Shown: positions 1 through 37,909 of the stretch, piece by piece
Numbering within the stretch: the stretch's first letter is position 1
How the letters are laid out: each line of letters starts with the position of its first letter
Source of the DNA: a virus
DNA: 37,909 bases
Virus genome (UHGV): UHGV-0127965
Reading direction: 5' to 3' (one strand)
Program-made: the position numbers and the translations under genes
The notes under the pieces: generated by a model
The model's database searches: none
Told to the model about the DNA's origin: nothing
The model's input: only the letters and a program-made list of their open reading frames with translations

Positions 1-21
1 AGTCTCCGCAATTACACGCAA

Positions 22-43
22 GAAAAAACCGCCATCAGGCGGC
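22..43 (-). terminator. Rho-independent terminator closing the leftward early operon
   Basis: Minus-strand hairpin GCCGCC-TGAT-GGCGG followed by a T6 run, immediately after the stop of the 50-aa ORF. Confidence 0.6.
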
Positions 44-49
44 TTGGTG

Positions 50-202
50 TTATTTCAGTTCTTCAATTCGAATATTGGTTACGTCTGCATGTGCTATCTG
101 CGCCCACAGCATCCAGTGGTCATAGCAGTCGTTGATGTTCTCCGCTTCGATAACCCTGTTGAATGGCTCTCCATTCCATTCTCCTGTGACTCGGAAGTGC
201 AT
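50..202 (-). CDS. Hypothetical small protein, 50 aa (MHFRVTGEWNGEPFNRV...)
   Basis: Not in the supplied ORF track (below its size cut-off). ATG at 200-202 preceded by GGAG; the terminator follows directly. No family recognised. Confidence 0.35.
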   Translation of the reverse strand: MHFRVTGEWNGEPFNRVIEAENINDCYDHWMLWAQIAHADVTNIRIEELK

Positions 203-309
203 TTATCATCTCCATAAAACAAAACTCGCCGTAGCGAGTTCAGATAAAAGAAATCCCCGCGAGTGCGAGGATTGTTATTCACCTTTGACGGCAAGTTGCA
301 GGTTAGCCA

Positions 310-570
310 TTACCGCACCTCCAGTCTCCATACCGCCTGACCAATCCGGCTGGCATAGGTATCTTTGGATACTGCTCCGTCTTTAGCCAGCTCCATAAGA
401 ATTTTGCGCAAATCTGCCGAACGCCATTCCTCATCAGGAAATTCCTTCTCCATTGCCAACCGCAGATTCCAGGTTGCTATCGTGAATAGATATTCCCCGC
501 CGAGAGCTTTCTCTTGCAGGGCAGAACGGGAACGCATCACCTGCAAAACCTTCTCTTTTACATCCATCAT
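310..570 (-). CDS. Hypothetical early protein, 86 aa
   Basis: Internal ATG of track ORF 310..642 preceded by AGGAGG; its ATG overlaps the TGA of the upstream gene (ATGA coupling). Confidence 0.5.
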   Translation of the reverse strand: MMDVKEKVLQVMRSRSALQEKALGGEYLFTIATWNLRLAMEKEFPDEEWRSADLRKILMELAKDGAVSKDTYASRIGQAVWRLEVR

Positions 571-1364
571 TTTGCCTCCTGCGGCGGTTCCGGTAGCGGC
601 ATCCAGTGTGATGGTATCCACGACGCACCTGGAATTATCCACCCATCATTAGCGTCAGGATGCCCCGGGATGTAAGTCGCCCATTTCATTCGCCAGTCAC
701 CTTTCCTGTCAAACTCCCTGGCAACAAGAACGGCTGTTTTGGTATCCGGCATTCGCTCACTACAGCTTATCCAACCATCCGGAGTTACCGGAGAGCTGCC
801 ACCCTGAACAGTAGGCATATCCGGACCTTTGCGAATCGCCCTGGCAAGATCGATTGGGTCGTCGTACAACCAGTCACCTGTTTGCGGATGATTGGCTTCT
901 GCCAATTGTGCCGCCCATTCAAGGCCGTCTTTGTGACCTTGCAGATAGTCCAACGGCAACTCATCACGATTACTTACGGGTTCGGCCTGAAGCATGGCGG
1001 CGCGATAGGCGTTCCAGCCGACAGCTTTTCCGTGTTCAAACGCGCTGTCAAAGTCATCATCCATTTCCATCGCATCAGGCACAGATACCGGCGCTGGCGG
1101 GGCGGTGTAAAACTTCGTGCCAAGCGGCAACCGTTTCATCTTGCTAGCTCCCTTAATAATTCGGTGAGTTGATGCTCCACCGAGATCTACCATGCCGTCC
1201 ATAACTAGCCCATCACGCTGCTCGGAAACCTCACCCACAGGCTCCGCTTCGAGCGATGCCAGCGCGATACGCGCCAGCGAAGAAGCCTCACCGCATTGAA
1301 CGTGGTCAGTTTCGATAATTTGCTGTAACTGCTCTTTGGTTAATTCTTTGGTAATAGTGCTCAT
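567..1364 (-). CDS. Early-left protein with a DUF551-like C-terminal Trp-rich domain
   Basis: 265-aa ORF with GAGGG RBS; C-terminal W/GW/P-rich segment resembles DUF551 domains of enterobacterial prophages (from memory). Confidence 0.55.
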   Translation of the reverse strand: MSTITKELTKEQLQQIIETDHVQCGEASSLARIALASLEAEPVGEVSEQRDGLVMDGMVDLGGASTHRIIKGASKMKRLPLGTKFYTAPPAPVSVPDAMEMDDDFDSAFEHGKAVGWNAYRAAMLQAEPVSNRDELPLDYLQGHKDGLEWAAQLAEANHPQTGDWLYDDPIDLARAIRKGPDMPTVQGGSSPVTPDGWISCSERMPDTKTAVLVAREFDRKGDWRMKWATYIPGHPDANDGWIIPGASWIPSHWMPLPEPPQEAK

Positions 1365-1366
1365 GG

Positions 1367-1648
1367 TTATCCCTCACCCTGGATGGAATTCTTGCGGTTT
1401 GAACGACACACCAGCGCCCAAAAATTCATTTCGCAAATCAGCGCCGCCGTAGTTTCTGCCCGGCGACGAAATCCTAATTTGTTAGACTTTCCAACAGAGC
1501 GCTTACGCTGGCGCATTACCTTTCTCGTGTGCGCCGCCTGGACTTCCTGTTGTCGCTGCTTTGATGCGTAAACTCCCTTAGGCGGTACTTTTCGGGCCTG
1601 TTTTTGATAAGCAGTTAACAGGTCGTGTACGTCTGTAAATTTAGCCAT
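1367..1648 (-). CDS. Hypothetical basic protein, 93 aa
   Basis: ATG preceded by AGGAGAG; K/R-rich; tightly packed in the operon. Confidence 0.5.
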   Translation of the reverse strand: MAKFTDVHDLLTAYQKQARKVPPKGVYASKQRQQEVQAAHTRKVMRQRKRSVGKSNKLGFRRRAETTAALICEMNFWALVCRSNRKNSIQGEG

Positions 1649-1649
1649 T

Positions 1650-2189
1650 TCACTCTCCTTTACCGGCTACGGCGGCGCGCTCAGCCTCACTCTGCTCCCA
1701 GAACCACCGGTGAAGATTCATGAGTTCTTCGTCGAGAGGAGCATATTTACGGTCGAAATAGGCCTGCGCGTCCTTTTCGTCTTCGCTTGGCAACTCACCT
1801 GGTCCAAACAGTGTGTTATAAATCCATGCCAGCCCCTTTCTGGCTTCGCCAGTTCCTTGCCATTCGATTATTGCGGCCTGCATTACCAGAATGTTTTTAC
1901 CGATTAACAGGTCCAGTTCTTTGTGGCGGTTTCTGATGTATGCATTATCGCCTTCCAGTTCTGCAATGCGCTTCTCTGCGGCTTCCAGCGATGCCAGCAG
2001 CGCCAGCACGGTAGTGGGGTTTGCTGCGGAGTTCAGCGCGTTCAAGGCAGTGATATCTGCATCAAGCTGAGTTCCTTCTGCCAGTGAGATATCGAAAATG
2101 TCATCAGGCGGCATAACACTAAGGCGCTCATGTGCGCCAACTGCTGCCGCTGCGATTTCACGCAGCGCCTGTTTGTCGATGTTGCTCAT
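1650..2189 (-). CDS. Ead/Ea22-like protein
   Basis: N-terminal IDKQALREIAAAA motif typical of Ea22-like early proteins; AGGAGG RBS; ATGA overlap with the upstream gene. Confidence 0.6.
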   Translation of the reverse strand: MSNIDKQALREIAAAAVGAHERLSVMPPDDIFDISLAEGTQLDADITALNALNSAANPTTVLALLASLEAAEKRIAELEGDNAYIRNRHKELDLLIGKNILVMQAAIIEWQGTGEARKGLAWIYNTLFGPGELPSEDEKDAQAYFDRKYAPLDEELMNLHRWFWEQSEAERAAVAGKGE

Positions 2190-2830
2190 TGGGCGGCCTC
2201 CTTGCGAATCTGCTCCCTGAACAAGCGGGCTGAGACGATGATGTCTCTGATGCGTACTGATTTTTCGTCGAACTGCTCACCACTGTTTTTAATATGCGCA
2301 TCCAGTTCTGCACTGTGATGCTGGATGAAAGCGTTGAGGCACTGCGCACGCACTTCAGCCAGGAAAGCGTCGGTGGCTGGGGTTTTGTTATCTGACTCCA
2401 GCCACTGGTTGTAGTAATAATCGAACATGCCAGTAGGATAACCACATCCGCTGTGCACGTGGTCTTTCATAGCAGAACCACACATGCAGTAGTCATTGTC
2501 AGTATTACTAATGATGTCGATAAGTTGCTGTGTCCGTTGCTTCAACATCGCATTCTCCGCCGCCAGCGCCGAAAACTTCTCGTGTGCCAACTTAACAGCT
2601 GCATCAGCCTGCTTAATTGACTCAGTCGCTTTCTGGTGGTCTTCGGTCAGCCCTGCTAAATCAGCCTCCAGTTCGGCTAGGCGTTCATTTAATGCATCTC
2701 GTTCATCCAGTAGAGCCAGCACAACCTGAGGTGTGACTTTCATACGAAATGCCAGCAATTTTTGAGGCGTTGCTACTGTTTCAATTGCTACTGCTGCCTC
2801 ACGCAGTACCTGATAGTCAATCTTGCTCAC
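2186..2830 (-). CDS. Ead/Ea22-like protein (GTG start, about 214 aa)
   Basis: Track ORF 2186..2851 begins at a GTG with no RBS; the in-frame GTG at 2828-2830 has an AAGGAGG RBS and gives an [13 protein letters not shown]-terminus. Confidence 0.55.
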
Positions 2831-2994
2831 TGGTTGCCTCCTTTGCGCCACATAGCATTCAGATATTTGTTTTGATTCACTGATGGAAAAGAATTTATCT
2901 TAAGCAATTCCTCTCTCGATGGCATTGGCTTTACGCGTTGGCGAATAATCATTTCTGCCGGAAGAATGCCGGGATTGTATGCAATTCCTCTCAT
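2827..2994 (-). CDS. Hypothetical small protein, 55 aa
   Basis: Internal ATG of track ORF 2827..3027 with a GAGGAA RBS; the upstream ATGs lack an RBS. Confidence 0.4.
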
Positions 2995-3004
2995 TGTAAA
3001 TTCC

Positions 3005-3301
3005 TCAGTCATTACTGATAGCGCCATAGCGTGAGCGGTAATTACGCAGGCGCGGGTCGATATATTCAGGGAAGTGGGTATATGTGGCTTTGCGTAATGG
3101 TCGGATTGATGTTTCGTTTATTCGGTCTTTTTCCTGTTTTTCTGCGAGTTGTATATCGCGTCGGTACTTCCGTTCTGCTTTTGTTTCTGGTGGCAGAGCA
3201 AGAAACGCGCCGAGATTATTCTTGATACTTTCCAGCACCTCCGATACGGAATTGCCGGAACAGCGGCGCGGGTCATCCGCACCATACAGAGGCGCTGGCA
3301 T
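3005..3301 (-). CDS. Hypothetical protein, 98 aa
   Basis: ATG with AGGAG RBS; in the early operon. Confidence 0.5.
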
Positions 3302-3314
3302 GATTTTCTCCTGA

Positions 3315-3794
3315 TTAAATTGCGTGAATAGCGTGACGAGGGAAGGGGAGAGTTACTGGCTCCTCGTCTGGGTAGATAGGTTTGTTATGTTTGTGCCACT
3401 CGACATGACATGACTTGCAGAGCCACATCACATCGGTTGGTTTACTGTAGTCGCAGTGGTGCGCCTGTGGTTTACATTCTGATCCGCAGCACTCACATTG
3501 TGGTGGTCGGATTAGCTTACCGTCGCGCAAAAAATTACCCACAATGATGTGGGCTTTTCTTTTCCATGGGTTGCTCTGAATGAACCGATTTTTGGCTGCG
3601 TTACACCGTTCTCTTCCGCGTTCCGATGATTGATATTCTCTCCTTGCTGATACTCGATGTGGCAATCCAGCGCGTTCTTTGTCGTATTCAGCCAGGCAAG
3701 CCCGGCAAGCGGCAGTTAATCCATCTCTGGATGCTCTTCTGATTTGAAAGTCCCTTTCTTCCTTCTGTTGATGGCATCTTGAGCAGATTTTCAT
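3315..3794 (-). CDS. HNH endonuclease with N-terminal CxxC zinc finger
   Basis: C-terminal CECCG...AHHCDY...WLCKSCHVEWH fits the HNH motif (C-X2-C, HH, C-X2-C-H); AGGAG RBS. Confidence 0.7.
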   Translation of the reverse strand: MKICSRCHQQKEERDFQIRRASRDGLTAACRACLAEYDKERAGLPHRVSARREYQSSERGRERCNAAKNRFIQSNPWKRKAHIIVGNFLRDGKLIRPPQCECCGSECKPQAHHCDYSKPTDVMWLCKSCHVEWHKHNKPIYPDEEPVTLPFPRHAIHAI

Positions 3795-3803
3795 ATTCAG
3801 CTC

Positions 3804-4277
3804 CTAGAACGGAATATCCGAATCGTCGAAGTTCATAGGTGGTTCGCTGTGATCCCCCTGCTGCTGAGGTTGCTGTCTTTGTTGCTGACCGCTATTTCGC
3901 TGAGGAGAAGACTGTTCATTGCCTCCTTGCTTGCCACCAAGCATTTGCATGGTTCCACCAACGCCCACGATGACTTCGGTAGTGAACCGATCCTGTCCGC
4001 TTTGATCCTGCCATTTTCTTGTCCGCAATTTGCCTTCAAGATAAACCTCAGAGCCTTTTCGCAGATATTCGCTGGCAATTTCTGCCAGTTTCCCGCTCAT
4101 TACCACACGGTGCCACTCCGTCTGCTCCTTTTGCTCTCCAGTTTGCTTATCACGCCATTGTTCTGACGTAGCAACTGTAAGGTTTGCAAATGCCGTTCCT
4201 GATGGTGAATATCTGATTTCTGGATCATGCCCAAGGCGACCAATAATGATCACCTTATTTATCCCGCGAGAACTCAT
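3804..4277 (-). CDS. ssb: Single-stranded DNA-binding protein
   Basis: [18 protein letters not shown]-fold N-terminus, Gln/Gly-rich linker and acidic DDSDIPF tail; start taken at the ATG with a GAGGTGGAG RBS rather than the track's upstream GTG. Confidence 0.9.
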
Positions 4278-4741
4278 TTGCTCCACCTCTTGCCAGTTTT
4301 TATGTTGCTTATAATTGATTGAGATACACCCATGTCTTTTGCTATCTTGTACTGACTCTCTTTTTCAGAGAGTCTTTTCCTAATTTCTATAACCTGCCAC
4401 TCTGTTAATTTTGCACCATGATGAGCATGACCTTTTTTGGCTCCACGATGCCTTCCTTTTGCTATCTTGTCGTCCATGTTTTCTTGCGCGCTACCTAAAA
4501 AGAGATGTTCAGGATTAACGCAGCATGGGTTATCGCATTTGTGGCAAACCATCTTCCCAGATGGGATGGGGGAGTGATAAAGCTCAAAAGCAACCCGATG
4601 AGAAAGCATTGTTACGCCAAAGGCTACAAATTTTGTGTATCCTCCTTTGTTTTTTGAATAGGTAGACTCCCAGCAACCTGTTGTTTCATTAACTTTGTAG
4701 CTGGACTCGAATCTTTTAATAATTCCGTCCAAGTGAGACAT
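4274..4741 (-). CDS. HNH homing-type endonuclease (HNH_3-like with C-terminal HTH)
   Basis: [18 protein letters not shown]...N HNH core; abuts the recombinase stop and the ssb start with no intergenic spacer. Confidence 0.75.
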
Positions 4742-5449
4742 TTATGCCGCCTGTTTTAGTTCGTTAACTCTGATGCTCATTACCTGAACGCATTTAGCCT
4801 GCGCCTCCTCGTTGCCAGCCATTAATTGCCAGTCACGCTGATAACGCTCGATGAGTTTTTTCTTGTCAGTTTCTGTTGACGCATAATCGCTGAAGTCTTT
4901 CAGGATTTGTTCGCAGTCAACCGATGGAGATTTCTGGTTGATATTTTCTGGTGATGGTTTGTTATCTGATGCTGGGATTGCCCATCCCGGAAGCGATGGA
5001 GGGAGCCAGTAAAATCCTGTTCCATCTTTCAGTTTTGCCCTGTGCCATCCCTGCTTTTTATCGAGAGATGTTTGTGCGAAACCTTCCTCAAGGTTATACA
5101 GATACCGACCGATTCCCCACTGAACGGCAGCGCGCTTCATTGCACCGGAACGACCACCTTTGACGGCTTCTACCTGCGTGTTTTCAGCAGCATCCCATTT
5201 GGTTACCCATTCGGAATCAATCTTGATTGATATGCCGCATTCAACTCCGCCGTTGTTGGGAATATCGCGGTATTCATTGCGCCATCCTGCTTTGCCGCAA
5301 ACATCGTCCAGGCGTTTCATGATTGCCCGGTTCGTGACATAAGCCAGCACCATAGCCCACACCTTGCCATCGCGTGTTTTACCGCTTTGCTGTATTCGCC
5401 ATTCGATATCTTCAGGGCTGAATGGCTCATCGAATTTATTCAAATCCAT
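4742..5449 (-). CDS. Rad52/22-family single-strand annealing protein (Sak-like recombinase)
   Basis: 235 aa; resembles Rad52-like recombinases of enterobacterial prophages (from memory); sits where lambda bet or P22 erf would be; GAGGTG RBS. Confidence 0.65.
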   Translation of the reverse strand: MDLNKFDEPFSPEDIEWRIQQSGKTRDGKVWAMVLAYVTNRAIMKRLDDVCGKAGWRNEYRDIPNNGGVECGISIKIDSEWVTKWDAAENTQVEAVKGGRSGAMKRAAVQWGIGRYLYNLEEGFAQTSLDKKQGWHRAKLKDGTGFYWLPPSLPGWAIPASDNKPSPENINQKSPSVDCEQILKDFSDYASTETDKKKLIERYQRDWQLMAGNEEAQAKCVQVMSIRVNELKQAA

Positions 5450-5457
5450 AATTCACC

Positions 5458-5646
5458 TCAGAATGGTAATTCGGATGGGGAGGAAAGAAATTCGCGCTCA
5501 TTCATGCGCTCTCTTTGTGCTTGCCATAAACAAAGTTGTTTCTTTGATTTATCTCCCGCTTTACGCCAGTAACGAGCCTCAGCAATGTGATATTCTCTTT
5601 TTAATCGACTTAACTCTGGAGTTTTCGCCAGCTCTACCGGAATCAT
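5458..5646 (-). CDS. Hypothetical small protein, 62 aa
   Basis: ORF whose ATG overlaps the stop of the Kil-like gene; function unknown (positional analogue of P22 arf). Confidence 0.4.
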   Translation of the reverse strand: MIPVELAKTPELSRLKREYHIAEARYWRKAGDKSKKQLCLWQAQRERMNEREFLSSPSELPF

Positions 5647-5756
5647 TTAGACCTCCATTTTCTGTAGGCTTCGACGGCCTCACGAAACATCTTTTCATCG
5701 CCAATAAAAGTGGCGATAGTGAATTTAGTCTGAATAGCCATAAGTGTTTTATCCAT
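5643..5756 (-). CDS. kil: Kil-like host-killing peptide, 37 aa
   Basis: Not in the ORF track. MDKTLMAIQTKFTIATFIGDEKMFREAVEAYRKW matches my memory of lambda Kil; AGGAG RBS. Confidence 0.65.
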   Translation of the reverse strand: MDKTLMAIQTKFTIATFIGDEKMFREAVEAYRKWRSK

Positions 5757-5895
5757 TTTTTGGAACTCCTAGCTGATTAAGTACGTCGATGAGTCGTTTC
5801 CATCCGTCACGTAATTTACGGGTGATTCGTTCAAGTAAAGATTCATTTAATTGGAAGGCACCCATGCGAGCGCCTCCCGCGATTGCGTAAATCAT
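5749..5895 (-). CDS. cIII: cIII-like protease inhibitor, 48 aa
   Basis: Not in the ORF track. Core ESLLERITRKLRDGWKRLIDVLNQLGVPKNG closely matches lambda CIII. Confidence 0.8.
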   Translation of the reverse strand: MIYAIAGGARMGAFQLNESLLERITRKLRDGWKRLIDVLNQLGVPKNG

Positions 5896-5919
5896 GGGTG
5901 GTTCCTTATGTTGGTTTTA

Positions 5920-6888
5920 TTAGTAGGTTATTTTTGTTGCGAATACTTCGCCTTTTACGATGGCTATTATGATATTTTTAGCAACATCTTCTGATGCGCC
6001 AACCTTGATAAGGTCAGCAAGTATTTTGTTATTTACTTCTTTCCGGTGAGCTTTATCCTTTGCTCTACACTCTTCTTCTTCCTTGATTCTTTTTTCTTCT
6101 GCTATTCTGGCTTGCTCTTTTGCTTCAGCCTCGCGCCGGATTCGTTCAGCCTCCTCCTGTGCTTTTCGGCGTTCTGCTTCAATTGCCGCCTGCTTTTCTC
6201 TTTCAGCTCGTTCTGCTGCCTCTTTTGCTTCGCGCTGTGCTCGTTGCTCGGCTTCAATGCGTTCACGCTCTGCACGTTCCGCTGCGGCCTTAGCTTCTGC
6301 TTCTCGCCTTGCTGCTGCTTCAATTTCGGCTTTTGCCTTTGCTTCGGCTTCAGCTCTGGCTTTCTCTTCAGCTTCTCTTTTTAAGCGTTCTTCATGCTCT
6401 CGCTTTTCCTGCTCAGCTTTGAGTCTTGCCTCTTCTCTTTGGCGGTCAAATTCGCGATCCATCAAAATCGCTATTTCATGGTCAGACTCAATTTGCTTTG
6501 CGAGAGCTTCAGCTGCTGCCTTAGCTTCTTCTTCGGCTTTAATCCGCGCCTGTTCTTCCTCATAATCAGTAAGAGGCTGGCGCGCCTTGGCTTTCAGTTC
6601 ATCAAGGCGATCACGCACTGTCTTGCGGTTGGCATCAATTAGCTTTGGAATTTCCTTAAGTTCAGCAACAAGGTCTTTGCCAAGACCATCGAGATATGTT
6701 TTCGTCTGCGCAACTTTATACGCCAGAGAAGCGATCTCCTTTCTGCCCTTTGCCGTTGTGATATCAGGCACAAAGGACATAACTTCACGTTCAACCTTTT
6801 GAAGGATTTCTTCAATCTGGTCGGCAGACTGAAATACAGTCATTGCATTTGCTTTTTCAATAACAACTAAATCTGTTACTTCACTCAT
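5920..6888 (-). CDS. Coiled-coil protein with long E/A/K/R low-complexity repeat, 322 aa
   Basis: GGAGG RBS; structured N-terminal 100 aa then about 180 aa of AEAKA/EEKAR repeats; function unknown. Confidence 0.6.
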   Translation of the reverse strand: MSEVTDLVVIEKANAMTVFQSADQIEEILQKVEREVMSFVPDITTAKGRKEIASLAYKVAQTKTYLDGLGKDLVAELKEIPKLIDANRKTVRDRLDELKAKARQPLTDYEEEQARIKAEEEAKAAAEALAKQIESDHEIAILMDREFDRQREEARLKAEQEKREHEERLKREAEEKARAEAEAKAKAEIEAAARREAEAKAAAERAERERIEAEQRAQREAKEAAERAEREKQAAIEAERRKAQEEAERIRREAEAKEQARIAEEKRIKEEEECRAKDKAHRKEVNNKILADLIKVGASEDVAKNIIIAIVKGEVFATKITY

Positions 6889-6900
6889 ATATCCTCCATC

Positions 6901-6927
6901 AAAAAAATTGCCCTCACATTAGAGGGC
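6901..6927 (-). terminator. tL1-like intrinsic terminator inside the pL operon
   Basis: Minus-strand hairpin GCCCTC-N6-GAGGGC followed by AAT7; lies after the first post-N gene and before the rest of the operon, consistent with N-dependent readthrough. Confidence 0.6.
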
Positions 6928-7031
6928 AAAGAAGATTTCCAATAATCAGAACAAGTCGGCTCCTGTTTAGTTACGAGCGACATTGCTCCGTGTATTCACT
7001 CGTTGGAATGAATACACAGTGCTTATTTGTA

Positions 7032-7502
7032 CTAATAAAATACCCAATTTTCTGTTTCTTGGTTGTGTCCAAAGTTATATTCAATATCTGGTGTTGATGT
7101 ATCAATATTCTTCATCCCATCAACAAGAGTTGATACAACAGCCAAATCTTGTTTGATTCTCATTAAATGGTATTTCTTCCGGCGCAATAAACTTTCAATG
7201 GCAAGTTTCTTCGTTGGGAATGCAAAAGATCTTTCTGCATTTTTTGCTACTTTCTTAATTGCATATCTATTTCTCTTTTGTTTCCATTCCTGTAACCACT
7301 GATTTGGTGCTGGTTTAAAATTAACAATCCAATGCGCAGGAACCAACCATGCATAATGCTCTGTCTGATGAAAAGCTATATATTGAAGTGCGAATATTTT
7401 GATTCCATCTTCTTCAACTGTCGCCTGGAATCTCCAGAAAACAGGCATTCCATCATGTTCAGTTTCTGATTCAGGAAAAGGTACGCTCCATGATTTTGTC
7501 AT
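7032..7502 (-). CDS. Hypothetical AT-rich cargo protein, 156 aa
   Basis: GAGGTGAG RBS; markedly AT-rich compared with neighbours; sits where lambda ral/sieB lie; no family recognised. Confidence 0.55.
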   Translation of the reverse strand: MTKSWSVPFPESETEHDGMPVFWRFQATVEEDGIKIFALQYIAFHQTEHYAWLVPAHWIVNFKPAPNQWLQEWKQKRNRYAIKKVAKNAERSFAFPTKKLAIESLLRRKKYHLMRIKQDLAVVSTLVDGMKNIDTSTPDIEYNFGHNQETENWVFY

Positions 7503-7510
7503 ATCTCACC

Positions 7511-7837
7511 TCAAATAAGTGGCTTGCTGCCTAATTTCATTTTCTGGCGACCAACACAAGTCACACCCATTTCACTGCGTGGCTTGCTGTACCATGTGCG
7601 CTGATTCTTGCGCTCAATACGTTGCAGGTTGCTTTCAATCTGTTCGTGGTATTCAGCCAGCACCGTAAGGTCTATCGGATTCAGTGCGCTTTCTACTCGT
7701 GATTTCGGTTTGTGATTCAGCGAGAGAATAGGGCGGTTAACTGGTTTTGCGCTTACCCCAACCAACAGGGGATTTGCTGCTTTCCATTGAGCCTGTTTCT
7801 CTGCGCGACGTTCGCGGCGGCGTGTTTGTGCATCCAT
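7511..7837 (-). CDS. N: Antitermination protein N (lambda type)
   Basis: MDAQTRRRERRAEKQAQWKAANPLLVGVSAKPVNRPILSL... is essentially lambda N, including the arginine-rich boxB-binding motif. Confidence 0.95.
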   Translation of the reverse strand: MDAQTRRRERRAEKQAQWKAANPLLVGVSAKPVNRPILSLNHKPKSRVESALNPIDLTVLAEYHEQIESNLQRIERKNQRTWYSKPRSEMGVTCVGRQKMKLGSKPLI

Positions 7838-8105
7838 CTGGATTCTCCTGTCAGTTAGCTTTGGTGGTGTGGTGGCTGGTAGTCTAGCTCCAGCTTGTTG
7901 AGTCTCATTCGGAGGGGTATAACCGGCACCCCAGCGATTTTTCCATGCGACAACGTGCGCGTTATGGCGGCCTTATCGCCCGCGGCTCCCCATCTCGTCC
8001 ACGCTATTGCTAGCGTTGGGAGCGCTTCACCGCTCAACAGTAGGTAAGCACTTGCCAGTGACTAGCTGGCTTCACCACACCCCAAAGCCTTCTGCTTTGA
8101 ATGCT

Positions 8106-8136
8106 GCCCTTCTTCAGGGCTAAATTTTTAAGAGCC
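8106..8136 (-). promoter_or_regulatory. nutL (boxB plus boxA-like)
   Basis: Reverse complement gives GCCCTGAAGAAGGGC (lambda nutL boxB) and GGCTCTTAA, one mismatch from boxA CGCTCTTA; flanking sequence matches the lambda N leader. Confidence 0.85.
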
Positions 8137-8174
8137 TCACCTTCATGGTGGTTAGTGCGTCCTGCTGATGGCTT

Positions 8175-8250
8175 AAAATTACAAGAAAGATTGTATGTTG
8201 TAAACAAGAAAAATTGTAAAAAGAGGCGTGAAAAACAAACTCCGTTGTTT
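8175..8250 (-). promoter_or_regulatory. pL promoter with 434-type oL operators
   Basis: Three ACAA-N6-TTGT sites (8181-8194, 8204-8217, 8235-8248); minus-strand -35 TTTACA and -10 TAATTT overlap them. Confidence 0.6.
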
Positions 8251-8298
8251 TTAAACGGAAAATAGTTTGTTTTTTGGTTATCGAGATTGAGGTGGGGA

Positions 8299-9651
<1,353 letters not shown>

Positions 9652-9659
9652 GACATTCC

Positions 9660-9691
9660 CGCTCTTACACATCCCAGCCCTGAAAAAGGGC
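9660..9691 (+). promoter_or_regulatory. nutR (boxA and boxB)
   Basis: CGCTCTTA (9660-9667) and GCCCTGAAAAAGGGC (9677-9691), as in lambda nutR. Confidence 0.85.
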
Positions 9692-9770
9692 ATCAAATTA
9701 AACCACACCTATGGTGTATGCATTTATTTGCATACATTCAATCAATTGTTATCTAAGGAAATACTTACAT

Positions 9771-10049
9771 ATGCAACTTACAAGTACTCGCAAGAAAGCG
9801 AATGCAATTACAAGCAACATCCTGAATCGAATTGCTGTACGTGGTCAGCGAAAGGTTGCCGACGCGTTAGGGATTAATGAATCGCAAATTTCGCGATGGA
9901 AAGACAGCTTTATCCCAAAGATGGCCATGCTTCTGGCTGTTCTTGAATGGGGAGTTGTTGATGATGAGATGGCGAGACTTGCTCAGCAGGTGGCATCGAT
10001 TCTCACAAAAGAAAAACGCCCAGCTGTTGGTAGCAGTCTGGACGCTTAA
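9771..10049 (+). CDS. cII: CII-like transcriptional activator, 92 aa
   Basis: ...ESQISRWKDSFIPKMAMLLAVLEWGVVDDEMARLA resembles lambda CII; internal ATG of track ORF 9711..10049. Confidence 0.8.
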   Translation: MQLTSTRKKANAITSNILNRIAVRGQRKVADALGINESQISRWKDSFIPKMAMLLAVLEWGVVDDEMARLAQQVASILTKEKRPAVGSSLDA

Positions 10050-10083
10050 GCACACTGTGTTACGCCAAGTAACAGGAGTAATT

Positions 10084-10488
10084 ATGCCAGGACAAACCAA
10101 GCAAGTAAACACCGGCATAAAGGCCGGTGACAAGTTCGAAACCGTATATCCATTTATCTTCGTATGCACAGATTATCAGTCTTATGACGGCAACGTGCAT
10201 ACCGATGAGCGCTGGATTGGCGGTTGTCACAAAAATTATGAGCCAGCCGATTGTGGTTATGGTGATCAGTGTTTTTACACCGCTGATGCTGAAGGAAAGA
10301 GAATTCTTGAGGTTCTGGCAGTGGTGGAAATGCCAGGCAACTGGCAGCGCAGAATCATTTATTCGTGCCACCTCATAGAGCCTGAAGGCAAGGAGAGGAA
10401 AGGAAGGAAGGCTTACACAGTCACCGAATCAAGGTTTTTAAAAATGTCTACTGGTTACTTCGCTGATTACGAAGTAGAGGAGGCTTAA
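10084..10488 (+). CDS. Hypothetical Cys-rich protein, 134 aa
   Basis: Internal ATG of track ORF 9877..10488 with an AGGAG RBS; lies between cII and the replication genes; no family recognised. Confidence 0.5.
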
Positions 10489-10634
10489 TGACAAAACCAC
10501 TCAGTCCTTACCAGGACAAAATTCACAAACACATACTACGTGATCGCTTCCTGTCCAGCTTCAAGCAGCCTGGTCGATTCCGGGCTGAGTTGGAAAAAGT
10601 GAAGCTGATGCAGAAGGAGAAAGGTCATGAGTAA
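10488..10634 (+). CDS. Hypothetical small protein, 48 aa
   Basis: Not in the ORF track. ATG with GAGGAGG RBS overlaps the upstream stop; its 3' end overlaps the O-like start. Confidence 0.4.
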
Positions 10635-11526
10635 CATATCTAATCTAGCCGAAGCCAGAGAGGCCAGAAGGCTACAACAACCGCATCAAAGCAGCGGTAA
10701 GGGGTATGCCTTGCTGCACCGTAAAATTATGGATGTGCCGTTTTACAAGGACGCAGAAGCTGCGCATCTGTGGGTTCACTTAATCCTCAAAGCAAAGCAT
10801 ACGCCTGAGTATGTAATGACTGACGCAGGAGAAATTCTGGTAGGCAGAGGGAAGCTACTTGGCGGTAGAAACTCTCTGGCGTTTGAAACAGGACTCAAAC
10901 CAGATCGCGTTCAGTACCTGCTTAGAAAGTTCAAAAAACTCGGCATGATTGACTGGGTTTCACACGGTAAATTCTCAGTTTTCTCGGTAGAGAAATATGA
11001 CGATTATCAGTCAAATTTTGTACCAGCAGATTACCAGCAAATTACCACCTCAAAGCCAGCAATACCAATGCCTGCAAGCAATACTGTACCAGCAGATTAC
11101 CAGCAAATTACCACAGATAAAGAATATAATAATATTATCTCTAATACTGACGTATTAGAGAGTACCGCAGCAGACAAAAAGTCTGACAAGAAAAAACCTT
11201 CCGTTAGCTGTCAGGATGTTGTCGATGCTTACCACGAAATCCTTCCTGAAGCGCCAAGAATCCGCGCACTGAATGACAAGCGTAAAAACCAGATCCGAAC
11301 GTTCTGGCGCAAAGCCGGAGTGATAACCCGCCAGCTTGACGGGCATGGTTTCACGATGCAGGACTGGAGAAATTATTTGAGCTACGTAGGCGAAAATTGC
11401 CGATGGATGTTCGAAGAGCGCCCAAACCATCAACGCGGAACCGTCTGGCACAAAAAGGGATTTGATTTCCTGCTTAACGATAATACCTACCTGAAAGTTC
11501 GTGAGGGTGAACACGATGACCGATAA
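10627..11526 (+). CDS. Replication initiator (O-like / P22 gene 18-like) with internal origin
   Basis: Positional O analogue directly upstream of the helicase; contains iterons and an AT-rich segment, as lambda O contains ori. Confidence 0.65.
11020..11114 (+). repeat. Origin-like iterons inside the O-like gene
   Basis: Exact 29-bp direct repeat GTACCAGCAGATTACCAGCAAATTACCAC at 11020-11048 and 11086-11114, each with TTACCA sub-repeats, followed by an AT-rich stretch near 11120-11150. Confidence 0.6.
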
Positions 11527-12952
11527 TTTTTATGCGCCGCCCCATAGCATCGAGGCAGAGCAGGCGGTGATTGGTGGATTGCTTCTGGATGATGACAGCA
11601 GTGAGCGCGTCCAGAAAGTTCTGGCGATGCTGAAGCCTGATTCATTTTACAGCCGACCACACAAAATCCTTTTCGAAGAGATAACCAGAATGCACCGGGA
11701 GCAAAAGCCAGTAGATGGCCTGACGCTTTTCGATGAACTGGAGCGTAAATCGTTAACGGCGTCTGTTGGCGGTTTTGCTTATATCGCTGAGATCGCAAAG
11801 AACACGCCAAGCGCAGCAAACATCGTTGCCTATGCAATGCAGGTTCGTGAAACCGCAATGGAACGCTACGCCATCAACCGCATGACTGAAGCGACGGAAT
11901 TGCTCTATTCCCGCAATGGAATGACTGCAACGCAGAAGTACGAAGCTATTCAGGCGATTTTCACGCAACTGACAGACCATGCAAAAACCGGATCGCGTCG
12001 CGGCCTTCGTTCATTTGGTGAGGTCATGGAAGACTGGGTTAGCGACCTTGAGAAGCGATTTGACCCATCAGGCGAACAACGGGGAATGAGCACAGGGATC
12101 CCATCGCTGGACAGGATGCTGTCACCGAAAGGTCTGGTGAAAGGCTCTCTGTTTGTCATTGGCGCTCGCCCTAAGATGGGGAAAACGACGCTATACAGCC
12201 AGATGGCAATCAACTGCGCAGTGCATGAGAAAAAGCCCGCTCTGATGTTCAGCCTTGAAATGCCAGGTGATCAGATACTGGAAAAACTGGTAGGGCAGAA
12301 GTCTGGTGTTAACCCGAATATTTTTTACCTTCCGGCGACAAATGACGCTGATGACGGCTATCAGGGTGATTACGATGGTGACTTCAACATGGCGATCGAA
12401 ACAGCCAATCGCTTGAGTGAAATCGACCTGCTTTACATCGACGACACGCCGGGATTATCTCTGGCTCAAATCGTCAGCGAAAGCCGTCGAATCAAGCGAG
12501 AAAAAGGATGTGTTGGCATGATTCTGGTCGATTACCTGACACTAATGACCGCTGAGAAGGCCGATCGCAACGACCTTGCTTACGGCATGATCACCAAAGG
12601 ACTGAAGAACCTTGCCAAAGAGCTTGATTGCGTTGTTGTGCTTCTGACACAACTTAACCGCGCACTGGAAAGCCGAACCAATAAACGCCCGTTACCAAGT
12701 GACTCACGAGATACAGGGCAGATTGAACAGGATTGCGATTATTGGGTTGGGATCCATCGGGAAGGTGCTTTTGATGACAGCATTCCTCCTGGTGAAACCG
12801 AACTAATCCTTCGTCTCAATCGTCATGGCAATACCGGCACGGTGTATTGCATTCAGGCAAATGGAGCTATTTATGACACAGACCAACAGTCTGCTGAAAT
12901 GCGCCGCCGTGAACGCGAGGAACCGCAGTCCAAGAAGAAAGGAGGATTCTGA
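11516..12952 (+). CDS. DnaB-family replicative helicase (P22 gene 12-like)
   Basis: DnaB-like N-terminal domain and Walker A GARPKMGKTT; start taken at the ATG within track ORF 11501..12952. Confidence 0.9.
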   Translation: MTDNFYAPPHSIEAEQAVIGGLLLDDDSSERVQKVLAMLKPDSFYSRPHKILFEEITRMHREQKPVDGLTLFDELERKSLTASVGGFAYIAEIAKNTPSAANIVAYAMQVRETAMERYAINRMTEATELLYSRNGMTATQKYEAIQAIFTQLTDHAKTGSRRGLRSFGEVMEDWVSDLEKRFDPSGEQRGMSTGIPSLDRMLSPKGLVKGSLFVIGARPKMGKTTLYSQMAINCAVHEKKPALMFSLEMPGDQILEKLVGQKSGVNPNIFYLPATNDADDGYQGDYDGDFNMAIETANRLSEIDLLYIDDTPGLSLAQIVSESRRIKREKGCVGMILVDYLTLMTAEKADRNDLAYGMITKGLKNLAKELDCVVVLLTQLNRALESRTNKRPLPSDSRDTGQIEQDCDYWVGIHREGAFDDSIPPGETELILRLNRHGNTGTVYCIQANGAIYDTDQQSAEMRRREREEPQSKKKGGF

Positions 12953-12981
12953 TGACCATCTACATCACTGAGCTTGTAACA

Positions 12982-13012
12982 GGCCTGCTGGTAATCGCAG
13001 GCCTTTTTATTT
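12982..13012 (+). terminator. Intrinsic terminator after the replication genes
   Basis: GGCCTGC-N8-GCAGGCC hairpin followed by TTTTTATTT. Confidence 0.6.
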
Positions 13013-13041
13013 GGGGGAGAGGGAATTGGAGGCTTTAAGAA

Positions 13042-13257
13042 ATGAGTACGATAGCTGAGCTTGTCAGGGCTAATTTTCGTGAAGAGTTGGTGCGTTCGTA
13101 TCGGTATCGTTCATCGTCCAGTTTGCCGATTGATGAGTTGTATGAGCATTCACCTGCTGCACGACGCTATCCGCGTGACCGTGTTCTTCGACGGTTGTCC
13201 AAACTCAACAATGAGTTTCAGCGCAACAGAATTATTCGGAGTCTGGATTTAAAGTAA
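13042..13257 (+). CDS. Hypothetical nin-region protein, 71 aa
   Basis: ATG with GGAGG RBS. Confidence 0.45.
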   Translation: MSTIAELVRANFREELVRSYRYRSSSSLPIDELYEHSPAARRYPRDRVLRRLSKLNNEFQRNRIIRSLDLK

Positions 13258-13267
13258 AGGAGTGAGC

Positions 13268-13474
13268 ATGACAAATCAGCAGCAAATAGAGTTCATCCTT
13301 GAGCAGATTCGAAAAATGCGAGAAAAGAACCAGCCAGACATGATGGAAATATGGAGACGCCAGCAGGAAGAATACCGCAAGCATATTTTTGGTGAGAGAA
13401 AACAGGATGACTGGAGCCTATATGGCTATGGCACCAGGACAAATAAAAACGGATATAGCCTTTACACATATTGA
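13268..13474 (+). CDS. Hypothetical nin-region protein, 68 aa
   Basis: ATG with AGGAG RBS (the track starts at an upstream GTG). Confidence 0.45.
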   Translation: MTNQQQIEFILEQIRKMREKNQPDMMEIWRRQQEEYRKHIFGERKQDDWSLYGYGTRTNKNGYSLYTY

Positions 13475-13482
13475 GGAATTCC

Positions 13483-13893
13483 ATGAAACAGACAATTTTC
13501 CTCAGGAGTAAGCAACAACAGCAAGCCGCAATCACCGCCATCCTCGCAACACCACTCGATAAAGACAAGCCAGTTACCATCCGCATTACTGACTACAAGC
13601 GCAACCTTGACCAGAACGCAAAATTTCACGCGATGCTGGCGGATATCGCAAGTCAGGTTCAATGGTGCGGCAAATGGTTAAAACCAGAACAATGGAAGGT
13701 TTTGTTGATAAGCGGTCATGCAGTGGCAACAAAGCAGGAAGCTGATGTTTTGCCCGGCCTTGAAGGCGAATACGTCAACATTCGCGAAAGCAGCGCGCAG
13801 ATGAGCGTGAAGCGTATGGCAAGTCTGATCGAGTACACAACAGCATGGGCTATTGGTCAGGGTGTCAGATTTACCGACAGGAGGTACGAATGA
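13483..13893 (+). CDS. ninB: NinB (Orf-family recombination mediator)
   Basis: ...[27 protein letters not shown]... resembles lambda NinB; GAGG RBS. Confidence 0.8.
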
Positions 13894-14066
13894 GACGACA
13901 GCGACGAAGTATCACCGACATAATCTGCGAAAACTGCAAATACCTTCCAACGAAACGCTCCAGAAATAAACGCAAGCCAATCCCAAAAGAATCTGACGTA
14001 AAAACCTTCAACTACACGGCTCACCTGTGGGATATCCGGTGGCTAAGACATCGTGCGAGGAAATGA
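13890..14066 (+). CDS. ninE: NinE-like protein, 58 aa
   Basis: [32 protein letters not shown] matches my memory of lambda NinE; ATGA coupling with ninB. Confidence 0.6.
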
Positions 14067-14470
14067 CAATGCTTTTAATTCAACCTGGATTTGGCCTTAG
14101 CATCAAAAAAGGGCACATGTTTGGCGAGAAAGAGTCACAACGAAAAATGGTGTCTATCCGGTTGCCATTTATCAGTATTTATTGGCTAAACAGGGAGGCA
14201 ACAAATTATTGGTATACATGCGCCAGAGCAGCATTTAACGACCCTGACTGGTTTGTGAAAAACCACCACGCAGTTCGTCAGGCAAAGAGAAAGGCCAATA
14301 CGACATACATGAAGGCGTATCGAAAAGCATGGAAAGAACACCGCGATCGATACCAACAAGACATGGAAAAGCTTGAATCAGAAAACATGGAATTAAGACG
14401 AAAGCTTGGTGAAGCAAAACGAGACATTGATGCTTACAAGCGACTTTTTAATGGTGAAAGCCATGCTTAG
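14063..14470 (+). CDS. Hypothetical nin-region protein (about 134 aa)
   Basis: ATG at 14063 or 14069 after GAGG; C-terminal coiled coil; no family recognised. Confidence 0.45.
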
Positions 14471-14639
14471 CCCATCCCAATCCCTCCAATACCAGAAAGA
14501 AAGCGTCGAGCGGGCTTTAACGTGCGCTAACTGCGGTCAGAAGCTGCATGTGCTGGAAGTTCACGTGTGCGCCGATTGCTGCGCAGAACTGATGAGCGAT
14601 CCGAATAGCTCAATGTACGAGGAAGAAGACGATGAGTGA
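14463..14639 (+). CDS. ninF: NinF, 58 aa
   Basis: [36 protein letters not shown]... resembles lambda NinF. Confidence 0.8.
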   Translation: MLSPSQSLQYQKESVERALTCANCGQKLHVLEVHVCADCCAELMSDPNSSMYEEEDDE

Positions 14640-14844
14640 TTACCTGAAATGGTATCTCTGTTACCGCTGGTTAATTAAGTTTGCTGTAAAAGACTGGATG
14701 ACAGCGGATGCCAACAAGCTTAAACAACGAAAGGACTATTACTACGCCAGAATGAAGGAAAACTACTGCTCAATCCGCACTCGCATATTTATTAAAAAAG
14801 ACCTTCAGTCAATTCTTCAATTGCGAGGGAAGGTAAATGGCTAA
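14632..14844 (+). CDS. Hypothetical protein, 70 aa
   Basis: ATGA-coupled ORF between ninF and the YbcO-like gene. Confidence 0.4.
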   Translation: MSDYLKWYLCYRWLIKFAVKDWMTADANKLKQRKDYYYARMKENYCSIRTRIFIKKDLQSILQLRGKVNG

Positions 14845-15127
14845 TCTACGCAAAGAAGCGCGCGGCAGAGAATGCCAGGTACGTATTTACGGCATATGCA
14901 ATGGCAATCCTGAAACTACAGTTCTGGCACATTACCGGATGGCTGGAATTTGCGGAACGGGAATGAAACCTGACGACATGATCGGCGCATGGGCTTGTAG
15001 CGCGTGTCACGATGAAATCGACCGACGCACCCATAATCTCGACAACAAAGACGCCAGACTTTACCACCTCGAAGGCGTGATCAGGACGCAGGCGATACTG
15101 CTGAAGGAGGGGAAGATTAAGTCATGA
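14837..15127 (+). CDS. DUF1364 / YbcO-like protein (putative nuclease)
   Basis: MANLRKEARGRECQVRIYGICNGNPETTVLAHYR... resembles E. coli YbcO of prophage nin regions (from memory). Confidence 0.6.
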   Translation: MANLRKEARGRECQVRIYGICNGNPETTVLAHYRMAGICGTGMKPDDMIGAWACSACHDEIDRRTHNLDNKDARLYHLEGVIRTQAILLKEGKIKS

Positions 15128-15486
15128 ACGAATATCAGTTTGTGCTTCCGTACCCGCCGTCGGTGAACACCTACTGGCGAAGACGGGAAAGCCAATACTA
15201 CATCAGCGATAAAGGCCAGAAATACCGAAAAGACGTTCAGCAAATCATTCGCCAACTCAAGTTAGACATTTTCACCAAATCACGACTCCGCATCAAAGTC
15301 ATCGCAGACGTTCCAGATTCCCGCCGCCGCGACCTCGACAACATCCTGAAAGGTTTACTCGACTCCCTTATCCACGCCGGATTTGCGGAAGACGACGAGC
15401 AATTCGATGACATTCGCGTAATTCGTGGTGTGAAAGTACCAGGCGGACGGCTTGGAATAAAAATCACCGAACTGGAGAACGTATGA
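15124..15486 (+). CDS. rusA: RusA Holliday-junction resolvase
   Basis: 120 aa with the RRRDLDN catalytic motif and overall similarity to RusA. Confidence 0.85.
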   Translation: MNEYQFVLPYPPSVNTYWRRRESQYYISDKGQKYRKDVQQIIRQLKLDIFTKSRLRIKVIADVPDSRRRDLDNILKGLLDSLIHAGFAEDDEQFDDIRVIRGVKVPGGRLGIKITELENV

Positions 15487-15671
15487 ACGCCACAATTCAA
15501 ACGATACCAGAGCTTCTTATCCAGACACGAGGCAATCAGACCGAAGTGGCAAGGATGCTTTCCTGCGCAAGAGGAACAGTGCTCAAGTACAACCGAGACA
15601 GCAAAGGCGAGCGCCACGTAATAGTTAACGGCGTCCTGATGGTCAAACAGGGCAAGAGGGGAAGACGATGA
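15483..15671 (+). CDS. ninH: NinH-like protein
   Basis: TIPELLIQTRGNQTEVARMLSCARGTVLKY resembles lambda NinH. Confidence 0.7.
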   Translation: MNATIQTIPELLIQTRGNQTEVARMLSCARGTVLKYNRDSKGERHVIVNGVLMVKQGKRGRR

Positions 15672-16156
15672 GCATAAGAGAAATAAACCTCACCAAAGAA
15701 CAGCACGATTGGCTGAATGGCTGGCTTGAACTGTGGGGCGCATGGGTTTATTCAGGTCGTCTGGAAAAGCGCATGAGCAGCGTAATAGCTAAGTTCATGG
15801 AGAGCGTAGAGCCGGGAAGAGTTATGACAAGGCCAATGTGTAATGATGATGATGGAATGTTGATTTCTCAGGTCGTCGATTCCGTCATGTACATTGACAA
15901 GAAAGCCTTTGGCATCCTCCTCAGCTACTACGCTCATGGATCTTCCAAGCATGCCATTGCATCTTACTATCATCGTGTCGCAAGACCTCGCAAGATGTTA
16001 TGCCGGGGCGGCGGGCGTATTCAAAAACCATCGCTCGCAACCTGTCGCCGGGAAGTTGACGAAATCCTCAATGCCTCGTTGTTTATGATTTACCAGGTTC
16101 TGGATAGTGCGTTTAAAAATCGGAAACGTGTAGAGAAAATTAAACATGTAGCATAG
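15668..16156 (+). CDS. Q: Late antiterminator Q-like protein, 162 aa
   Basis: Last gene before the lysis cassette; reminiscent of short phage-21-type Q proteins; assignment is positional plus weak recollection. Confidence 0.55.
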   Translation: MSIREINLTKEQHDWLNGWLELWGAWVYSGRLEKRMSSVIAKFMESVEPGRVMTRPMCNDDDGMLISQVVDSVMYIDKKAFGILLSYYAHGSSKHAIASYYHRVARPRKMLCRGGGRIQKPSLATCRREVDEILNASLFMIYQVLDSAFKNRKRVEKIKHVA

Positions 16157-16200
16157 AACGTGTTGACATCATTGAGCAAATGAGCAACACTATTCGCATA

Positions 16201-16243
16201 AGCTGCCGTTAGTGACTCTTAAGTTGCAACGGTGGCTTTTTTT
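16201..16243 (+). terminator. tR'-like intrinsic terminator downstream of Q
   Basis: 10-bp stem AGCTGCCGTT / AACGGTGGCT (two G-U pairs) then T7; a TTGACA -35-like hexamer lies just upstream at 16163-16168. Confidence 0.55.
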
Positions 16244-16247
16244 ATTT

Positions 16248-16322
16248 GGGTCAGTCGTATAAAGGTCATTACGGAAGGCTGTTAACCTTCTTATCGTGGT
16301 TCGAGTCCACGCTGTCCCGCCA
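16248..16322 (+). tRNA. tRNA-Asn (anticodon GUU)-like gene
   Basis: Hand-folded cloverleaf: acceptor GGGTCAG/CTGTCCC (6 of 7 pairs), U8, D-loop with GG, anticodon stem GAAGG/CCTTC with loop CTGTTAA, T-arm CGTGG-TTCGAGT-CCACG, discriminator G, encoded CCA. Confidence 0.55.
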
Positions 16323-16603
16323 AACATGCTGGTTTAGCTCCAATGGTAGAGGTGGTAAATGCCGAGCAAAGATTACTATCTTAATCGAAGGGCTAGGCTT
16401 GCTAAGGCCGTGGAAAAGTTGGGTGGTCGTTGCGCGAGTTGCGGATCCGAATACTAATGGTCTAGTTATTTCAGACATATTCATCAATTTCAGGCTCACG
16501 GGAATCATCCGCTACGTGCTTTGTTGATAAATCCAGCCCGTGAAGCCTGACCCTTTTCAAACACACACACACAGCGCCATCCGAAAAATCGGAGGTGAGG
16601 CCT

Positions 16604-16927
16604 ATGAAAATGCCATACAAACAAGATTTCATCGCTGCGCTACTTGCCGCCAAGGAGCAGGGTATTGGTGCAATGCTGGCTTTTATCATGGCGTATCTGC
16701 GTGGTCGCTATAACGGCGGCGCGGTAACAAAAACGCTAATTGATGCGCTGATGTGCGCGATGATTGCCTGGTTCGTTCGTGACCTTCTGGACTTTATCGG
16801 CCTGAGCAGCAACCTCGCCTACATAGCCAGCGTCTTTATTGGATACATCGGCACCGATTCGATCGGCAATCTTATTAAAAAACTTGCAGCAAAAAAGGCG
16901 GGAGTTGACGATGCAAACCAGTCCTGA
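16604..16927 (+). CDS. S: Class I holin (lambda S-like) with dual-start MKM motif
   Basis: [39 protein letters not shown]... closely resembles lambda S; GGAGGTGAGG RBS; the track's GTG start lies upstream. Confidence 0.9.
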
Positions 16928-17360
16928 CGGAATTGCTCTGATAAAAAAATTTGAAGGTTGTCGGCTGACTGCTTACCCCGACCCCGGAACGGGAGATGCG
17001 CCGTGGACCATCGGCTATGGCTGGACCCATCCGGTTGACGGAAAGCCAGTAAAGCGCGGTATGACTATCGACCAGCAAACCGCTGACAGGCTTCTGAAAA
17101 CAGGGCTTGTTGGTTATGAGAATGACGTGCTGAAAGTTGTCAGGGTGAAGCTGACACAAGGCCAGTTCGACGCACTGGTGTCGTTCGCTTACAACGTTGG
17201 GTCGCGTGCTCTTTCCACATCTACACTGCTGAAAAAGCTGAATGCTGGCGATATAAAAGGCGCGGCAGATGAATTTCTGCGCTGGAATAAATCAGGCGGA
17301 AAGGTGATGCCGGGGCTCACGAATCGCCGCAAGGCAGAGCGAGCTCTGTTCCTGTCATGA
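16911..17360 (+). CDS. Endolysin (GH24 lysozyme, P22 gp19 type)
   Basis: [18 protein letters not shown]...GYG...[11 protein letters not shown] is a T4/P22-type lysozyme; ATG inside track ORF 16839..17360, overlapping the holin end. Confidence 0.9.
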
Positions 17361-17824
17361 TTAGCGCACTGGTTAAGCGTTACTGGCTGCAGTTGCTGGT
17401 GCTGGCGTTAATCGGCGCACTGGCTTTCTTCGTGAACCACTACCGCGACAACGCCATCACTTACAGAGACCAGCGCGATAAGGCCACTGAGAAACTCCTC
17501 CTGGCGACCGCCACCATTAAAGACATGCAGACCCGCCAGCGTGATGTCGCTGCACTGGATGCCAAATACACCGGAGAACTGGCTGATGCGAAAGAAACCA
17601 TTGAGCGTCTGCATAGCGATGTCATTGCTGGCCGTAAGCGGCTGCAAGTCGCCGCCACCTGTGCAAAGTCAACGACCGGAGCCAGCAGCATGGGCGATGG
17701 AGAAAGCCCAAGACTTACAGCAGATGCTGAACTCAATTATTACCGTCTCCGAAGTGGAATCGACAGGATGACCGCGCAGGTTAACTACCTGCAGGAGTAC
17801 ATCAGGACGCAATGCCTGAAATAA
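17357..17824 (+). CDS. Rz: Rz i-spanin
   Basis: N-terminal TM helix then coiled-coil periplasmic domain; ATGA-coupled to the lysozyme. Confidence 0.8.
17586..17771 (+). CDS. Rz1: Rz1 o-spanin lipoprotein, embedded in Rz in the +1 frame
   Basis: [20 protein letters not shown] lipobox and Pro-rich mature region, wholly inside Rz. Confidence 0.75.
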
Positions 17825-17860
17825 TCTGGCGATGAAAAACAAAAAAAACAGGAGCAATAC

Positions 17861-18136
17861 ATGACTAAGCTTTATCACCGCATCTCAACTTTTCTCTCTG
17901 GTTGCTGGGCGTTTATCACGTCTATTTCGTTCGCCGTCTTTAGTTTCGGTAGCACAGCGTTCTCGCTTAGTCGGGGTCTGTGGCGTGCTATTTCAGCACT
18001 AGCGCCGAAATTTTTACCTGAAAAGGCTGTTTGGCGAATTGTAGAGCGAATGTGTAGTGAGAGCGTTCGCGAGAAGATTAACGTATTTGGACGTCATCCT
18101 CGAAATACAGGCGCATTGTGCAGTCCGTTACTGTAG
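17861..18136 (+). CDS. Hypothetical membrane protein, 91 aa
   Basis: Strong AGGAG RBS; hydrophobic N-terminal segment; between lysis and packaging genes. Confidence 0.5.
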   Translation: MTKLYHRISTFLSGCWAFITSISFAVFSFGSTAFSLSRGLWRAISALAPKFLPEKAVWRIVERMCSESVREKINVFGRHPRNTGALCSPLL

Positions 18137-18430
18137 TCATTACAAAGCCCATCTACGGGTGGGCTTGATAATGAAACCGGAATTTATTCTGGGAAACCAG
18201 TTACGGAAGTACCGCGAAACAACCCAAGCCAGTAAGTGGGGAAATAACACTGGCAGCCACTGAAAGATGAACCTCCTGCCTTATGGCAAAAAAGATTCTT
18301 TGTGGTGGCGGACTGATGGAAAGACATCGGTTATTGCAGAGACCATTCAATGAGTGGTCTCGACAATGGCTTATACCCTACACGGGATAACTTAACTGAT
18401 ATCCCTTTTAACGGATAAACGGAGCCAACA

Positions 18431-18673
18431 ATGGCAGAGATTATTCCCATGACTGAAGAACAGAAATTCCAGTTAGAGATTTACAAACTGGTCATGAACC
18501 AGAACGCAGCCGCAGAAGAAGCATTTCAGTTCATTGGCACTGACGAGCTGAAGCTTGAGTTATTCAAAATTCACTTCCAGTCAGGCGGCGCTAATTCAGA
18601 TATCACGACCCGCACTATCGAAGCGGTACGTAAATCGAAGGAAGCGTTAGACCTGTTCACCACCGGAGCATGA
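18431..18673 (+). CDS. Hypothetical protein, 80 aa
   Basis: ATG with GGAG RBS; upstream of the small terminase gene. Confidence 0.45.
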   Translation: MAEIIPMTEEQKFQLEIYKLVMNQNAAAEEAFQFIGTDELKLELFKIHFQSGGANSDITTRTIEAVRKSKEALDLFTTGA

Positions 18674-18702
18674 TGCTCAACCTGAAATAACAAATAAGTG
18701 AG

Positions 18703-19197
18703 ATGGATATGGCAGCACCAAAGGGCAACCGATTTTGGGAGGCCCGCAGTAGTCATGGGCGAAACCCTAAATTCGAATCGCCTGAGGCGCTGTGGGCTGC
18801 TTGTTGTGAATACTTCGAGTGGGCTGATGATAACCCGCTATGGGAGGGCAAGGTATTTTCATATCAGGGAGAAATAATTAAGGCTAATGTCCCTAAGATG
18901 CGAGCCATGACTATTTCAGGATTGTGTACCTTCCTTGATATCACCAGGCAAACATGGGGAACCTTCCGGTCAATGGAAGGTTTTTCTGACGTCACATCAC
19001 GAGCGGAAGACATCATCTACGATCAGAAATTCTCTGGCGCAGCCGCTGACCTTCTCAACGCTAACATCATCGCCCGTGATTTGGGCCTCAAAGAGCAGTC
19101 GCAAGTTGAAGACGTGACACCTGATAAGGGAGATCGCGATAAGCGGCGCTCTCGTATCAAGGAGCTATTCAACCGTGGAACTGGACGCGATTCTTGA
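18703..19197 (+). CDS. Terminase small subunit (P22 gp3-like)
   Basis: 164 aa directly upstream of and overlapping the large terminase; the KGNRFWE N-terminus resembles small terminases (from memory). Confidence 0.7.
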
Positions 19198-20674
19198 TAA
19201 CTTGAGCGACGAAGAGCAAATCGAGTTGCTCGAGCTACTCGAAGAAGAAGAGAACTACCGGAACACACACCTGCTATATGAATTTACGCCATACAGCAAA
19301 CAGCGTGAGTTCATCGACGCCGGACATGACTATCCAGAGCGATGTTTTATGGCTGGTAACCAGCTTGGTAAGTCATTTACTGGTGCTGCTGAAGTCGCGT
19401 TTCACCTTACAGGGCGTTATCCGGGCACAAAAGGCTATCCTGCTGATGGTAAATATGGTGGGGAGTGGAAAGGTAAGCGTTTCTATGAGCCTGTTGTCTT
19501 CTGGATTGGTGGCGAGACAAACGAGACTGTAACCAAAACGACTCAACGCATCCTGTGCGGTCGTATCGAAGAGAATGATGAGCCTGGCTACGGTTCCATA
19601 CCGAAAGAAGACATTATTAGCTGGAAGAAGTCTCCTTTCTTTCCGAACCTTGTTGATCACCTTCTGGTTAAGCATCACACGGCTGATGGCGTTGAAGATG
19701 GCATTTCAATCTGCTACTTCAAACCATACTCGCAAGGCCGCGCTCGCTGGCAGGGTGACACAATCCACGGCGTGTGGTTTGACGAAGAGCCACCATACAG
19801 CATTTATGGTGAAGGCCTTACCCGTACCAACAAATACGGGCAATTCTCAATTCTGACGTTTACCCCGCTGATGGGGATGTCTGACGTTGTTACCAAGTTC
19901 CTGAAGAATCCCAGCAAGTCTCAGAAAGTGGTCAACATGACCATCTATGACGCTGAGCACTACACCGACGAACAGAAAGAGCAAATCATCGCATCTTATC
20001 CTGAGCATGAGAGAGAGGCGCGTGCTCGCGGTATTCCTACGATGGGTAGTGGTCGAATCTTCCAGATACCGGAAGAGACTATTAAGTGTCAGCCGTTCGA
20101 GTGTCCTGATCACTTCTACGTAATTGGCGGGATGGATTTCGGATGGGATCACCCACAGGCCCAGGTTCAGCTTTGGTGGGATAAGGACGCAGACACAATC
20201 TACGTTTCACGCGTGTGGAAGGCGAAAGAAAAAACAGCTGTTCAGGCATGGGGAGCTGTTAAATCATGGGCGCATAAAGTGCCAACCGCATGGCCTCATG
20301 ACGGAAACCAGCATGAGAAGGGCGGCGGTGAGCAGCTCAAAGGGCAGTATGCAGATGCTGGATTTATGATGTTGCAGGAGCATGCGACATGGCCTGATGG
20401 CGGTAACGCTGTTGAGCCAGGCATCACTGAATTGCGCGACATGATGCTTGATGGTCGCTTCAAAGTATTCAACACATGTGAGCCATTCTTTGAGGAGTTC
20501 CGCCTCTATCACCGTGATGAAAACGGGAAAATCGTCAAGCTTAACGACGACGTTCTCTCAGCCGTTCGCTATGCATACATGATGCGCCGCTTCGCCAAAA
20601 TGATGCGCGACATCAAAAAACCAAAAGAGAAAAAGATACCAGCCCCAATCAGGCCCATCGCACGGAGAACTTAA
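19175..20674 (+). CDS. Terminase large subunit (P22 gp2-like, GTG start)
   Basis: 499 aa; Walker A GNQLGKS; AGGAG RBS upstream of the GTG; followed directly by portal. Confidence 0.9.
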
Positions 20675-22840
20675 ATGGCCGACGAAAACAGACTCAATTC
20701 CATTCTGTGTAAGTTTGACGCAGACTGGATGGCGAGCGATGAAGCCAGAACCGAGGCGACAAATGACCTGTATTTTAGCCGAGTGTCGCAATGGGATGAC
20801 TGGCTATCAAACTACACCACCCTGCAATATCGAGGACAATTCGATGTTGTCCGCCCGGTGGTCAGGAAACTGGTCGCAGAGATGCGCCGGAACCCTATCG
20901 ACGTTCTCTTCCGACCCAAAGACGGCGCTAATCCTGATGCTGCCGATGTGCTGATGGGGATGTATCGTACTGATATGCGCCATAACACGGCAAAAATTGC
21001 CGTTAACGTTGGCGTTCGTGAGCAGATAGAGTCCGGCGTTGGTGCATGGCGTCTGGTCACCCAGTACGAAGACAACGACCCAACAAGCAACAATCAGGTA
21101 ATCCGACGCCTGCCAATCCATGAAGCCTGCTCACACGTCATATGGGACGCCAACAGCAAGCAGATGGATAAGAGCGACGCTAAGCACTGCACGGTGATTA
21201 ACGCTTTGTCACGCAATGGCTGGAAAGAGTTCGCAGAGGATTACGGTATTGATCCTGACACCTTGCCATCTTTCCAGAATCCGAACGATACATGGCTGTT
21301 TCCGTGGGTATCGAATGATGTCGTCTACGTCGCTGAGTATTACGAGGTCGAAGAGAAGAAAGAGAAAGTCTTCATCTACCGCGACCCGCTGACAGGTGAG
21401 CCGGTCAGCTATTACCAGCAGGATATCAAAGACGTCATCGACGACCTGGCTAATCGTGGATTCATTAAGGTAGCAGAGCGCAAGGTGAAGCGTCGGCGTG
21501 TGTATAAGTCGATCATCACCTGCACGCAGATACTGAAAGACCGCGAGAAGATAGCCGGAGAGCATATTCCAATCGTTCCAGTGTATGGCGAATGGTCATT
21601 CGCTGGTGACAAGGAGTGCTACGAAGGAGTGGTAAGGCTGACGAAAGACGGTCAACGCCTTCGTAACATGATCATGTCGTTCAACGCCGATATTGTTGCT
21701 CGTTCACCGAAGAAGAAACCGACCTTCTTCCCTGAGCAAATCGAAGGCTACGAATACATGTACGGTGGAAATGATGACTATCCGTACTATCTGCAGAACA
21801 GGACCGATGAAAACGGTAACGACCTGCCGATTGGTCCAATCTCCTACATGGAAAACCCTGAAGTGCCGCAAGCCAACGCTTACATGCTTGAGGCTGCCAC
21901 CAACGCAGTGAAAGAGGTGGCTAGTCTTGGCGTGGATGCGCAGGCGGCAAATGGTCAGGTCGCTTTCGATACCGTCAATCAACTGAACATGCGGGCAGAC
22001 CTTGAGACATACGTGTTTCAGGATAACCTGGCTACCGCAATGAGACGTGATGGCGAGATTTATGCCTCAATGGTCAACGATATTTATGACGTTCCTCGTC
22101 ATGTAACGCTGACACTTGAAGATGGAAGCGAGAAAGACGTTCAACTCTATGCGCAAGTTGTCGATTACCAGTCCGGCAATGTGGTCACACTCAACGACAT
22201 TCGTGGTCGCTATGAGTGCTATACGGACGTTGGGCCATCCTTCCAGAGCATGAAGGAACAGAACCGCGCAGAGATTCAGGAGTTACTCACCAAGGTTCCG
22301 CAAGGTACTCCAGAGTTCCAGATGCTGATGCTGCAATACTTCACGCTGCTTGACGGTAAAGGCGTCGAGATGATGCGAGAGTACGCGAACAAGCAACTGG
22401 TGATGATGGGGCTGAAGAAACCAGAAACACCTGAAGAGATGGAGATGGTACAGCAGGCTCAACAGCAGCCGCAGCAGCCATCAGCAGAGCAAATTCAGGC
22501 GCAGGGTATCCTTCTGCAAGGTCAGGCTGAATTGCTCAAGGCAGAGAACCAACAGGCGCAGATTCAGGTTGAAGCTGCCAAGGTTGAAGCCCAAAACCAA
22601 CTCAACGCCGCGAAGATTGCAGAAATCTTCAACAATATGGACCTCGACAAGCAGGCAGAACTGCGTGAGTACCTCAAGCTCGTAGGTCAATTCCAGCAAC
22701 AGCGCAGCAAAGATGCTCGTGCTAACGCTGAGCTGCTTCTTAAAGATGCAGACCAGACTCATTCACAACGCATAGATTTCGCGAATCTTATGCGTCAAGT
22801 TCAAATCCCCTCCGGCGGAGTAGCCGAGACACCTCAATAA
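20675..22840 (+). CDS. Portal protein (P22 gp1-like)
   Basis: 721 aa with extensive similarity to P22 portal (e.g. [25 protein letters not shown]) and a Gln-rich C-terminal barrel. Confidence 0.95.
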
Positions 22841-22853
22841 GAGAGAGTTAATC

Positions 22854-23765
22854 ATGGACCAAACCACCGACATTCAGGCTTCTGAAGAATTAACCCTGCC
22901 CGGCAATCATGCAGCGGCATCTGCTGATGGCTTAGTTGTCGATAATGCCAACGACAACGCAGGTCAGGAAGAAGGCTTCGAGATTGTCCTGAAAGACGAT
23001 GAGAAACCGAAACAAGACCCGGCAACTAATGCTGAATTTGCCCGTCGCCGCATCGAACGCAAACGCCAGCGTGAGCTTGAGCAGCAGATGGAAGCGGTTA
23101 AGCGTGGAGAGTTGCCGGAGCACCTGCGGGTGAGCCCTGAGTTACCAAAACAACCAGACCCTAACGATTATCTTTCCGAAGATGCACTGGCTAAGTACGA
23201 CTATGACCAGAGCCGCGCACTGGCTGCCTTCCAGCAGGCAAACAGTGAATGGCAGATCAAGGCTATGGACGCACGAAGCCAGGCTGTCGCCGAGCAGGGT
23301 CGCAAAACTCAGGAGTTCACCCAGCAATCAGCGCAATACGTCGAGGCAGCCCGTAAGCACTACGACGCAGCGGAAAAGCTCAATATCCCTGACTATCAGG
23401 AGAAAGAGGATGCATTCATGCAACTGGTGCAGCCAGCAGTCGGTGCCGACATCATGCGCCTCTTCCCGGAGAAATCCGCCGCTCTCATGTATCACCTTGG
23501 TGCTAATCCTGAGAAAACACGCCAGTTGCTGGCGATGGACGGGCAATCCGCGCTGATTGAACTCACTCGACTGTCAGAACGTTTAACTCTCAAGCCTCGA
23601 GCCAAGCCTGTTTCAGAAGCCCCGTTACCTGATGAACCCATTCAGGGACATGCTGTTGCTGCAAATATCTCTGTGATTGAAAAGCAGATGGAGGCGGCAG
23701 CAAACAAAGGGGATGTAGAGACGTACCGCAAGCTCAAGGCGCAACTGAATAAAGGAATTCGATAA
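22854..23765 (+). CDS. Scaffolding protein (P22 gp8-like)
   Basis: 303 aa; ...[11 protein letters not shown]...[21 protein letters not shown]...[11 protein letters not shown] matches P22 scaffold. Confidence 0.9.
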
Positions 23766-25060
23766 TGGCATTAAATGAAGGTCAACTGGTCACGTATGCT
23801 CTGGATGAAATCATCGAAACCGTCCAGAACCTGACGCCAATGGCGTCCAAAGTGACAAAATACACCCCTCCGGCAGAATCCATGCAACGTTCAAGCAACA
23901 CCGTGTGGATGCCTGTTGAGCAGGAAGCGCCAACTCAGACTGGCTGGGATTTAACTGGCAACGCTACCGGTATTCTGGAACTCTCCGTGAAATGCAACAT
24001 GGGCGATCCGGATAACGATTTCTTCGAGCTTCGTGCAGATGACCTGCGTGATGAGCGTTCTTACCGTCGCCGCATCCAGGCATCCGCCAAAAAACTGGCG
24101 AATAACATTGAGTCAGCAATTGCCAAACAGGCAACCGAAATGGGCTCGCTTGTTGTTCACGATACCCGCGCAATTGGTCCATCTACTGGCCTGTCTGGCT
24201 GGGATTTTGTGTCTGATGCAGAGCGCCTGATGTTCTCCCGCGAACTCAACCGCGACATGGGCATCAGCTACTTCCTGAACCCTGACGATTACCGCAAAGC
24301 AGGCCGCAACCTGGTAGATGGTGACATCTTCGGGCGCGTTCCTGAAGAAGCGTATCGCAACGGTACTATTCAGCGTCAGATTGCTGGCTTTGATGAAATT
24401 CTTCGCTCACCGAAACTTCCGGCAGTTACCAAGTCAACCGCGACTGGTGTAACTGTTTCTGGTGCGCAGAAGTTTAAGCCGCAGGCATACACCCTTGATA
24501 CCGATGGTAACAAAGAGAACGTCGACAACCGTGTTGCAACGGTGACTGTATCCTCCACCACCGGGTTTAAGCGCGGCGACAAAATCAGCTTCACTGGTGT
24601 GAAATTCCTGTCTCAGATGGCGAAGAACGTGCTAACTGATGATGCGACTTTCTCAATCACCCGTGTGATCGATGGTACTCACATCGAAATCACGCCGAAA
24701 CCGATTGCACTGGATGACGCGTCACTGACAAAAGAAGAGAAGGCTTACGCTAACGTAAACACCTCTCTTGCTGATACCACTCCGGTAAACGTTCTGAACG
24801 TGGCAACAACCACCGCTAACGTGTTCTGGGCTGATGACTCAATCCGCCTGCTGTCTCAGCCGATCCCGGTAACCCATGAACTGTTTGCTGGCATGAAAAC
24901 GTCTTCCTTCAGCATTCCTGGTATTGGTGTTAACGGCATCTTCGCAACGCAGGGTGATATCAACACTCTGTCTGGTAAGTGCCGTATTGCTGTGTGGTAT
25001 TCAGCATGTGCTGTACGACCAGAGGCAATTGGTGTTGGTCTGCCTAACCAGACCGCGTGA
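23765..25060 (+). CDS. Major coat protein (P22 gp5-like)
   Basis: 431 aa; MALNEGQ...[15 protein letters not shown]...FAGMKT.SFSIP...GLPGQTA-type similarity to P22 coat. Confidence 0.95.
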
Positions 25061-25068
25061 TAACCAGA

Positions 25069-25091
25069 GGGAGCTCCGGCTCCCTTTTTTA
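25069..25091 (+). terminator. Intrinsic terminator or attenuator after coat
   Basis: GGGAGC-TCCG-GCTCCC hairpin followed by T6. Confidence 0.6.
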
Positions 25092-25104
25092 TCTGGAGAC
25101 AAGC

Positions 25105-25353
25105 ATGACACACATGATCTTTCGTCATGGCGACATGAAGAAGTGGAAAGGCGTTGGCTACGACTTTGAAATCGTGAAAGCCGAAGAGATTCAGGAATAT
25201 CTGGATGCTGGTTGGTTTGCACATCCCGATGACCTTCTGAAGGATGTTGCAGAGCCAGAGCCAGAGCCAGAGCCAGAGCCAGAAGAAAAACAGCGTAAAA
25301 AGCCTGGTCGAAAACCTAAGGAGGCAGCAGATGAACCTGACAACGAAGGGTGA
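25105..25353 (+). CDS. Small acidic protein with an (EP)n repeat, 82 aa
   Basis: ATG with GGAG RBS inside track ORF 25057..25353; carries [11 protein letters not shown] from the GAGCCA tandem repeat. Confidence 0.5.
25252..25281 (+). repeat. (GAGCCA)5 perfect tandem hexanucleotide repeat
   Basis: Read directly: five exact GAGCCA units inside the small ORF after coat. Confidence 0.9.
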
Positions 25354-25831
25354 TTTAGTTCTTGCGGCATTACGTAAGCTCGGTGTGGCATCAAATGCCA
25401 CGTTAACCGATGTCGAACCGCAGTCTATGGAAGACGGCGTTAACGACCTTGAAATGATGATGGCTGAATGGCTTGGCGGTGATGCGTCACCAGGCATCAA
25501 CGTTGGCTACATTTTCGCTGATGCAGATGTCGCTCCAGATCCTGGCGATGAACACGGTTTATCAAATAACGCTATCAATGCCGTCATTTTCAACCTTGCC
25601 TGCCGCATTGCTCCGGATTATGCGCTGGAAGCGTCTGCAAAACTTATAACCACTGCCAGATACGGGAAAGAGCGACTCGTCAAACTGTCTGCAATGGACA
25701 GAGCAAAAGCCGCAAAATGTAAGTCCGGTTATCCAAACCGTATGCCTGTTGGCAGTGGAAACCAGTTGGCGAAGTGGAACGGTTGGAATTACTTCCACCG
25801 AAAGGAACCTTGCGATAACGGGAGCGAATAA
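25331..25831 (+). CDS. Head completion / tail-hub protein (P22 gp4-like)
   Basis: 166 aa starting [33 protein letters not shown], matching P22 gp4; AGGAGG RBS. Confidence 0.85.
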
Positions 25832-27249
25832 TGCCGATTCAGCAACTTCAGCTTATGAAAGGTGTCGGCAAAGACTTTCGAAACGCCGACTATATCGACT
25901 ATCTGCCAGTGAATATGTTGGCTACACCCAAAGAAATCCTGAACAGCAGCGGATATCTTCGCTCATTCCCGGGCATTGCCAAACGTTCTGATGTGAACGG
26001 CGTATCGCGCGGAGTTGAGTACAACATGGCGCAGAGTGCTGTTTATCGCGTGTGTGGCGGCAAGCTGTACAAAGGAGAAAGTGAAGTCGGTGATGTTGCC
26101 GGAAGTGGTCGTGTATCAATGGCGCATGGTCGGACATCTCAGGCTGTAGGCGTTAATGGCCAACTGGTCGAGTATCGTTATGATGGCACGGTTAAAACAG
26201 TCTCAAACTGGCCTACAGACAGCGGATTCACGCAGTATGAGTTAGGTTCTGTTCGTGACATTACGCGCTTACGCGGGCGTTATGCGTGGTCAAAAGACGG
26301 CACTGATTCATGGTTTATCACTGACCTTGAAGACGAATCGCATCCTGACCGCTACAGCGCACAATATCGCGCAGAATCGCAGCCTGACGGCATCATCGGC
26401 ATCGGAACATGGCGAGACTTCATCGTCTGCTTTGGTTCATCGACGATTGAATATTTTTCCCTGACAGGTGCAACAACTGTTGGTGCTGCTTTGTATGTCG
26501 CACAGCCATCACTGATGGTGCAAAAAGGCATCGCCGGGACTTACTGCAAAACGCCATTCGCTGATTCTTATGCGTTCATCAGCAATCCGGCAACAGGTGC
26601 GCCGTCTGTATACATCATCGGCTCCGGTCAGGTATCACCAATCGCCAGCGCGAGCATTGAGAAAATCCTTCGTTCCTACACTGCTGATGAACTGGCTGAT
26701 GGTGTGATGGAATCGCTGCGATTTGATGCTCATGAGTTGCTGATTATCCATCTTCCGCGTCACGTCCTCGTGTACGACGCATCTTCAAGCGCCAATGGTC
26801 CGCAATGGTGTGTGCTGAAAACAGGACTGTATGATGATGTGTACCGCGCTATCGACTTCATTTACGAAGGCAATCAGATAACGTGCGGCGATAAACTGGA
26901 GTCCGTGACCGGGAAATTGCAATTCGATATATCTTCACAATACGAAAAACAACAAGAGCATATTTTATATTCCCCTCTAATAAAGGCAGATAACGCTTTA
27001 ATAAATGACCTTGAATTAGAAACATCTGGCGGCGTGTGTGATAGAATAGATAAAATATTTATATCAGCCACTACAGATGGAATTAGTTACGGTCGTGAGC
27101 AAATGGTCGTATTACAAAAACCATTTGTATATGACAATCGCGTTTTATGGCGAAAGGTTGGTCGAGTTAGACGCCTCATTGGATTTAAATTCAGAGTTAT
27201 TGCAAAAGGTCCTGTCACATTATCAGGCCTTTCTATTCGTGTAACATAA
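25831..27249 (+). CDS. Tail accessory / head completion protein (P22 gp10-like)
   Basis: 472 aa in the P22 order after gp4; the final 110 codons or so are AT-rich, unlike the rest. Confidence 0.8.
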   Translation: MPIQQLQLMKGVGKDFRNADYIDYLPVNMLATPKEILNSSGYLRSFPGIAKRSDVNGVSRGVEYNMAQSAVYRVCGGKLYKGESEVGDVAGSGRVSMAHGRTSQAVGVNGQLVEYRYDGTVKTVSNWPTDSGFTQYELGSVRDITRLRGRYAWSKDGTDSWFITDLEDESHPDRYSAQYRAESQPDGIIGIGTWRDFIVCFGSSTIEYFSLTGATTVGAALYVAQPSLMVQKGIAGTYCKTPFADSYAFISNPATGAPSVYIIGSGQVSPIASASIEKILRSYTADELADGVMESLRFDAHELLIIHLPRHVLVYDASSSANGPQWCVLKTGLYDDVYRAIDFIYEGNQITCGDKLESVTGKLQFDISSQYEKQQEHILYSPLIKADNALINDLELETSGGVCDRIDKIFISATTDGISYGREQMVVLQKPFVYDNRVLWRKVGRVRRLIGFKFRVIAKGPVTLSGLSIRVT

Positions 27250-27270
27250 ATCGAAACTCAAGGAGTAGAT

Positions 27271-27804
27271 ATGTTAAGTGAAAACGCAAAAGATATCGAA
27301 GGATATGAAGGACTGTACGCCATCACTAATGATGGTAGAGTTTACTCGCATTCAAGAGTAAATTTGAGGGGGCGTCTTATTAAGGGGAGGTGGCTGAAGC
27401 ATAATCATAACGTAAATGGATATAAGTATGTGTGTTTATATAAGGATGGCGTAAAAAAGAACATACTAATACATAAGCTTGTTGCATCTCACTTTGTTGG
27501 TGGATTTGCTGAAGGGTTACAGGTAAATCATATAGATGGTGATAAATATAATAATAACTATCTAAATCTTGAATGGGTTACTCCATCAGGAAACATCTCA
27601 CACTCATATGGATTGGAATCGAGAGGTAATGTAAAAGGAGAAAGGAATGGTAATTCTAAAATATCTAATGATGATGTCATAAAGATAAAAGAAATGGTTG
27701 CCAATGGATTTCCTCAGTGTGAAGTTGCTAAATTATTTGGAATTCACAATTCAAAGGTTAGTAGAATTGTAAATGGCAAGGCATGGAGGCATGTTAATGG
27801 CTGA
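27271..27804 (+). CDS. Free-standing HNH homing endonuclease (NUMOD4-like plus HNH plus C-terminal HTH)
   Basis: [16 protein letters not shown] (NUMOD4-like), HKLVASHF...[24 protein letters not shown] (HNH) and a C-terminal HTH; AT-rich island; AGGAG RBS. Confidence 0.8.
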
Positions 27805-28498
27805 TTCGAATCTCAACACCCCTGTTATTGTGCAGGCTACACGACTCGATACATCAATCCTTCCACGCAATATATTCAGCCAGTCTTACCTGCTGTATGT
27901 CATAAATCAGGGTGCTGATGTTGGCGCAATTGCCGGGAAGGCAAATCAGGCTGGTCAGGGCGCTTACGATGCTCAGGTAAAAAACGATGAACAGGACGTC
28001 GAACTGGCAGATCATGACGCAAGAATCACCGCAAACACAAAAGCGATAAATCTCCTTGAGGTCAGGTTAACAACCGCCGAAGGGAAGATAGTCGTACTGC
28101 GTAGCGATGTTGATTACTTGCTGGATGAGGTTATCGCTATTCAGGCGCATCTGGTCACTGTTGACCAAAGACTGGATGTCATAGAAAGCGATGTATCTGA
28201 CATTAAGAGTGATTACGTATCGAAAACCGTAACCGAATCGCAGTCTCTTGCGTCACCGCTGGATGTAAAAACATCATATTCAGTTGATGGAATTCAGGTC
28301 GTTGGAGCAAGGCAGACCGGATGGACTGCAGCCACAGGTACACCTCTTCTTGGCTCATTCAACGCTAACCAGTCATACACGGTCGGCACTACGTACACAC
28401 AATCCGAAGTCGCGGCTCTCGCTACAGGTTTGCAGCAGGCTCGGCAGCGTATTCTGGCGCTTGAAACGGCACTTAGATTACATGGGCTGATTGACTGA
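27797..28498 (+). CDS. Tail needle protein (P22 gp26-like)
   Basis: N-terminus [28 protein letters not shown] and a trimeric coiled coil as in P22 gp26; GGAGG RBS; start overlaps the HNH gene end. Confidence 0.85.
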
Positions 28499-28953
28499 TG
28501 ATTACATTCAAACCAACGCGAAACATCGACCTGATCGAAGCTGTCGGAAATCACCCTGACATTATTGCCGGGAGCAACAACGGTGATGGATACGACTACA
28601 AGCCTGAATGCCGTTACTTTGAGGTGAACGTGCACGGGCAGTTCGGCGGCATTGTTTACTATCAGGAGATTCAGCCGCTGACATTCGATTGCCACGCCAT
28701 GTACCTGCCAGAGATTCGCGGCTTCAGCAAGGAAATCGGGCTGGCGTTCTGGCGATACATTCTGACTAACACCACCGTTCAGTGCGTCACATCGTTCGCT
28801 GCGCGCAAATTCCGCCACGGGCAGATGTACTGCGCAATGATTGGCCTTAATCGTGTAGGAACCATCAAGAAATACTTCAAAGGCGTGGATGACGTGACAT
28901 TTTACAGTGCTACACGCGAAGAACTAATCGAATTCCTGAATCACAGGAGATAG
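28498..28953 (+). CDS. gp14-like ejection/assembly protein (positional assignment)
   Basis: 151 aa between gp26-like and gp7-like genes, where P22 gene 14 lies; sequence not confidently recognised. Confidence 0.5.
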   Translation: MITFKPTRNIDLIEAVGNHPDIIAGSNNGDGYDYKPECRYFEVNVHGQFGGIVYYQEIQPLTFDCHAMYLPEIRGFSKEIGLAFWRYILTNTTVQCVTSFAARKFRHGQMYCAMIGLNRVGTIKKYFKGVDDVTFYSATREELIEFLNHRR

Positions 28954-28955
28954 CC

Positions 28956-29648
28956 ATGTTATATGCATTTAAGCTGGGCAGAAAACTGCGTGGCGAGGAA
29001 CCTTATTGCCCTGAAAAAGGCGGGAAAGGTGGCAGTTCTGATAAAAGCGCAAAGTATGCAGCAGAAGCTCAGAAGTATGCCGCAGACCTGCAAAATCAGC
29101 AGTTCAACACCATCATGAATAACCTGAAGCCGTTTACTCCTCTGGCTGAGAAGTATGTCGGCAGCCTCGAGAACTTATCGTCTCTGGAGGGGCAAGGTCA
29201 GGCACTTAACCAGTATTACAACTCTCAGCAGTATAAAGACCTTGCAGGTCAGGCTCGCTATCAGAGTCTGGCTGCAGCGGAAGCAACAGGTGGATTGGGT
29301 TCCACCGCAACCAGTAATCAGTTAGCAACAATCGCACCAACGCTTGGTCAGCAATGGCTATCTGGACAAATGAACAATTACAACAACCTGGCAAATATCG
29401 GTCTTGGCGCTCTTCAGGGGCAGGCAAACGCCGGGCAAACATATGCCAACAACATGAGTCAGATTTCACAGCAAAGCGCGGCGCTGGCGGCGGCAAACGC
29501 CAACCGACCGTCAGCATTGCAACAGGGGGTTAGTGGTGCTGCATCCGGTGCGCTTTTGGGGGGTGGCATAGCCAGTGCTCTCGAGCTATCAACTCCGTGG
29601 GGTGCTGGTATCGGTGCTGGTCTTGGTCTGCTTGGTTCACTGTTTTAA
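28956..29648 (+). CDS. Ejection (E) protein, P22 gp7-like
   Basis: 230 aa; Gln/Ala/Gly-rich with a glycine-rich hydrophobic C-terminus; P22 order position. Confidence 0.75.
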   Translation: MLYAFKLGRKLRGEEPYCPEKGGKGGSSDKSAKYAAEAQKYAADLQNQQFNTIMNNLKPFTPLAEKYVGSLENLSSLEGQGQALNQYYNSQQYKDLAGQARYQSLAAAEATGGLGSTATSNQLATIAPTLGQQWLSGQMNNYNNLANIGLGALQGQANAGQTYANNMSQISQQSAALAAANANRPSALQQGVSGAASGALLGGGIASALELSTPWGAGIGAGLGLLGSLF

Positions 29649-29658
29649 GGGGTAATCA

Positions 29659-31134
29659 ATGGCTACGTGGCAACAGGGTATTAATTCTGGTGGGTTTCTT
29701 GCTGGCATCGGTGCGCAAAATGAGAATGCGCCAAAGGCAAACGACATTAACGCAACGCTTGGTCTGATCCGCGAAAACAATGAACTGGCTCGCTCAGGTG
29801 CAAATAACGTTGGCCTGACCGCGTTACGTGGTCTGGCTGGAGTTGCTGATATTTATAAGCAGGAACAGCAACAGAAAGCGATTAATGCGTTCAATAAGGT
29901 TCATGCTGATGCATGGGCTTCTGGTGATCCATCGGGACTATTTAAGTTTGCCAAGGAAAATCCAGCGTTTGTTGCGCAGGCACAACAGGCGTTTTCCGGT
30001 CTTAATGAGCAGCAACGCAACGATATGGGCGATTTAGCCATGAGGGCTAACGTCGCTCTTTCTCAGGGACCGGAAGCCTACAGTAAATTCATTACTGACA
30101 ACAAGGACAGGTTAAATCGCGTTGGGGCTAATGCTGACTGGATGATTCAGACAGGTATCCAGAATCCAGAGCAGCTATCACACATGCTGACTACTATGTC
30201 TCTCGGTGCACTTGGGCCAGAAAAGGCGTTTGCTGTTCAGGACAAGATGGCTGGTCGTGAAATTGACCGAGGCAGGCTGGCAGAGACAATCCGCAGCAAT
30301 CAGGCTGGAGAGGCGCTTCAGGCGAGAGGGCAGGATATTAGCCGAGCAAATGCGTTAACGTCAGCATATGCACCAACAGCCGCAATGCAGAATTACAATC
30401 AGTACGCGCAAATGTTAAAGGCAGATCCAGATGGTGCAGCGGCATTTGCGGCAGCGGCGGGAATTAATCCCAATGCTAAGAAATTACTTAAGGTTGAAAC
30501 CAATCCTGATGGCTCGGTAACTAAGTATTACACCGATGGCAGCGAGGAAGCCGGAAAACTAAACCAACCTATATCTGGTGATGGCATTAAACCAATTAGT
30601 TTGCCACAAGCGCAAAGCATCATAGATAAGGCTAATGAGGGTTCCAAGAAGGCGGCAGGATTTGCTTTGCGATTAAAAGATTCAATGGACTCAATGAATC
30701 AGCTTAGTAAAAGCATTGACCCTAAGCGAGTTGCATTAATAAATCGCTCTCTTGGTGATGGGACTATTGCAAATTTAAGCCTATCACCAGCGGAGCAGCA
30801 ATATATGGTAAATGCGAGAGACGCCTTGTATGCAATTTTGCGCCCAGAAACAGGTGCAGCAATTACTCTGCCAGAGATGCAGGAGTATTCCAAAATGTAC
30901 CTGCCTCAGCCCGGTGATTCCAAGGCTGCTACTGAAACAAAAATGCGAAAAATGCAGGGCCAATATAACTCATTACGTGGTCAGTCTGGTCGCGTTTATG
31001 ATGCTTTGGTGGTTTCAAGTGCTGCAAATAGTCAACAACAGAGCAATAGCCAACAACCGACAAATACCCAACAGCAGCAGAGTCAATCCGGATCATATAC
31101 CTCAAAATCAGGCATTCAATTTACGGTGGAATGA
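29659..31134 (+). CDS. Ejection (E) protein, P22 gp20-like
   Basis: 491 aa between the gp7-like and gp16-like genes; Gln/Ala-rich. Confidence 0.7.
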
Positions 31135-33137
31135 TGAAAGTAACTGCAAACGGTAAGACATTTACCTTCCCTGATGGTACGAGCACGGAAGATATTGGCA
31201 CCGCCATTGATGAGTATTTTGCTGGACAGTCAGCGCCAACACAACAAGGTGTTCAGCAATCGCCAGCAGACAACTCACTTGCATCAGGATATGCACAGCT
31301 TGCCACTCAGCAGAAGGAAGGACTAGATCGCTCTGCTGAGCAAGGGGCTGTTTTAGGTGCTGCAATGCGCGATGCCGTTACCGGTGAAAGCCGAATGACA
31401 CCAGAAATGGAGAGACTGCAAAATGTTGGGTCTGCTCCAGAGCTTAATAGCTTAAGCACTGATGCGCTGCGTGCTGGATTGGGGCAGCTATTTGGTTCCG
31501 ACGCTTCACAGGAGAAAATACTGCAAAGTATTGGCGGGAAAATCCGGAAGGATGAGAAGGGAAATTCCATAGTCACCCTTCCTTCAGGGGAATATGCACT
31601 TAACAAGCCTGGTTTGTCACCGCAGGATATAACGTCATTCTTGGCAAATGCTCTTGCATTCACTCCAGCAGGTAGAGCTGCGTCTGTTGTAGGTGCAACA
31701 CTAAAATCAGGCGCTACTGATTTAGCTTTACAGGGTGCCACTAAGATCGCTGGCGGTGAGAATGTTAATCCAGTTCAAACTGCAATTTCTGCTGGACTTG
31801 GTGGGGTACTGAAGGGTGTAGAAAACACCGCAAGCGCAGTGTCTCGCTCTGCTATGGGTAAGATTGCTCCTGAAAAACAAGCTCAGATTGACTTTGCCAA
31901 GCAGAACAACTTGCCACTGATGACAACAGATCTTGTGGAACCGGGAACAAATATTGGTAAGCAAGCACGAGCTATGGCTGAGCGAATCCCAATAGCCGGA
32001 ACAGGTGGGATAAGAAATGCACAGCAAAAGGCCAGGGAAGATTTAGTTAGAACATTTAGCGATAATGTTGGCGGAATATCTGACGCACAACTTTACCAAT
32101 CAGCTACTCGTGGTCAGCAGCAATTTATTCAGGCTGCTGGCAAGAGGTACGACAGGATCATCAGTTTGATGGGGGATACTCCTGTTGACATCACTGGAAC
32201 AGTGAAAGCAATTGATGATCAGATTTCCAAGTTAACTCGCCCAGGAGTATCGCAAGACCGCTCAGCTGTTTCTGTCCTTCAACAGTTTAGAAATGACATC
32301 ACCAGCGGTCCAAATAACCTGCAATTAGCTAGAGAAAACCGCACAAACTTACGTAAGCGCTTTATGGCAGCACCTGACGAGGTCGATAGAGATACGCTGG
32401 AGAAAGCTGCGCAGTCTGTTTATAACGCATACACAACAGACATGAAAAAAGCGGTTGGCGCAAAACTAGGTGCGAAGGAAGCGCAAAACATGTCGCGTGT
32501 TGATCGTTCTTGGGCAAAGTTCAACGACATGATGAGCAATACACGTGTCCAAAAAGCTATTCAGAGTGGTAAAACAACGCCAGAAGATGTCACTAAACTA
32601 GTATTCAGCCAAAGCCCAGCGGAAAGGGCGCAACTTTATAGATTGCTTGATGATAGTGGGCGTCAAAATGCTAGAGCAGCACTTGTTCAGCGTGCAATGG
32701 ATAAGGCGACAAGCGATTCAGGAAAGCTTAGCGTTGAGAAGTTTATTAATGAAATGAAAAGGAATCGGAAGCAGGCTGAGACGTTCTTCAGAGGAGAGCA
32801 TGGGAAACAGCTTGATGGGATAATGAAATATCTTGATTCCACTAGACAGGCAGCTACTGCTGCCGCAAGCCCACTGACAGGGCAAATGGTAGCTGGTCCA
32901 GCAGCGCTGATAACAGCTCTTGCGTCTGTTACAAATCCAATGTTTGCAAAAGTTGCGGCAGTTGGAGCTGGTATCGGTATGGCTGGCAGGGGCTATGAGT
33001 CACGCGCGATGAGGAACGCATTACTAAAGTTAGCAAACACGCCAAAAGGAAGTACTGCTTATGATAGAGCGATCAGACGGGTATCTGAAACTCTTACACC
33101 TCTAATTCAGGCTTCAAGTGAGAAAGCCCAGCAGTAA
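31131..33137 (+). CDS. Ejection (E) protein, P22 gp16-like
   Basis: 668 aa; last gene of the ejection-protein block; ATGATG coupling to the previous gene. Confidence 0.7.
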
Positions 33138-33145
33138 AAAGTTGG

Positions 33146-33490
33146 TTAGCGGTTGATGGTTGCTTTTTTCGGGTCATACCATCTCGGCCATTCTTTCAGG
33201 AATGGGAATGAGTCAGGTGCGTGGTTCTTTTTGTACGATTTAAGCAGCCTTAACCGCTCAATCGCACACTCATAAACCTCTTGTTGCCCTGTAGTCATCT
33301 CGGTCCATGAAAGGTGATCCATTGATAAGACAACGTTTTCAGCTTCTTTTATGAGGGCGTTTTTATTTCTCACCGCAGCAGCATGGCTGACAGAGCAATC
33401 CTGCCATATTCTTAAAAGCCAAATAGCCAAGCAGATGAAAAAAATGGTAGATAGCGATATATACACACCAACCTCCTTAGTTTTGAGCAT
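33146..33490 (-). CDS. Hypothetical membrane-anchored protein, 114 aa
   Basis: N-terminal hydrophobic helix (ISLSTIFFICLAIWLL); convergent with gp16; AT-rich; weak RBS. Confidence 0.45.
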   Translation of the reverse strand: MLKTKEVGVYISLSTIFFICLAIWLLRIWQDCSVSHAAAVRNKNALIKEAENVVLSMDHLSWTEMTTGQQEVYECAIERLRLLKSYKKNHAPDSFPFLKEWPRWYDPKKATINR

Positions 33491-33519
33491 GACGAAATTA
33501 ACCAGCCATCAGGCTGGTA

Positions 33520-33702
33520 TTAGTCACATTCTATTTCTTTTGTCGAGGTCCATACATAAGGGTCTGAGCAAACAACCTCACCATTTATCATGACGTCATA
33601 GCCCATTAGATATGAGTTACCACCAACAATCTGAGCGGCTATGACGCTAATGCTGGCGGCGCAGGCTGCACCAAAAACGAAACCAATTAATATATTTTTC
33701 AT
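33520..33702 (-). CDS. Hypothetical small secreted or membrane protein, 60 aa
   Basis: [24 protein letters not shown] hydrophobic N-terminus and two Cys; AT-rich; no clear SD. Confidence 0.4.
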
Positions 33703-33733
33703 TTTAATTACAAATAGTTATAGGATGAAAGTT

Positions 33734-33919
33734 ATGACCATAGAAGAACGTCTGAACAACATTGAGTTAAACCAAACCCTGCTTGACCAGCGCCTTTCAG
33801 ATCTTGAGCTTAAAGATCTTGATGCGCAAATATCAGAAGCAGAAGCCAAGCTCTCCAGCTTAAACCACCGTAAGAAGCAAATCCGCAATAGAATTACTCA
33901 GGGACGCGGAAGTTGTTGA
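33734..33919 (+). CDS. Hypothetical coiled-coil protein, about 61 aa
   Basis: ATG at 33734 (AGGA RBS) or 33725; opposite orientation to its neighbours. Confidence 0.35.
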   Translation: MTIEERLNNIELNQTLLDQRLSDLELKDLDAQISEAEAKLSSLNHRKKQIRNRITQGRGSC

Positions 33920-33928
33920 AATCATAGT

Positions 33929-34246
33929 CTATTTTTTCTCAGAGCTCATATTGTAATAGGTGGTATAAATAGAGATTGATTTCTGACATGCTTCAAGAAA
34001 TTGCTGCGGAGTCATCCCAAGCCTTGCTTGCTCTGTAGTAAGGAATCTCTGTAAGAATTCATTCCCACCCGGCATGTTTGTAGATTCTTGGAATATTGCC
34101 ATTTGTTTGATTGCACCACACATACCAGCCATTTTCGAAGCTATCATGAGGCCTTGTATTTCATCAAAACTGCTATCGTCTGATTTTGTTTCTGCGTTAG
34201 CTATGCTCGAGAGACACAGGAGCAATAGGATAGCGATACGTTTCAT
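33929..34246 (-). CDS. Secreted periplasmic protein, 105 aa
   Basis: Signal peptide MKRIAILLLLCLSSIANA; its ATG overlaps the TGA of the Mnt-like gene (ATGA coupling); AT-rich. Confidence 0.5.
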   Translation of the reverse strand: MKRIAILLLLCLSSIANAETKSDDSSFDEIQGLMIASKMAGMCGAIKQMAIFQESTNMPGGNEFLQRFLTTEQARLGMTPQQFLEACQKSISIYTTYYNMSSEKK

Positions 34247-34494
34247 TTTTCACCATTGCCATGCATACATTTTAACTTCTCAACATCATGCTCAAGCTCT
34301 ATCAGTCGCGATGCTATAGTTGCAAGATCTAGTGCTTGAATGTGTTTGTTTTTTTCGGTCCATGCTTCAAGTGCTGCGACCATCTCAGCATTTAATGAAC
34401 GAGAATTAGCCTCAGCCAGTTCAATAAGACGTTCCTTTATCTCTACAGGAAGCCTCAGATTCACTTGAGGGTTTTTGTACTTACGATCAGACAT
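34243..34494 (-). CDS. mnt: Mnt-like ribbon-helix-helix repressor
   Basis: N-terminal NPQVNLRLPVEIKERLIELAEANSRSLNAEMVAALE is an Arc/Mnt-type RHH motif; divergent from the Arc-like gene as in P22 immI. Confidence 0.65.
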   Translation of the reverse strand: MSDRKYKNPQVNLRLPVEIKERLIELAEANSRSLNAEMVAALEAWTEKNKHIQALDLATIASRLIELEHDVEKLKCMHGNGEK

Positions 34495-34598
34495 CGGCGC
34501 ATCCTGAATAATTTTTTACCACAGGATATGTAGGTATCTATTGACTATCAATGCGTACCTAAATACTATGTATGCGTACCACATACAAAGGAGCAAAA
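34495..34598. promoter_or_regulatory. Divergent Pant-like and Pmnt-like promoters with a partly palindromic operator
   Basis: Plus strand TTGACT (34541-46), 17 bp, TACTAT (34564-69), then an AGGAG RBS; minus strand TTGATA, 17 bp, TATCCT, with overlapping -35 hexamers; AGGTA...TTGActaTCAA...TACCT symmetry. Confidence 0.6.
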
Positions 34599-34745
34599 AT
34601 GAAAGTTAAGACATTAAGGATGCCAGAATGGCTGGAAAAGGCTTTGGAGCAGTCCGCGAAAAAGGATGATCGGTCGTTCAGTAATGAGGTATTGAGGAGA
34701 CTAAAGGAGTCAGTAGCTAAGGATGGAATTGTTTGTCCAGAATGA
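34599..34745 (+). CDS. arc: Arc-like ribbon-helix-helix repressor, 48 aa
   Basis: Not in the ORF track. MKVKTLRMPEWLEKALEQSAKKDDRSFSNEVLRRLKES is an Arc-type RHH fold; AGGAG RBS. Confidence 0.65.
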   Translation: MKVKTLRMPEWLEKALEQSAKKDDRSFSNEVLRRLKESVAKDGIVCPE

Positions 34746-34811
34746 GTAAAGCCCAAGCTATTGCGAGTAGCTCGGGCTTAAATCGCCAGTAAATTTTGAG
34801 GAAAAACTGAC

Positions 34812-35741
34812 ATGAAAAGTATAGCAACAGCAGTATCTACTATCAACGTGCCATTCCACGGCGAAGAGCTTTATGTCGTCAATCACAACGGTGAGCCGTA
34901 CACCCCAATGAAACCTATCGTTGAAGGTATGGGTATGGATTGGGCTTCACAGTTTACGAAAATAAAGCAACGGTTTAAAACCTCCATTGTGAAAATCACA
35001 ATGCAGCTTCCTGGTGATGAACAGTGCCGTGAGATTATTTGTTTGGCACTTCGCAAACTTGCTGGCTGGCTGCAAACCATCAGCCCTAACAAAGTCCGCC
35101 CTGAAATCCGCGACAAGGTAATCCAGTATCAGGAAGAGTGTGACGATGTGCTCTACGAGTACTGGACTAAAGGCCATGTAGTTAACCCACGCAAAGCTAA
35201 AAAGGCGTTGCCTGGTAAAATCACCACTGAACAGCAGGAAGCCATTAAACAACTCGTCATGAGTCGCGGTCAGTCTCTGCCAAAGGAAAAACAGGCTAAG
35301 GCGATGATCACCATGTGGTCGTCACTGAAATCCCATTTTGGATGTTCATACAAAGAAATCAGTGAGGGGCAGTTTACCGAAGCACTGTCACTTGCAGCTC
35401 GAGTTCCGCTTGAAGGTGAGTTCATTGGCAAACAAGAGAAGAAAACCAACGAGCTTTCTGCAAAAGAAGCAAACAGCCTTGTATGGTTATGGGATTATGC
35501 CAACCGCTCACAGGCATTATTCCGCGAACTGTATCCGGCGCTAAAACAAATTCAATCGAACTATTCAGGCAGATGCTACGACTACGGTCATGAGTTCTCG
35601 TATGTTATCGGAATGGCGAGAGACGTTTTAATAAACCACACACGAGATGTTGATATTAATGAACCAGACGGACCAACGAATCTTTCCGCATGGATGAGAC
35701 TTAAGAATAAAGAATTACCTCCTTCAGTACATAACTACTGA
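34812..35741 (+). CDS. ant: Antirepressor (P22 Ant-type)
   Basis: 309 aa after the Arc-like gene; N-terminus [11 protein letters not shown]...[18 protein letters not shown] resembles the P22-type antirepressor N-domain (from memory). Confidence 0.6.
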
Positions 35742-35757
35742 CAGATAACCAACGCAA

Positions 35758-35784
35758 CGACCCAGCTTCGGCTGGGTTTTTTTA
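35758..35784 (+). terminator. Intrinsic terminator after ant
   Basis: CCCAGC-TTCG-GCTGGG hairpin followed by T7. Confidence 0.75.
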
Positions 35785-35841
35785 TGCCCAAAATTCACCG
35801 TAGCCATGCTGCGGCGATTCCTTGTATCTGGAGCAAATTAA

Positions 35842-37611
35842 ATGACAGACATTACAGCCAATGTGATCGTATCGATGCCTTCGCAACTCTTCACTATGGC
35901 GCGTTCTTTTAAAGCCGTAGCCAATGGCAAAATTTATATCGGTAAAATTGACACTGACCCGGTAAATCCTGAAAACCAGATTCAGGTTTATGTGGAAAAT
36001 GAAGACGGCTCTCACATTCCCGTTTCGCAACCAATCATCATTAACGCTGCTGGTTACCCGGTATATAACGGACAGATTGCCAAATTCGTAACTGTGCAAG
36101 GCCATTCTATGGCTGTATACGATGCGTATGGAGCGCAGCAATTCTATTTTCCTAATGTGCTGAAGTATGACCCTGATCAAGCATACCCAAGATTGATTGA
36201 TGATCTGAAAAACATAGATGGAATATCTATGATAGGTGGTGGTTTATACAATGATATTAGGGAATACGCTGGTAACGGAATGGAAATAAATTGTACTGGT
36301 GGAATAGAATTTAATGATGGTTGCAGTGGTTTATTTATTCTTGATGAACGCGATAATAAAAGTGTAGACGATGGCGGAACTGTATTAGTTGATCGCTTAG
36401 GGCGTCGATGGAAACGTCAATTTGACGGAACCGCTCAACGTAGATGGTTTGGTCTGCCTGACAATGAAGGATTAACATCTGGGTGGGATTCATATGCACC
36501 ACCTCAAGAAAAGTCGCTAAAAGATGCGGTGCAAGACATAGCTGTAACTCCTGATGACGTATGTGTTAAGCATCGTGCCATAAAAGCATTCCGCAAATCA
36601 GTAGGAATTAAGGATAGTGCTGTAGCTGGAGCATTTATAGTTGGTGAGTTCCCAGAAGATTCAGATGTTGAACCCTCTGCTTCTGTTACAGGGTTTGAAT
36701 CATATGATGACATAGGAAAGTATCCAGGCAGGGATTCTGTCGCCTTATTCGCTCAGGCTGAATCTGCGCTCCCCATTGAGTTTTCTGATGGGGTGTTTAC
36801 CACGTCATCTGTAACGTCGCCCACTGTTCTAAGTGTTATCGGTAAAGTGCAGCCGGGAATGATTCTTGATGTTAACTTTGGAACCGGAGGATGGGTAGGC
36901 ACTGTCATAACGGCGGTAAACACTTCAACCGGAGAGTTAGCAATAAGTGGCTGGAGAAAAATTGACGGGACATCTTCTGCGGCAACAACGCCAGCGAATA
37001 GCACCCCGGCAGTAATAAACAGGCATAACAATTTATGGGCAGCTAACTTTAATGCCTTAACTACCCAAAATGGGGGCGCCAATCAAGCCATCGGTATTGA
37101 AACGGGGTTAAGTCTACTGAAAACAGGTACCGGCACCGGCTCAAAAGCATACTACGCGGTTAACCTTAGCAGTGGTGTTGGTGAAGACCCTCAGTATGGA
37201 TTTATGAATGGTGGAAAATTCCAGAAGATATTTTTTGCCCAACTTGCAACAGACTGTTCTTTCGAAAGCACCGCATTGGCTAGCACAACGGCTAAACATT
37301 GTAACTTCCACTCAACAGATGGTACGTCACTTTTCCGTGTCGGCTACACTGGATTGGAGGTGCAAGCTCTAGCAATTGAGTATATGACGTCAACGGGAAC
37401 TGTTAGTGAGGCTTCGGCTATTACTATAGCGACAGCGGCTGGCATTAATATCAACCTTGATGTCGCGTCACGTTATCCAGGAAGGTTGCGGAAAGTTAAA
37501 AACGCGTCAGGTGGTGCTATAACTGTTAACGGCGGAGTCGCATTGACGGACGGTATGTACGCCGAATTTATCAGCGACGGCTCCTCATGGGTAACGCTGT
37601 TTACTAAATGA
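35842..37611 (+). CDS. Tailspike: P22 gp9-like N-terminal head-binding domain fused to a different receptor-binding domain
   Basis: First 115 aa or so ([11 protein letters not shown]...[30 protein letters not shown]...[15 protein letters not shown]...LKYDPDQ) match the P22 tailspike N-domain; the remaining 470 aa do not and begin in an AT-rich stretch. Confidence 0.8.
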
Positions 37612-37616
37612 TAAAA

Positions 37617-37643
37617 GTTGACGCATATATAATATGCGTCAAC
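37617..37643. terminator. Perfect 27-bp palindrome, likely bidirectional terminator
   Basis: GTTGACGCATAT-ATA-ATATGCGTCAAC between the converging tailspike and the 68-aa gene; a U-tract follows only in the minus-strand direction. Confidence 0.5.
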
Positions 37644-37652
37644 AACTAAATA

Positions 37653-37859
37653 TTATCTTATCTCATTACCGTCGCCATCAATAAACTCAATGGCTGGGAA
37701 AGCTCTGTTATCAATAACAGTAATGTTGCATTTATGGCATATATATGCGTATTCAACTCCATTCGCATTTAGTAGAGTTTTTTCGCGAAACATCTCTAAA
37801 CCACAGTCGCAAAAAAGACGGCGATAAATAACTTTTACATCGCATTCTTTAACTTTCAT
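37653..37859 (-). CDS. Hypothetical Cys-rich (zinc-ribbon-like) protein, 68 aa
   Basis: AGGAG RBS; CDC...CHKC cysteine pairs; convergent with the tailspike. Confidence 0.5.
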   Translation of the reverse strand: MKVKECDVKVIYRRLFCDCGLEMFREKTLLNANGVEYAYICHKCNITVIDNRAFPAIEFIDGDGNEIR

Positions 37860-37909
37860 TGTTAACTCCTGAGTGCCGTGTTACCTGTGTAACACCTGAT
37901 TATTGTTTA

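Follow-up and report, generated by a model that had tools for sequence, protein, structure and literature searches.

Endonuclease genes of the seg and mob type in T4-type phages, such as those for SegG and MobE, sit between conserved genes that are left intact, and they are variably present among close relatives. The gene for SegG adjoins the T4 ssb gene 32. Carriers of such genes show silent changes near the insert and carry flanking sequence along with it (PMC2790892, PMC2988022). The HEG-islands of Barth, Dunham and Seed (2023) consist of a conserved gene with a homing-type nuclease gene on each side, and which nucleases these are varies between relatives. They were found around genes for polymerase, terminase, nrd and structural proteins of lytic phages, and that paper contains none of the terms 'SSB', 'temperate' and 'lambdoid' (PMC10448857).

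Among HNH enzymes, I-HmuI of phage SPO1 is an intron-encoded nicking endonuclease. I-KsaII, which as far as its record shows is named by convention and annotated as 'putative', is intron-encoded within the joined polA gene of Staphylococcus Kayvirus phages. The Gme HNH protein (4h9d) and N.phiGamma are encoded beside cos sites and terminase genes and cut frequent 3-5-bp sites. An architecture with an N-terminal zinc ribbon and a [CxxC]2 HNH core was described by Xu and Gupta in 2013 (PMC3592412). In lambdoid phages, a 2025 Genome Research survey of 325 phages distinguishes four types of Rec-module nuclease, HNH among them. Its available text judges the tightly packed HNH gene of ES18 a legitimate and probable module member and cautions that HNH genes are mobile; the same text is silent on an HNH gene between recombinase and ssb, on a recoded patch and on a general link to the SSB tail (PMC12315714).

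The window analysed here is the whole of UHGV virus genome UHGV-0127965 (37,909 nt), an Sf6-like (P22-like) temperate E. coli prophage with headful packaging. We consider it likely that its ssb gene stands between two HNH cassettes that are unrelated and were acquired separately, each anchored on one conserved end of the gene, and that HNH-A and a third gene, HNH-C, are homing genes, as ORF-B may be or may recently have been.

Two HNH genes on either side of ssb

On the minus strand, the gene order is recombinase, HNH-A, ssb, ORF-B and abc2 (Table 1). Positions 3315-4741 extend from the ORF-B stop through the HNH-A start codon. The recombinase is 99% identical to Sf6 gp28, and its TAA (4742-4744) directly abuts the HNH-A ATG (4739-4741) with zero spacer. 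The HNH-A TGA (4274-4276) and the ssb ATG (4275-4277) overlap as ATGA, and ORF-B begins 9 nt past the ssb stop. The ssb start is taken as the ATG at 4277, as in Sf6 and in the PGAP annotation of E. coli M9; the ORF list had used an upstream GTG at 4286. The encoded protein ends in the canonical ...DSDIPF, followed by TAG, and outside the recoded patch described below the gene is 96-99% identical to the ssb of Sf6 and Bas106.

Table 1. Features of the recombination module and further nuclease genes in the window.
Feature	Position	Strand	Basis
Rad52-like single-strand annealing protein ('erf', = Sf6 gp28)	4742-5449	-	Pfam Rad52_Rad22 E=5e-26; PHROG 1097
HNH-A, HNH_3 + HTH endonuclease gene, 155 aa	4274-4741	-	Pfam HNH_3
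New ssb ribosome-binding region AAGAGGTGGAGCAA, inside HNH-A 3' end	4278-4291	-	read directly
ssb, Sf6 type, 157 aa	3804-4277	-	Pfam SSB E=1e-38
Recoded patch, ssb nt 4-16 (codons 2-6): AGTTCTCGCGGGA vs canonical GCAAGCAGAGGCG	4262-4274	-	
Last five ssb codons TCG GAT ATT CCG TTC, ORF-B-linked version	3807-3821	-	
ORF-B, zinc-ribbon HNH, 159 aa, Sf6 gp26 orthologue	3315-3794	-	
ORF-B N-terminal zinc ribbon (C4, C7, C30, C33)	3690-3794	-	near-invariant cysteines
ORF-B HNH (beta-beta-alpha-metal) core, CxxC...HHCDY...WLCxxCHxxWH	3387-3509	-	motif + model
ORF-B C-terminal tail EPVTLPFPRHAIHAI, boundary sequence common to both states	3318-3362	-	
abc2 (anti-RecBCD), downstream limit of variable slot	3005-3301	-	Pfam Anti-RecBCD_p2 E=9e-42
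YbcO-family putative nuclease, nin region, adjoins RusA	14837-15127	+	
HNH-C, I-HmuI-type (NUMOD4 + HNH_3 + HTH)	27271-27804	+	1u3e match

The first-pass annotation had placed one HNH gene without spacer between the recombinase stop and the ssb start and a second, zinc-finger HNH gene just downstream of ssb; with a late-operon gene, it counted three in a genome of about 38 kb. This description holds throughout: HNH-A is recognized by Pfam HNH_3, ORF-B by its motif, its structural model and Foldseek, and HNH-C is the third. Intact homologues of all three are found in many genomes, which, together with the purifying selection on HNH-A, indicates that they are real genes and not chance ORFs.

The three genes are not duplicates that arose within this genome, as they are mutually dissimilar and represent three lineages. 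A terminase-associated packaging role of the HK97 gp74 type was likewise rejected: none of the three adjoins the terminase genes (18703-20674), and the phage is of the headful type. Nor do HNH-A and ORF-B form an obligate pair, since they occur together in only ~2-3 of ~24-30 HNH-A loci; this rare co-occurrence points to independent acquisition. The order HNH-A, ssb, ORF-B is shared by this prophage and three other loci (L056, L071, L194). It has the form of a HEG-island bracket, a likeness that is drawn from the local region only and that differs from HEG-islands in how rarely the two nuclease genes are found together.

HNH-A at the recombinase-ssb junction

HNH-A matches Pfam HNH_3 with 51.0 bits (gathering cutoff 24.8, E=1e-13) and carries a C-terminal HTH. 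Residues H67, C69, D70, C74, N76, P77, H79 and N88 are invariant. Judged by its substitutions, the gene is under purifying selection, with pN ~0.19 vs pS ~0.8 and every ORF intact. The HNH_3 core and the C-terminal HTH are shared with I-HmuI; NUMOD4 is absent from HNH-A according to Pfam, and a direct sequence search against the I-HmuI structure 1u3e gave no match. A profile of the HNH-A clade searched against the PDB did not reach I-HmuI and returned only HTH proteins and a weak match to I-PpoI, whose zinc loop is weakly resembled by the Cys-rich core. HNH-A is 36% identical to one relative of HNH-C. A downstream ssb was sought beside distant HNH-A relatives (38-48% identity) and none has one, as is expected where the clades of a family differ in their targets.

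Synteny with relatives lacking HNH-A, a comparison proposed in the first-pass annotation, reveals an uninterrupted junction. Sf6 and Bas106 are 96-97% identical over the region and lack HNH-A, and in both the erf TAA abuts the ssb ATG. HNH-A is a 465-nt insert exactly at this point, with the flanking genes intact. Among 5426 complete E. coli genomes, 40 have the order erf-HNH-ssb and 330 have the uninterrupted erf|ssb junction, giving an occupancy of ~11% of the 370 genomes with the junction, on otherwise identical alleles. The gene is thus present or absent at one precise site in near-identical genomes, in the manner of a free-standing homing endonuclease gene. In IMG/VR, relatives of HNH-A (73-100% identity) occur in 30 loci, in all of them between an annealing-protein gene and ssb, and the site is constant even where the neighbouring genes are only 38-72% identical.

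The insert appropriates the old translation start of ssb and supplies a new Shine-Dalgarno sequence and ATG. The ribosome-binding region of ssb lies inside the HNH-A 3' end, a layout found in all HNH-A loci. Vibrio phage 1.079.O has a 62%-identical HNH-A homologue before ssb with the same ATGA overlap, preceded by an annealing gene of a different (ERF) family. Upstream of this homologue, a remnant ssb start, ATGGCATCACGCGGA (MASRG), is retained.

A recoded flank, which had also been suggested as a sign of invasion, is found as a 13-nt patch at the start of ssb. HNH-A-bearing and HNH-A-less alleles of the same ssb type have 10 differences in nt 4-16 and 0-1 elsewhere (519 nt; P=2e-16). The patch occurs in every HNH-A carrier, a perfect linkage that is physically trivial at a distance of only 3 nt from the insert. 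The loci of 29 matched viral contigs in IMG/VR contain 28 occurrences of the recoded start, always after the HNH-A 3' end, and the canonical start is found at no fewer than 120 empty junctions, in both ssb allele types. Codon 2 must begin with A because of the ATGA overlap. Among the changes, Ser AGC to TCT and Arg AGA to CGC leave the amino acids as they were. The carrier allele therefore differs from the empty allele right beside the insert, as in a target-site polymorphism. A scan of the final 300 nt of the recombinase gene for polymorphisms that track HNH-A found none.

The patch would protect against cleavage by HNH-A or represent an ssb end borne by the cassette; alternatively, it may simply be left over from the ssb allele where the cassette originated. 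The return to Sf6-type ssb sequence occurs within nt 17-30 here and at ~nt 75 in another locus. As ssb recombinants with other breakpoints exist without HNH-A, these short 'co-conversion tracts' are no more than suggestive.

Taken together, the precise polymorphic insertion, the recoded flank and the remnant ssb start in the Vibrio phage strongly support invasion by HNH-A as a selfish homing gene, as judged from comparative sequence data. When an HNH-less relative co-infects the same cell, or when prophage and phage meet, HNH-A would nick or cut the relative's un-recoded sequence (~...GGCATAA ATG GCA AGC AGA GGC GTA AAT...). This break would be repaired from the HNH-bearing genome, probably by means of the phage annealing protein and SSB. 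Such repair would copy the HNH-A gene with the patch, and the patch would render the carrier immune. From the alleles compared here we infer where the enzyme would act, that the patch would confer immunity and which way transfer would run.

HNH-A resembles the T4-type genes in its position between intact conserved genes, in its variable presence and in the changes beside the insert. Unlike the seg genes, which are GIY-YIG, it combines HNH_3 with an HTH, and its host is a temperate P22-like prophage. A further difference from the T4-type genes is that the probable target abuts the insert and that the cassette gives the target gene a replacement start region. In contrast to the intron-encoded I-HmuI, both HNH-A and HNH-C are free-standing.

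It is conceivable that HNH-A was placed by the ordinary mosaic exchange of lambdoid phages, through illegitimate recombination or recombination over short homologies at gene boundaries, as a neutral or mildly useful moron whose nuclease is irrelevant to its spread. Lambdoid Rec modules are highly mosaic, many ssb breakpoints are unrelated to HNH-A, and boundary sequences in common do occur in this region. We regard this explanation as very unlikely, as one insertion point has been reused across flanks of 38-72% identity and in a Vibrio phage with another annealing family, the recoded patch is compact and lies on alleles that are otherwise identical, the family consists largely of homing endonucleases, and selection on the nuclease is strongly purifying.

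A second proposal assigns HNH-A mainly to phage competition or host takeover, by cutting the ssb of related prophages, of co-infecting phages or even of the host, so that the carrier would gain more than the spread of the gene alone. Marker exclusion by free-standing endonucleases beside the T4 ssb gene is established for SegG and gene 32. A susceptible-looking prophage junction is present in the 330 genomes counted above, and the chromosomal ssb1 of E. coli matches the un-recoded 13-nt stretch at 12 of 13 positions; however, the host gene bears no relation to the phage junction in the sequence that precedes its start. Such effects would be a consequence of homing activity and not an alternative to it, and we consider competition or takeover improbable as the function of the gene.

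ORF-B and the 3' end of ssb

The C-terminal motif of ORF-B, C100xxC103...H112 H113...C126xxC129 H130...H134, is invariant. Alignment of 39 homologues shows the catalytic and metal-site histidines H112/H113, H130 and H134 to be invariant, as are C100, C103, D115, Y116 and W133 of the core. In the structural model, strands at residues 110-113 and 122-125 are followed by a helix at 127-136, which corresponds to a beta-beta-alpha-metal fold; pLDDT drops to 69 at residues 141-150 and to 49 at 151-159. A Foldseek search of BFVD gave 31 matches with E<=1e-3, of which the named ones are mostly HNH, HNHc or EndoVII.

The structural Asn of the H-N-H motif is missing. In nearly all homologues, Asp or Glu is found five residues before C126 (PTDVMWLC or PLEVMWLC). 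Variants at the Asn position occur within the HNH / His-Me finger superfamily, so that its absence from ORF-B leaves membership possible. The N-terminal zinc ribbon is presumed to be a DNA-binding module, and in PHROG it matches Lar-like and EndoVII-like families at their N-termini. Zinc ribbon, HNH motif and Foldseek matches together make the earlier 'zinc-finger HNH' label correct.

Sequence searches of ORF-B against Pfam-A, NCBIfam and the PDB (phmmer and profile) returned zero matches, and PF01844 was detected in 2 of the 39 homologues at E=0.68 only. The sole family match for the protein is PHROG 2340, 'endonuclease'. ORF-B is 35% identical to I-KsaII over 84% of its length (E=3e-20). I-KsaII is encoded in an intron, and ORF-B is free-standing downstream of ssb.

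ORF-B is optional. It is present in ~1 in 5 related modules and missing from otherwise near-identical ones. The slot between ssb and abc2 can be empty or can contain ORF-B, a DnaQ-like exonuclease, both, or another HNH_3 gene. The end of ssb varies with ORF-B: the ORF-B-type end is found in all 26-29 loci with ORF-B and in 0 of ~100 without it. Alleles without ORF-B read GAY GAT ATM CCC TTT with no stop there, and on one Sf6-type ssb body, the alleles with and without ORF-B differ only in the last 30-40 nt. From the junction sequences, 45 nt of the ORF-B tail are the same as a 15-codon ssb extension in ORF-B-less alleles. It is a possibility that, with gain or loss of ORF-B, the IPF terminus of the phage SSB alternates between being exposed and being masked by an extension of 7-15 residues. 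In other lineages, the link between ORF-B and the terminal codons is inconsistent.

Comparison of Vibrio K68, which has an ORF-B homologue, with phages 1.213.O and 1.135.O, which do not, indicates that the cassette also replaces the 3' part of ssb; K68 retains a remnant of the old ssb end. Duplicated or replaced ssb ends adjoin ORF-B homologues in several lineages. Klebsiella phage VLCpiS13b has a 13-nt duplication at its ssb end, and no ORF-B-less relatives of this phage were found in the collection searched. A remark in the Sf6 GenBank record on 14 residues common to gp26 and E. coli SSB was not reproduced by eye, and it probably belongs to gp27.

Whether ORF-B is selfish or co-opted, the two options offered in the first-pass annotation, has support on both sides. 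As a selfish gene, it would be a present or recent homing cassette whose target is the 3' end of ssb genes, where the tail is encoded, a reading for which its optional occurrence and its relationship to I-KsaII argue; it may also feed the recombination module through nickase activity. The other option is that ORF-B is not selfish and instead serves as an SSB-linked nicking endonuclease for the annealing protein, SSB and Abc2-modified RecBCD, interchangeable with the DnaQ-like exonuclease. The survey counts HNH among the Rec-module nucleases and accepts the ES18 gene, which occupies the same slot in an Sf6/ES18-type arrangement of annealing protein, SSB, HNH and Abc2 (PMC12315714). The ES18 product is labelled 'endonuclease' by PHROG and is presumably an ORF-B homologue.

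The placement of ORF-B homologues also favours a role with SSB. They follow ssb in Rad52-like, ERF and Sak4 modules, and an ORF with an IPF tip lies directly upstream of the homologue in 54 of 61 divergent viral loci (~89%; sampled from metagenomes). The near-universal adjacency to genes for SSB tails would be just as likely for a partner of SSB, and elsewhere the slot is filled by an exonuclease. The nearest structures are frequent-cutting zinc-ribbon HNH nickases (4h9d), with P1 Ref among the matches, and the domain order matches that of Xu and Gupta (PMC3592412). In contrast to Gme HNH and N.phiGamma, ORF-B lies beside ssb in a headful-packaging phage and has Asp or Glu in place of the canonical Asn.

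Against a module function, ORF-B is missing from ~4 in 5 otherwise near-identical modules, and it does not co-diverge with the adjacent SSB (Spearman rho -0.01 for ORF-B and the upstream IPF ORF, 780 pairs). One member of the family is encoded by an intron of a polymerase gene, and ssb ends beside ORF-B are duplicated or replaced as described above. ORF-B and the exonuclease are both present in 9 loci, indicating that they are not simple alternatives. On balance, we find this non-selfish, SSB-linked role rather unlikely.

A broader form of this idea, to which we give slightly less credence still, is that ORF-B proteins are specialised, 'SSB-tail-coupled' nicking endonucleases, which would form a fourth and widespread part of phage annealing systems and work with any ...DDIPF-tailed protein. 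Such coupling would explain the frequent adjacency, the range over Rad52, ERF and Sak4 modules and the lack of co-divergence.

HNH-C and the wider meaning of the bracket

HNH-C has an HNH_3 domain (39.3 bits, cutoff 24.8), NUMOD4 and a C-terminal HTH. It matches I-HmuI (PDB 1u3e) over its full length (residues 7-174, E=8e-21) and is of the I-HmuI type. The gene has gp10 (25831-27249) on one side and the tail needle gene (ATG 27797) on the other, in a low-GC region. In other E. coli prophages, the gp10|needle junction is empty or contains one of at least three different HNH genes. The suggestion that the late-operon gene had also invaded is supported by the homology to I-HmuI and by this variable occupancy, which point to HNH-C as a third, I-HmuI-type homing endonuclease gene at a separate hot spot. 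YbcO is a putative fourth nuclease of the His-Me type and is not an insertion-type gene.

The bracket around ssb would be a clear case, though one with precedents, of selfish 'homing' nucleases within the recombination module of a phage. Most work on homing endonucleases concerns large lytic phages, and temperate P22-like prophages provide a clean natural experiment. The HNH-A data would predict a target of ~30 bp. Nuclease cassettes appear to be drawn to ssb at each of its conserved ends, the MASRGVNKV start and the DDDIPF tail. This calls for caution among annotators and designers of recombineering systems, as 'nuclease' genes in Rec modules may be passengers and not parts. If it is true that ORF-B works with SSB, it would be a new and widespread accessory of annealing-protein systems.

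Three HNH genes in an Sf6-like genome

The window comes from a prophage or phage of the Sf6-like group (P22-like, Lederbergvirus). Over positions 3000-5500, its identity with Shigella phage Sf6, IME10 and Escherichia phage CurroJimenez_Bas106 (Bas106) is 96-97%, with the exception of one block that is absent from these phages. The early-left operon on the minus strand encodes, in reading order, a Rad52-like annealing protein (the recombinase, 'erf' of Sf6), the HNH gene HNH-A, ssb, the zinc-ribbon gene ORF-B and abc2. The HNH-A ATG directly follows the TAA stop of the recombinase, the ssb ATG overlaps the HNH-A stop as ATGA, and 9 nt separate the ssb stop from the ORF-B start. The coordinates and layout of two HNH genes around ssb in the first-pass annotation are accurate in these details, and the third gene it placed in the late operon is HNH-C, of the I-HmuI type.

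Features of the window
Feature	Position	Strand	Assignment or context
abc2	3005-3301	-	anti-RecBCD
ORF-B	3315-3794	-	PHROG 2340 'endonuclease'
ssb	3804-4277	-	Pfam SSB
HNH-A	4274-4741	-	Pfam HNH_3 + HTH
Rad52-like annealing protein	4742-5449	-	Pfam Rad52_Rad22
YbcO-family putative nuclease gene	14837-15127 (region 14837-15486)		nin region, directly upstream of RusA
gp10	25831-27249		
HNH-C	27271-27804		low-GC stretch between gp10 and the needle gene
Needle gene	true ATG 27797		

HNH-A scores 51 bits with Pfam HNH_3, above the threshold of 24.8, and carries a helix-turn-helix at its C-terminus; residues H67, C69, D70, C74, N76, P77, H79 and N88 are invariant in its clade. HNH-C combines NUMOD4, HNH_3 and HTH domains and its whole length aligns with I-HmuI, a homing endonuclease of known structure (E=8e-21). 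ORF-B has no match in Pfam, NCBIfam or PDB sequence searches, and a Foldseek search of its model against the PDB was uninformative. [quoted passage not shown] In the confident AlphaFold model (pLDDT 93), the beta-beta-alpha element falls on this block. Foldseek against predicted viral structures returned 31 matches at E<=1e-3, the named ones being mostly HNH, HNHc or EndoVII. Despite the sequence-search nulls, the motif block, the model and these matches identify ORF-B as an HNH protein, and both genes flanking ssb belong to this class, as had been proposed. Comparison of the three proteins rejected the idea that they are copies of each other. Including YbcO, the genome encodes four His-Me-like proteins and one Holliday-junction resolvase.

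HNH-A and the recoded ssb start

In Sf6 and Bas106 the junction is uninterrupted, the ssb ATG following the recombinase TAA directly, while the window holds 465 additional bases there. The insert uses the former ssb translation start as its own and terminates in AAGAGGTGGAGCAA-ATG, which provides a new Shine-Dalgarno sequence and start for ssb. Immediately downstream, ssb nt 4-16 (codons 2-6) read AGTTCTCGCGGGA instead of the canonical GCAAGCAGAGGCG. Between the window and Bas106 ssb genes (474 nt), 10 of the 11 differences lie within this 13-nt patch (P=2e-16), and in the other common ssb type the same 10 positions are the sole differences between an HNH+ and an HNH- allele over 519 nt. Multi-base codon switches preserve Ser (AGC to TCT) and Arg (AGA to CGC), and the only two amino-acid replacements are Ala2 to Ser and Val6 to Ile. 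In codon 2, the ATGA overlap dictates the first base. In the last 300 nt of the recombinase gene, no polymorphism was linked to the insert.

HNH-A occurs on three ssb backgrounds. Sf6-type sequence resumes at ssb nt 17-30 in the window and two other loci, and at ~nt 75 in another locus. In a set of 5426 complete E. coli genomes, the recombinase-HNH-ssb arrangement occurs in 40 and the uninterrupted junction in 330. All 30 IMG/VR loci with a 73-100% identical HNH-A protein place it between the annealing-protein gene and ssb, even where the neighbours are just 38-72% identical to those of the window. The recoded start was found 28 times in loci from 29 matched viral contigs, each time with the HNH-A 3' end in front of it; the canonical junction is present in at least 120 contigs, evenly divided between the two main ssb types. 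HNH-A is intact in every copy, and its two E. coli-phage lineages are saturated at silent sites (pS ~0.8) with a conserved protein (pN ~0.19). No close copy is present in a 50,697-genome phage collection, where the best match is a Vibrio phage protein at 62% identity, and none of the distant family members (38-48% identity) lies near ssb.

Vibrio phage 1.079.O carries an ERF-family annealing gene, 71 nt, an HNH-A homologue and ssb, with the same ATGA overlap as the window. Within these 71 nt, ATGGCATCACGCGGA has coding potential for MASRG and resembles a remnant ssb start; the live gene begins MSSRGINKV, as in the window. The remnant and the live start together suggest that the mobile unit comprises the endonuclease gene, the new ribosome-binding site and replacement ssb codons 1-6, and it seems to have inserted at ~ssb nt 15-17. 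By these comparisons, HNH-A is associated with the ssb 5' end, not with the recombinase.

In all features testable from sequence, HNH-A agrees with the free-standing homing endonuclease genes of 'intronless homing'. The enzyme would nick or cut the un-recoded ssb start in HNH-less relatives, and repair of the break from the carrier genome would copy in the cassette; the patch and the insertion itself would protect the carrier. Since the ssb gene of the window equals susceptible alleles from nt 17 on, immunity determinants would lie between the recombinase end and ~ssb nt 16-29. The start of E. coli chromosomal ssb1 (L210 41-70), ATGGCCAGCAGAGGCGTAAAC, matches 12 of 13 positions of the un-recoded patch, the putative HNH-A target; the sequence upstream is unrelated to the phage junction. 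The first-pass annotation had suggested repeated invasion by selfish endonucleases or a co-opted nuclease role and recommended a search for recoded flanks. Its proposal is supported, with the 10 changes beside HNH-A as the key evidence.

ORF-B and the SSB tail

ORF-B is 99% identical to Sf6 gp26. Across ~142 related IMG/VR loci, the ssb-abc2 slot is empty in 56, and holds a DnaQ-like exonuclease in 38, ORF-B in about 20, both in 9 and a different HNH_3 gene in 1. The latter (L112, IMGVR_UViG_2757320832_000001), found with the HNH-A query, has neither ORF-B nor the exonuclease, and the slot therefore accepts further nuclease genes. The DnaQ-like 3'-5' exonuclease (related proteins match Pfam PF16473) occupies the slot most often, at 47 of the ~142 loci (Bas106 example, L002 1819-2367), and may coexist with ORF-B. 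Other E. coli prophages carry a second ORF-B allele, 47% identical, in this slot, in one case alongside HNH-A. Truncated ORF-B/exonuclease and chimeric SSB/ORF-B proteins occur in the protein database (P0011, P0014, P0025, P0051, P0060, P0063). The sequence of Sf6 gp26 does not bear out its GenBank note (NC_005344, Sf6p26) of '14 contiguous amino acids identical to E. coli SSB', which seems to belong to the adjacent ssb gene, gp27.

On the Sf6-type ssb body, ORF-B+ and ORF-B- loci diverge solely in the final 30-40 nt of the gene, where the wobble bases of the Ile, Pro and Phe codons are all changed (ATT CCG TTC with ORF-B, ATM CCC TTT without). ORF-B-less ssb has no stop past IPF and continues for 15 codons, the same 45 nt as the disordered ORF-B tail; the ssb gene of the window has a stop after IPF (3804-3806), and these codons form the ORF-B tail instead (3318-3362). 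Many phage SSB genes likewise run 7-15 residues past the ...DDxIPF tip, with the extension APVTLPFPRHAIHAI at about 95 of 137 Sf6-like loci, APIGLMHNNNLMHCI in one Vibrio phage and SPVGLQYGRHRIYAL in one metagenomic contig (E. coli prophages L075, L045, L074; Vibrio phage 1.079.O, L209; L280, L281, L295, L253, L258, L266). E. coli SSB requires a free C-terminal Phe for partner binding, so such an extension should mask the tail.

The ORF-B family spans 532 phage records and includes I-KsaII, which in Staphylococcus Kayvirus phages is encoded within polA at a group-I-intron position. Homologues lie directly 3' of SSB genes in Vibrio, Klebsiella and Escherichia phages and one Hafnia prophage, in modules with Rad52-like, ERF or Sak4 annealing proteins. 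In a sample of assessable divergent viral contigs (homologues at 30-53% identity), 54 of 61 have an ORF with an SSB-type D-x-IPF end directly upstream, the proteins belonging to unrelated families of about 80 to 423 residues. Over 780 pairs, the similarity of homologues shows no correlation with the similarity of the proteins encoded upstream of them (Spearman rho -0.01). Vibrio phage K68 carries a homologue and retains a remnant of the former ssb end; its relatives 1.213.O and 1.135.O lack the gene and differ in the ssb 3' part. In several Klebsiella-type and Vibrio phage lineages, 13-16 nt of the ssb 3' end are tandemly duplicated between ssb and the homologue (L202 3930-4000, L212 1925-1995, L214 1925-2000, L211 1885-1990); in L202 and L212, the duplication itself makes a stop codon straight after IPF. 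The annotated SSB of Vibrio phage D60 ends in ...DDDRS*, with GACATCCCGTTCTAA (DIPF*) just downstream.

Two compatible readings fit these data. ORF-B may be a nickase acting with SSB-tail proteins, as suggested by the near-universal adjacency to SSB-tail genes, the exonuclease as an alternative occupant of the slot and a structural likeness to frequent-cutting zinc-ribbon nickases (PMC3592412). A Genome Research 2025 survey places the HNH gene of ES18 among probable Rec-module nucleases and cautions that HNH genes are mobile (PMC12315714); the ES18 gene in the ssb-abc2 slot is labelled 'endonuclease' and is a putative ORF-B homologue. ORF-B may also be a homing cassette aimed at the DNA coding for the conserved SSB tail. 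Its optional presence, the altered or duplicated ssb ends, the intron-encoded relative and the absent co-divergence speak for this homing origin, which is slightly favoured overall.

A second hot spot and relation to known systems

A second hot spot is the gp10-needle junction (window 27249-27797; L203, L204, L205). E. coli prophages carry there the I-HmuI-like gene of the window, a NUMOD4 gene 50% identical to it, an unrelated HNH gene of 164 aa, or no gene at all, the gp10 stop then overlapping the needle start. The last gp10 codons vary among these states, and all 52 genomes with the gp10 3'-end version of the window also have the 21-nt spacer preceding the endonuclease gene.

Two nuclease genes bracketing one conserved gene resemble the HEG-island of Barth et al. 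2023 (PMC10448857), work whose coverage lies outside temperate phages and ssb. The proposed HNH-A mechanism is conventional, and the locus is a well-resolved natural example. The general link of the ORF-B family to SSB-tail genes and the SSB tail extensions are worth following up.

Follow-up and report, generated by a model that had tools for sequence, protein, structure and literature searches.

An Sf6 gp33-like (PHROG 1376) early phage protein with a predicted charged single alpha-helix, encoded beside recombination genes

The early-left operon of the virus genome UHGV-0127965 carries, just upstream of cIII, a gene for a protein very rich in glutamate, alanine, lysine and arginine, which raises the question of what this protein is and what it might do for the phage. 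The stretch of DNA analysed (the window, 37,909 nt) shows the gene order N, orf156, tL2a, the gene in question, cIII, kil, Rad52-like SSAP (single-strand annealing protein), HNH, SSB and Abc2 (at 3005-3301). An initial annotation had proposed here a 322-aa open reading frame lying between a cargo gene that follows N and cIII. Both statements matched exactly, as the frame starts with ATG on the minus strand, encodes 322 residues and is flanked by the 156-aa ORF downstream of N (7032..7502) and by cIII (5749..5895; Pfam Lambda_CIII, E = 2.9e-22). The gene and its leader comprise the following features:

5920..6888, minus strand: coding sequence of the Sf6 gp33-like / PHROG 1376 protein, ATG start, 322 aa plus stop
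6893..6897, minus strand: ribosome-binding site GGAGG, read from the sequence, 4 nt upstream of the ATG
6901..6929, minus strand: intrinsic terminator TTGCCCTC-TAATGT-GAGGGCAA plus T7 tract, from a terminator scan
6889..7022, minus strand: conserved leader, homologue of the lambda ral-ea10 spacer encoding the LPR1 sRNA, from the lambda alignment

The leader is identical to lambda 33911-34045 in 128 of 134 bases (95.5%), and the terminator within it, labelled tL2A in Sf6, aligns with lambda and is the homologue of tL2a. The LPR1 sRNA has been described (bioRxiv 10.1101/2024.10.31.621285), and an Rfam scan of 5700-7600 gave no match. The gene fills the slot occupied by ea10 in lambda, between the LPR1/tL2a terminator and cIII, and is an early gene, reached only by N-antiterminated transcription from pL reading through tL2a. 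The initial annotation stated that nothing comparable occurs at this place in lambda or P22, and rightly so: lambda ea10 (122 aa, directly upstream of cIII) and P22 gene 17 (103 aa, directly upstream of c3, with a counter-exclusion function) are both unrelated to the window protein (hhalign probabilities of 0.08% and 0.5%, respectively).

Sequence comparison identifies the product of 5920..6888 as the protein known as Sf6 gp33, D3 Orf53 or PHROG 1376, encoded by a real gene. The phrog_1376 profile aligns over its positions 1-362 of 362 with residues 1-322 (E = 7.1e-109). The gene 33 protein of Shigella phage Sf6, which the Sf6 record annotates as "similar to phage D3 Orf53", is 99.5% identical to the window protein, from which it differs by point substitutions only, and it is encoded in the same order, tL2A - gene 33 - cIII - kil. 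The view of the gene as an unusual insertion had thus to be abandoned, since it is present also in HK633, mEp213, mEp234, IME10 and Stx1a phages, and in 530 of 5426 complete E. coli genomes (about 10%). Actually, it has been catalogued since the sequencing of phages D3 and Sf6, and the window does not introduce an element of a new type. The family is large, with phmmer retrieving 3574 clusters (defined at 50% identity) at E <= 1e-10 when residues 1-165 were used as query; a query with a distant member (P0189) yielded two related loci only. Ten distant phage homologues matched phrog_1376 from end to end, including the last profile position. Moreover, the ORF is under purifying selection, with pN/pS values of 0.20 in the N-terminal domain and 0.30 in the charged region among 73 distinct close alleles, and it is interrupted by a frameshift in only two of 80 close relatives. 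A plasmid origin was considered and rejected, given that just 25 of 72,556 plasmid records match the family and that these are phage-like, being mostly phage-sized and non-mobilizable.

Searches of the window protein in Pfam, NCBIfam and PADLOC returned no meaningful family, a Pfam search of 64 relatives gave no family match, and PDB sequences, whether queried with the single protein or with the profile of its family, produced low-complexity noise only. Because no catalytic family emerged from Pfam, NCBIfam, PADLOC or the PDB sequences, the protein is read as non-enzymatic; no homology to solved or structural proteins was found either. It is predicted to be cytoplasmic, the maximum Kyte-Doolittle mean over 19 residues being 1.31 (at residue 293), with no transmembrane segment and a polar N-terminus. 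A literature search covering Sf6 gp33, TolA in lambdoid phages and TolA-like proteins in combination with recombinases found no functional study.

Alignments of 64 and 89 family members, each headed by the window protein, divide the protein into four parts:

6544..6888, minus strand: N-terminal helical head, residues 1-115, with invariant R49, K63, G70, K71 and R88
6439..6543, minus strand: residues 116-150, start of the long helix with the amphipathic motif IESDHEIAILMDREFDR, conserved in 64-89 members
6034..6438, minus strand: residues 151-285, E/A/K/R-rich spacer of variable length, from composition, charge pattern and model
5920..6033, minus strand: C-terminal knob, residues 286-322 plus stop, conserved in all full-length family members

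The initial annotation had described a structured N-terminal domain followed by about 180 aa of charged repeats, a picture that was confirmed by the ordinary composition of residues 1-110 and by the charged alanine-rich stretch of about 178 aa that starts near residue 108. In the head, F19, D42, G48, K78, K82, D85, R103, P105 and L106 are near-invariant, and invariant K/R residues recur approximately every seven residues along the head helix (49, 63, 70/71, 78, 82, 85, 88). The family consensus of the motif in residues 116-150 is ExDHExALLxNxxFDR, while the knob, of about 40 aa, follows the consensus GxxExxAKxxVxAIxxGxIxxxxIxY, ending in IxY and preceded by a conserved READxxH motif. The full-length AlphaFold2 model, which cannot separate monomer from oligomer, shows a continuous helix from 81 to 295 with pLDDT above 90, and a knob made of a helix (300-311) followed by an extended tail. 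A basic-studded helical head, an amphipathic segment, a long E/A/K/R helix and a knob are thus shown or predicted for every PHROG 1376 member, this architecture being common to proteins from Pseudomonas, Vibrio, Klebsiella, Iodobacter, Sinorhizobium, Serratia and Shewanella phages.

The one part of the initial description that failed was the coiled-coil label. Residues 151-285 consist of 30% E, 26% A, 18% R and 12% K (86% in total), and hydrophobic residues occupy a fraction of only 0.12-0.25 of the heptad a/d positions. The hydrophobic periodicity of 3.5 residues is absent from this segment, its power being equalled by 662 of 1000 shuffles; when alanine is counted as hydrophobic the signal is equalled by only 56 of 1000, a borderline value, and the segment may yet form an alanine-based coiled coil. 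The charges, in turn, are ordered: opposite charges at i,i+4 number 51 against 24.3 +/- 3.7 in shuffled sequences (z = 7.2), like charges at the same spacing number 4 against 23.8 (z = -5.2), and a charge period of about eight residues is equalled by 18 of 2000 shuffles. By its charge pattern, residues 151-285 behave as a charged single alpha-helix and probably do not form a coiled coil. The same signature was found in 42 of 63 family members (median z of 3.9 for the family), with spacers ranging from 47 to 134 aa. The charged region bears a net charge of -2 and is therefore nearly neutral, for which reason a role as DNA mimic was rejected.

The initial annotation had also pointed to imperfect DNA repeats that could permit length variation by slippage, and to repeat length as something to be compared among relatives. 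Repeats are present, real but weak: Tandem Repeats Finder reports a single array (period 6, GCTTCT, 61% matches, score 36), and the direct-repeat families within the gene are 27-37 nt long with 67-89% identity. One family, D1, is the relevant one for length change:

6508..6534, no strand assigned: direct repeat copy 1, family D1, 27 nt, 89% identical to copy 2, at a deletion end
6277..6303, no strand assigned: direct repeat copy 2, family D1, 231 nt (77 codons) from copy 1

A 245-aa allele (locus L096, protein P0010) corresponds to a clean in-frame deletion of 231 nt, window 6286-6516, whose junction falls inside the imperfect direct repeat GAAGCTAAGGC(A/C)GCAGC(T/G)GAA. The idea of variation through repeats was thus upheld as to its occurrence but not as to its frequency, given that 78 of 80 close relatives are exactly 322 aa long. 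The shortened allele is widespread, being found in 26 index blocks. Over longer distances, Pseudomonas versions measure 354-401 aa and Klebsiella versions 221-262 aa, the difference residing in the length of the spacer. An antiparallel, SMC-like hairpin is disfavoured, we infer, because one-sided deletions of 77 aa and arbitrary spacer lengths are tolerated. In the Pseudomonas clade, the ORFs of 28 SSAP genes reach upstream into the repeat region, whose alternative frames contain no stops.

The most constant feature of the gene is its company. Across two clades, an SSAP gene lies just downstream in 156 of 160 loci, belonging to the Pfam families ERF, Rad52, RecT (including Bet-type) and Sak4-type AAA_24. 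In the E. coli clade the SSAP gene is located 470-915 nt downstream in 77 of 80 loci (ERF 37, Rad52 32, RecT 4, Sak4 4), the remaining three stopping at a contig edge, and in the Pseudomonas clade it is the very next gene in 79 of 80 (ERF 41, Bet 38). A recombination gene is close by in ten of 12 diverse annotated phages, the window included (JBD44, phiLM21, a Klebsiella phage, PhiPLPE, Eta, Shewanella 1/41, Cruim01, Seahorse, Carin1 and this window). The neighbours in Vibrio 1.139.A and Cobetia Carin1 include no recognised SSAP, and all that Carin1 offers is a putative exonuclease at a distance of about 1.5 kb. Between the PHROG 1376 gene and the SSAP gene of enterobacterial phages stand cIII and kil, and since the mosaic joints fall between cIII-kil and the SSAP, the gene travels with cIII-kil and not with a particular recombinase. 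Pseudomonas, Sinorhizobium, Iodobacter, Shewanella and Serratia phages lack cIII and kil, and there the gene abuts the recombination genes directly.

Our tentative reading, to which we give a little less than an even chance, is that the PHROG 1376 protein is a two-ended tether or adaptor working with the phage recombination module, as the gene order suggests. The head and the knob would each bind one partner, the two being kept apart by the stiff charged helix between them (in the window allele about 135 aa, or about 20 nm). A partner probably common to SSAP systems, and not a single recombinase, is favoured because four unrelated SSAP families follow the gene. Candidates would be DNA ends, ssDNA, DNA coated with SSB, or some replication or repair factor of the host, with the conserved K/R stripe of the head as the likeliest contact for a nucleic acid or an acidic partner. 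A more specific version, which we regard as rather unlikely, makes the protein a widespread recombination accessory of proteobacterial phages serving four recombinase families, a "leash" whose single alpha-helix would set the reach from a basic DNA- or SSB-binding head to a knob that would recruit or block a host replication, repair or defence factor. Phage gene order is modular, so adjacency may reflect the timing of expression only; moreover, an accessory or anti-defence role would likewise agree with the unrelated cargo of this slot in lambda and P22.

The last point leads to the possibility that the protein occupies a "Gam slot" and protects recombination or replication intermediates, inhibiting or decoying a host nuclease other than RecBCD, or an anti-phage defence. 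End-protection and nuclease-inhibitor genes are typical of the position upstream of SSAP genes (lambda gam; Firmicutes phages, PMC8093625; Sfi21), the P22 gene preceding c3 is a counter-exclusion gene, and the gene can be spared, to judge from the frameshifts in two of 80 relatives and from its replacement by ea10 in lambda. It also co-occurs with Abc2, GamL and Gp157, so that its target would have to differ from theirs. Yet no similarity to known anti-defence or nuclease-inhibitor families was detected (Gp157 hhalign 0.2%; PADLOC and Pfam nil), the near-neutral charged region is no DNA mimic, and anti-defence genes, which evolve fast, seldom show so broad and stable a conservation (more than 3500 clusters, with invariant residues), all of which leaves protection an unlikely explanation. 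A host-takeover factor would instead bind some host machine that has no part in recombination and put it out of action or move it elsewhere, in the manner of cIII, an FtsH inhibitor, and Kil, an FtsZ inhibitor. Such a role agrees with early expression only after N antitermination, and with the inheritance of the gene as a unit with cIII-kil in enterobacterial phages while the downstream recombinase module is swapped; it is made improbable by the five phage groups in which the gene adjoins recombination genes with no cIII or kil at all, and by the rarity with which such host-specific proteins are conserved across phages of alpha-, beta- and gamma-proteobacteria.

In KfrA of IncP plasmids, a small domain at the N-terminus leads into a long charged helix rich in alanine. 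The similar overall plan of the PHROG 1376 protein, together with its regularly spaced basic residues, would suit a DNA-binding scaffold whose head binds phage DNA and whose helix forms a filament or bridge organising replicating or recombining genomes. This we consider very improbable, considering that neither the window protein nor 64 relatives matched KfrA_N or a helix-turn-helix family in Pfam, that residues 151-285 show no heptad pattern for filament or coiled-coil assembly, and that the family is almost absent from plasmids. Database labels raise a further candidate, namely a TolA-type envelope protein or a virion or tail-fibre component: most labels in the family refer to TolA ("cell envelope biogenesis protein TolA", "colicin import membrane protein"), few to virion or tail-fibre proteins ("putative tail-fiber protein"), and "fibrinogen binding protein" occurs too. 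The likeness to TolA is compositional only and confined to the E/A/K helix. There is no signal peptide or membrane anchor, no TolA or other domain in Pfam or NCBIfam for the window protein and no Pfam or NCBIfam TolA model in 64 relatives, and the gene lies in the early-left operon and not among the late genes. TolA identity is refuted by the missing anchor and the missing C-terminal domain III, and the probability left for an envelope or structural protein is close to nil.

Taken together, the interpretation in the initial annotation was partly supported, and the practical outcome is a correction of annotation: the protein is neither TolA nor a tail fibre, and a coiled coil is improbable. With thousands of clusters, carriage by roughly a tenth of complete E. 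coli genomes and no Pfam model, the family deserves attention, the more so as it keeps its place beside recombination genes with unusual constancy, whichever of the four recombinase families is present. If the protein were a general helper or protector of recombination, it would bear on the making of mosaic phage genomes and on the transfer of recombineering between hosts. Charged single alpha-helix (SAH) spacers are not known to have been described in a bacteriophage early protein, and the leash, if correct, would be the first ER/K spacer protein with a function to be reported from a phage, and a Gram-negative counterpart of the Gp157, DUF1351 and DUF2483 genes.

Among known systems, TolA shares through its domain II a long A/E/K-rich helix, which accounts for the automatic "TolA" annotation; unlike TolA, the PHROG 1376 protein is a phage early product, predicted to be cytoplasmic, without the N-terminal anchor or the TolA C-terminal domain. 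Unlike KfrA, it has an additional conserved C-terminal knob and belongs to a phage family, not a plasmid family. ER/K SAH spacers occur in myosin VI/X, caldesmon and INCENP, and the phage segment resembles them in being E/K/R-rich with few hydrophobics, in its strong surplus of opposite and scarcity of like charges at i,i+4, in its charge period of about eight, in its location between two small domains and in tolerating changes of length; it differs in being unusually alanine-rich (26%), and its monomeric helicity is putative. No similarity to the PHROG 1376 protein was detected for ul36 ORF131 (encoded upstream of the Sak recombinase), for DUF1351 and DUF2483 (Pfam search only, window protein and 64 relatives, E <= 0.01) or for Gp157, for which there was no PF05565 match, no hit in a viral structure library and negative hhalign comparisons both with gp157 alone and with a shallow Gp157 alignment of sequences at least 85% identical (probability 0.2% for the alignment). 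Gp157, GamL and Abc2 co-occur with the PHROG 1376 gene and are not replaced by it, a true Gp157 gene occurring together with a family member in one locus (L019). The corresponding slot in phages of Firmicutes, upstream of the SSAP genes, holds Mu Gam-like, Gp157, DUF1351 and DUF2483 accessories, judged functionally analogous by the authors of that study (PMC8093625). The genes for lambda Gam, Mu Gam-like, Sipho_Gp157, DUF1351 and DUF2483 proteins have the same position relative to SSAP genes as the PHROG 1376 gene.

The 322-aa protein encoded at 5920-6888 is 99.5% identical to the gene 33 protein of Shigella phage Sf6 (its record carries the note "similar to phage D3 gene Orf53") and is matched along its whole length by PHROG 1376 ("unknown function", E = 7e-109). 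The same gene is present in HK633, mEp213, mEp234, IME10 and Stx1a-converting phages, the window itself resembling Escherichia phage Huey (98.7% over 2.2 kb). A phmmer search of 1.84 billion representative proteins, using residues 1-165 as the query, retrieved 5025 clusters at E <= 0.001, of which 3574 pass E <= 1e-10, with family members typically 290-390 aa long. PHROG 1376 matched end to end all ten distant phage homologues (Pseudomonas, Sinorhizobium, Serratia, Shewanella, Cobetia, Vibrio, Iodobacter), and none of 64 diverse members matched any Pfam family. Plasmids almost never carry the family (25 of 72,556 records, those being phage-like). Of 5426 complete E. coli genomes, 530 have the gene, usually under the label "cell envelope biogenesis protein TolA", which is probably wrong. 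The gene thus belongs to an already catalogued, uncharacterised phage family and is no novelty of the window. It lies among the following features.

7511-7837: N antiterminator gene (Pfam N36)
7032-7502, minus strand: 156-aa "post-N cargo" ORF, PHROG 1636 (unknown function, E = 5e-112)
6929-6901, minus strand: intact terminator hairpin with T-tract, annotated tL2A in Sf6
4 nt 5' of the gp33-like ATG, minus strand: ribosome-binding box GGAGG
5920-6888, minus strand: gp33-like gene, ATG-initiated ORF
5749-5895: cIII (Pfam Lambda_CIII)
5458-5646, minus strand: 62-aa HK97 gp42-like ORF between kil and the recombinase gene, matching phrog_1723 (labelled "recombinase")
4742-5449: Rad52-type annealing protein
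4274-4741, minus strand: HNH_3 endonuclease ORF between the Rad52-type and SSB genes, sharing 13 nt with the latter
3005-3301: Abc2

The initial annotation had placed here, between a post-N gene and cIII, a 322-aa ORF with a structured N-terminus and a charged alanine-rich remainder. The ATG and GGAGG box bear this out, as do the 156-aa ORF on one side and cIII on the other, the ordinary composition of residues 1-110 and the E/A/R/K richness of residues 151-285 (E 30%, A 26%, R 18%, K 12%). Across 73 distinct close alleles, non-synonymous relative to synonymous polymorphism (pN/pS) comes to 0.20 for the N-terminal part and 0.30 for the charged one, meaning that the protein, repeats included, is under purifying selection. 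The gene is real: a selected, widespread, early phage gene. Two plus-strand ORFs (6046-6384 and 6083-6565) were rejected as genes, being mirror images of its GAA/GCN codon repeats. In Pseudomonas relatives, stop-free alternative frames make the downstream recombinase ORF seem to reach into the gp33-like gene, which can mislead gene callers.

The 134 nt 5' of the gene (6889-7022, minus strand) match lambda 33911-34045, the ral/ea10 spacer, at 95.5% identity, with the stem intact and two loop bases differing. The lambda spacer is the source of the Hfq-dependent sRNA LPR1, which runs to terminator tL2a (bioRxiv 10.1101/2024.10.31.621285) and is reported to raise DnaN translation; the LPR1/tL2a element is absent from Rfam 15. 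From the spacer homology and the intact terminator it follows that the gp33-like gene fills precisely the ea10 slot of lambda, and that only N-antiterminated transcripts extend into it. The occupants of this slot in lambda (Ea10) and P22 (gp17) are unrelated to the gp33-like protein, in agreement with the early remark that nothing of its kind is found at the equivalent place in either phage. The 156-aa post-N ORF, for which Pfam returned no match, is also present in L096, a related locus, beside a 245-aa allele of the gp33-like gene. Further upstream, 3' of the repressor gene, an ORF at 8299-8775 (minus strand) has a hydrophobic N-terminal stretch, overlaps the cI-like repressor gene (8700-9332) at its 3' end and is labelled PagP in Huey; this ORF may be a moron, an accessory gene expressed in the lysogen.

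Downstream, the order is cIII, kil, the 62-aa ORF, the Rad52-type single-strand annealing protein (SSAP), HNH, SSB, a 159-aa ORF and Abc2. P22 has Arf, the small Erf cofactor, where the 62-aa ORF stands, and the latter is a possible Arf counterpart. The HNH_3 ORF is missing from the SSAP/SSB joint in Sf6 (L002) and L096 and is found there in L098; it has the look of a homing-type insertion, free-standing and polymorphic.

The association with recombination genes extends well beyond the window. Among the 80 closest viral contigs (the E. coli clade), an SSAP gene lies downstream in 77, starting 470-915 nt away (ERF 37, Rad52 32, RecT 4, Sak4 4), and in the other three the locus stops at the contig edge; in the clade of Pseudomonas JBD44 gp65, it is the next gene in 79 of 80 contigs (ERF 41, Bet 38). 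Elsewhere, the gp33-like gene has for neighbours an ERF-type protein (JBD44, phiLM21, Cruim01), GamL-Bet-Exo (a Klebsiella phage), RecE-Bet followed by RdgC (PhiPLPE), exonuclease VIII with Bet (Eta, Shewanella 1/41) or a Sak4-like ATPase (Vibrio phage Seahorse); in two phages the neighbouring genes included no recognised SSAP. Across loci L015-L094, L097 and the window (4742-5449), copies 98-100% identical are accompanied by four recombinase families right after cIII-kil, which clearly illustrates how modules are swapped at a fixed mosaic joint. Where the recombinase is RecT, the locus also carries a Sipho_Gp157 gene (L019, 7541-8029).

Family alignments of 64 and 89 members divide the protein into four parts, the second of which is residues 116-150.

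Residues 1-115: N-terminal head, with invariant R49, K63, G70, K71 and R88 and many near-invariant positions
Residues 134-150, within 116-150: conserved amphipathic motif, consensus ExDHExALLxNxxFDR
Residues 151-285: E/A/K/R stretch, variable in sequence and length
Residues 286-322: C-terminal knob of about 40 aa, ending IxY and preceded by a READxxH motif

Modelled by AlphaFold2 from the family alignment (mean pLDDT 83.5), the protein shows one unbroken helix at 81-295, and the head modelled by itself (pLDDT 90.6) has helices at 12-20, 22-37 and 46-119. The predicted architecture is that of two small conserved end-domains with a stiff, charged, variable-length helix between them. Foldseek found no PDB match at E <= 0.001, a viral structure library returned only family members, and solved or predicted viral structures held nothing similar beyond generic helices; the strong homology to a known structural protein that would have spoken against the initial annotation was not seen. 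With a net charge of -2, the charged part is close to neutral (whole-protein pI 5.4), and no transmembrane segment was detected. The protein is cytoplasmic and has no recognisable catalytic domain. A TolA-like or structural role was considered and refuted.

The initial annotation had also called the charged region a coiled coil, a label that is probably wrong. In the best register, hydrophobic residues fill just 0.12-0.25 of the heptad a/d positions of residues 151-285, and their 3.5-residue hydrophobic periodicity is no stronger than in shuffled sequences (matched by 662 of 1000). At i,i+4 there are 51 pairs of opposite charge, where 24.3 +/- 3.7 would be expected (z = 7.2), and 4 of like charge, where 23.8 would be (z = -5.2); the charge period is about 8 residues. 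This sequence signature points to a single alpha-helix and is a family property (z > 3 in 42 of 63 relatives, with spacers of 47 to 134 aa). It is shared with the ER/K charged single alpha-helices, a motif class of myosins, caldesmon and INCENP. An alanine-based coiled coil retains some small likelihood, since, once Ala is counted as hydrophobic, the observed periodicity is matched in only 56 of 1000 shuffles. The tolerance of one-sided deletions makes an antiparallel hairpin unlikely.

One such deletion distinguishes the 245-aa allele, which is represented by P0010 with many sister clusters, occurs on at least 24 contigs and differs from the window allele by a single in-frame loss of 231 nt (gene nt 373-603, window 6286-6516). 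Its junction falls within this pair:

6277-6303 and 6508-6534: imperfect direct repeat GAAGCTAAGGC(A/C)GCAGC(T/G)GAA

The repeat-mediated length change proposed at the outset is thereby correct, even if the DNA repeats of the gene, though real, are weak (one period-6 array, score 36; direct repeats of 27-37 nt with 67-89% identity). Over short times such change is rare: a length of exactly 322 aa is kept in 78 of the 80 closest viral contigs, and only the other two are interrupted, by frameshifts. Other clades differ, with Klebsiella versions of 221-262 aa and Pseudomonas proteins mostly of 354 aa (variants 273 to 401 aa). In P0070, from an E. coli prophage, a natural deletion joins residues 1-80 in frame to the Abc2 C-terminus (ends corresponding to window 6649-6888 and 3005-3301), removing cIII, kil, recombinase and SSB, the mark of a decaying prophage; P0114 and P0007 are other truncated fusions and P0003 is a frameshifted form.

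A head and a knob joined by a stiff charged helix make a shape that adaptors or tethers typically have. That the gene keeps its place beside recombination genes of four unrelated families suggests an action that is module-wide rather than recombinase-specific. Tentatively, the protein would be a tether working with the recombination module on a shared substrate or host factor, and not with any one recombinase; its likeliest DNA contact would be the conserved basic stripe along the head. The main rival, a rather doubtful one, is that the protein protects against some host nuclease or defence system distinct from RecBCD; this would fit the "Gam slot", and in P22 the counter-exclusion gene 17 occupies the same place. 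A host-takeover role like that of cIII and Kil is improbable, and a KfrA-like DNA scaffold marginally more so.

The protein is not simply a substitute for Abc2, GamL or Gp157, because it co-occurs with all three, including a genuine Sipho_Gp157 gene. As a target for experiments the family is reasonable, but a phage biologist would find nothing very unexpected here. In Firmicutes phages, the slot 5' of annealing-protein genes holds Mu Gam-like, Gp157, DUF1351 or DUF2483 proteins, considered functionally analogous by the authors (PMC8093625). The gp33-like gene has the same relative position with respect to SSAP genes, and no sequence similarity between its protein and Gp157 was found.

Follow-up and report, generated by a model that had tools for sequence, protein, structure and literature searches.

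The small AT-rich gene that directly follows the antiterminator gene N in the phage genome UHGV-0127965 is, by its sequence, a long-catalogued phage gene, known as HK97 gp45, 933W L0079, or phrog_1636, and the copy described here adds nothing new to that family. The gene, hereafter orf156, ranks among the most frequent occupants of a classic variable slot of the lambdoid phages. It is conserved, selected, and phage-specific. The two hairpins behind it constitute a separate conserved module which, as judged by alignment, is homologous to the lambda PreS small RNA (sRNA) together with its terminator tL2a. The product of orf156 may be an early lytic host-takeover or counter-defense factor that works via a conserved basic surface, a reading to which we assign a probability of roughly 0.4.

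The stretch of DNA analyzed (37,909 nucleotides, hereafter the window) is almost the whole genome of a P22-like lambdoid phage of Escherichia coli, whose closest relatives are CurroJimenez_Bas106 and IME10. Its leftward early operon occupies the minus strand (Table 1) and runs from PL/nutL through N, orf156, a hairpin, PreS sRNA/tL2a, and a 322-aa gene to cIII, kil, erf, and onward, with an HNH endonuclease gene, ssb, a Lar-like/endonuclease gene, and abc2 located after erf. Homology to lambda PL/nutL extends across window positions 8170-8076, with the PL transcript start near 8170, and N is 92.9% identical in nucleotide sequence to lambda N over 7884-7536. Near the far end of the operon, a gene at 3315-3794 (-) encodes a 159-aa protein with a Lar-like restriction-alleviation N-terminal part (phrog_5558, E 3e-8) inside the ‘endonuclease’ family phrog_2340, and it adjoins abc2 (anti-RecBCD) at 3005-3301. 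Given this pair of adjoining genes, the PL operon already carries recognizable counter-defense genes. Elsewhere in the window, a tRNA-Asn (GTT) gene is found at 16248-16322 (+) in the late-regulatory/lysis region (ARAGORN; Rfam tRNA, 55 bits).

Table 1. Features of the leftward early region around orf156 (window coordinates).
Feature	Position	Strand	Evidence
nutL boxB (GCCCTGAAGAAGGGC)	8106..8120	-	96.8% identity to lambda 35489-35583, annotated nutL included
Lambda-type antiterminator N, 108 aa	7511..7837	-	Pfam N36, E 1.6e-26
Overlap of N stop codon and orf156 Shine-Dalgarno sequence (TGAGGTGAGAT, then ATG)	7503..7516	-	Direct reading of the sequence
orf156, 156 aa	7032..7502	-	ORF and phrog_1636 match
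14-bp hairpin without U-tract	6988..7019	-	RNA fold
Putative PreS (LPR1) homolog, 87 nt, ending in tL2a	6901..6987	-	94.8% identity to lambda and terminator scan
322-aa Glu/Lys/Ala-rich protein, next PL-operon gene, start just past tL2a	5920..6888	-	phrog_1376; position and length as Sf6 gene 33

The reading frame begins with ATG and encodes a protein of 18.6 kDa with a pI of 9.0. It matches the phrog_1636 profile from end to end (residues 1-156 on positions 1-156 of 156; E 5.4e-112). Its sequence is shared in full (100% identity) by an unannotated ORF that H-19B has between N and gene 17, and identity is 99.4% to 933W L0079 (NP_049479) and 98.7% to HK97 gp45 (NP_037731). The original prediction had recognized no family in this protein. 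One exists in the phage catalogs, but neither a curated family nor a solved structure covers it: searches of Pfam, NCBIfam, and PADLOC with orf156 and 43 family members return only sub-threshold noise, and no PDB sequence falls below E 0.1, whether the query is the protein alone or a profile. No published study of a family protein was found by gene name, PHROG id, RefSeq/GenBank accession, or topic, and the family could not be traced in the accessible portion of the supplementary files of a phage accessory-gene screen (PMC12373910).

The gene is widespread. Copies stand in 83 phage records, and most Stx1 phages and many Stx2 phages have a member of the family; of 5426 complete E. coli genomes, 598 hold the gene, in 834 copies with up to four per genome, always annotated as ‘hypothetical protein’. 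Codon comparisons point to strong purifying selection: against homologs at 63-68% identity, nonsynonymous differences amount to 0.20-0.24, with synonymous differences saturated at 0.78-0.90, and a close pair of homologs gives a dN/dS of 0.135. Forty columns are invariant in an alignment of 23 homologs. A profile search of 1.8 billion cluster representatives recovers 88 relatives at E<=1e-3, mostly 130-155 aa long and 20-25% identical, and the family is spread over tailed phages of varied type.

The base composition of orf156 is atypical. The gene had been described as strongly AT-rich, and a windowed profile bears this out, with a GC content of 35.7% (GC3 27%) against 47.4% for the window, a value within the lowest 1.2% for windows of 471 nt. 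In three further genomes orf156 likewise lies 6-9 GC points under its own flanks, so the low GC belongs to the gene. Only one other stretch of the window, 27271-27804 (+), matches it in AT-richness. This stretch, with about 34% GC, is probably a mobile insertion among the virion genes; its product, of 177 aa, is an HNH homing endonuclease (PADLOC HEase, E 1.2e-31). The PL operon contains another HNH endonuclease gene, at 4274-4741 (-) between erf and ssb (155 aa, 40.8% GC; phrog_59, E 1.8e-33). Morons are commonly told by two marks, an atypical base composition and a promoter and terminator of their own. orf156 displays the first; as for the second, a scan that also missed PL finds no promoter-like site upstream, N ends 8 nt away, and the terminator is the shared tL2a, which is present with or without orf156.

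The junction with N is equally compact. The TGA stop codon of N lies inside the Shine-Dalgarno string of orf156, TGAGGTGAGATATG, and only 8 nt separate the N stop from the orf156 start, in agreement with the predicted 156-aa gene at 7032-7502 placed directly after N with a ribosome-binding site. Because the gene starts so close to N and its ribosome-binding site overlaps the N stop, there is no room for a promoter of its own, and none was detected for it by a scan insensitive enough to miss PL itself, so that a promoter inside N is conceivable. On the minus strand, a terminator scan reports no site before the strong one at 6929-6908 except a weak site at 8260-8240, upstream of PL, which we read as the end of the cI transcript. 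This layout implies that orf156 should be an immediate-early gene, transcribed from PL and independent of N. The protein would be made together with N as soon as infection or induction begins, without waiting for N to act, and the gene would be silent in a repressed prophage.

In lambda, PreS lies beyond tL1. Between N and tL2a the window shows no homolog of the tL1 annotated in HK620, so PreS would here be part of the N-independent immediate-early transcript, and in this phage it should be transcribed without N. On the other side of PL, where lambda has rexAB, a 158-aa ORF at 8299-8775 (-), assigned to phrog_2651 (function unknown), overlaps cI (8700-9332) at the 3′ end of the latter. Read from an internal Met, its product begins with a stretch resembling a signal peptide, and the terminator-like site at 8260-8240 follows the ORF.

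The slot held by orf156 is, on alignment, precisely the lambda sieB/orf28/ral slot, a site of variable cargo. Lambda aligns to the window down to 7536, inside N, and then again over 7022-6889, the hairpin/terminator block; between these matching flanks lambda holds sieB-orf28-ral and the window holds orf156 alone. The flanking homology therefore puts the gene exactly at the ral/sieB cargo site to which it had been assigned. Other cargo is found in the same slot in Sf6 (genes 36, 35 (ral), and 34), HK620 (hkaQ and the sieB-like hkaP), HK022 (IS903), and VT2-Sakai (orf20/19). A tblastn search of the window finds no homolog of ral, sieB, ea10, or gp17. Kinship of orf156 with known occupants was considered and rejected: profile comparisons show it to be unrelated to Ral, H-19B/P22 gp17, Sf6 gp34, and HK620 HkaQ, and SieB has no tblastn match to the window.

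The borders of the insertion can be drawn from other carriers. H-19B, HK97, and 933W-type phages are about 98% identical to the window from 7563-7591 to 6885-6902, so the cassette spans the last N codons to the terminator, and in many phages that otherwise differ it is at least 95% identical. The window begins to show homology with H-19B, HK97, and PA28 at 7563-7591, and the last ~17-27 codons of N belong to the mosaic segment common to orf156-carrying phages. H-19B, HK97, and 933W-type phages carry other N alleles. In these phages the non-coding leader before orf156 is homologous to the last 50-80 nt of the window N (within 7511-7591, -), as seen when window 7511-7591 (-) is compared with three related loci (L001 2498-2558, L006 2439-2500, and L002 2470-2558). 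From these alignments, the orf156 cassette appears to have brought along what is left of the 3′ end of a lambda-type N, where recombination joints cluster.

The gene was originally predicted to be bracketed by hairpins and closed by a tL1-like terminator. Two stem-loops are indeed present at the predicted coordinates, the one at 6990-7017 without a U-tract, yet both sit downstream of the gene. The first, of which 6990-7017 is the inner part, is a 14-bp stem at 7019-6988 with two G-U pairs and the loop CAAC, and it is identical in lambda, HK97, and H-19B. The second is a terminator, with a stem at 6929-6908 (GCCCTC/GAGGGC) followed by T7 at 6907-6901. Overall, the 146-nt region after the gene folds at -52.1 kcal/mol (z-score -6.2 against shuffles). 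Rfam holds no family for this block, its sole match being a chance one to RyhB at E 0.84.

The block is readily placed in lambda, where 34045-33911, between ral and ea10, is 94.8% identical to window 7022-6889 over 134 nt. In that interval lambda encodes LPR1, or PreS, an Hfq-bound sRNA of ~88 nt that is processed to ~68 nt and whose 3′ end is tL2a, with a GC-rich stem and poly-U; PreS is a product of the lytic cycle that increases the translation of DnaN and helps the phage DNA to replicate (10.1101/2024.10.31.621285). The corresponding segment of the window, counted from 6987, next to the hairpin, through the final T at 6901, measures 87 nt. It differs from lambda PreS/tL2a by three substitutions, in and just after the terminator loop, and the part upstream of the terminator is identical, including the region in which the ‘unpaired’ seed has been placed (10.1101/2024.10.31.621285). 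Records of Sf6 and HK620 label the same block tL2A, that of Sf6 also as a ‘boundary sequence’ of the mosaic, and the HK620 tL2A copy is 98.2% identical to the window. The tL1 annotated in HK620 has no match in the window. Since the block matches tL2A and HK620 tL1 has no counterpart, the tL1-like label is to be replaced by that of a lambda tL2a homolog.

The block is found in 325 phage records, whatever the gene upstream, and 2234 E. coli genomes contain it, at 3193 places, which greatly exceeds the number with orf156; the copies of the gene in these genomes correspond to about a quarter of all PreS-block loci. Because the block is kept whatever the upstream gene, the hairpins are not features of orf156, to which they had originally been tied. 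The gene simply supplies the mRNA whose 3′ end carries the PreS/tL2a module. Conceivably, the U-less hairpin at 7019-6988 may be a processing point that sets where the upstream mRNA ends and where PreS begins. The stem left on the mRNA would then protect its 3′ end. A 32-aa ORF at 6885-6983 (-) overlaps the PreS-like RNA and the terminator and is most likely spurious.

The protein itself could be modeled with confidence once remote sequences were included. AlphaFold run with close homologs only gave a pLDDT of 65, and that model was not used; adding 15 distant relatives raised the pLDDT to 91.9, with a pTM of 0.77. The model contains strands at residues 19-30, 33-46, 50-55, and 83-86, short helices, a 33-residue helix at 98-130, and an ordered tail. 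In this prediction the N-terminal part is an acidic three-stranded beta-sheet, the middle is very basic, and the tail is acidic. Residues 61-130, which include the 33-residue helix, hold 17 Lys/Arg, and when close and distant relatives are aligned together, K87, R91, and K109 do not vary. The modeled protein appears to be soluble. When the model is compared with the PDB by Foldseek, the best match has an E of 0.3, whereas BFVD yields 12 significant structural matches, all of them uncharacterized phage proteins, with hosts in Erwinia, Achromobacter, Delftia, Sinorhizobium, Rhizobium, Cellulophaga, and Tenacibaculum. Remote homology and structure prediction thus deliver a confident model (pLDDT 92) and uncharacterized phage relatives only, and the predicted fold is without a counterpart among solved structures.

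Among the readings considered, an early lytic host-takeover or counter-defense factor is the favored one. The orf156 protein would act in the cytoplasm early in lytic growth, binding nucleic acid or an acidic host protein through its conserved basic surface, and it would be a positional alternative to ral rather than an exclusion protein. A counter-defense role is hinted at by the replacement of ral in position, in a window that has no ral. An anti-restriction role is possible and weakly suggested. Many anti-restriction proteins, such as Ocr and ArdA, are acidic DNA mimics, and the basic character of orf156 counts against such a role. Sequence similarity to known anti-defense proteins is not seen in Pfam, NCBIfam, or PADLOC, or when orf156 is compared with Ral by hhalign. 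A more ambitious proposal, tentative and offered at rather long odds, is that the gp45/L0079 family could be a new class of immediate-early counter-defense/host-takeover protein, its fold absent from the PDB, which would be made with N before antitermination and whose basic surface would act on host nucleic acid or on a defense/repair complex, for example as a functional alternative to Ral.

The gene neighborhoods of relatives bear on both this reading and its main competitor. A narrower family alignment leads to 11 related loci, and relatives sit in early/accessory gene clusters of phages and prophages. A DNA methyltransferase gene lies within ~5 kb in ~10 of ~24 loci, a count that stands without a matched control set; one locus also has a Lar restriction-alleviation gene and one an Acb2/Tad1-type gene in the same operons. 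The methyltransferase association is suggestive, a hint of counter-defense that may only reflect common early accessory regions. About half of the loci have recombination, replication, or int/xis neighbors instead. In Bas81 and NX263 the homolog heads an operon that contains ParB-like, MarR-like, and RusA genes; a Vibrio phage relative adjoins RecE; another relative follows AAA_24 and DUF3799 nuclease genes; yet another is located beside a primase-polymerase and a VRR-NUC nuclease; and a Pectobacterium prophage relative is directly upstream of Exc-Int.

Neighbors of this second kind favor a small basic DNA/RNA-binding protein that serves the phage's own early program as an accessory or regulator of DNA transactions (replication, recombination, excision, or transcription). 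The basic middle with its invariant K87, R91, and K109, the long amphipathic helix, and the placement of orf156 upstream of cIII, kil, erf, and ssb in the window point in the same direction. However, the gene is dispensable cargo, as lambda, Sf6, HK620, and VT2-Sakai do without it and have unrelated genes in the slot. In addition, the protein shows no known DNA-binding fold, and the loci share no consistent partner gene. We therefore regard an accessory role in DNA transactions as possible but doubtful.

Superinfection exclusion or lysogenic conversion, with orf156 expressed from the prophage in the manner of sieB, is improbable. The idea is prompted by a slot in which lambda and HK620 hold sieB-type genes, by an AT-richness shared with many morons, and by the great frequency of the gene in E. 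coli prophages (598 of 5426 genomes). SieB is membrane-associated and expressed in the lysogen. By contrast, orf156 has the orientation of N and starts 8 nt downstream of it, with no promoter detected by the scan that missed PL, whereas sieB and hkaP are on the opposite strand. The protein has no membrane segment, judged by reading the sequence, in which the absence of any long hydrophobic stretch accords with the original prediction of no TM segments, and it has no similarity to SieB or gp17. Its relatives also occur in phage records without an annotated integrase in the stretch examined. Finally, the gene at 8299-8775, just downstream of cI, is a better candidate than orf156 for a prophage-expressed conversion/exclusion gene.

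Least probable of all is a selfish mobile gene, homing-endonuclease-like or toxin-like, that uses the conserved flanks as recombination joints: orf156 is AT-rich relative to its flanks in four genomes, forms a sharply bounded single-gene cassette that is at least 95% identical across many different phages, and shares the window with two probably mobile HNH endonuclease genes (27271-27804 and 4274-4741) that range from AT-poor to AT-rich, but it lacks a nuclease motif or fold and any HEase match where true HNH genes scored 1e-31, and the fold persists, under purifying selection, in relatives at 20-25% identity from many phage lineages, as is typical of a functional protein. Assignment of orf156 to the HNH/homing endonucleases themselves was rejected, as no nuclease motif or structural match is present and PADLOC, Pfam, and PHROGs give no HEase/HNH match.

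Both the ORF and the RNA module are already on record, so the finding is ordinary in itself, and the gene is a reasonable experimental target. orf156 is found in 933W, H-19B, and many other Shiga-toxin phages as well as in the model phage HK97, and its layout predicts expression in the first minutes of infection or induction. The early program of medically relevant phages has a gap here, which a defined role in counter-defense, in interfering with the DNA metabolism of the host, or in regulation would close. The reassignment of the hairpin/terminator block matters for annotation, because PreS, an experimentally characterized and conserved sRNA, is left unannotated in genome records.

Among known systems, the nearest to orf156 are HK97 gp45, 933W L0079, and the H-19B ORF, which are the same protein in the same place after N, with the same hairpin and terminator downstream. 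They differ in the approach to the gene: H-19B and HK97 have a 58-nt non-coding leader between N and the gene, whereas in the window a lambda-type N ends 8 nt before it, and the 58-nt leader is homologous to the 3′ end of this N. Lambda SieB and HK620 HkaP share the variable slot after N, but their genes are read in the direction opposite to orf156 and N. In lambda, ral is located beyond tL1 and is hence N-dependent, whereas no terminator was found between N and orf156 in the window. Ral is also much shorter (66 aa against 156 aa) and has no sequence relationship to the orf156 protein (hhalign probability 0.2%). What the two have in common is their position. The gene upstream of PreS is ral in lambda and orf156 in the window, each being the last gene before the hairpin-PreS-tL2a block, on the same strand, and each a dispensable early cargo.

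Follow-up and report, generated by a model that had tools for sequence, protein, structure and literature searches.

A cloverleaf-like RNA cassette predicted at the apex of the N-leader hairpin in a lambdoid phage

The N leader and its hairpin apex

The window, the whole stretch of 37,909 nucleotides of virus genome UHGV-0127965 that was analysed, carries on its minus strand a gene for an N antitermination protein whose product is ~90% identical to lambda N. The gene and its leader are made up as follows.

8128-8136, minus strand: nutL boxA, GGCUCUUAA; aligns with lambda nutL and is annotated in HK544 and Sf6
8106-8120, minus strand: nutL boxB hairpin, GCCCUGAAGAAGGGC; the same as in lambda, annotated in HK544
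8105-7838, minus strand: leader between boxB and the N ATG, 268 nt; the N ATG is at 7837
8073-8089, minus strand: 5' strand of helix P1, GGCUUUGGGGUGUGGUG; GU-rich and boxC-like; from the MFE and consensus folds
7872-8075, minus strand: substituted cassette, 204 nt in place of lambda's 94 nt
7857-7874, minus strand: 3' strand of helix P1, CACCACACC-A-CCAAAGCU, in which A7865 forms a bulge; the lambda hairpin has a homologous 3' strand
7845-7849, minus strand: N Shine-Dalgarno sequence AGGAG, the same as in lambda
7511-7837, minus strand: gene for the N antitermination protein (108 aa); bears the annotation N in homologous phages

The earlier note on this DNA had placed boxB and the N ATG 268 nt apart (8105-7838), which is right, and had set this against about 175 nt in lambda, which is roughly so: the lambda distance is 158 nt from the end of boxB and 173 nt from its start. 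It had also described lambda-like flanks around a longer, GC-rich middle, and alignment with lambda bore this out. From pL through GGCUUUGGGGUGUG (down to 8076) the two sequences are near-identical, and the last 34 nt before the N ATG (7871-7838) are the same; between these flanks, 204 nt stand where lambda has 94 nt, with a GC content of 57.8% vs 47.4% for the window.

The lambda-homologous flanks pair with each other as the 17-bp helix P1 (8089-8073 with 7874-7857), which has one bulge, is mostly common to lambda and ends 7 nt from the N Shine-Dalgarno sequence. Because the flanks match lambda exactly, the hairpin has the same position as the lambda one, which is said to be RNase III-sensitive in work by Kameyama et al. 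in 1991 and Wilson et al. in 1997 and 2002. Acting from nutL, ~200 nt upstream, N represses translation of its own mRNA across the highly structured spacer in between; the same source, citing Wilson 1997/2002, has RNase III cleavage relieve this autorepression in lambda (PMC5725501). We conclude that the cassette forms the top of the N-leader hairpin, the one cleaved by RNase III in lambda, and that it replaces the hairpin apex rather than being inserted into an unstructured leader. The earlier note had suggested an RNase III site, a cis-regulator of N translation or an embedded small RNA. The direction of these suggestions was sound, but their anatomy was not: no insertion creates an alternative RNase III site, since the flanks themselves form the long helix, and what is replaced is the apex of the known lambda hairpin.

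The hairpin thus shares with its lambda counterpart its location, with nutL on one side and the N Shine-Dalgarno sequence on the other, homologous and largely identical basal strands, the adjoining nutL and ribosome-binding site and, presumably, the role in processing and N autoregulation. The apex differs. Its sequence is unrelated to that of lambda and exceeds it by 110 nt, and where lambda has an irregular hairpin the predicted fold is a four-way junction, shaped like a tRNA and with loops that complement each other; it is also found with non-lambda N/nut systems.

Fold and covariation of the cassette

The leader has an MFE of -105 kcal/mol, vs -86.3 ± 4.6 kcal/mol for 200 dinucleotide shuffles (z = -4.1), none of which folded as well, and the structured segment that the earlier note had proposed therefore stood up to shuffled controls. 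The opposite strand had the same folding score. Because both strands fold equally well, the strand was assigned from G-U pairs that appear in variants; these would be C-A mismatches on the plus strand and are standard on the N-sense strand only.

These G-U pairs bear on a reading that we find barely tenable, namely that the segment serves an antisense RNA or promoter on the opposite strand, or a small protein from a TTG ORF at 7855-8037 on the minus strand. The equal folding of the plus strand would suit the former, yet the variant pairs are standard in the N sense alone and no promoter-like sites were found on either strand at 7500-8400. As to the latter, the 60-codon ORF exists and a hypothetical protein is annotated there in one phage record, but the ORF lacks a Shine-Dalgarno sequence, its substitutions are mostly non-synonymous, and it is broken by a frameshift in L079, a stop codon in L125 and loss of the start codon in L217; coding potential was rejected.

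A consensus fold was computed with RNAalifold from 20 distinct variants. Diverged copies were gathered by exact-anchor scans of IMG/VR and metagenomes, BLAST against the phage and plasmid collections having returned copies at least 99% identical only. In the MFE fold of the single sequence, the interior contained a helix GGCGAU/AUCGCU that is broken by a hypervariable G at 7935. Because the variants contradict the single-sequence MFE, the consensus fold was used instead; its elements within the cassette are listed here.

8054-8070, minus strand: D-like hairpin, GCCAG-CUAGUCA-CUGGC; consensus fold
8060-8064, minus strand: D-like loop segment UAGUC, proposed to form a kissing interaction with GACUA 7880-7884
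8033-8038, minus strand: 5' strand of helix P3, GUUGAG; long-range helix at the position of a tRNA anticodon stem
8018-8023, minus strand: 5' strand of helix P4, GCUCCC, pairing with GGGAGC 7985-7990; consensus fold
8001-8016, minus strand: GNRA hairpin, ACGCUA-GCAA-UAGCGU; consensus fold and compensatory changes
7985-7990, minus strand: 3' strand of helix P4, GGGAGC; consensus fold
7947-7979, minus strand: imperfectly paired helical region (consensus columns 112-144), where the fold is least certain
7914-7932, minus strand: hairpin GGGGUG-CCGGUUA-UACCCC; consensus fold
7897-7902, minus strand: 3' strand of helix P3, CUCAAC; consensus fold
7875-7894, minus strand: T-like hairpin, GCUGG-AGCUAGACUA-CCAGC, with loop GACUA 7880-7884; abuts the 3' strand of P1

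All four helices that had been named by eye in the earlier note recur in the consensus fold (CGCUA-GCAA-UAGCG, GCUCCC/GGGAGC, GGGGU/ACCCC and (U)GUUGAG/CUCAAC(A)), and P1 is present in the MFE, centroid and consensus folds alike. Paired cells amounted to 99.5% in the consensus fold, and to 32–48% when partners were slid by 1–3 columns. Double-sided changes occurred at three pairs, a count matched by none of 500 shuffles. One of them is the change from G-C to A-U at one of the 17 pairs of P1; two lie in the GNRA hairpin (CGUUA/UAACG and CAUUA/UAAUG), whose loop remains GNRA across variants (GCAA or GUAA). In the three diverged lineages, 30 of the 44 differences fell in unpaired columns; of the 14 that fell in paired ones, 13 retained a standard pair.

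The remaining elements varied less. Two pairs of P4 become G-U wobbles in the diverged lineages, one of the 6 pairs of P3 is broken in one variant of the 20, and the 7947-7979 region shows wobble changes and two singleton disruptions. The D-like hairpin is invariant across the 20 variants except for loop position C8065 (C or U). Mean column identity within this cassette type is 99%, and with so little variation most helices are invariant and hence uninformative for covariation.

The D-like and T-like loops can form five Watson–Crick pairs, UAGUC:GACUA. For this cassette, a Watson–Crick run of 5 nt between the loops arose in 2.2% of loop shuffles (p ~0.02). UAGUC is invariant even though neighbouring loop bases vary, and the kissing pairs as a whole show no variation among cassette variants. 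The cassette is thus predicted to fold as a cloverleaf-like four-way junction with complementary D-like and T-like loops, a model that covariation supports in part.

The predicted fold has the topology of a tRNA: a four-way junction in which a 5-bp T stem stacks directly on a 7-bp acceptor stem, here the top of P1, and a D hairpin begins two nt past the acceptor, the linker here being AA (8071-8072). The long-range helix P3 bears a large domain of several helices at the anticodon position. The UUCRANY T loop and the GG of the D loop are absent; the cassette loops are AGCUAGACUA and CUAGUCA. Searches for a tRNA in the cassette gave no Rfam match at E ≤ 10 for 7830-8110 or 7400-8500 and no ARAGORN call at the default setting, and the relaxed 80% threshold gave a wrong-strand call only.

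An Rfam search, which the earlier note had proposed, likewise found no match to any curated RNA family (Rfam 15, including riboswitches, ribozymes and small RNAs) in the leader and its surroundings beyond chance hits at E > 1. tmRNA and its kin have paired acceptor-like ends, a T-type arm on the 3' side and a large insertion for the anticodon arm, and the cassette resembles them in this topology; it differs in lacking a tag reading frame and a free CCA end and in being embedded in an mRNA leader. ARAGORN -m found no tmRNA even at the 80% threshold and Rfam gave no match to the cassette, and this identity was rejected. The YrlA family of bacterial Y RNAs, a tRNA-like module with conserved D and T loops adjoining the Ro60 (rsr) gene (PMC4201824), was also set aside: there was no Rfam match, and the locus context is an N leader.

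A riboswitch-like aptamer that senses a ligand or temperature and gates N translation or P1 formation strikes us as very improbable. The large multi-helix junction, with its GNRA loop and possible tertiary contacts, has the look of one, and lambda N autoregulation is reportedly temperature sensitive (Wilson et al. 2002). Set against this are the lack of any Rfam riboswitch match at E ≤ 10 and of an evident alternative-pairing switch element; and because the same slot in other phages holds unrelated folds, even a tRNA (see below), a single conserved ligand is hard to reconcile with the locus.

Distribution of the cassette and other occupants of the slot

The leader is 99–100% identical in Sf6, HK544, HK633, HK446, Sf101, mEp043, mEp213 and ~60 E. 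coli prophages, and we found neither an annotation over the cassette in these phages and prophages nor a description or printed sequence of it in the papers searched. The earlier note had set identity to a well-characterised N leader against its own reading; leaders identical to this one do occur in Sf6 and the HK and mEp phages, but they have been sequenced rather than characterised. The cassette is present in 60 of 5426 E. coli genomes, in a median of one copy and in prophages every time. An interspersed repeat of the ERIC or IRU kind, first suspected by eye, was ruled out by this single-copy, prophage-only distribution.

Copies 93–100% identical to the cassette were found in at least five N/nut contexts, in which the flanks become unalignable just beyond P1. 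No gene was found to travel linked with it. The cassette is a discrete, horizontally exchanged and structurally constrained module.

The slot between the P1 strands holds at least 15 cassettes, mostly unrelated; relatedness is limited to types 71 and 72 and to types 147, 153 and 159. Their apices run from ~40 to over 200 nt in length and are unrelated in sequence, and P1 is maintained with other sequences, for example GGGAUUGGAUG/CAUCCAAUC and GAGUAGCGCG/CGCGUUACUC. Four different apices occur in one Hafnia phage N lineage. In a group with the loop pairing GCUGA:UCAGC, complementarity is retained over five different interiors, with one wobble variant, UCAGU (p = 0.004–0.006 from loop shuffles). 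Loop–loop complementarity was rejected as a universal feature, being absent in types 144, 111, 77 and 71.

That P1 alone matters and that the interior is a recombination leftover, tolerated because it does not interfere, seems to us improbable. Apices of such different length and sequence would be expected of neutral filling; lambda functions with a quite different apex, and most helices of the present cassette type, being invariant, escape the test of covariation. Yet the internal GNRA hairpin carries compensatory double changes, with wobble-only changes in other internal helices; substitutions are skewed to unpaired columns; the cassette stays 93–100% identical where its flanks cannot be aligned; complementarity of the D and T loops recurs with different interiors; and the fold is well past shuffles in stability.

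The likeness to tRNA is closest in the leader of Hafnia phage Pocitis76, which reads GGCUUUGGGG, then a tRNA, then CACCAAAGCU; this arrangement recurs in a second N context, L372. With Rfam RF00005 the Pocitis76 tRNA reaches 47.2 bits (threshold 29), and ARAGORN calls it tRNA-Gly. This tRNA-Gly(CCC)-like gene occupies the same slot on the same extended stem as the cassette. Its acceptor UGUGGUG/CACCACA and T stem GCUGG/CCAGC are identical to those of the cassette, the top 7 nt of P1 (UGUGGUG) being the 5' strand of its acceptor stem; in both, the T stem abuts the acceptor and a hairpin follows two nt after it. In contrast to the tRNA, the cassette has AA for U8-A9, a 5-bp D-like stem and a 14-nt linker, a T-like loop of 10 nt without UUCRA, a domain of ~140 nt where the tRNA has its anticodon arm, and Watson–Crick loop pairing as its elbow. 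The common T stem may partly reflect the same 3' flank and a pairing constraint, not tRNA descent. Our preferred reading of the cassette is that of a highly derived element with the shape of a tRNA.

Other occupants show this likeness to various degrees. Type 143/144, whose T stem is the T-like stem of the cassette, shows a T loop of canonical form, UUCGA(C/U)U, and stems that covary. Five sister leaders gave no Rfam match at the gathering threshold, and the sole match of the type 144 leader at E ≤ 10 was an 11-bit T-arm similarity to the tmRNA model. At the relaxed threshold, ARAGORN made sense-strand tRNA-like calls spanning types 143/144, 147 and 159, and none on the present cassette; because 1–4% of interior shuffles gave the same result, and in view of the missing call, this counts for little.

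The earlier note had not remarked on the cloverleaf or tRNA-like topology, the loop–loop complementarity or the many alternative cassettes. New here are the slot with its multiple cassettes, the mobility of the cassette as a unit over at least five N/nut systems, the compensatory changes, the cloverleaf-like fold and the tRNA in the Hafnia slot.

Processing, autoregulation and possible release of RNA

We consider it probable that the cassette, as the top of the processing hairpin in the N leader, is a tRNA-shaped allele that serves cleavage and N autoregulation. By homology with lambda, and from what is established for the N leader, we infer that it functions as a processing and autoregulation module, possibly also as a released RNA, and we assume that the RNase III site is carried over from lambda. 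As the pL transcript emerges, P1 would close, its formation nucleated and stabilised by the compact tRNA-shaped apex, and would bring the nutL-bound complex of N, Nus factors and RNA polymerase beside the N Shine-Dalgarno sequence, where N would repress its own translation. An endonucleolytic cut in P1 would then separate nutL from the N mRNA and relieve repression. RNase III could make this cut, P1 and the coaxial T-like stem presenting ~22 stacked bp. Cleavage would set the apex free as a structured RNA of ~210–220 nt.

RNase P may also cut, between 8080 and 8079, at 12 bp measured from the elbow. It usually prefers a single-stranded 5' leader, and the acceptor-like helix here runs on for another 10 bp, counter to that preference. 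The idea resembles that of mitochondrial tRNA punctuation and mascRNA, tRNA-like processing signals in which a tRNA-shaped fold directs an endonuclease to separate upstream from downstream RNA; the cassette might act analogously. Its acceptor helix is extended, and for this reason RNase III may be the main or first enzyme. RNase P has been described as a molecular ruler (PMC4919913).

The arrangement also recalls the rrn operons, in which boxC lies within a leader–trailer helix that RNase III cuts; in a model discussed for them, the antitermination complex retains the 5' strand until its 3' partner has been transcribed (PMC10250234). In both cases a GU-rich box comes after the antitermination site and supplies the 5' side of a long helix, which encloses structured RNA and is cut by RNase III (PMC10250234), for the N leader by analogy. 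The rrn helix encloses 16S rRNA, whereas the N-leader helix encloses ~200 nt and also positions the ribosome-binding site. The boxC likeness is one of resemblance only (GGGGUGUGGUG in the leader, UCUGUGUGGG in rrn boxC).

A further precedent is P22B, a 96-nt small RNA detected from the leader of P22 gene 24 (PMC13397905, 2026). Its source is the corresponding hairpin, which lies between nutL and the N homologue, and it contains the 3' strand ...ACCAAAGCC. It shows that a discrete RNA from this kind of leader can accumulate. Its interior is unrelated in sequence to the cassette, and its reported ends differ from those expected of a simple cut on both P1 strands. The embedded RNA of the earlier note gains some support from this small RNA, together with the genuine tRNA in the slot of relatives and the exchange of the cassette as a constrained module.

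These observations also feed a reading that we hold to be unlikely, in which the cassette acts mainly in trans: RNase III and/or RNase P would release a stable, putative tRNA mimic, for example a decoy or inhibitor of host defences that target tRNA or a titrator of a tRNA-binding factor, and the slot would be a hypervariable RNA accessory locus whose product comes from the very first phage transcript. Consistent with this, the slot holds numerous unrelated cassettes, each highly conserved, with four different apices in one Hafnia phage N lineage; exchange of the alleles does not follow N specificity; some are true tRNAs or clearly tRNA-like; the cassette is part of the first transcript made upon infection or induction; and P22B accumulates from an equivalent leader. 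Against it, the cassette has no tRNA identity elements and no correctly registered CCA end, lambdoid mosaicism normally takes the form of discrete allele types and needs no arms race to account for them, and no linked gene accompanies the cassette. A more specific form of the idea is, we think, also unlikely: that the nutL–N spacer of lambdoid phages is a hypervariable locus of tRNA-derived RNAs, excised by RNase III and RNase P and acting in trans on host machinery that recognises tRNA or on tRNA-directed defence systems, the excision itself setting the N level. Such a locus would range from working tRNAs to remodelled mimics like the 204-nt cassette, with the first phage transcript as their source.

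The N leader is among the most studied of regulatory RNAs, but in its lambda form alone. The motif described here is absent from Rfam, has some covariation support and has homologues in tractable model phages (Sf6, HK544, mEp043 and mEp213). If our probable reading of the cassette as a tRNA-shaped processing and autoregulation allele is true, the ‘RNase III hairpin’ would be a general docking slot for exchanged tRNA-shaped RNAs, independent of N specificity. It could then be tested whether RNase P takes part in N regulation, whether the apex tunes the input that RNase III supplies to the lysis–lysogeny decision, and whether temperate phages make early tRNA-mimic RNAs with targets of their own. 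The cutting and regulation of the leader, or its yield of small RNA, may follow a mode not yet described.

The N leader and its basal helix

The window belongs to a lambdoid, P22-like phage, and its interval between boxB and the N ATG (7838–8105, 268 nt) matches exactly the segment singled out by the earlier note.

Elements of the N locus
7511–7837, minus strand: N, 108 aa
8120–8106, minus strand: nutL boxB
8136–8128, minus strand: nutL boxA
8089–8073 with 7874–7857, minus strand: basal helix P1, GGCUUUGGGGUGUGGUG with CACCACACC-A-CCAAAGCU, 17 bp with one bulged A

Upstream of nutL lie a 434-type left operator and pL, with a lambda-like transcript start at ~8169. Between pL and a cI-like repressor gene (8700–9332, minus strand) is an ORF with a signal-peptide-like start (8299–8775, minus strand), followed by a terminator-like hairpin (8240–8260, minus strand); its slot equals that of Sf6 gene 38, and it may be a lysogen-expressed accessory gene. 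Elsewhere, the window encodes a protein of 322 aa in which E, A, K and R are abundant over a long low-complexity stretch (5920–6888, minus strand) and a tRNA-Asn (anticodon GTT; 16248–16322, plus strand).

In an alignment with lambda and Sf6, the window and lambda were near-identical from pL to GGCUUUGGGGUGUG (8076) and identical over the final 34 nt before the N ATG (7871–7838), with 94 nt of lambda exchanged for 204 nt at 7872–8075, the cassette. GC content is 57.8% in the segment, compared with 47.4% window-wide, and the leader folds at −105 kcal/mol, compared with −86.3 ± 4.6 for shuffles (z = −4.1). The earlier proposal of a longer, GC-rich, structured middle in the N leader is therefore borne out, both by the alignment, which delimits the substitution between lambda-like flanks, and by the greater stability of the leader relative to shuffled controls. 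The MFE and centroid folds, like the consensus fold, pair these flanks with each other, and P1 is the helix of the lambda hairpin that separates nutL from the N ribosome-binding site and is known as ‘RNase III-sensitive’. The middle of the segment is therefore the apical domain of that known hairpin; it was correctly seen as a replaced stretch, but it is not an insertion into an open leader. In lambda, N autorepression is lifted by RNase III cleavage. A passage of PMC5725501, citing Wilson et al. (1997, 2002), describes repression of N translation by nutL-bound N across a structured spacer.

Consensus fold of the cassette

An RNAalifold consensus was derived from 20 distinct variants (alignment A3; subtracting a column number from 8091 gives the window position). 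Its order is P1, AA, D-like hairpin, 15-nt linker, P3 with its enclosed elements, AA and T-like hairpin.

Elements of the consensus fold
D-like hairpin: GCCAG-CUAGUCA-CUGGC, after P1 and AA
P3: GUUGAG/CUCAAC, long-range helix
P4: GCUCCC/GGGAGC, enclosed by P3
GNRA hairpin: ACGCUA-GCAA-UAGCGU, enclosed by P3
Imperfect helix: enclosed by P3
Hairpin: GGGGUG-CCGGUUA-UACCCC, enclosed by P3
T-like hairpin: GCUGG-AGCUAGACUA-CCAGC, flush with the 3′ strand of P1

Paired cells amounted to 99.5% in the consensus, compared with 32–48% when partners were slid by 1–3 columns. Most helices are invariant across the variants and hence uninformative for covariation; nevertheless, double-sided changes were found at three pairs versus 0.3 expected, a level reached by none of 500 shuffles (slid controls, 0–1). 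In the GNRA hairpin, CGCUA/UAGCG changes to CGUUA/UAACG and to CAUUA/UAAUG while the loop remains GNRA; in P1, a G-C pair becomes A-U. Of the 44 differences seen in three diverged lineages, 30 fall in unpaired columns (36% of columns), and a standard pair is kept in 13 of the 14 in paired columns. Three observations speak against the apex being a neutral stuffer: its compensatory changes, this substitution skew and conservation of the cassette across the contexts described below. We conclude that the cassette is a real, non-random, structurally constrained RNA.

Folding energy alone did not discriminate between strands; the strand is settled by several of the pair-preserving differences in these lineages, G-C to G-U changes that pair only on the N-sense strand. 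Because these G-U pairs are strand-specific, and because a promoter search found none, a function of the opposite strand is unlikely. A coding role for the segment is excluded by variants in which the reading frame is shifted, interrupted by a stop codon or deprived of its start codon.

The fold is uncertain at 7947–7979. Position 7935 (A3 column 156), the G in AAUCGCUGGGG, is hypervariable: independent lineages carry G, A or U there, and one of them has lost 1 nt beside it. This variation disrupts one of the helices in the MFE fold of the single sequence, and that helix is therefore probably not real. CCUAC and CAUGG (8040–8044 with 7943–7947) resemble the strands of the 11-nt GNRA-tetraloop receptor, a possible tertiary contact for which the conserved GNRA loop (8007–8010) is the candidate partner. 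Another possible contact joins the CAUAAC loop (7961–7966) to the GGGGUG hairpin loop (7920–7923) through complementary UAAC:GUUA.

UAGUC in the D-like loop (8064–8060) is complementary to GACUA in the T-like loop (7884–7880). Both are invariant in 20 of 20 variants, while adjacent loop bases vary (8065 C/U, 7889 A/G, 7887 C/A, 7886 U/A); shuffled loops gave a 5-nt Watson–Crick run in 2.2% of cases. An independent cassette group (types 147, 153 and 159, named by length, and those of phages yong1 and Meifeng) has GCUGA in the first loop and UCAGC, or the wobble variant UCAGU, in the last, a pairing that persists across five distinct interiors and several last hairpins that differ in stem and loop (p = 0.004–0.006). 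Such complementarity was absent from other cassette types.

Alternative apices and cassette exchange

The full-length leader is 99–100% identical in Sf6, HK633, HK446, HK544, Sf101, mEp043, mEp213 and two further coliphages, and in ~60 of 5426 complete E. coli genomes, exclusively in prophages and with a median of one copy. Records of the homologous phages carry no annotation over the cassette, and the cassette sequence was not found printed in the literature searched.

Apices were surveyed in N loci and in exact-anchor matches from IMG/VR, GTDB genomes and metagenomes, with length counted from CUUUGG to CCAAAG. At least 15 different apices occupy the slot enclosed by P1: those of 68, 71/72, 77, 111, 118–120 (lambda), 124, 133, 143/144, 147, 153, 159, 161 and 228/229 nt (the window's), two more from Hafnia phages and a tRNA. 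The basal helix is the same or covaries, being kept under different sequences such as GGGAUUGGAUG/CAUCCAAUC and GAGUAGCGCG/CGCGUUACUC. By BLAST, only 71 with 72, and 147, 153 and 159 with one another, are related. That the cassette is a riboswitch is unlikely, given these unrelated alleles and the lack of any Rfam 15 match to the cassette, even at E ≤ 10.

The window's cassette, with its own P1, was found 93–100% identical in at least five N/nut contexts.

Contexts of the window's cassette
1: lambda N
2: diverged lambda-like N, boxB GCGCUGAAAAAGCGC (locus L125)
3: P22-type boxB, N start MTRRTQFKGNSRSRRRE, mEp506-like (L257, L258 and further members of a set of 16 loci whose cassette and flanks are identical)
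4: N start MTVVITYLADDNARNRRRA (L137, L229)
5: N start MNAKQRCKLRRLE, Hafnia-type (L243, L248)

Across contexts, alignability ends directly outside GGCUUUGG.../...CCAAAGCU, and on these sequence grounds we regard the cassette as a mobile unit. Within one Hafnia phage N family (Pocitis76, L370; Meifeng, L375; yong1, L376; L243/L248), near-identical flanks enclose four different apices, namely a true tRNA, the window's cassette and two with GCUGA:UCAG(C/U) loop complementarity, indicating that cassette exchange is recent and frequent.

In a decayed prophage of the E. coli P276M chromosome (L003, 503215–503310), the 3′-terminal 96 nt of the cassette lie shortly ahead of N, joined by a deletion to part of a virion gene. 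Lambda N also occurs on contigs from many assemblies of unrelated bacteria (L005–L021 and others; Pseudoxanthomonas, Shewanella, Paenibacillus, Capnocytophaga, Desulfovibrio, etc.); if the contig includes the leader, it is that of lambda, and these cases are most likely lambda DNA contamination of sequencing libraries.

A tRNA allele and possible processing of the leader

Pocitis76 shares its N family and flanks with L243 and L248. Its slot reads GGCUUUGGGG, then UGUGGUG UA GCUC AGUUGGUA GAGC G GAGGC CGCCCGA GCUUC GCGUC GCUGG UUCAAGC CCAGC CACCACA C, then CACCAAAGCU. This RNA is annotated as tRNA-Gly, is called by ARAGORN at default settings and scores 47.2 bits against the Rfam tRNA model (gathering score 29; E = 2e-9). 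The top 7 bp of P1 form its acceptor stem, and the T-like stem of the cassette recurs unchanged as its T stem, GCUGG/CCAGC. A second prophage (L372), with another early gene, is organized alike, apart from wobble and loop changes; in phage yong2 (L374) the tRNA (701–775) lacks the extended stem and lies ~140 nt downstream of an early promoter. In all three (704–777 in L370) the anticodon loop is NGCCCGN, with G at position 33, and CCA is not encoded. As tRNAs almost always have U33, these may be tRNA-like elements rather than decoding tRNAs.

Type 143/144 has the T stem of the cassette, a canonical T loop, UUCGA(C/U)U, a D arm, GCUC-AACGGC-GAGC, and an enlarged central region; four of its pairs show double-sided changes, equalled by 17 of 500 shuffles. 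This type is intermediate. The window's cassette is accordingly laid out like a tRNA: its acceptor stem has 7 bp and is separated by two nucleotides from a D hairpin, an ‘anticodon’ helix comes next, a single nucleotide stands where the variable loop would be, and the T stem, of 5 bp, stacks on the acceptor. Unlike in a tRNA, the anticodon arm has grown to a ~140-nt domain and the elbow is formed by Watson–Crick loop pairs. By sequence the cassette was rejected as a tRNA, with no Rfam tRNA match and no ARAGORN call on the sense strand. It is tRNA-shaped and allelic to a tRNA, yet not a tRNA.

Position, basal helix, constrained fold, modular exchange and a tRNA allele are demonstrated here; how the leader might work can be proposed from lambda. 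P1 would place the nutL-bound N/Nus/polymerase complex beside the Shine–Dalgarno sequence, giving autorepression, and cutting within P1 would uncouple the two. Stacked coaxially, P1 (17 bp) and the T-like stem (5 bp) would form ~22 pairs, a length that suits an RNase III substrate. RNase P acts as a ruler (PMC4919913). Measuring 12 bp from the elbow of a tRNA shape, it would cut between 8080 and 8079, although the extended helix may hamper it or need prior RNase III action. Either enzyme would set free a structured RNA of ~210–220 nt.

In P22, a 96-nt small RNA, P22B, comes from the equivalent gene 24 leader, with its 3′ end 16 nt before the AUG (PMC13397905). That leader (L368, 300–460) has its own hairpin, GGUUUGGACUGGCG/CGCCAGUACCAAAGCC, containing a GUGUGGUGGAGCU motif that resembles the top of the window's P1; published P22B begins just past this motif. 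The arrangement also parallels rrn operons, where boxB-boxA-boxC is followed by a leader–trailer helix containing boxC, around structured RNA and cut by RNase III (PMC10250234), in that an antitermination site precedes a helix enclosing structured RNA.

The N-leader RNase III hairpin is a known element, and the cassette represents a variant form of it. In the literature searched, the swappable nature of the apex, a large tRNA-shaped derivative as the apex of this phage and a true tRNA as the apex in relatives are undescribed. Hypervariability of the slot and its location on the earliest transcript fit a further candidate role, in which the apex would act in trans as a tRNA mimic or decoy.

Follow-up and report, generated by a model that had tools for sequence, protein, structure and literature searches.

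The early region of lambdoid phages has been described with the layout cII-oop-'orf'-O-P and a conserved junction, lambda being a phage without 'orf' (Hayes et al. 2012, PMC3349717). In the oop/pO system of lambda, the ribosome binding site (RBS) and ATG of the gene that follows cII form, when read leftward, the −10 element of the promoter pO, whose −35 element lies in the first codons of that same gene. The oop RNA is antisense to the 3′ end of cII and ends in a hairpin followed by a U-run. In lambda, cII (38360–38653) is followed directly by O (38686), as the original prediction that we follow up here had correctly stated. In P22, the oop promoter and terminator are annotated in the phage record at the same junction, and the gene orf48 (NC_002371, 32349–32495) stands upstream of the initiator; its counterpart in HK620 is hkaW (NC_002730, 9838–9984). 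Phage HK639 carries, after a cII-type gene, the gene 53 (ADO67736.1), which is annotated as 'unknown'.

Here we analyse a stretch of 37,909 nucleotides, UHGV virus genome UHGV-0127965, whose full length we call the window. It belongs to a P22-like (HK620/Sf6/IME10-type) lambdoid coliphage, with CurroJimenez_Bas106, IME10 and Louie as the closest relatives (~97% identity across 52–61% of the first 25 kb). The early region begins with a leftward cI-type repressor gene (8700–9332, minus strand; HTH_3 and Peptidase_S24) and a cro-type gene (9436–9651, plus; HTH_3), followed on the plus strand by the lysogeny activator gene cII (9771–10049; Pfam Phage_CII, E 4.4e-43, profile positions 1–89 of 91), which shares ~92% nucleotide identity with cII of Sf6, HK446 and Dewey as far as position ~10021. 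Further downstream lie an O-like replication initiator of 299 aa (10627–11526, plus; phrog_345 'replication initiation O-like', E 5.6e-88), a phage DnaB-family helicase (11501–12952, plus; TIGR03600, E 9e-175) and ninB (13471–13893, plus). The original prediction had placed an extra gene pair between cII and the initiator, and relative to lambda two additional ORFs do lie there, with coordinates, lengths and good RBSs that can be read directly from the sequence. These are ORF134 (134 aa, 10084–10488, plus; ATG at 10084, TAA at 10486–10488) and ORF48 (48 aa, 10488–10634, plus).

The two ORFs and the initiator are tightly packed. ORF134 is preceded by AGGAG (10074–10078) at a spacing of 5 nt from its ATG, its stop codon overlaps the ATG of ORF48 at 10488 in the form TAATG, with GAGGAGG in front of this second ATG, and ORF48 in turn overlaps the initiator ATG at 10627 by 8 nt (ATGAGTAA), with AAGGAG upstream of the initiator start. 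ORF134, ORF48 and O consequently form a single chain of overlapping reading frames on the strand of cro, cII and O. Because of this shared orientation, and because no terminator-like site in the rightward direction was detected by a sequence scan of the interval from cII to O, it is a reasonable inference that both ORFs are transcribed early from pR. The window has the standard layout cII - oop/pO - orf48(hkaW) - O - DnaB-type helicase, plus one extra gene of 405 bp, ORF134.

Three other features of the early region were noted. Inside the O-like initiator gene we found two 35-nt direct repeats (11014–11048 and 11080–11114, 94% identical) and a partial third copy, which encode a repeated peptide of 10 residues. 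The ori of lambda is located within O, and by analogy these repeats are probably origin iterons. Directly downstream of the cI repressor gene and on the same strand lies another ORF of 134 aa (8299–8703, minus). Its product begins with a hydrophobic, signal-like stretch and matches nothing in Pfam, and the ORF may be an accessory gene, expressed from the prophage, for a secreted protein or lipoprotein. Finally, the helicase gene and ninB are separated by a small early gene of 71 aa (13042–13257) with a match to DUF7301 (E 1.4e-24).

ORF48 turned out to be a well-known gene. Its product matches Pfam PF10872 (DUF2740) over model positions 1–43 of 43 with 99.4 bits (cut-off 27; E 9e-29) and is 98% identical in amino-acid sequence to HK620 HkaW and 83% to P22 Orf48, with a pN/pS of ~0.33 against P22. 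By these matches ORF48 is the common lambdoid gene known as orf48 in P22 and hkaW in HK620, with an equivalent ORF in HK022. Like these, it has the same length, lies between cII/oop and the initiator and runs with its 3′ end over the initiator ATG in the same 8-nt overlap; in the P22 locus that we extracted, the corresponding pair has orf48 at 850–996 and the initiator at 989. It differs from them at its start, which overlaps the ORF134 stop and is not at the oop/pO junction, where ORF134 begins instead. The statement that no family was recognisable therefore does not hold for ORF48. In addition, a match to a conserved lambdoid gene, such as a cIII- or ren-like function, had been named as evidence against the original prediction; ORF48 has such a match in orf48/hkaW, while ORF134 has none to cIII or Ren in Pfam (E up to 1) or NCBIfam, libraries which perhaps hold no cIII or Ren models.

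We counted 127 phage records with the orf48/hkaW gene, among them those of P22, HK022, HK620, Stx phages and an Erwinia phage; with few exceptions, the gene is covered by the replication initiator annotation or adjoins it. Besides DUF2740, the Pfam scan of ORF48 (E up to 1) gave just a sub-threshold DUF896 hit (E 0.037), and NCBIfam and PADLOC (E up to 1) gave no match. The product is basic (pI 10.1), and a single-sequence AlphaFold model predicts two helices at residues 7–25 and 28–44 (pLDDT 84.8). A literature search on DUF2740 returned no papers and one on hkaW only unrelated ones, the papers on HK639 were uninformative, and what papers on accessory-gene screens call 'orf48' is another gene, gnarl1. 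Both PHROGs (phrog_1913) and the RefSeq phage records call the family 'tail protein'. This is implausible for a basic 48-aa peptide whose gene runs into that of the replication initiator, and the label looks like a propagated mis-annotation. ORF48 is thus the ordinary resident gene and lies outside the insertion; it codes for a basic, predicted two-helix peptide that may be translationally coupled to the initiator.

This leaves the question of whether ORF134 and ORF48 were inserted together as one two-gene module, either toxin-antitoxin-like or two-subunit. The overlap of the ORF134 stop with the ORF48 start and the opposite charges of the products (pI 5.2 and 10.1) would fit such a module. 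So would the block cII-ORF134-hkaW, which recurs with 99–100% nucleotide identity in two E. coli prophages with different replication genes. The distributions of the two genes, on the other hand, are independent. Among phages, 127 records have hkaW but no ORF134. Of the 5,426 complete E. coli genomes, at least 1,261 match the cII-hkaW-O region, with 'DUF2740 family protein' as the annotation of the ORF, and at least 1,259 of these genomes lack ORF134. The DNA of ORF134, even with sensitive blastn, was detected in only 2 of the 5,426 genomes (CFSAN061770 and MS 115-1). In the presence/absence survey proposed with the original prediction, one of its two members is common and the other rare. Conversely, homologues of ORF134 occur with no DUF2740 gene beside them in HK639, in Hafnia phage Meifeng, in most other loci in which the homologue lies at the cII junction (junction-type loci) and in all ~30 loci of the Klebsiella type described below. 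Furthermore, hkaW retains in the window the usual 8-nt initiator overlap seen in P22 and HK620. We consequently rejected the toxin-antitoxin or obligate two-gene reading, which failed the co-occurrence test and which we regard as very improbable; of the supposed inserted pair, only ORF134 is unusual.

The two prophages that carry the shared block give a view of how it may have moved. In MS 115-1 (NZ_CP146665.1) the block occupies positions 12018–12881 of the extracted locus; CFSAN061770 carries it too. The MS 115-1 replication genes differ, comprising a 286-aa initiator and a toprim-domain protein. The near identity points to a mosaic module of ~880 bp, cII-ORF134-hkaW, that would have been exchanged recently.

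The insertion of ORF134 can be located precisely. When the window is aligned with HK620, cII and hkaW-O flank a gap that equals ORF134, and megablast against phages and E. coli genomes likewise gave two separate matches, to cII and to hkaW-O, that leave ORF134 out. The sequence GGGAGTAATTATG, which is the start of hkaW in HK620, has as its equivalent in the window AGGAGTAATTATG, which is the start of ORF134, while hkaW of the window follows 404 bp further on, behind GAGGAGGCTTAATG. The core of this junction, ACAGGAGTnATTATG, is invariant where O begins in lambda, orf48 in P22, hkaW in HK620 and ORF134 in the window, HK639 and Meifeng. Read rightward, it provides RBS and ATG; read leftward, it provides the −10 element (CATAAT) of the oop promoter pO. 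Judged from these alignments, ORF134 is a single-gene cassette that sits precisely at the invariant ACAGGAGTnATTATG, a classic lambdoid mosaic junction.

At the sequence level, the window has the elements of a lambda-type oop/pO system, with a leftward sigma-70 promoter over the start codon and an antisense hairpin with U-run. The predicted pO (10081–10109, minus strand) combines TTTACT (10109–10104), a 17-nt spacer and a TG-extended CATAAT (10086–10081), and a promoter scan gave 9 of 12 matches with the TG before the −10 element. This −10 is the complement of ATTATG and takes in the start codon of ORF134, and the −35 lies in codons 7–9 of the gene. The predicted oop-like RNA (10007–10073, minus) aligns with the oop regions of lambda, P22 and HK620. 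Its 5′ end adjoins the ORF134 RBS, its terminator would consist of a hairpin at ~10017–10046 and a U-run at 10007–10016, and it is antisense to the last ~40 nt of cII. Folding of the leftward strand gave a small hairpin followed by a strong hairpin and UUUUUCUUUU, with a z-score of only −1.5, which is not statistically unusual; Rfam searched with positions 8000–13000 gave no match at E up to 1. The 'M3-like RNA' annotated in HK639 (2931–2990 of the extracted locus) corresponds to the oop-like terminator/hairpin region of the window. One further hairpin, the GC-rich CACCGGCCTTTATGCCGGTG (10110–10129, minus), lies inside ORF134 just upstream of the predicted −35 and scored as terminator-like. 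It is kept only in the closest relatives and is degenerate in HK639 and Meifeng, and we discarded it as a terminator candidate, since it is probably incidental.

The element that changes with the insertion is the −35. It is supplied by O in lambda, by orf48 in P22 and by ORF134 in the window, and reads TTTACT in the window compared to TTGAGT in lambda, the latter taken from the aligned lambda O start. For a wider comparison we used 77 IMG/VR loci, found with an alignment of close homologues, together with the reference phages. All 26 distinct 5′ ends of junction-type genes carry TTTACn, a 17- or 18-nt spacer and CATAAT, TATTAT or TATAAT leftward over the start codon (8–10 of 12 matches). Among the non-junction, Klebsiella-type 5′ ends, no leftward promoter was present in any of 18 distinct sequences, which reach at most 7 of 12 matches. 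The two types also differ in the number of residues before the conserved GD motif, which is 14–18 in the junction-type proteins and mostly 9 in the Klebsiella-type proteins. From this comparison, it appears that ORF134 genes of the junction type use their first codons also as the −35 element of pO.

By homology, ORF134 is a real accessory gene of the HK639 gp53 family. Its product matches phrog_30464 ('unknown function') over 134 of 134 positions (E 2.7e-95), the same profile is matched by all 61 diverse family members that we tested, and the motifs GD.F..YPF, W.GC, AD.EG...EVL...MPG, DPDG and Y..YEV are found in the ORF134 alignments. For this gene, the claim that no family is recognisable was thus incomplete, as phrog_30464 and the HK639 gp53 homologue exist, with no function assigned to them. 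With HK639 gp53 the protein shares 91% amino-acid identity and the length of 134 aa, and the genes share the same place after a cII-type gene and an oop-like ('M3-like') RNA, ~35 nt of upstream sequence and a stop codon that overlaps the next gene. HK639 differs from the window in having a YdaT-type CII analogue upstream and an HNH-containing replication protein downstream, with no DUF2740 gene. The HK639 gene labelled 'cII' (2370–2915 of the extracted locus) encodes a 181-aa YdaT_toxin-family protein (PF06254).

Homologues are few among phage records and widely scattered beyond them. With tblastn we detected ORF134 homologues in seven phage records, with 91% identity in HK639 (twice), 82% in two Klebsiella phages, 78% in Meifeng and 27% (E 6e-5) in two cyanophages. 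In a large protein collection the family forms 26 clusters at 90% identity, of which the named ones are all from Enterobacterales, and an exhaustive profile search gave 187 representatives at 50% identity, nearly all of them stand-alone proteins of 115–140 aa. The family is sparse but widespread, and its genes lie in early regions of temperate phages, of the replication, recombination or nin type. The cluster names of the distant relatives all read 'hypothetical'. One distant member (protein P0073, encoded at 6001–6843 of its extracted locus and seen on five contigs) is fused to an N-terminal DUF3850/ASCH-like domain; its gene follows the recombination genes ERF and YqaJ in the early region of a prophage. 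In another locus, a second 125-aa gene after DnaB was considered as an ORF134 paralogue and was rejected for lack of similarity.

These data also dispose of the idea that the 134-codon frame is a chance, untranslated ORF. The frame does lie within a longer open frame of 203 codons, and other ORFs overlap it on both strands. However, the dN/dS of ORF134 against its homologues is 0.05–0.20, with synonymous sites near saturation, the homologues reach down to the 27% identity of the cyanophage proteins, the family has its 187 representatives, the fold is predicted with confidence and the RBS is strong. Chance is already refuted by the comparative data, and the likelihood that we would still assign to it is practically nil.

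The AlphaFold model of ORF134 (pLDDT 84.5) shows seven strands and one C-terminal helix, and the N-terminal residues are its low-confidence part. Compared with the PDB structure set by Foldseek, the model gave nothing significant (best E 0.14), with weak PC4 and SSB matches, and in BFVD it hit one unnamed viral protein, again with no significant match. The mostly beta-strand architecture resembles SH3/Tudor-like small beta-barrels: the best partial matches are Tudor, chromo, BAH and SH3-type barrels, and a cyanophage homologue of ORF134 is deposited as an 'SH3 protein'. Sequence searches gave no match in Pfam (E up to 1), NCBIfam, the anti-phage defence profiles of PADLOC (E up to 1) or a PDB sequence-profile search (E up to 10). 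For characterised anti-defence inhibitors, neither the PDB sequence and fold searches nor BFVD gave a significant match, and ORF134 is absent from the supplementary data of one screen of accessory genes.

The protein had been called Cys-rich, with zinc binding offered as a possibility to be checked by profile search and structure prediction. It does contain five Cys among its 134 residues, and C48, C57 and C95 are conserved in the close enterobacterial homologues, which could fit a cysteine-rich, zinc-binding regulatory protein. However, CxxC and CxxH motifs are absent, H49 and H96 vary already among close homologues, where C48 is the sole invariant Cys, and across the 61 diverse members not a single Cys or His is invariant, C48 being replaced by T, V or A. 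Pfam gave no zinc-finger family at E up to 1, and the structure prediction led to no significant fold match. The description as Cys-rich is therefore weak. We reject the zinc-binding or Cys-motif reading, given that a four-ligand Cys/His set of the CxxC type is not conserved in the family, and consider it scarcely credible.

The gene neighbourhoods of the family show what ORF134 travels with. In the ~50 junction-type loci, the homologue follows either a classical cII or the gene of a 181-aa protein of the YdaT family (PF06254), and the downstream gene encodes either an O-like initiator or an HNH-containing protein of the HK639 gp54 type. In about three quarters of these loci the ORF134 homologue directly meets the initiator with a −1 or −4 overlap. 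In the remaining ones a small ORF intervenes: eight loci, among them the window, have DUF2740, one has a weak match to it, and three have an unrelated ORF of 54 aa. In the ~30 Klebsiella-type loci, the homologue comes later in the early rightward operon, where the repressor gene is followed by a cro-like gene, the replication initiator, a resolvase-like gene, genes without assignment and then the ORF134 homologue. Distant members adjoin genes for DnaB, ERF/YqaJ, NinB, NinG, DUF968, DUF1064, DUF1367, AAA_24/HNH and helicase/primase proteins. ORF134 is accordingly always an early gene with no fixed partner, and it is missing from almost every phage that shares the backbone. In this it resembles the genes of the lambdoid nin region and other small early accessory genes. 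These are likewise short and dispensable, occur in some phages and not in others, and stand close together in the early rightward operon, where stops overlap starts; indeed, family members elsewhere are found among NinB, NinG and DUF968 genes. ORF134 differs from the nin genes in its place upstream of the replication genes at the cII junction, and it matches no named nin family.

What the protein does has to be judged from its conservation pattern and gene context, as we found no experiment or homology that ties the family to any function. Only P23, G47, G71 and R90 are invariant in the 61 diverse members, with aromatics nearby. Since this set holds no catalytic-type constellation, and since the protein is acidic, we infer that ORF134 is a non-enzymatic early protein that acts by binding and not by catalysis; the family-library searches gave no enzyme-family match. 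A component of the host is the most likely binding partner. ORF134 would then be a dispensable accessory protein that binds this component within minutes of the onset of lytic growth, serves host take-over or counter-defence, and needs no specific phage partner. The steady replication/recombination neighbourhood counts against this reading insofar as it fits a role in DNA metabolism equally well.

The main competitor is that ORF134 is a replication or recombination helper, a small beta-barrel made together with the initiator that binds ssDNA or a component of the replisome or recombination machinery. This would explain why the stop codon in junction-type loci overlaps the start of the initiator or of hkaW-O, with the direct −1/−4 contacts to the initiator in about three quarters of them, and why other members lie beside DnaB, ERF/YqaJ, NinB, NinG, resolvase-like and helicase/primase genes. 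The weak fold matches, which include Tudor/SH3-like barrels, PC4 and SSB proteins, point in the same direction, as does the one member fused to the DUF3850/ASCH domain, labelled RNA-binding protein in PHROGs. However, at least three unrelated types of initiator are found alongside ORF134, and nearly all phages with the same initiators lack it. A pI of 5.2 is unusual for a nucleic-acid binder. Gene neighbourhood is moreover weak evidence, because accessory genes of many unrelated kinds are found in the early regions of temperate phages. We regard the helper role as unlikely, though as a rival to be taken seriously.

We favour the host-binding reading and, taken as a whole, the following explanation seems to us the probable one, by a modest measure. 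The window has the standard lambdoid layout, with ORF134 as a cassette at the cII junction that takes over the RBS and ATG of the junction. ORF134, hkaW and O would be read off the early rightward pR transcript. At cII junctions, the first codons of the cassette would bring along the −35 element (TTTACn), so that the antisense control of cII could stay intact, and the encoded protein would serve as the host-binding accessory protein. A more far-reaching version is that ORF134 is the founder of a family of early proteins with a new fold that neutralise a host factor, either a defence system or a protein of DNA metabolism, by binding it directly, and that the N-terminal extension of the junction-type members doubles as the oop −35. 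This we put forward as a tentative idea, which we would not expect to hold in full.

In summary, the insertion in the window is ordinary lambdoid mosaicism around one uncharacterised orphan gene, and the current understanding of lambdoid phages is unchanged by it. For annotation, the known gene orf48/hkaW is now separated from a single unusual gene, the zinc idea is removed and the 'tail protein' label has become doubtful. ORF134 itself is a well-defined early gene; the structure of its product is predicted with confidence, and no relatives of assigned function are recognisable. The same cII-hkaW-O region exists with and without ORF134, and these natural isogenic comparisons make the gene an easy target for host take-over or counter-defence screens. 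The placement of the start codon and first codons over the oop promoter illustrates how a cassette may enter a lambdoid mosaic junction while the regulatory RNA is spared. If the new-fold family and its dual-use extension were true, one short stretch of DNA would serve at once as RBS and start, as coding sequence and as promoter of the RNA that controls cII.

Follow-up and report, generated by a model that had tools for sequence, protein, structure and literature searches.

What occupies the gap between the Q antiterminator gene and the holin gene of this phage, and where in it does late transcription begin? We addressed these questions for positions 16157 to 16603 of a 37,909-nucleotide virus genome (UHGV-0127965), the whole of which is referred to here as the window. 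The window, most closely matched by IME10, HZ41, and APC_JM3.2, represents an E. coli phage or prophage of the P22-like kind, and the interval is bounded on the left by the Q gene (15668-16156) and on the right by the holin gene (16604-16927). A first-pass annotation made from the letters alone had noted in this interval a tRNA, an (AC)6 tract, a fragment resembling a tRNA arm, a TTGACA hexamer, and a terminator hairpin, all of which are present. It had also left about 240 bp unexplained, and considered the late promoter and qut site not clearly located.

We put at roughly 0.88 the probability that the gap, in what is a P22-like E. coli phage, consists of the late-gene control region of a phage 21-type Q module, with decay products and the leader of the lysis genes behind it. 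The core of this arrangement, the phage 21-type control region plus tRNA-Asn, is already known; phage 21 is among the best-studied antitermination systems, and the module is known to carry this tRNA as an accessory gene. Hence, the outcome is mainly a correction, in that the late promoter, the Q binding site, and the terminator can be placed to the base through identity with phage 21. The gap also provides a small, clear example of turnover between Q and S in lambdoid phages, where tRNA genes come and go. Here, a selfish nuclease gene entered a tRNA pair and a deletion then removed the nuclease gene, while the holin-proximal leader stayed constant and acts as the junction between unrelated modules. 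Features open to experimental testing are limited to the leader hairpin, the variation in (CA)n, and a conserved U4.U69 mismatch in the tRNA.

Late promoter, Q binding element, and terminator

A BLAST search of 16157-16603 against phage genomes found 100% identity to coliphage 21 over the first 195 bases (16157-16351); the same stretch is shared at 98-100% identity with a large number of lambdoid and P22-like phages, among them SfI, JLK-2012, phi458, Sf6, and BTP1. The annotation of phage 21 was taken from the curated GenBank record OL657228.1, window coordinates being those of the extracted locus (L001) plus 14656. The following features could be placed.

15668-16156, + strand: Q antiterminator gene of the Q21 type; 158/162 amino acids identical to phage 21 Q; Pfam PF06530, E = 1e-24
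16163-16168, + strand: -35 hexamer TTGACA of the late promoter pR'; 100% identical to the 'minus_35_signal pR' late promoter' of OL657228.1
16171-16186, + strand: Q binding element (QBE, the qut DNA site), a direct repeat of ATTGAGCA and AATGAGCA; QBEu and QBEd in the phage 21 record
16186-16191, + strand: weak -10 hexamer AACACT of pR', separated from the -35 by a 17-bp spacer; transferred from the phage 21 record
16198, + strand: late transcription start (+1); phage 21 misc_feature 'transcription start site for late promoter'
16199-16205, + strand: sigma-dependent pause element (SDPE) TAAGCTG, +2 to +8; phage 21 response_element SDPE
16200-16247, + strand: intrinsic terminator tR', with hairpin 16200-16238 and U7 tract 16239-16245; annotated in phage 21

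The encoded Q protein shares 98% identity with Q21 and matched the Q21 crystal and cryo-EM entries PDB 6p18 and 6jnx at E ~ 1e-106. A Q cassette is described as running from the Q gene through the promoter, a promoter-proximal pause element, and the terminator into the late genes, and the role of the pause element in it has likewise been described (bioRxiv 10.1101/651190). The window follows the same layout, with a Q21-family gene upstream, tandem QBE subsites, and a promoter-proximal pause and terminator. The QBE, ATTGAGCAAATGAGCA, comprises two tandem 8-bp subsites lying between the promoter hexamers and is both exact and unique in the window (16171-16186); in phage 21 the two subsites are bound by two Q21 protomers (bioRxiv 10.1101/651190; PMC8022706). 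The Q21/pR'21/QBE/SDPE/tR'21 region is covered by Yin, Kaelber, and Ebright 2019. Folded as RNA, the tR' hairpin reached -20.2 kcal/mol (z = -4.75), a stability matched by none of 200 shuffled sequences. The phage 21 record also cites Guo, Kainz, and Roberts 1991 (PMID 1704887).

These placements bear directly on the late promoter, since the TTGACA at 16163 had been set aside as too close to the terminator to be pR', yet the identical TTGACA is annotated in phage 21 as the -35 of that very promoter. The objection was in fact backwards, because tR', which here falls within the first 50 nt of the late transcript, belongs close to the promoter in a Q cassette, a promoter-proximal terminator being what defines that layout. 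Far from being poorly located, pR', QBE, +1, SDPE, and tR' are all mapped by 100% identity to phage 21. That the late promoter instead lies elsewhere in the interval, the TTGACA being fortuitous, is in our judgment highly improbable. The -10 (AACACT) is admittedly poor, and a scan of 15600-17000 for consensus promoters and terminators flagged neither pR' nor tR'. However, the same scan returned no other promoter-like site within 16157-16603, the phage 21 pR' region is identical base for base, including the QBE between the hexamers, and the tRNA-Asn gene directly abuts the terminator. The scan is uninformative for so weak a -10, and the loop limit of the tool may explain the missed hairpin; the result reflects a limit of consensus scans rather than the absence of either element.

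Promoter, start site, and Q dependence are thus transferred from phage 21 by sequence identity, and on that basis events at pR' would proceed as follows. Sigma-70 RNA polymerase would initiate at 16198 and pause at the downstream pause element. When Q is absent, transcription would terminate at tR' to yield a transcript of ~50 nt, whereas two Q protomers bound to ATTGAGCA and AATGAGCA would load onto the paused polymerase and allow it to read through tR'. As with lambda 6S RNA and the StxS small RNA, the combination of a constitutive promoter and an immediate terminator would give a short RNA in a lysogen here too; that of the window would be only ~50 nt and almost all hairpin. We know of no Hfq binding or target for this RNA. 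Short RNAs from the late promoters of phages 21, phi80, 82, and P22 have been reported (PMC7547250).

Within the Q gene, the minus strand at 15980-15993 reads TTGCGAGGTCTTGC (reverse complement), which fits the pattern TTGYN6TTGY and corresponds to the place in the phage 21 Q gene where the record puts a CII binding site and the paQ antisense promoter.

tRNA-Asn(GUU) and the remnants of a second tRNA

Beyond tR', the interval contains one intact tRNA gene and, behind it, a series of remnants that were recognized by comparison with relatives.

16248-16322, + strand: tRNA-Asn(GUU) with encoded CCA, G73 discriminator, and a U4.U69 mismatch; ARAGORN and Rfam
16328-16351, + strand: 24-nt 5' stub of tRNA-Thr(UGU), comprising the acceptor strand and D-arm, a pseudogene; identity to phage 21, Sf6, and EC2001
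16359-16457, + strand: truncated HNH endonuclease gene of 32 codons, closed by a new stop; 32/32 amino acids equal the N-terminus of WP_001568783.1
16452-16453, no strand: point at which 1037 bp of the KL53-type arrangement are deleted, marked by a 2-nt TA microhomology; alignment to the KL53 prophage (L004)
16455-16486, + strand: spacer found in KL53-type prophages only, with no recognized feature; comparison with relatives

The tRNA-Asn(GUU)-like cloverleaf, originally folded by hand, is a real gene: ARAGORN called tRNA-Asn(gtt) at 16248-16322 as the single tRNA of the entire window, and Rfam RF00005 matched it at 55.3 bits (gathering score 29, E = 5e-11). It was also the sole Rfam match at E <= 10 between 15900 and 16900, where neither the stubs nor the holin leader resembled a known RNA family. 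Phage 21, Sf6, and SfI carry exactly this tRNA sequence, and among diverged homologs compensatory changes were found in every stem. The D, anticodon, and T stems are all altered yet paired in one such type (L009/L035), and acceptor pairs 6:67 and 7:66 are swapped in the Mulock tRNA. Because these differences are fully compensated, the cloverleaf is under selection. G73 and the GUU anticodon are identity elements for AsnRS; both are present in the sequence, and the tRNA may be charged with asparagine.

As the tRNA begins at the base after the terminator U-tract, a promoter of its own is hardly possible, and it is presumably made only when Q carries polymerase past tR'. It would then be the first read-through product, excised from the late transcript by the tRNA-processing enzymes of the host. 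Stx phages carry the tRNA genes ileZ-argN-argO at the 5' end of the late operon. For these, a separate promoter has been mapped (PMC7547250); the start of the window tRNA at the base after the terminator makes an equivalent unlikely here. AAC makes up 55% of Asn codons in window ORFs, which is no bias and points to no clear benefit of the tRNA; the authors describing SfI reached the same conclusion. Downstream of Q, tRNA-Asn occurs alone or with tRNA-Thr or tRNA-Leu in phages 21, Sf6, SfI, ST64T, PS3, and L (PMC9119081, PMC8022706, PMC3636060), and the late-operon tRNAs of the P22-like and lambdoid phages Sf6, SfI, L, ST64T, and PS3 occupy the same site just after Q, pR', and tR'.

The U4.U69 mismatch in the acceptor stem (16251 and 16315) is kept in 12 distinct homologous tRNA-Asn sequences, among them two tRNA body types with differences in almost all of the remaining stems. 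In unrelated phage tRNA-Asn genes that end in CCCGCCA, positions 4 and 69 pair normally.

The Asn(GUU) plus Thr(UGU) pair is present in Sf6 and SfI, whereas in the window Asn alone survives. Past 16351, which falls within the 76-nt tRNA-Thr(UGU) of phage 21, Sf6, and E. coli EC2001, identity to these three is lost. Coliphage 21 presents the same order of elements (-35, QBE, -10, start, pause element, terminator, and tRNA-Asn), with a Q that is 98% identical, and a full tRNA-Thr where the window has one cut after 24 nt; farther downstream, the S21 pinholin of phage 21 has its counterpart in a lambda-type class I holin, preceded in the window by an HNH stub and by a leader unlike that of phage 21. 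The full 76-nt cloverleaf of tRNA-Thr is absent, only nucleotides 1-24 being present, and neither ARAGORN nor Rfam made a call. The fragment that had been likened to a tRNA arm, AGCTCCAATGGTAGAG (16336-16351), is a genuine one, equal to the D-arm of the phage 21 tRNA-Thr(UGU) and a remnant of that gene. In window ORFs of at least 100 codons, ACA accounts for 30% of threonine codons (159/529); the loss of tRNA-Thr(UGU), which reads this codon, despite such usage indicates that the tRNA is evidently dispensable.

Seven nucleotides past the tRNA-Thr stub begins the gene whose full-length form encodes WP_001568783.1, a 141-aa HNH endonuclease of the E. coli KL53 prophage. A remnant of the D-arm, GAGGTGG (16349-16355), serves as ribosome-binding site both for the window stub and for the KL53 HNH gene. 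The full-length protein carries Pfam HNH PF01844 at residues 66-79, whereas the window retains residues 1-32 only; the stub ORF has no Pfam match and the HNH catalytic motif is missing. Alignment with the KL53 prophage (L004) located the loss precisely: window 16100-16453 corresponds to L004 2501-2854 at 99.2% identity, and 16452-16607 resumes at L004 3890-4042. The same junction spacing was found in ECONIH5 (L006), H82 (strain C 236-04A), and L038, which carry the deleted allele, while L004, L009, L029, L030, and L035 have the full-length HNH allele. Removed with the remainder of the HNH gene were a 3' stub related to tRNA-Gly(TCC), a terminator-like hairpin, and a small reverse-strand ORF, and the deletion junction itself created the stop codon of the 32-codon ORF.

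Comparison with relatives shows that a free-standing HNH gene replaced everything past nucleotide 24 of tRNA-Thr(UGU), thereby destroying the second tRNA of the ancestral pair. The 1037-bp deletion came later, taking most of the HNH gene and the DNA behind it and leaving a nonfunctional remainder. We see hardly any likelihood that the 32-codon ORF (16359-16457) is instead a functional small protein retained on purpose. It does have a good ribosome-binding site and an ATG, it lies inside the late transcript, and the same deletion allele recurs in at least four genomes. Yet it is the exact N-terminus of a longer enzyme, cut ahead of the catalytic HNH motif, its stop arose from the deletion junction, and the allele is rare, the full arrangement being present in 2 of 5426 complete E. 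coli genomes.

By sequence comparison, then, the 240 bp once regarded as unexplained are made up of four identifiable pieces, namely the tRNA-Thr stub (16328-16351), the HNH gene stub (16359-16457), the deletion scar (16452-16453), and the conserved holin leader (16487-16603). The statement that this stretch lacks a convincing ORF was sound, the 32-codon stub being the sole meaningful one.

A group I intron or split tRNA was considered for the HNH gene in tRNA-Thr and rejected. Since the ORF begins 7 nt past the 5' stub and extends to the 3' stub, a ribozyme would not fit, and the break falls in the D-arm rather than the anticodon loop. Paired by hand, the KL53 5' stub (Thr) and 3' stub (Gly-like) match at 5/7 acceptor positions, and the two derive from different tRNAs.

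The KL53 3' stub, deleted in the window, follows immediately on the HNH stop codon (L004 3186-3223). Its acceptor strand equals that of the tRNA-Gly(TCC) of Met-?-Thr-Gly clusters, while its T-stem differs (AGAGG/CCTTT vs GCGGG/CCCGC); such mixed acceptor and T-stem matches indicate that the HNH cassette is flanked by pieces of two or three tRNAs. Met-?-Thr-Gly clusters themselves contain a gene reported by ARAGORN as 'tRNA-?(Leu|Pro)(ag)', the anticodon loop of which is abnormal (L047 4098-4171, L049 6915-6988, and L051 7253-7326). It looks like a decaying tRNA-Arg, its acceptor and D-arm matching the tRNA-Arg(TCT) of another relative (L011). Also absent from the window is a minus-strand ORF of 56 aa at L004 3661-3831, with two CxxC pairs, a hydrophobic C-terminus, and a terminator-like hairpin before it, which may be an accessory gene ("moron") in the Q-to-S gap of KL53-type prophages.

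The phage collection contained no close relatives of the HNH protein (none above 60% identity) and only distant homologs, two of which were inspected, both from large lytic phages and both located inside or beside tRNA genes. The homolog of phage JohannJBalmer (L067 1501-1935) is embedded in a tRNA array and shares 21 nt at its 3' end with the start of tRNA-Lys; in phage Forrest (L068 1501-1873), the ORF ends 8 nt ahead of tRNA-Lys. Like the HNH genes in the tRNA arrays of large lytic phages, the HNH gene of the intact relatives sits among tRNA sequences, with the 5' stub of a tRNA-Thr on one side and a tRNA-Gly-like 3' stub on the other. To our knowledge, no cleavage activity is known for the HNH relative. 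T4 SegB is likewise a free-standing homing endonuclease in a tRNA gene cluster, although a GIY-YIG enzyme where the window relative is HNH (PMC2330249). Unlike SegB-type systems, the flanking tRNAs were here destroyed by the insertion, and the nuclease gene of the window amounts to 32 codons.

A conserved leader before the holin gene

From 16487 onward, the sequence belongs to the lysis cassette.

16487-16603, + strand: conserved 5' leader of the lysis cassette, ~117 nt; 74-100% identical in more than 60 loci
16490-16550, + strand: leader hairpin of 13 bp with one bulge and a conserved 34-nt loop; 16490-16502 pairs with 16537-16550
16561-16573, + strand: dinucleotide repeat (AC)6A, or (CA)6, in the untranslated leader; exact (AC)6 match at 16561-16572
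16580-16593, + strand: small hairpin UCCGA-AAAA-UCGGA, the 3' arm of which overlaps the ribosome-binding site GGAGG (16591-16595); minimum-energy fold
16604-16927, + strand: lambda-family class I holin with a Met1-Lys2-Met3 dual start (ATG 16604 and ATG 16610); Pfam PF05106, E = 8.5e-30

Relatives of the leader were found in prophages of E. coli, Salmonella (Gifsy-2), Klebsiella, and Citrobacter, mostly beginning right after the T-tract of the upstream terminator. What precedes it varies, from no tRNA to Asn, Asn+Thr, Arg+Gly, or Met+?+Thr+Gly, or reverse-strand genes. Downstream, at least two unrelated holin families (PF05106 and HP1/P21-type) join it at the start codon. Across relatives (window 16487-16612; loci L007-L055), leader, ribosome-binding site, and spacing are unchanged in front of both MKMPYKQ... 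(PF05106) and MTRMSTIY... (HP1/P21-type), and the families diverge at the ATG or 1 nt before it, a very sharp mosaic junction.

The leader folds at -38.2 kcal/mol (z = -3.4). The helix of the leader hairpin was retained in the RNAalifold consensus, with 91.6% of cells paired and double changes at 4 pairs; in the small hairpin, 93% of cells were paired, 3 pairs showed double changes, and the closing pair switched from A-U to U-A in 5 sequences. Taken together over 32 sequences, 92% of cells in the two hairpins were paired and 7/18 pairs showed double changes, a score reached by none of 500 shuffles. Between the hairpins, the middle of the leader is predicted to be a single-stranded C/A-rich stretch containing the repeat. 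The window contained neither a further copy of the leader hairpin nor any other notable repeat. A coding role for the leader was rejected: 2-nt indels of the CA repeat shift every frame, and the 'hypothetical proteins' annotated there differ between records.

Given this conservation, the leader could be more than a passive segment between modules and act as a cis-regulatory RNA that sets the amount or timing of holin through processing, stability, or ribosome access, with (CA)n tuning the time of lysis, an idea that we regard as unlikely. Its persistence before two unrelated holin families in four host genera speaks for it, as do the double changes at 7 pairs, the shuffle result, and the fold z score, and Chris1 and Kp4864 have acquired the hairpin domain without the 3' part. 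The leader was also more conserved than synonymous holin sites in two comparisons (96% vs 76%; 74% vs 61%). In two others, however, it did not evolve more slowly than those sites, the adjoining holin gene being more conserved than the leader; recombination breakpoints fall between leader and holin there, and such mosaicism accounts for the split outcome. Support for a selected structure is modest, most pairs being invariant and the loop as conserved as the stem. Moreover, recent recombination between lambdoid phages could account for much of the leader identity, the leader has no Rfam counterpart, and changes in the CA repeat affect no predicted pairing. Quite improbable, in our view, is the more ambitious proposal that hairpin, slippage-prone (CA)n spacer, and SD-occluding hairpin form an undescribed cis-regulatory RNA module of many enterobacterial lambdoid prophages, in which (CA)n length would create heritable, fast-evolving variation in holin translation and lysis timing.

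The holin gene opens with the dual-start sequence ATGAAAATG (16604-16612), and the identical protein in relatives is named 'phage holin, lambda family' by RefSeq. In lambda, the structure termed sdi sets the holin/antiholin ratio (PMC3359269). Lambda S likewise encodes a PF05106 holin with a Met-Lys-Met start and a 4-5 bp hairpin whose 3' arm lies in the Shine-Dalgarno sequence. The lambda hairpin, CCCC-UUAUU-GGGG, occupies the same place as that of the window, although the sequences are unrelated and the distance from hairpin to first ATG is 10 nt in the window vs 7 in lambda. The small hairpin is therefore best read as an analog of sdi, and by partly covering the Shine-Dalgarno sequence it probably determines the relative use of the two holin start codons in the same way. 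Unlike in lambda, the hairpin and Shine-Dalgarno sequence also precede an unrelated, MTRM-start holin family.

Variation in the (CA)n repeat

The (AC)6 tract noted upstream of the holin ribosome-binding site was exactly as described, unique in the window, and found in 0/100 shuffles. A comparison of its length among relatives, which the first-pass annotation had proposed, returned n = 2-7 across 53 relatives (n = 2, 6 relatives; n = 3, 4; n = 4, 27; n = 5, 12; n = 6, 3; n = 7, 1). The value of n differs even between leaders with 98-100% identity elsewhere, being 6 in the window, 5 in ECONIH5 (L006), and 7 in another relative (L053). Repeat length thus outpaces point mutation, as slippage predicts, and in an unstructured CA-rich stretch it would drift by replication slippage.

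Such polymorphism among near-identical leaders, in a tract far beyond chance, is what a phase-variation (contingency) switch would display, and repeat number does vary among close relatives as at a contingency locus; nevertheless, we consider a switch very unlikely. The tract is not placed where it could switch expression, being outside any ORF and away from any spacer between promoter hexamers; instead, it lies ~18 nt upstream of the SD and is unpaired in the predicted fold. Tracts are also short, with 4 units in the commonest allele, and the interrupted alleles ACACGCACA and ACATACACA persist. The simplest reading of (CA)n is a neutral microsatellite, although its length might have an effect on translation.

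Follow-up and report, generated by a model that had tools for sequence, protein, structure and literature searches.

An I-HmuI-like HNH endonuclease gene with a foreign gp10 3′ end: a probable homing island in the late operon of a P22-like phage

Between gp10 and the tail needle gene gp26 of a P22-like phage (Lederbergvirus, HK620-like) lies an AT-rich island that we interpret, with a probability of about 0.72 and on the strength of sequence comparison, as a free-standing I-HmuI-like homing endonuclease gene together with a co-converted flank. The flank is the 3′ end of gp10 (the "tail" in what follows), which has been replaced by a deeply diverged homologous segment. The element is of a known kind, and the gp10/gp26 case is clean and testable and changes no general concept. 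The features are collected in Table 1; "the window" refers to the whole stretch of DNA analysed, 37,909 nt in length.

Table 1. Features of the gp10/gp26 island and its surroundings (positions are those of the window).
Feature	Position	Strand	Remarks
gp10 (tail accessory / head-closure protein)	25831-27249	+	472 aa; PF11134, E=1.5e-280
gp10 native body	25831-26930	+	94-95% nt identity to HK620, HZ41, Sf6 and 683R2 gp10
Foreign AT-rich gp10 3′ end (tail)	26931-27249	+	Includes the stop at 27247-27249
Candidate endonuclease target in gene-free gp10, with putative immunity-conferring differences	26931-26996	+	Both left junctions fall here
Spacer	27250-27270	+	21 nt; Shine-Dalgarno AAGGAG at 27260-27265 for the endonuclease gene
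Free-standing I-HmuI-like HNH endonuclease gene	27271-27804	+	177 aa; ATG at 27271; GC 0.35
NUMOD4 coding part	27289-27441	+	Pfam
HNH_3 coding part	27469-27594	+	Pfam
Catalytic motif codons	27526-27594	+	N86 27526-27528; H87 27529-27531; N99 27565-27567; N108 27592-27594
C-terminal helical/HTH coding region	~27655-27774	+	
Dual-use right junction	27785-27804	+	GGAGG at 27785-27789, 7 nt 5′ of the gp26 ATG
gp26 tail needle gene, native	27797-28498	+	94-100% nt identity to 683R2 and HZ41 from 27798 on

The island is set apart by its base composition. GC falls from ~0.50 to 0.35, with the fall beginning within gp10, and a windowed calculation gives positions 26915-27804 a GC of 0.352 (mean of the window 0.477, sd 0.033; z = -3.8), which is the lowest value among all 890-nt windows of the stretch. 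A sequence-only reading had placed a NUMOD4/HNH gene between gp10 and the tail needle gene, described these two genes as adjacent in canonical P22, and put the onset of AT-richness about 330 bp inside the 3′ end of gp10. All three statements are borne out: both Pfam domains score above their cut-offs, gp10 and gp26 adjoin in relatives (a 3-nt gap in P22 and a 1-nt overlap, TAATG, in HK620 and Sf6), and sequence comparison locates the switch at 26931, 319 nt before the end of gp10. The gp10 body has a GC of 0.51 and a GC3 of 0.49, and the tail a GC of 0.357 and a GC3 of 0.22.

The right-hand end of the island is shared between two genes. The overlap of the endonuclease stop with the gp26 start, also noticed in the sequence-only reading, amounts to 8 nt (ATGGCTGA), such that the stop TGA (27802-27804) falls in gp26 codons 2-3, and the GGAGG ahead of gp26 is read within the endonuclease codons W-R-H-V-N-G. 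This stop/start arrangement is kept in all alleles, the Providencia allele included, and gene-free phages have AAGGAttgagTAATG at the position of the carriers' right junction. The gp26 start was set at ATG 27797 (MADSNLN...) by homology with HK620, P22 and Sf6; by the same homology, a start at 27773 that would give a longer open reading frame is not the real one. At the left-hand side, the spacer ATCGAAAC(N3)AAGGAGTAGAT lies 5′ of every allele at the gp10/gp26 site, and also 5′ of a related gene between gp4 and gp10 in UPF_BP1.

What kind of element carries the gene? gp10 is complete with its own stop and is followed by AAGGAG and an ATG, which places the endonuclease gene outside any intron or intein; with Rfam giving no match as well, a group I intron or intein context is ruled out. 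A transposon-like or IS-like insertion is likewise ruled out by the lack of inverted, terminal or direct repeats. No + strand promoter or terminator was found at the island.

The encoded protein is predicted to be an I-HmuI-like NUMOD4-HNH endonuclease with nuclease activity. Pfam matches comprise PF07463 (NUMOD4; 49.5 bits, cut-off 23.4) at residues 7-57 and PF13392 (HNH_3; 39.3 bits, cut-off 24.8) at residues 67-108. Helix-turn-helix matches at residues 129-168 stay below the Pfam cut-offs (HTH_23, 18.6 bits; HTH_38, 16.2 bits), and the AF2 model of the protein (pLDDT 91.2) has C-terminal helices at residues 133-144, 149-156 and 160-167 with pLDDT >90. A phmmer comparison aligns residues 7-174 with residues 4-163 of I-HmuI (1u3e_M; E=8.4e-21, ~31% identity), and the same chain was the sole match at E<=0.001 when the model was compared with the PDB by Foldseek (E=1.3e-9, 178 columns, TM 0.53). 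Residues N86, H87, N99 and N108 align with I-HmuI D74, H75, N87 and N96 and, together with H111, do not vary across 55 homologues, the most distant of which are 34% identical; the His and Asn expected of a catalytic HNH motif are present. The I-HmuI metal ligand D74 is replaced by Asn (N86) here and in all 55 homologues. Because N86 is invariant in the clade, Asn at this position is probably a subfamily trait under selection, as judged from the alignment; we came across no characterised enzyme that carries Asn there, and in Skunavirus E1127_59 the residue is D.

The gene also appears to be under selection for function. The open reading frame is intact in 32 of the 34 HNH-carrier loci that were examined, the other two being ended by a contig end and interrupted by IS1, respectively, and dN/dS of the endonuclease gene is 0.04-0.15. 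A decaying pseudogene is ruled out on these grounds, and the combination of intact genes, strong purifying selection and invariant catalytic residues argues that a nuclease function has been maintained.

By sequence comparison, the 3′ end of gp10 is a foreign homologous segment and not a recoded native one, and here the sequence-only reading, which had called it recoded, has to be revised. The tail is in frame and completes the 472-aa gp10, and it shares 56-60% nt and 61-65% aa identity with the HK620 and P22 tails (61% aa to HK620), which are 95% identical to each other in amino acid sequence. Synonymous recoding is ruled out, since 39% of the residues differ from HK620 and dN is 0.33. The tail is 96-97% nt identical to the tails of HZ41 and of a further carrier locus, L006, and dN/dS among tail variants is 0.07-0.18. 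As for the donor, sequence searches found no full-length AT-rich gp10: tblastn of the tail against phages returned only HZ41 above 70% aa identity, a scan of genome contigs returned one native-type Citrobacter locus only, and a protein homologue search with the 109-aa tail yielded no more than 7 fragments. Nearest to a donor are the tails of Providencia prophages (63-69% nt identity).

The island is sporadic among close relatives. The P22-like region was matched in 914 of 5426 complete E. coli genomes, and the AT-rich tail is present in 56 of these 914 (~6%), with 36 carrying the allele described here, 16 the HZ41 allele and four a third tail type; one of these last four genomes was examined, and a third HNH allele is present there. 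Among 50,697 phage records, this clade occupies the gp10/gp26 site only in HZ41, and the gene is absent from P22, HK620, Sf6 and CUS-3. Homologous phages therefore do not all carry it. Citrobacter, Providencia and uncultured sources also have the cassette at this site, and three sites in P22-like genomes hold a promoter-less cassette with the same spacer. An HNH_3+AP2 gene of the vB_EcoP-683R2 type occupies the gp10/gp26 junction in 16 E. coli genomes. We found no description of the gp10/gp26 island in the literature that was searched.

Within this distribution, the linkage of tail and gene is complete, holding in 56/56 E. coli genomes and 28/28 IMG/VR loci. The gene begins 21 nt 3′ of the AT-type tail in all 28 of the latter, among which one locus is ended by a contig end and one has IS1 inside. 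At native-tail loci, gp26 abuts gp10 in 26/26 cases (25 from IMG/VR and one Citrobacter genome).

The history of the tail is not that of the gene it completes. L006 has a gp10 body of the P22 lineage (94% identity to P22, 83% to the window), yet its tail is 97% identical to the window and 59% identical to P22. More generally, the tail phylogeny is discordant with that of the flanking gp10 body and tracks the endonuclease gene, a result that supports the co-conversion proposed in the sequence-only reading. The main tail type is paired with at least 6 gp10 body types and 12 gp26 5′ types. Alignment with insert-free relatives, suggested in the same reading as a way of defining the junctions, sets the left junction at 26931 or 26961 in all carriers, both positions being recurrent, and the right junction precisely at the gp26 ATG, with lineage-specific gp26 sequence beginning directly 3′ of it in every carrier. 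Lineage-specific markers reach ~12 nt from the left junction, and just 5′ of 26931 the markers agree with those of two endonuclease-free loci, L050 and L040. The unit is not uniform either. About nine endonuclease alleles occur overall, at least three of them on the main tail type; one tail type pairs with three alleles that are ~50% aa identical (177, 181 and 182 aa), and an 87%-identical allele is paired with a 78%-identical tail. These discordant tail and endonuclease histories mean that the unit is itself mosaic and not always co-inherited.

A further observation comes from the endonuclease-free locus L040, in which a 58-nt patch (26931-26988) identical to the window lies within an HK620-type tail. 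Such a patch hints at a target near 26931-26996. No further copy of the patch junction was found in IMG/VR or in metagenome contigs, and it is a single case.

How would such a unit spread? In cells in which a gene-free relative replicates alongside a carrier, the enzyme would nick or cut the gene-free allele, probably in the 3′ part of gp10 at about 26931-26996 and less probably at the gp10/gp26 junction, and repair would then copy the carrier's sequence over the whole interval between the break and the start of gp26, the endonuclease gene included. The tail of the carrier would derive from a deeply diverged, AT-rich P22-like lineage; we propose that this origin is the reason why the tail is always copied with the gene and that its ~45% nt divergence makes the carrier immune. 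The cassette would be cheap for the phage. The foreign tail encodes a full-length gp10 C-terminus under purifying selection, and the endonuclease gene would bring its own ribosome-binding site and, lacking a promoter of its own, would be carried along in the late operon. The last endonuclease codons would provide the GGAGG and the overlapping stop, such that gp26 could stay translationally coupled. Nuclease activity, target position and biased inheritance in mixed infection are the three elements of this model that we infer.

Complete linkage and sharp junctions are also expected from ordinary recombination around non-homology, here at the edges of a block only ~56% identical to its alternative, and it is for this reason that active homing is proposed rather than taken as observed. 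One hypothesis is that the tail and the HNH gene form a passive mosaic module, acquired once from a diverged P22-like phage and then shuffled among lineages by ordinary homologous recombination in the conserved flanks, like other lambdoid/P22-like modules, with the nuclease irrelevant to spread or active elsewhere. The sharp junctions can have been "polished" by repeated recombination of this kind, for which no nuclease is needed. Such a history would suit the high mosaicism of P22-like genomes (no single E. coli prophage matches more than 68% of the window), the independent variation of gp26 types and gp10 body types around the island, and the modest prevalence of ~6%. However, the endonuclease genes are intact and strongly constrained, with invariant catalytic residues, which argues for a maintained nuclease function, and in several independent backgrounds the crossovers lie no more than ~12 nt from the edge of the tail rather than anywhere along the 1.1-kb homologous body. 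The existence of a short conversion patch without the gene in L040, and of the same promoter-less cassette and spacer at three P22-like sites, also argues against a passive module, which we consider unlikely.

If the enzyme is active, does it recognize the tail or the point at which its own gene is inserted? I-HmuI acts within a few bp of its own intron insertion site, which counts in favor of the insertion site, and the gp10/gp26 junction of gene-free phages carries a conserved sequence, AGGATTGAGTAATGGCTGAT, that is disrupted in carriers. The use of this junction by another HNH family, unrelated to the first, would fit as well. The tail would then be dragged along while strand invasion waited for resection to reach the conserved gp10 body, and a tail identity of ~56% would push crossovers to the left edge of the tail. 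On the other hand, the L040 patch lies ~260 nt away and is not contiguous with the junction, and free-standing endonucleases typically cut at a distance, within a neighbouring gene (PMC2988022). We therefore hold a junction target to be possible, if on balance improbable, and favor a target within the 3′ part of gp10.

Two further readings concern what the nuclease is for. The position of the gene in the late operon beside virion genes, and the observation that HNH proteins help terminases in some cos phages (PMC12724721), could suggest that the protein is not selfish and has been domesticated by the phage, for example to assist packaging or the terminase, as happens in HK97-like phages, or to act as a nuclease in defence or exclusion. 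But the gene is missing from ~94% of similar prophages, and P22, HK620 and Sf6 assemble and package normally without it. The protein is built like the homing enzyme I-HmuI and not like a short packaging HNH protein, the composition of the gene is AT-rich and foreign, and several allelic as well as unrelated HNH genes use the same site, all of which makes domestication very improbable. A different possibility, to which we give little weight, is that the gp10 3′ end and the gp10/gp26 junction are a contested site, where endonuclease alleles of different specificities displace each other next to one common "immunity" tail and are also in competition with the AP2-HNH family, the nuclease serving mainly as a weapon between co-replicating temperate phages. 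If so, the process would amount to marker exclusion of the kind known from I-HmuI and I-HmuII, and not to simple self-propagation; an example would be an induced prophage against a superinfecting relative, and the essential gp10 C-terminus would be a battleground that drives its own unusual divergence.

Most work on homing endonucleases has concerned virulent phages such as T4, SPO1 and Skunavirus, and the homing island proposed here would be a clear example from P22/HK620-like phages, which are temperate and open to genetic work. Sequences are already at hand for carriers and gene-free partners that occur in nature, as well as for one gene-free allele that may be resistant, and the predicted target region of ~65 bp is directly testable. 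The island would explain a sharp mosaic boundary within an essential virion gene, and the endonuclease gene would be nearly cost-free because the essential gene that follows obtains from it both a ribosome-binding site and its translational coupling. For annotation, the divergent gp10 C-termini in ~6% of these P22-like E. coli prophages would be hitch-hikers of a selfish gene and not adaptive tail variants.

The closest characterised relatives are I-HmuI of Bacillus phage SPO1 (PDB 1U3E) and I-HmuII, both intron-encoded HNH nicking homing endonucleases. The protein described here shares the three-part build of I-HmuI, with a NUMOD4 beta-sheet, a beta-beta-alpha-metal HNH fold and a putative C-terminal helix-turn-helix, and conserves the general-base His (H75/H87) and the Asn ligand (N96/N108). 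It differs in the invariant Asn at the D74 position and in overall sequence, in its setting, since I-HmuI lies inside a group I intron and the gene here is free-standing between two genes, and in its host, a temperate enterobacterial podovirus. Members of the I-HmuI family exclude flanking markers of related phages (PMC2988022).

In layout, the island resembles the "intronless homing" genes SegF, SegG and MobE of T-even phages, which are likewise promoter-less cassettes in the same orientation between conserved essential genes and are sporadic among close relatives. Free-standing phage endonucleases of this kind cleave DNA hundreds of bp away from the gene that encodes them, with co-conversion of the sequence in between, and the inheritance of hundreds of bp of a neighbouring gene along with the endonuclease fits such a distant cut (PMC2988022). 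The enzymes themselves differ, Seg being GIY-YIG and MobE an HNH protein with a different DNA-binding part. Cleavage and cross data support the T-even cases. In the present one, the flank is a deeply diverged homologue (61% aa) instead of a few polymorphisms, and the hosts are temperate.

Free-standing I-HmuI-like HNH genes of the same protein family have been described in Skunavirus, where they group by insertion site, distinct HNH genes may share one site and some show marker exclusion in vivo (PMC12724721). The HNH motif region has ~80% nt identity over 70 nt with PhiE1127_59, whose HNH protein was without activity in an assay against sk1 (PMC12724721). Unlike the gene described here, the Skunavirus genes keep D at the D74 position and lie mostly in the replication module of virulent phages, and a foreign-tail architecture was not described there. 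The vB_EcoP-683R2-type HNH_3+AP2 gene, finally, shares the insertion point between gp10 and gp26, the orientation and the preserved coupling to gp26, and ends with a copy of the gp10 3′ end, AGGATTGAGTAATG. Its DNA-binding module is unrelated (AP2, not NUMOD4/HTH), and the adjoining gp10 tail is native, with a GC of ~0.50 and 89-95% identity to HK620 and Sf6.

The window comprises all or most of the genome of a Lederbergvirus, a P22-like phage of HK620/CUS-3 type. In P22, HK620 and Sf6, gp10 directly abuts gp26, the tail needle gene, as the sequence-only reading had stated for canonical P22, and the endonuclease gene that it had placed between the two is borne out by a 177-aa ORF with matches to NUMOD4 (49.5 bits) and HNH_3 (39.3 bits), both above the curated Pfam thresholds. 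Because the gp26 ATG lies at 27797 and the endonuclease stop at 27802–27804, the two genes overlap by 8 nt (ATGGCTGA), an arrangement that had likewise been read correctly. ORF calling adds 27773–27796 to gp26 by starting from an earlier in-frame ATG (27773, MARHGGML...) within the endonuclease gene, but by homology the real start is at 27797. The proposed AT-richness also holds, with GC over 26915–27804 equal to 0.352 versus 0.477 ± 0.033 across the remaining 890-nt windows (z = −3.8), the minimum of the window. RefSeq already names the gene product 'NUMOD4 domain-containing protein', and no published description of the island or of the linked gp10 tail was found in the literature searched.

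Features of the gp10–gp26 locus and left junctions of the foreign block among the loci compared (L numbers)
Feature	Position	Size	Remarks
gp10	25831-27249	472 aa	Pfam Phage_stabilise, E=1.5e-280
Spacer	directly 3' of gp10	21 nt	contains AAGGAG
Endonuclease ORF	27271-27804	177 aa	
gp26 (tail needle gene)	ATG at 27797		MADSNLN...; start same as HK620, Sf6, P22
Left junction	26931		window, L013-16, L020-25, L031-34, L054
Left junction	26961		HZ41, L006, L010, L017-19, L026-30, L035-39

The AT-rich composition begins inside the 3' end of gp10, as had been noted: identity of the window to HK620, Sf6 and the phages HZ41 and 683R2 is 94–95% up to 26930 and 46–68% from 26931 on. The description of this gp10 tail as recoded does not survive comparison, and the sequence is instead foreign. 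Over the last 96 codons, protein identity is 61% to HK620 and 65% to P22, whereas HK620 and P22 are 95% identical to one another over the same codons despite saturated synonymous divergence. At third codon positions the foreign tail (GC3 0.22) and the endonuclease gene (0.28) have less GC than the gp10 body (0.49) and the HK620 tail (0.57). Tail variants across carriers are under purifying selection (dN/dS 0.07–0.18). Divergence, composition and selection together argue that the tail is a functional gp10 C-terminus from a lineage that does not belong to the known P22-like pool of E. coli and Salmonella. Closest to it (63–69% nt, 72% aa) are the tails of Providencia rettgeri prophages, in which GC is about 0.44 over the whole of gp10 and a NUMOD4-HNH gene occupies the same place; a search for a closer donor found none.

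A match to the gp10/gp26 region is found in 914 of 5426 complete E. coli genomes, and 56 of these carry the AT-rich tail, so the gene is not present in all homologous phages. The window's endonuclease allele accompanies the tail in 36 of the 56 (identity ≥ 98.8%) and the 181-aa allele of phage HZ41, about 50% identical in amino acids to the window's, in 16; the remaining four have an 86%-identical tail, and the one opened has a third HNH allele. Every genome with either the window or the HZ41 endonuclease body falls within the 56. In IMG/VR the gene lies 21 nt downstream of an AT-type tail in 28/28 loci (one cut by the contig end, one interrupted by IS1), and gp26 abuts gp10 at each of the 26 loci whose tail is native-type (25 IMG/VR loci and one in a Citrobacter genome). 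In 50,697 phage records, HZ41 alone carries a member of this NUMOD4-HNH clade at the gp10/gp26 site. The order of gp10 stop, conserved spacer, HNH gene and 8-nt gp26 overlap recurs in a Citrobacter genome, two uncultured assemblies and Providencia (spacer of 27 nt), with endonucleases 44–87% identical to the window's. The interrupted locus, L028 (IMGVR_UViG_2861079508_000003), has its endonuclease gene broken after codon 5, from 2851 onward, by an apparent IS1 identified visually by its end sequence, and in E. coli ETEC6333/6334 (NZ_CP122600, NZ_CP122604) about 1.3 kb separates the tail from the endonuclease body; these cases are insertional inactivations in resident prophages.

Comparison with insert-free P22-like genomes, which the sequence-only reading had proposed, resolves the junctions. 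All carriers share one of two left junctions, lineage markers specific to HK620, Sf6 or P22 extend to about 12 nt or less from it, and the right junction is exactly the gp26 ATG, after which lineage-specific gp26 sequence resumes. In locus L006 the gp10 body is closer to P22 (94% identity) than to the window (83%), and the tail is closer to the window (97%) than to P22 (59%). Tails of the main type (≥ 93% nt identity) follow at least six gp10-body types and precede at least 12 gp26 5' types. By these alignments the gp10 body tracks phage lineage and the tail does not. One tail type pairs with three endonuclease alleles ~50% identical to each other, and an 87%-identical allele pairs with a 78%-identical tail; recombination therefore also occurs inside the cassette, apparently at the conserved spacer together with the ~60 nt that follow it, and again in the gene's final ~25 nt.

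Is the gene product an active nuclease? Against all PDB chains, the single phmmer match is I-HmuI (1u3e), the SPO1 intron endonuclease (E=8.4e-21, residues 7–174 of 177), which is also the sole significant Foldseek match (E=1.3e-9, 178 columns) of an AlphaFold2 model made from 55 homologues (mean pLDDT 91). Weak helix-turn-helix matches cover residues 129–168. The catalytic His and Asn residues expected of an endonuclease are found on alignment, where H87 corresponds to the general base H75, N99 to N87 and N108 to the metal ligand N96 of I-HmuI; however, the second ligand, D74, is replaced by Asn (N86). N86, H87, N99, N108 and H111 are invariant across the 55 homologues, at identities down to 34%, which makes Asn a feature of a large subfamily and not a sign of decay. 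No characterised enzyme with Asn at this position was found, and lactococcal E1127_59, unlike the window's protein, has Asp. The dN/dS of 0.04–0.15 for allele pairs with unsaturated synonymous divergence indicates that the endonuclease genes are maintained by selection. With the reservation of D74 to N, the protein is a predicted nuclease of the I-HmuI-like NUMOD4-HNH family.

How, then, would the block move? Free-standing phage endonucleases can cleave in a neighbouring gene, hundreds of bp from their own, with co-conversion of the interval (PMC2988022). The putative enzyme would nick or cut gene-free gp10 near the equivalent of 26931–26996, and repair off a carrier template would copy foreign tail, spacer and gene as far as gp26, with the ~45% nucleotide divergence of the tail rendering carriers resistant. 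An alternative hypothesis is a cut at the gp10/gp26 junction itself, with the tail dragged along because strand invasion cannot start in 56%-identical DNA. An endonuclease-free P22-like prophage (L040, the same as L068; IMGVR_UViG_2703718772_000030) speaks weakly against the junction cut: a 58-nt patch equivalent to 26931–26988 matches the window at 23/23 positions that distinguish it from HK620, and the rest of its tail is HK620-type. Such a patch would be the expected residue of nearby break repair in which copying from the carrier ended early. The prophage may hold a conversion footprint or else an allele that confers resistance, and this is a lone observation, IMG/VR and metagenome contigs having yielded no further copy. 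Ordinary recombination around a block without homology in the alternative allele would also serve, and the complete linkage of tail and gene and the sharp junctions are expected from it too.

An intron and a transposon are ruled out, and the genetic behavior of the island is that of intronless homing, as for SegF, SegG and MobE, with activity and biased inheritance predicted. Among published systems, the nearest counterpart is found in lactococcal Skunavirus, whose free-standing I-HmuI-like genes group according to insertion site; different genes may occupy one site, and some of them exclude markers (PMC12724721). The island provides a clean case for testing in temperate phages, a tractable system, and accounts for a mosaic boundary within an essential virion gene.

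The cassette is, judged from its signals, built to be harmless to the phage, since no + strand promoter or terminator was found within 26500–28600, it carries its own AAGGAG, and its C-terminal codons W-R-H-V-N-G encode a GGAGG 7 nt upstream of the gp26 ATG. This GGAGG, kept in all alleles, takes the place of the AAGGA...TAATG coupling of gene-free phages.

Related genes occur at this and other sites. In Salmonella phage UPF_BP1 (L011, KX776161), a NUMOD4-HNH gene (801–1502; 43% aa identity) lies at the gp4/gp10 junction, downstream of ~70 nt duplicated from the gp10 5' end (MKGMGKDFKNADYIDYLPVNMLA) and preceded by the same spacer, ATCGAAACTTTAAGGAGTAGAT, as at window 27250–27270; as annotated, the HNH CDS and the beginning of the full-length gp10 ORF overlap. 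The arrangement suggests that the same promoter-less cassette has moved to an ectopic site. Escherichia phage N7 (L066, MH717096) has a 172-aa paralogue (2501–3022; about 45% aa identity) between the Q antiterminator and holin genes, a third insertion site of this clade in P22-like genomes, and Salmonella phages ST-35 and 29485 have paralogues with 47–48% aa identity. The first ~100 nt of these three genes, including the ribosome-binding site, are 78–83% identical to the window's gene. At the gp10/gp26 junction of vB_EcoP-683R2 (L002, ON470594), an unrelated 164-aa HNH_3+AP2 gene (4422–4916), annotated 'endolysin', adjoins a native gp10 tail; its 3' end is a copy of the gp10 3' end (AGGATTGAGTAATG), so coupling to gp26 is preserved, and 16 complete E. 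coli genomes contain this gene.

Elsewhere in the window, a hexanucleotide repeat, (GAGCCA)x5, at 25244–25300 encodes EP and QS dipeptide runs in two overlapping ORFs (25057–25353 and 25244–25831). These ORFs are flanked by the coat gene and gp4, and the second of them, as called, probably includes the gp4 gene. The second most AT-rich region (6600–7330, GC 0.33–0.39, minus-strand side) spans a 156-aa ORF (7032–7502) and the 5' end of a Glu/Ala/Lys-rich ORF of 322 aa (5920–6888).

Follow-up and report, generated by a model that had tools for sequence, protein, structure and literature searches.

The interval between the last ejection-protein gene and the immI repressors, which in P22 carries sieA, raises the question of what occupies this slot in the virus genome UHGV-0127965 and whether the genes found there act together. 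The window analysed, the whole 37,909-nucleotide stretch, is a Lederbergvirus-like mosaic. An earlier note had described four small AT-rich genes at this position, three leftward and one antisense to them, and had proposed that they form an undescribed superinfection-exclusion or conversion module coupled to the Mnt-like repressor. All four ORFs are present, in an interval with a GC content of 0.415 against 0.474 for the window (Table 1), and they lie between the gp16-type and Mnt-like genes at the position of P22 sieA and orf59a, where the P22 annotation gives Pmnt-mnt-orf59a-terminator and PsieA-sieA. sieA itself is present in only about one third of P22-like phages (PMC10883804); in this window its slot is filled combinatorially by small proteins predicted to be envelope proteins.

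Table 1. Features of the window from the injection-protein gene to the tailspike gene.
Feature	Coordinates	Strand	Description
gp16-type DNA-injection (ejection) protein gene	31131..33137	+	668-aa ORF; ends the late virion block, next to the ant moron
orf106	33146..33466	-	Predicted inner-membrane-anchored helical protein; converges on gp16 with an 8-nt gap
Hairpin	33495..33516	-	Between orf60 and orf106; possible weak terminator/attenuator
orf60	33520..33702	-	60 aa; predicted small secreted or membrane-tethered peptide
orf61	33734..33919	+	61-aa coiled-coil protein with a basic tail
orf105	33929..34246	-	105 aa; predicted secreted helical protein coupled to mnt
Mnt-like ribbon-helix-helix (RHH) repressor gene	34243..34494	-	Pfam Arc E=3e-10; leads the leftward operon
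Pmnt and Pant promoter-like hexamers	34523..34575	.	Divergent, overlapping; promoter scan
Arc-like repressor gene	34572..34745	+	Pfam Arc E=2e-5; 31% identity to P22 Arc
sar-like antisense RNA	34745..34811	-	Rfam RF00262; between arc and ant
Antirepressor gene ant	34812..35741	+	Pfam P22_AR_N E=7e-45, P22_AR_C E=6e-30
Tailspike gene	35842..37611	+	589-aa ORF; right boundary of the ant moron

The locus corresponds to the "ant moron" already known from P22-like phages, a hypervariable spot described as a moron with ten types among sixteen genomes (PMC2629481), rather than the undescribed type of locus that the earlier note took it for. The cargo lies between a gene 16 homolog and the tailspike gene in a P22-like late operon, it stands together with the immI elements mnt, arc, sar and ant and consists of non-morphogenetic genes, and it varies amongst otherwise syntenic phages, differing among N7, Kapi1, Emek, CUS-3, SEN22 and P22. 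The gp16-type protein has no Pfam match of its own; phage N7 and E. coli prophages carry an injection protein 100% identical to it. The Mnt-like protein is 95% identical to the annotated mnt product of CUS-3 and 42% identical to P22 Mnt across the RHH region. The Pmnt/Pant region contains two 21-nt operator-like repeats (direct repeat D1 at 34534-34575), in a layout that agrees with the P22 annotation. The sar-like RNA scores 29.3 bits against RF00262 (gathering score 43, E=0.004) over the full model length and in the P22 position, and the N-terminal head-binding region of the tailspike is 68-98% identical to those of related phages.

The four small ORFs are real genes under purifying selection. 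Variable sites cluster at codon position 3 (15/19, 6/8, 21/35 and 45/81 in the four ORFs) and pN/pS is 0-0.28 in the true frames, with values above 1 in most other frames, which places the ORFs beyond chance. PGAP often leaves out orf60, and stretches orf61 to 92 amino acids, at times with an XhlA label. Signal-peptide or transmembrane features predict that the three leftward products are targeted to the envelope, as had been proposed. It also holds that none of the four belongs to a named family: scans of Pfam, NCBIfam and PADLOC gave nothing above threshold, the PHROGs scan gave matches only to families without known function, and an accession-based literature search found no study of any of them.

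The gene converging on gp16 had been read as a 114-residue membrane-anchored protein (33146-33490, leftward). The single hydrophobic segment stands (residues 3-21 of orf106 in a Kyte-Doolittle scan), but the start does not. The true product is most likely to be the 106-residue protein starting at GTG 33466, because this codon is preceded by the strong Shine-Dalgarno sequence AAGGAGGT, most homologs begin at its equivalent and the nine-residue prefix of the longer form is common to an unrelated gene. As the flank N-terminal to the hydrophobic segment is uncharged and the C-terminal domain positively charged, an N-out/C-in orientation is predicted. The AF2 model (pLDDT 85) shows two helices, one of them long, and an extended tail. 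orf106 matches phrog_10450 and has a pN/pS of 0-0.09. It lies beside this gp16 allele in 60/60 E. coli records and in 26 of 27 fetched loci; in the remaining locus the contig ends within gp16. A Citrobacter gp16 with 83% identity has no orf106. The linkage may be no more than a consequence of the two convergent genes lying 8 nt apart.

The 60-residue product had been described as a hydrophobic peptide. One hydrophobic segment is indeed seen in the Kyte-Doolittle scan, but it belongs to a predicted signal peptide, and the C-terminus behind it is hydrophilic and conserved, so that the protein is not merely hydrophobic. In an alignment of 13 sequences, down to 48% identity, the C-terminus contains an invariant 16-residue motif with two cysteines, and for Kapi1_060, which is nearly identical, the DeepTMHMM annotation gives signal over residues 1-22 and outside over 23-61. 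orf60 matches phrog_37095, and a homolog (58-63% identity) lies directly 3' of Mnt in two loci (L078 and L079). As stated, the 61-residue coiled-coil ORF is on the opposite strand, where it alone of the four points the same way as the late operon; none of its length falls within the true coding sequence of another of these genes. orf61 matches phrog_7586. The Emek and Kapi1 copies encode the same protein (100% identity), at 93.6% DNA identity in the case of Emek, and against the most divergent of 27 haplotypes from 43 loci there are 12 synonymous and no nonsynonymous changes. The PGAP 92-residue form is not the conserved orf61, since homology in other genomes begins 1-16 nt upstream of the ATG. 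The XhlA label was also examined; PF10779 reaches 14.1 bits (E=0.056), below its cutoff of 34.7, and orf61 has no hydrophobic segment for membrane association, so a lysis-cassette reading is ruled out by the score, the missing transmembrane segment and the orientation of the gene.

The start codon of the fourth gene, orf105, overlaps the stop codon of the Mnt-like gene in an ATGA at 34243-34246, and the coupling noted earlier proves to be strongly conserved. The 4-nt overlap with an RHH/Mnt gene is found in all 31 of 31 close homologs, with at least five Mnt alleles. Homologs with 41-45% identity are again paired with Mnt/Arc in further settings, namely a minimal P22-like locus, Vibrio fluvialis and an immI-like module of a siphovirus. 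For one family member the overlapping upstream gene gives a faint HTH match. The Kapi1_059 subfamily, paralogs of orf105, has no RHH gene adjacent. A word-indexed homolog search undercounted the family, giving 11 clusters where an exhaustive HMM search gave 256 at 50% identity. Its members come from Escherichia, Salmonella, Citrobacter, Vibrio and Pseudomonas and from several phage types. Outside the P22 context they occur in a lambdoid early region, in an AlpA element and in a siphovirus, so that a target confined to ejection proteins of the P22 type is less likely.

The sequence of orf105 begins with a Sec signal with cleavage predicted between ANA and E. Amongst 109 family members a hydrophobic h-region is present in 108 and a lysine or arginine in the n-region in 105, with a lipobox in only one; in 100 the two cysteines of the mature protein are exactly 44 residues apart. 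C43, F52, Q53, E72, R75 and C87 are invariant in the family alignment. The AF2 model (pLDDT 74) consists of the signal peptide and three helices. Structure prediction, which the earlier note had suggested, gives a helical bundle for this protein and helices for orf106, neither of a known family, and sequence and profile searches of the PDB with the orf105, orf106 and orf60 families returned only noise (P450, de novo designed filaments). A CpxP/Spy-like reading of orf105, raised by the sequence LTTEQ (LTXXQ), was dropped because 0 of 52 members match any such Pfam model. The orf105 family is thus a large, unnamed family of predicted secreted proteins, almost always joined to a prophage repressor gene. 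Among the four proteins a periplasmic role in superinfection exclusion or conversion is most likely for orf105, and because its translational coupling to a prophage repressor is conserved it makes a concrete and cheaply testable candidate for a new factor of this kind.

To compare the locus across P22-like phages, as had also been proposed, 68 distinct related loci were surveyed. They contain 17 combinations of the genes and none has all four together; orf106 and orf105 co-occur in 0/68. orf60 has orf61 alongside in 17 of 18 loci, while orf61 is found without orf60 in 18 of 35. Each cargo gene sits on its own mosaic segment, matching different phages, with the junctions falling at gene boundaries, and 0 of 5426 complete E. 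coli genomes cover at least 80% of 33000-34900. The cargo is therefore three separately exchangeable modules, namely mnt-orf105, orf60 with orf61, and orf106.

On balance we lean, though not strongly, towards the reading that these three modules of the ant moron include prophage-expressed envelope proteins. Pmnt, the lysogen promoter of P22, would drive mnt, and orf105 would be translated through the ATGA stop-start coupling, exported by Sec and relieved of its signal peptide. As a precedent for expression in the lysogen, mnt and its neighbours are transcribed in that of Gally (PMC9928086); Pmnt is not active in every lysogen, however, since no mnt transcripts could be detected in that of Kapi1 (PMC12922286). 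The mature protein, of about 85-87 residues, would be a small periplasmic helical bundle locked by a C43-C87 disulfide. It would act as a prophage-expressed periplasmic factor, most probably blocking an envelope-crossing step of incoming phages, as do Spackle and SieA, and less likely changing envelope physiology. On the same leftward strand orf60 would give a secreted two-cysteine peptide of about 37 residues, faced by orf61, a small coiled-coil protein whose gene would be read together with the late operon. orf106 would be anchored in the inner membrane with its helical domain probably in the cytoplasm, filling the gp16-proximal slot held elsewhere by sieA or hkcB and inherited with this gp16 allele. 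From its context, a superinfection-exclusion or conversion function for the locus is plausible. The more specific proposal, that the orf105 family is a new and widespread class of periplasmic superinfection-exclusion proteins and orf106 a SieA-analogous blocker matched to gp16, is tentative and we doubt it more than we believe it; if true, orf105 would be produced in a constant proportion to the repressor and would disable a step of envelope crossing that phages of several morphotypes share.

It is also conceivable, if rather unlikely, that the cargo serves lysogenic conversion or host fitness, with orf105 and orf60 acting as periplasmic factors for envelope stress, host interaction or competitiveness. 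Repressor-coupled expression is as seen in many morons, and the broad range of hosts and phage types of the orf105 family suggests a conserved host target. In Gally the mnt region is induced 6-40x in macrophages, although deletion of mnt gave no macrophage phenotype (PMC9928086). Kapi1, which carries an orf105 paralog and orf60, confers a competitive advantage on its host and an unexplained change in O-antigen, phenotypes that are unmapped to these genes. Against such a role, the proteins have no similarity to known virulence or envelope-stress factors.

The transcription signals bear on a further reading, in which a leftward antisense RNA would be the main activity, tuning tailspike dosage or excluding homologous phages, with the proteins secondary. 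An RNAfold scan located the hairpin CCAGCC-TGAT-GGCTGG, followed by TTAATTT, with an energy of about -11 kcal/mol between orf60 and orf106, also found as an inverted repeat in the repeat search, and this could break the leftward operon. A promoter scan of the cluster gave no convincing internal promoter, and no PsieA-like promoter was found for orf106. No intrinsic terminator is seen 3' of orf106 for about 300 nt into gp16, as an antisense role would have it, and a leftward RNA would be antisense to orf61, to the 3' end of gp16 and to the late read-through message. The tight linkage of orf106 in cis to this gp16 allele would fit as well. There are precedents: STnc6030 of BTP1, an antisense RNA over 700 nt long that the lysogen expresses at the junction of the injection and tailspike genes, alone excludes BTP1 (PMC7067206), the P22 ant moron influences late read-through into the tailspike gene (PMC2629481), and deletion of sieA raises tailspike synthesis. 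However, all three leftward ORFs are under strong purifying selection at the protein level, their families hold at 40-60% identity even where the DNA no longer shows any relationship, and the orf105 family retains its signal peptide and cysteine spacing over 256 clusters. Conservation of the proteins makes the RNA an extra layer only, and as the main activity we consider it improbable.

One coordinated four-gene exclusion or conversion system under Mnt control, as first proposed, would account for the adjacency of the genes, three of them on one strand, for the coupling of orf105 to mnt and for the company that orf61 keeps with orf60. It is largely refuted by the distribution, in which the full set never recurs, orf106 and orf105 are never together, orf61 often stands without orf60, the segments have separate origins and the E. 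coli genomes do not cover the interval; a single-system interpretation is only partly supported and we regard it as very improbable. Hardly credible is a toxin-antitoxin-like addiction pair of mnt as RHH antitoxin and orf105 as toxin, for which the order of the genes and their ATGA overlap recall type II operons, Mnt weakly matches the FitA, RelB and HicB RHH models, SEN22 has a HicA-like toxin at this locus and a Kapi1 fragment with the orf105 paralog and orf60 was toxic in non-lysogens (an anecdotal observation with a multicopy clone, unmapped), but, in contrast to type II toxins, orf105 is a predicted export product with a probable disulfide, no toxin family in Pfam or NCBIfam matches it, Mnt is an established repressor of Pant whose operator architecture is present here, and the Kapi1_059 subfamily lacks an adjacent RHH gene.

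None of the four proteins has a homology or fold match to any exclusion protein, and the comparison with known systems is one of position and architecture. P22 SieA is an inner-membrane injection blocker that targets gp16 and gp20 (PMC10883804). orf106 occupies the same leftward, gp16-proximal slot, has a predicted inner-membrane anchor and is inherited with a specific gp16 allele. In contrast to orf106, SieA is 162-164 residues long with at least three hydrophobic segments. In the Kyte-Doolittle scan four were called in P22 SieA, one each in orf106 and orf60 and none in orf105 or orf61. BLASTP of the four proteins against P22 SieA gave no match at E<=10, and the FxRYPxEAxxFNK motif present in P22 SieA is absent from the six frames of 33000-34300.

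hkcB (HK620, CUS-3, epsilon34 and SEN22) is closer to orf106 in form, as it holds the same slot converging on gp16 and encodes 107 residues from a GTG start, with an N-terminal transmembrane segment ahead of some 85 residues of helical domain. The Shine-Dalgarno sequence and prefix upstream of hkcB in strain ET734 are identical to those of orf106, and BLASTP between orf106 and the hkcB proteins of CUS-3 and SEN22 matched only within this 9-residue upstream prefix; hkcB, however, travels with other gp16 types. STnc6030 shares the leftward strand, the injection-gene/tailspike junction and the P22-like prophage setting, but contains no ORF above 60 residues, whereas three leftward proteins are under purifying selection here (PMC7067206). 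st313-td, considered as a further example of ant-moron cargo, was rejected as it is bstA and adjoins cI (PMC7067206).

T4 Spackle is a periplasmic inhibitor of the tail lysozyme gp5 (PMC7677548). The features predicted for orf105, a precursor of about 100 residues with a cleaved signal, a periplasmic helical bundle and one cysteine pair, are shared with it; there is no sequence or fold homology between the two, so that the predicted likeness would be one of kind and not of family membership. For the arrangement of the gene the nearest parallels are lambda rexAB with cI and BTP1 cI-bstA, where an accessory or defence gene lies directly 3' of the lysogeny repressor and is co-expressed with it. 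The orf105 family would repeat this pattern with Mnt/Arc repressors and possibly an HTH gene, although the proteins are unrelated, orf105 is predicted to be periplasmic and the 4-nt overlap is to a secondary (immI) repressor. With respect to the ant moron itself (Villafane, Casjens et al. 2008, PMC2629481), the slot is the same and holds mnt, arc, sar and ant with leftward genes that have no role in morphogenesis. The set of orf106, orf60, orf61 and orf105 is absent from the 68 loci and the 5426 E. coli genomes, and as judged from these sequences the window carries a new combination of cargo in a locus type and slot that are already known.

The four small ORFs between the gp16-type injection gene and the Mnt-like gene are present in the ORF listing of the window as the earlier note described them, in a region with a GC content of 0.415 against 0.474 for the window. 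The genome is a mosaic P22-like (Lederbergvirus) one, with HZ41, IME10 and N7 as nearest relatives, and past the mnt-like gene it continues with arc, a sar-like RNA, ant and the tailspike gene, with a Pmnt/Pant architecture. The sar-like antisense RNA lies between arc and ant, as P22 sar does, and matches Rfam RF00262 over its full length at 29.3 bits against a gathering score of 43 (E=0.004). Comparison of 26-43 homologous loci per gene shows, for all four genes, that the variable sites cluster at third positions of codons. Within the annotated frame, orf106 and orf60 each have pN/pS values of 0-0.09, orf61 of 0-0.23 and orf105 of 0.28; the most divergent orf61 haplotype carries 12 synonymous changes and no nonsynonymous one. 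Most non-annotated frames gave values >1, the exception being the wobble-matched antisense frame, as expected. All four proteins match PHROG families, every one of unknown function. Elsewhere in the window are an AT-rich dip within the virion gene block (GC 0.37-0.39 against ~0.50 in its flanks, with strongly positive GC skew) and, on the strand opposite to the tailspike gene and downstream of it, a 68-aa ORF with two Cys pairs (CDCG...CHKC) and a zinc-ribbon-like look.

Positions of features in the window and in comparison loci (L-numbers)
Feature	Position	Strand	Remark
AT-rich dip	27001-28000
gp16-type injection gene	31131-33137		668 aa; left neighbour of the four ORFs
orf106	33146-33466	-	106 aa from the proposed start
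ATGCTCAAAACTAAGGAGGTTGGTGTG	33467-33490; L004:3001-3027
orf60	33520-33702	-	60 aa
orf61	33734-33919	+	coiled coil
orf105	33929-34246	-	105 aa; predicted signal peptide
ATGA overlap	34243-34246
Mnt-like gene	34243-34494		Arc/RHH; right neighbour of the four ORFs
sar-like RNA	34745-34811	-
68-aa ORF	37653-37859	-
hyp19 flank region	L001:2695-3454		phage Kapi1
orf60 missing from RefSeq/PGAP	L004:3060-3239; L005:3524-3703		E. coli ET734; CT02
Lipoprotein gene	L078:3499-3735; L079:2846-3082		P22-like prophages
SLT-domain gp16-position gene	L078:3753-6230; L079:3100-5577		P22-like prophages
HicA/YcfA-like gene and partner	L085:3266-4120		phage SEN22
immI-like module with orf105 homolog	L097:3504-4324		siphovirus-type contig

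The claim that these genes make up a single undescribed system is not supported by comparison with related loci, in which they are separate mosaic pieces. When the locus proteins were mapped onto all fetched loci and duplicates dropped, 68 loci were left with one or more of the four genes. They show 17 different combinations, of which none comprises all four, and orf106 and orf105 never co-occurred (0/27 and 0/25 loci). orf61 is present in 17 of the 18 orf60 loci, and orf60 is absent from 18 of the 35 orf61 loci. The window has the gp16 end and orf106 in common with N7 and HZ41, orf60 and orf61 with Kapi1, orf61 only with Emek, and orf61, orf105 and immI (mnt, arc, sar, ant) with S.Kent 1-2-1 and many E. 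coli prophages, and none of 5426 complete E. coli genomes covers at least 80% of positions 33000-34900. The whole region is the ant moron of Villafane, Casjens and colleagues, an insertion that separates gene 16 from the tailspike gene and was described as "ten types in sixteen genomes" with many unique unknown genes (PMC2629481). Its cargo differs among CUS-3, SEN22, N7, Emek, Kapi1 and P22. At this position in SEN22, directly after mnt, are a HicA/YcfA-like toxin gene and a 217-aa partner, and the locus can therefore also carry toxin-antitoxin-type cargo. In the window, a known hypervariable locus holds uncharacterised cargo genes in a combination that is new.

Of most interest among the cargo is the orf105 family, repressor-coupled and, by prediction, secreted, for which genomic context is the key evidence. 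The overlap of the orf105 ATG with the mnt TGA was confirmed, and it recurs in close homologs: all 31 genes at >=65% identity, the window's included, start 4 nt inside an RHH/Mnt stop codon, and the Mnt genes concerned represent at least five alleles. In a Vibrio P22-like prophage a 45% homolog shows this overlap with a Mnt matching Pfam Repressor_Mnt, and a further homolog overlaps by 4 nt an upstream 111-aa gene that may, from its faint HTH_26 match only, be a repressor. A 41% homolog follows an Arc-family gene in a minimal P22-like locus (tailspike <- / Arc-family -> homolog / <- gp16). Within a siphovirus-type tail gene cluster an Arc-family repressor and a 45% homolog form an immI-like module, divergent from a Bro-N/P22_AR_C antirepressor and pRha, and ant-moron-like insertions therefore reach beyond P22-like podoviruses. 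Exceptions are the Kapi1_059 subfamily (47% identity to orf105), which lies lower in the leftward string and often after orf60, and other members in a lambdoid early region and in an AlpA element. The earlier note had placed the cluster where P22 carries sieA; because the annotated P22 Pmnt operon runs mnt-orf59a-terminator, orf105 is the positional equivalent of orf59a, not sieA, and the placement holds for orf106, whose gp16-converging slot hkcB also occupies.

A word-indexed search gave 11 clusters for the orf105 family and an exhaustive profile search 256 at 50% identity (167 at E<1e-10), with members almost all of ~100 aa. Among 109 full-length members, a strongly hydrophobic N-terminal h-region is present in 108, K/R ahead of it in 105 and a small -1/-3 cleavage-type site in all, with a lipobox in one. 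Exactly two Cys occur in the mature part of 103 members, spaced exactly 44 residues in 100, and the proteins are probably disulfide-bonded. The alignment of 52 sequences (consensus AKxxGxCGxxxQMxxFQxxTKMxGGDEFxxRFxxTEAARLGxT...C......Y) has C43, F52, Q53, E72, R75 and C87 invariant. The AF2 model (pLDDT 74) shows a signal peptide, then three helices, and no relative was found in Pfam, PDB or BFVD. Named members, from E. coli, Salmonella, Citrobacter, Vibrio fluvialis and Pseudomonas fragi, are every one labelled "hypothetical".

The 114-aa ORF should start at GTG 33466 as the 106-aa orf106; the majority of homologs begin MYISL.... The DNA at this start is ACT-AAGGAGGT-TGGT-GTG, with a strong SD, and ATGCTCAAAACTAAGGAGGTTGGTGTG is identical upstream of orf106 and of an unrelated hkcB-like gene in E. 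coli ET734, which the 9-aa prefix MLKTKEVGV also precedes. Because this prefix sequence is common to two unrelated genes, the mosaic junction lies exactly at the GTG, and the SD belongs to the shared boundary sequence. hkcB resembles orf106 in its slot, its size, its GTG start and its architecture, with no similarity in sequence. The orf106 protein has a single, N-terminal hydrophobic segment, flanked in all homologs by two uncharged N-terminal residues and a positively charged C-domain, which by the positive-inside rule is predicted to be cytoplasmic; its AF2 model is confident (pLDDT 85), with generic fold matches. orf106 converges on gp16 with a gap of 8 nt, and a query of the gp16 3' end plus orf106 found both in 60/60 E. 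coli records covering >=80%, the partial matches among those listed being confined to the 40-77 nt boundary where orf106 starts. There are exceptions to this linkage: in Citrobacter prophages whose gp16 is 83% identical, the neighbour is a different one, of 204 aa.

In orf60 the N-terminus is variable and signal-like and the C-terminal end invariant over 16 residues; DeepTMHMM annotates a near-identical Kapi1 protein as a signal peptide, then an outside region. Homologs at 58-63% identity lie directly after a bona fide Mnt (Arc and Repressor_Mnt domains) in two P22-like prophages, and orf60 is therefore also Mnt-operon cargo. Beyond them come a 78-aa lipoprotein gene (lipobox LTGC) and, converging with it, an 825-aa gp16-position protein with an N-terminal SLT lytic-transglycosylase domain, a pairing that would fit a hydrolase and its inhibitor. 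The orf61 product is a coiled-coil protein whose tail is basic and which lacks a hydrophobic segment; the gene has the late-operon direction in every locus examined. Its conserved form is 61 aa, with homology starting 1-16 nt upstream of the ATG in Emek and many E. coli prophages. PGAP often gives a 92-aa form and leaves out orf60, which in ET734 and CT02 the extension overlaps on the other strand; this is probably a systematic mis-annotation. One genome (A3019) labels the extended form "hemolysin XhlA family protein"; the XhlA match of orf61 is far under threshold.

All that is said here of the function of the four cargo genes we infer, and the expression evidence is indirect and mixed. Inside macrophages, a Gally lysogen strongly induces mnt and the genes around it (PMC9928086); in a Kapi1 lysogen mnt was not detected, and Kapi1_059-062 are absent from the list of silent genes (PMC12922286). 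Deletion of Kapi1 hyp19, the gp16-type gene, was not achieved, clones with its flanks proved toxic to non-lysogens and made the prophage unstable, with the causal gene not mapped, and the O-antigen modification gene of Kapi1 was never identified (PMC8787464). The downstream flank holds hyp20, an orf105 paralog, followed by hyp21 and hyp22, homologs of orf60 and orf61, which the toxic clone probably also included. For the orf105 family an anti-phage (exclusion) role is a tentative proposal, somewhat less than an even prospect, and a host-fitness role is the main alternative.

[quoted passage not shown] It contains the motif FxRYPxEAxxFNK, has a promoter to itself, blocks injection via gp16 and gp20 and is carried by only 22/66 P22-like phages (PMC10883804); none of the four proteins has a sequence-level mark of SieA. 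BTP1 has at this junction a lysogen-expressed antisense RNA that alone excludes BTP1 (PMC7067206). Such a layer is possible in the window, because no intrinsic terminator follows orf106 for ~300 nt; an antisense RNA cannot explain the protein-level conservation of the leftward genes. T4 Spackle is made as a 97-aa precursor and matures to a helical bundle of 75 aa that resides in the periplasm and has a single disulfide (PMC7677548); homology to orf105 was not detected, but the two are of the same physical type, on the orf105 side by prediction.
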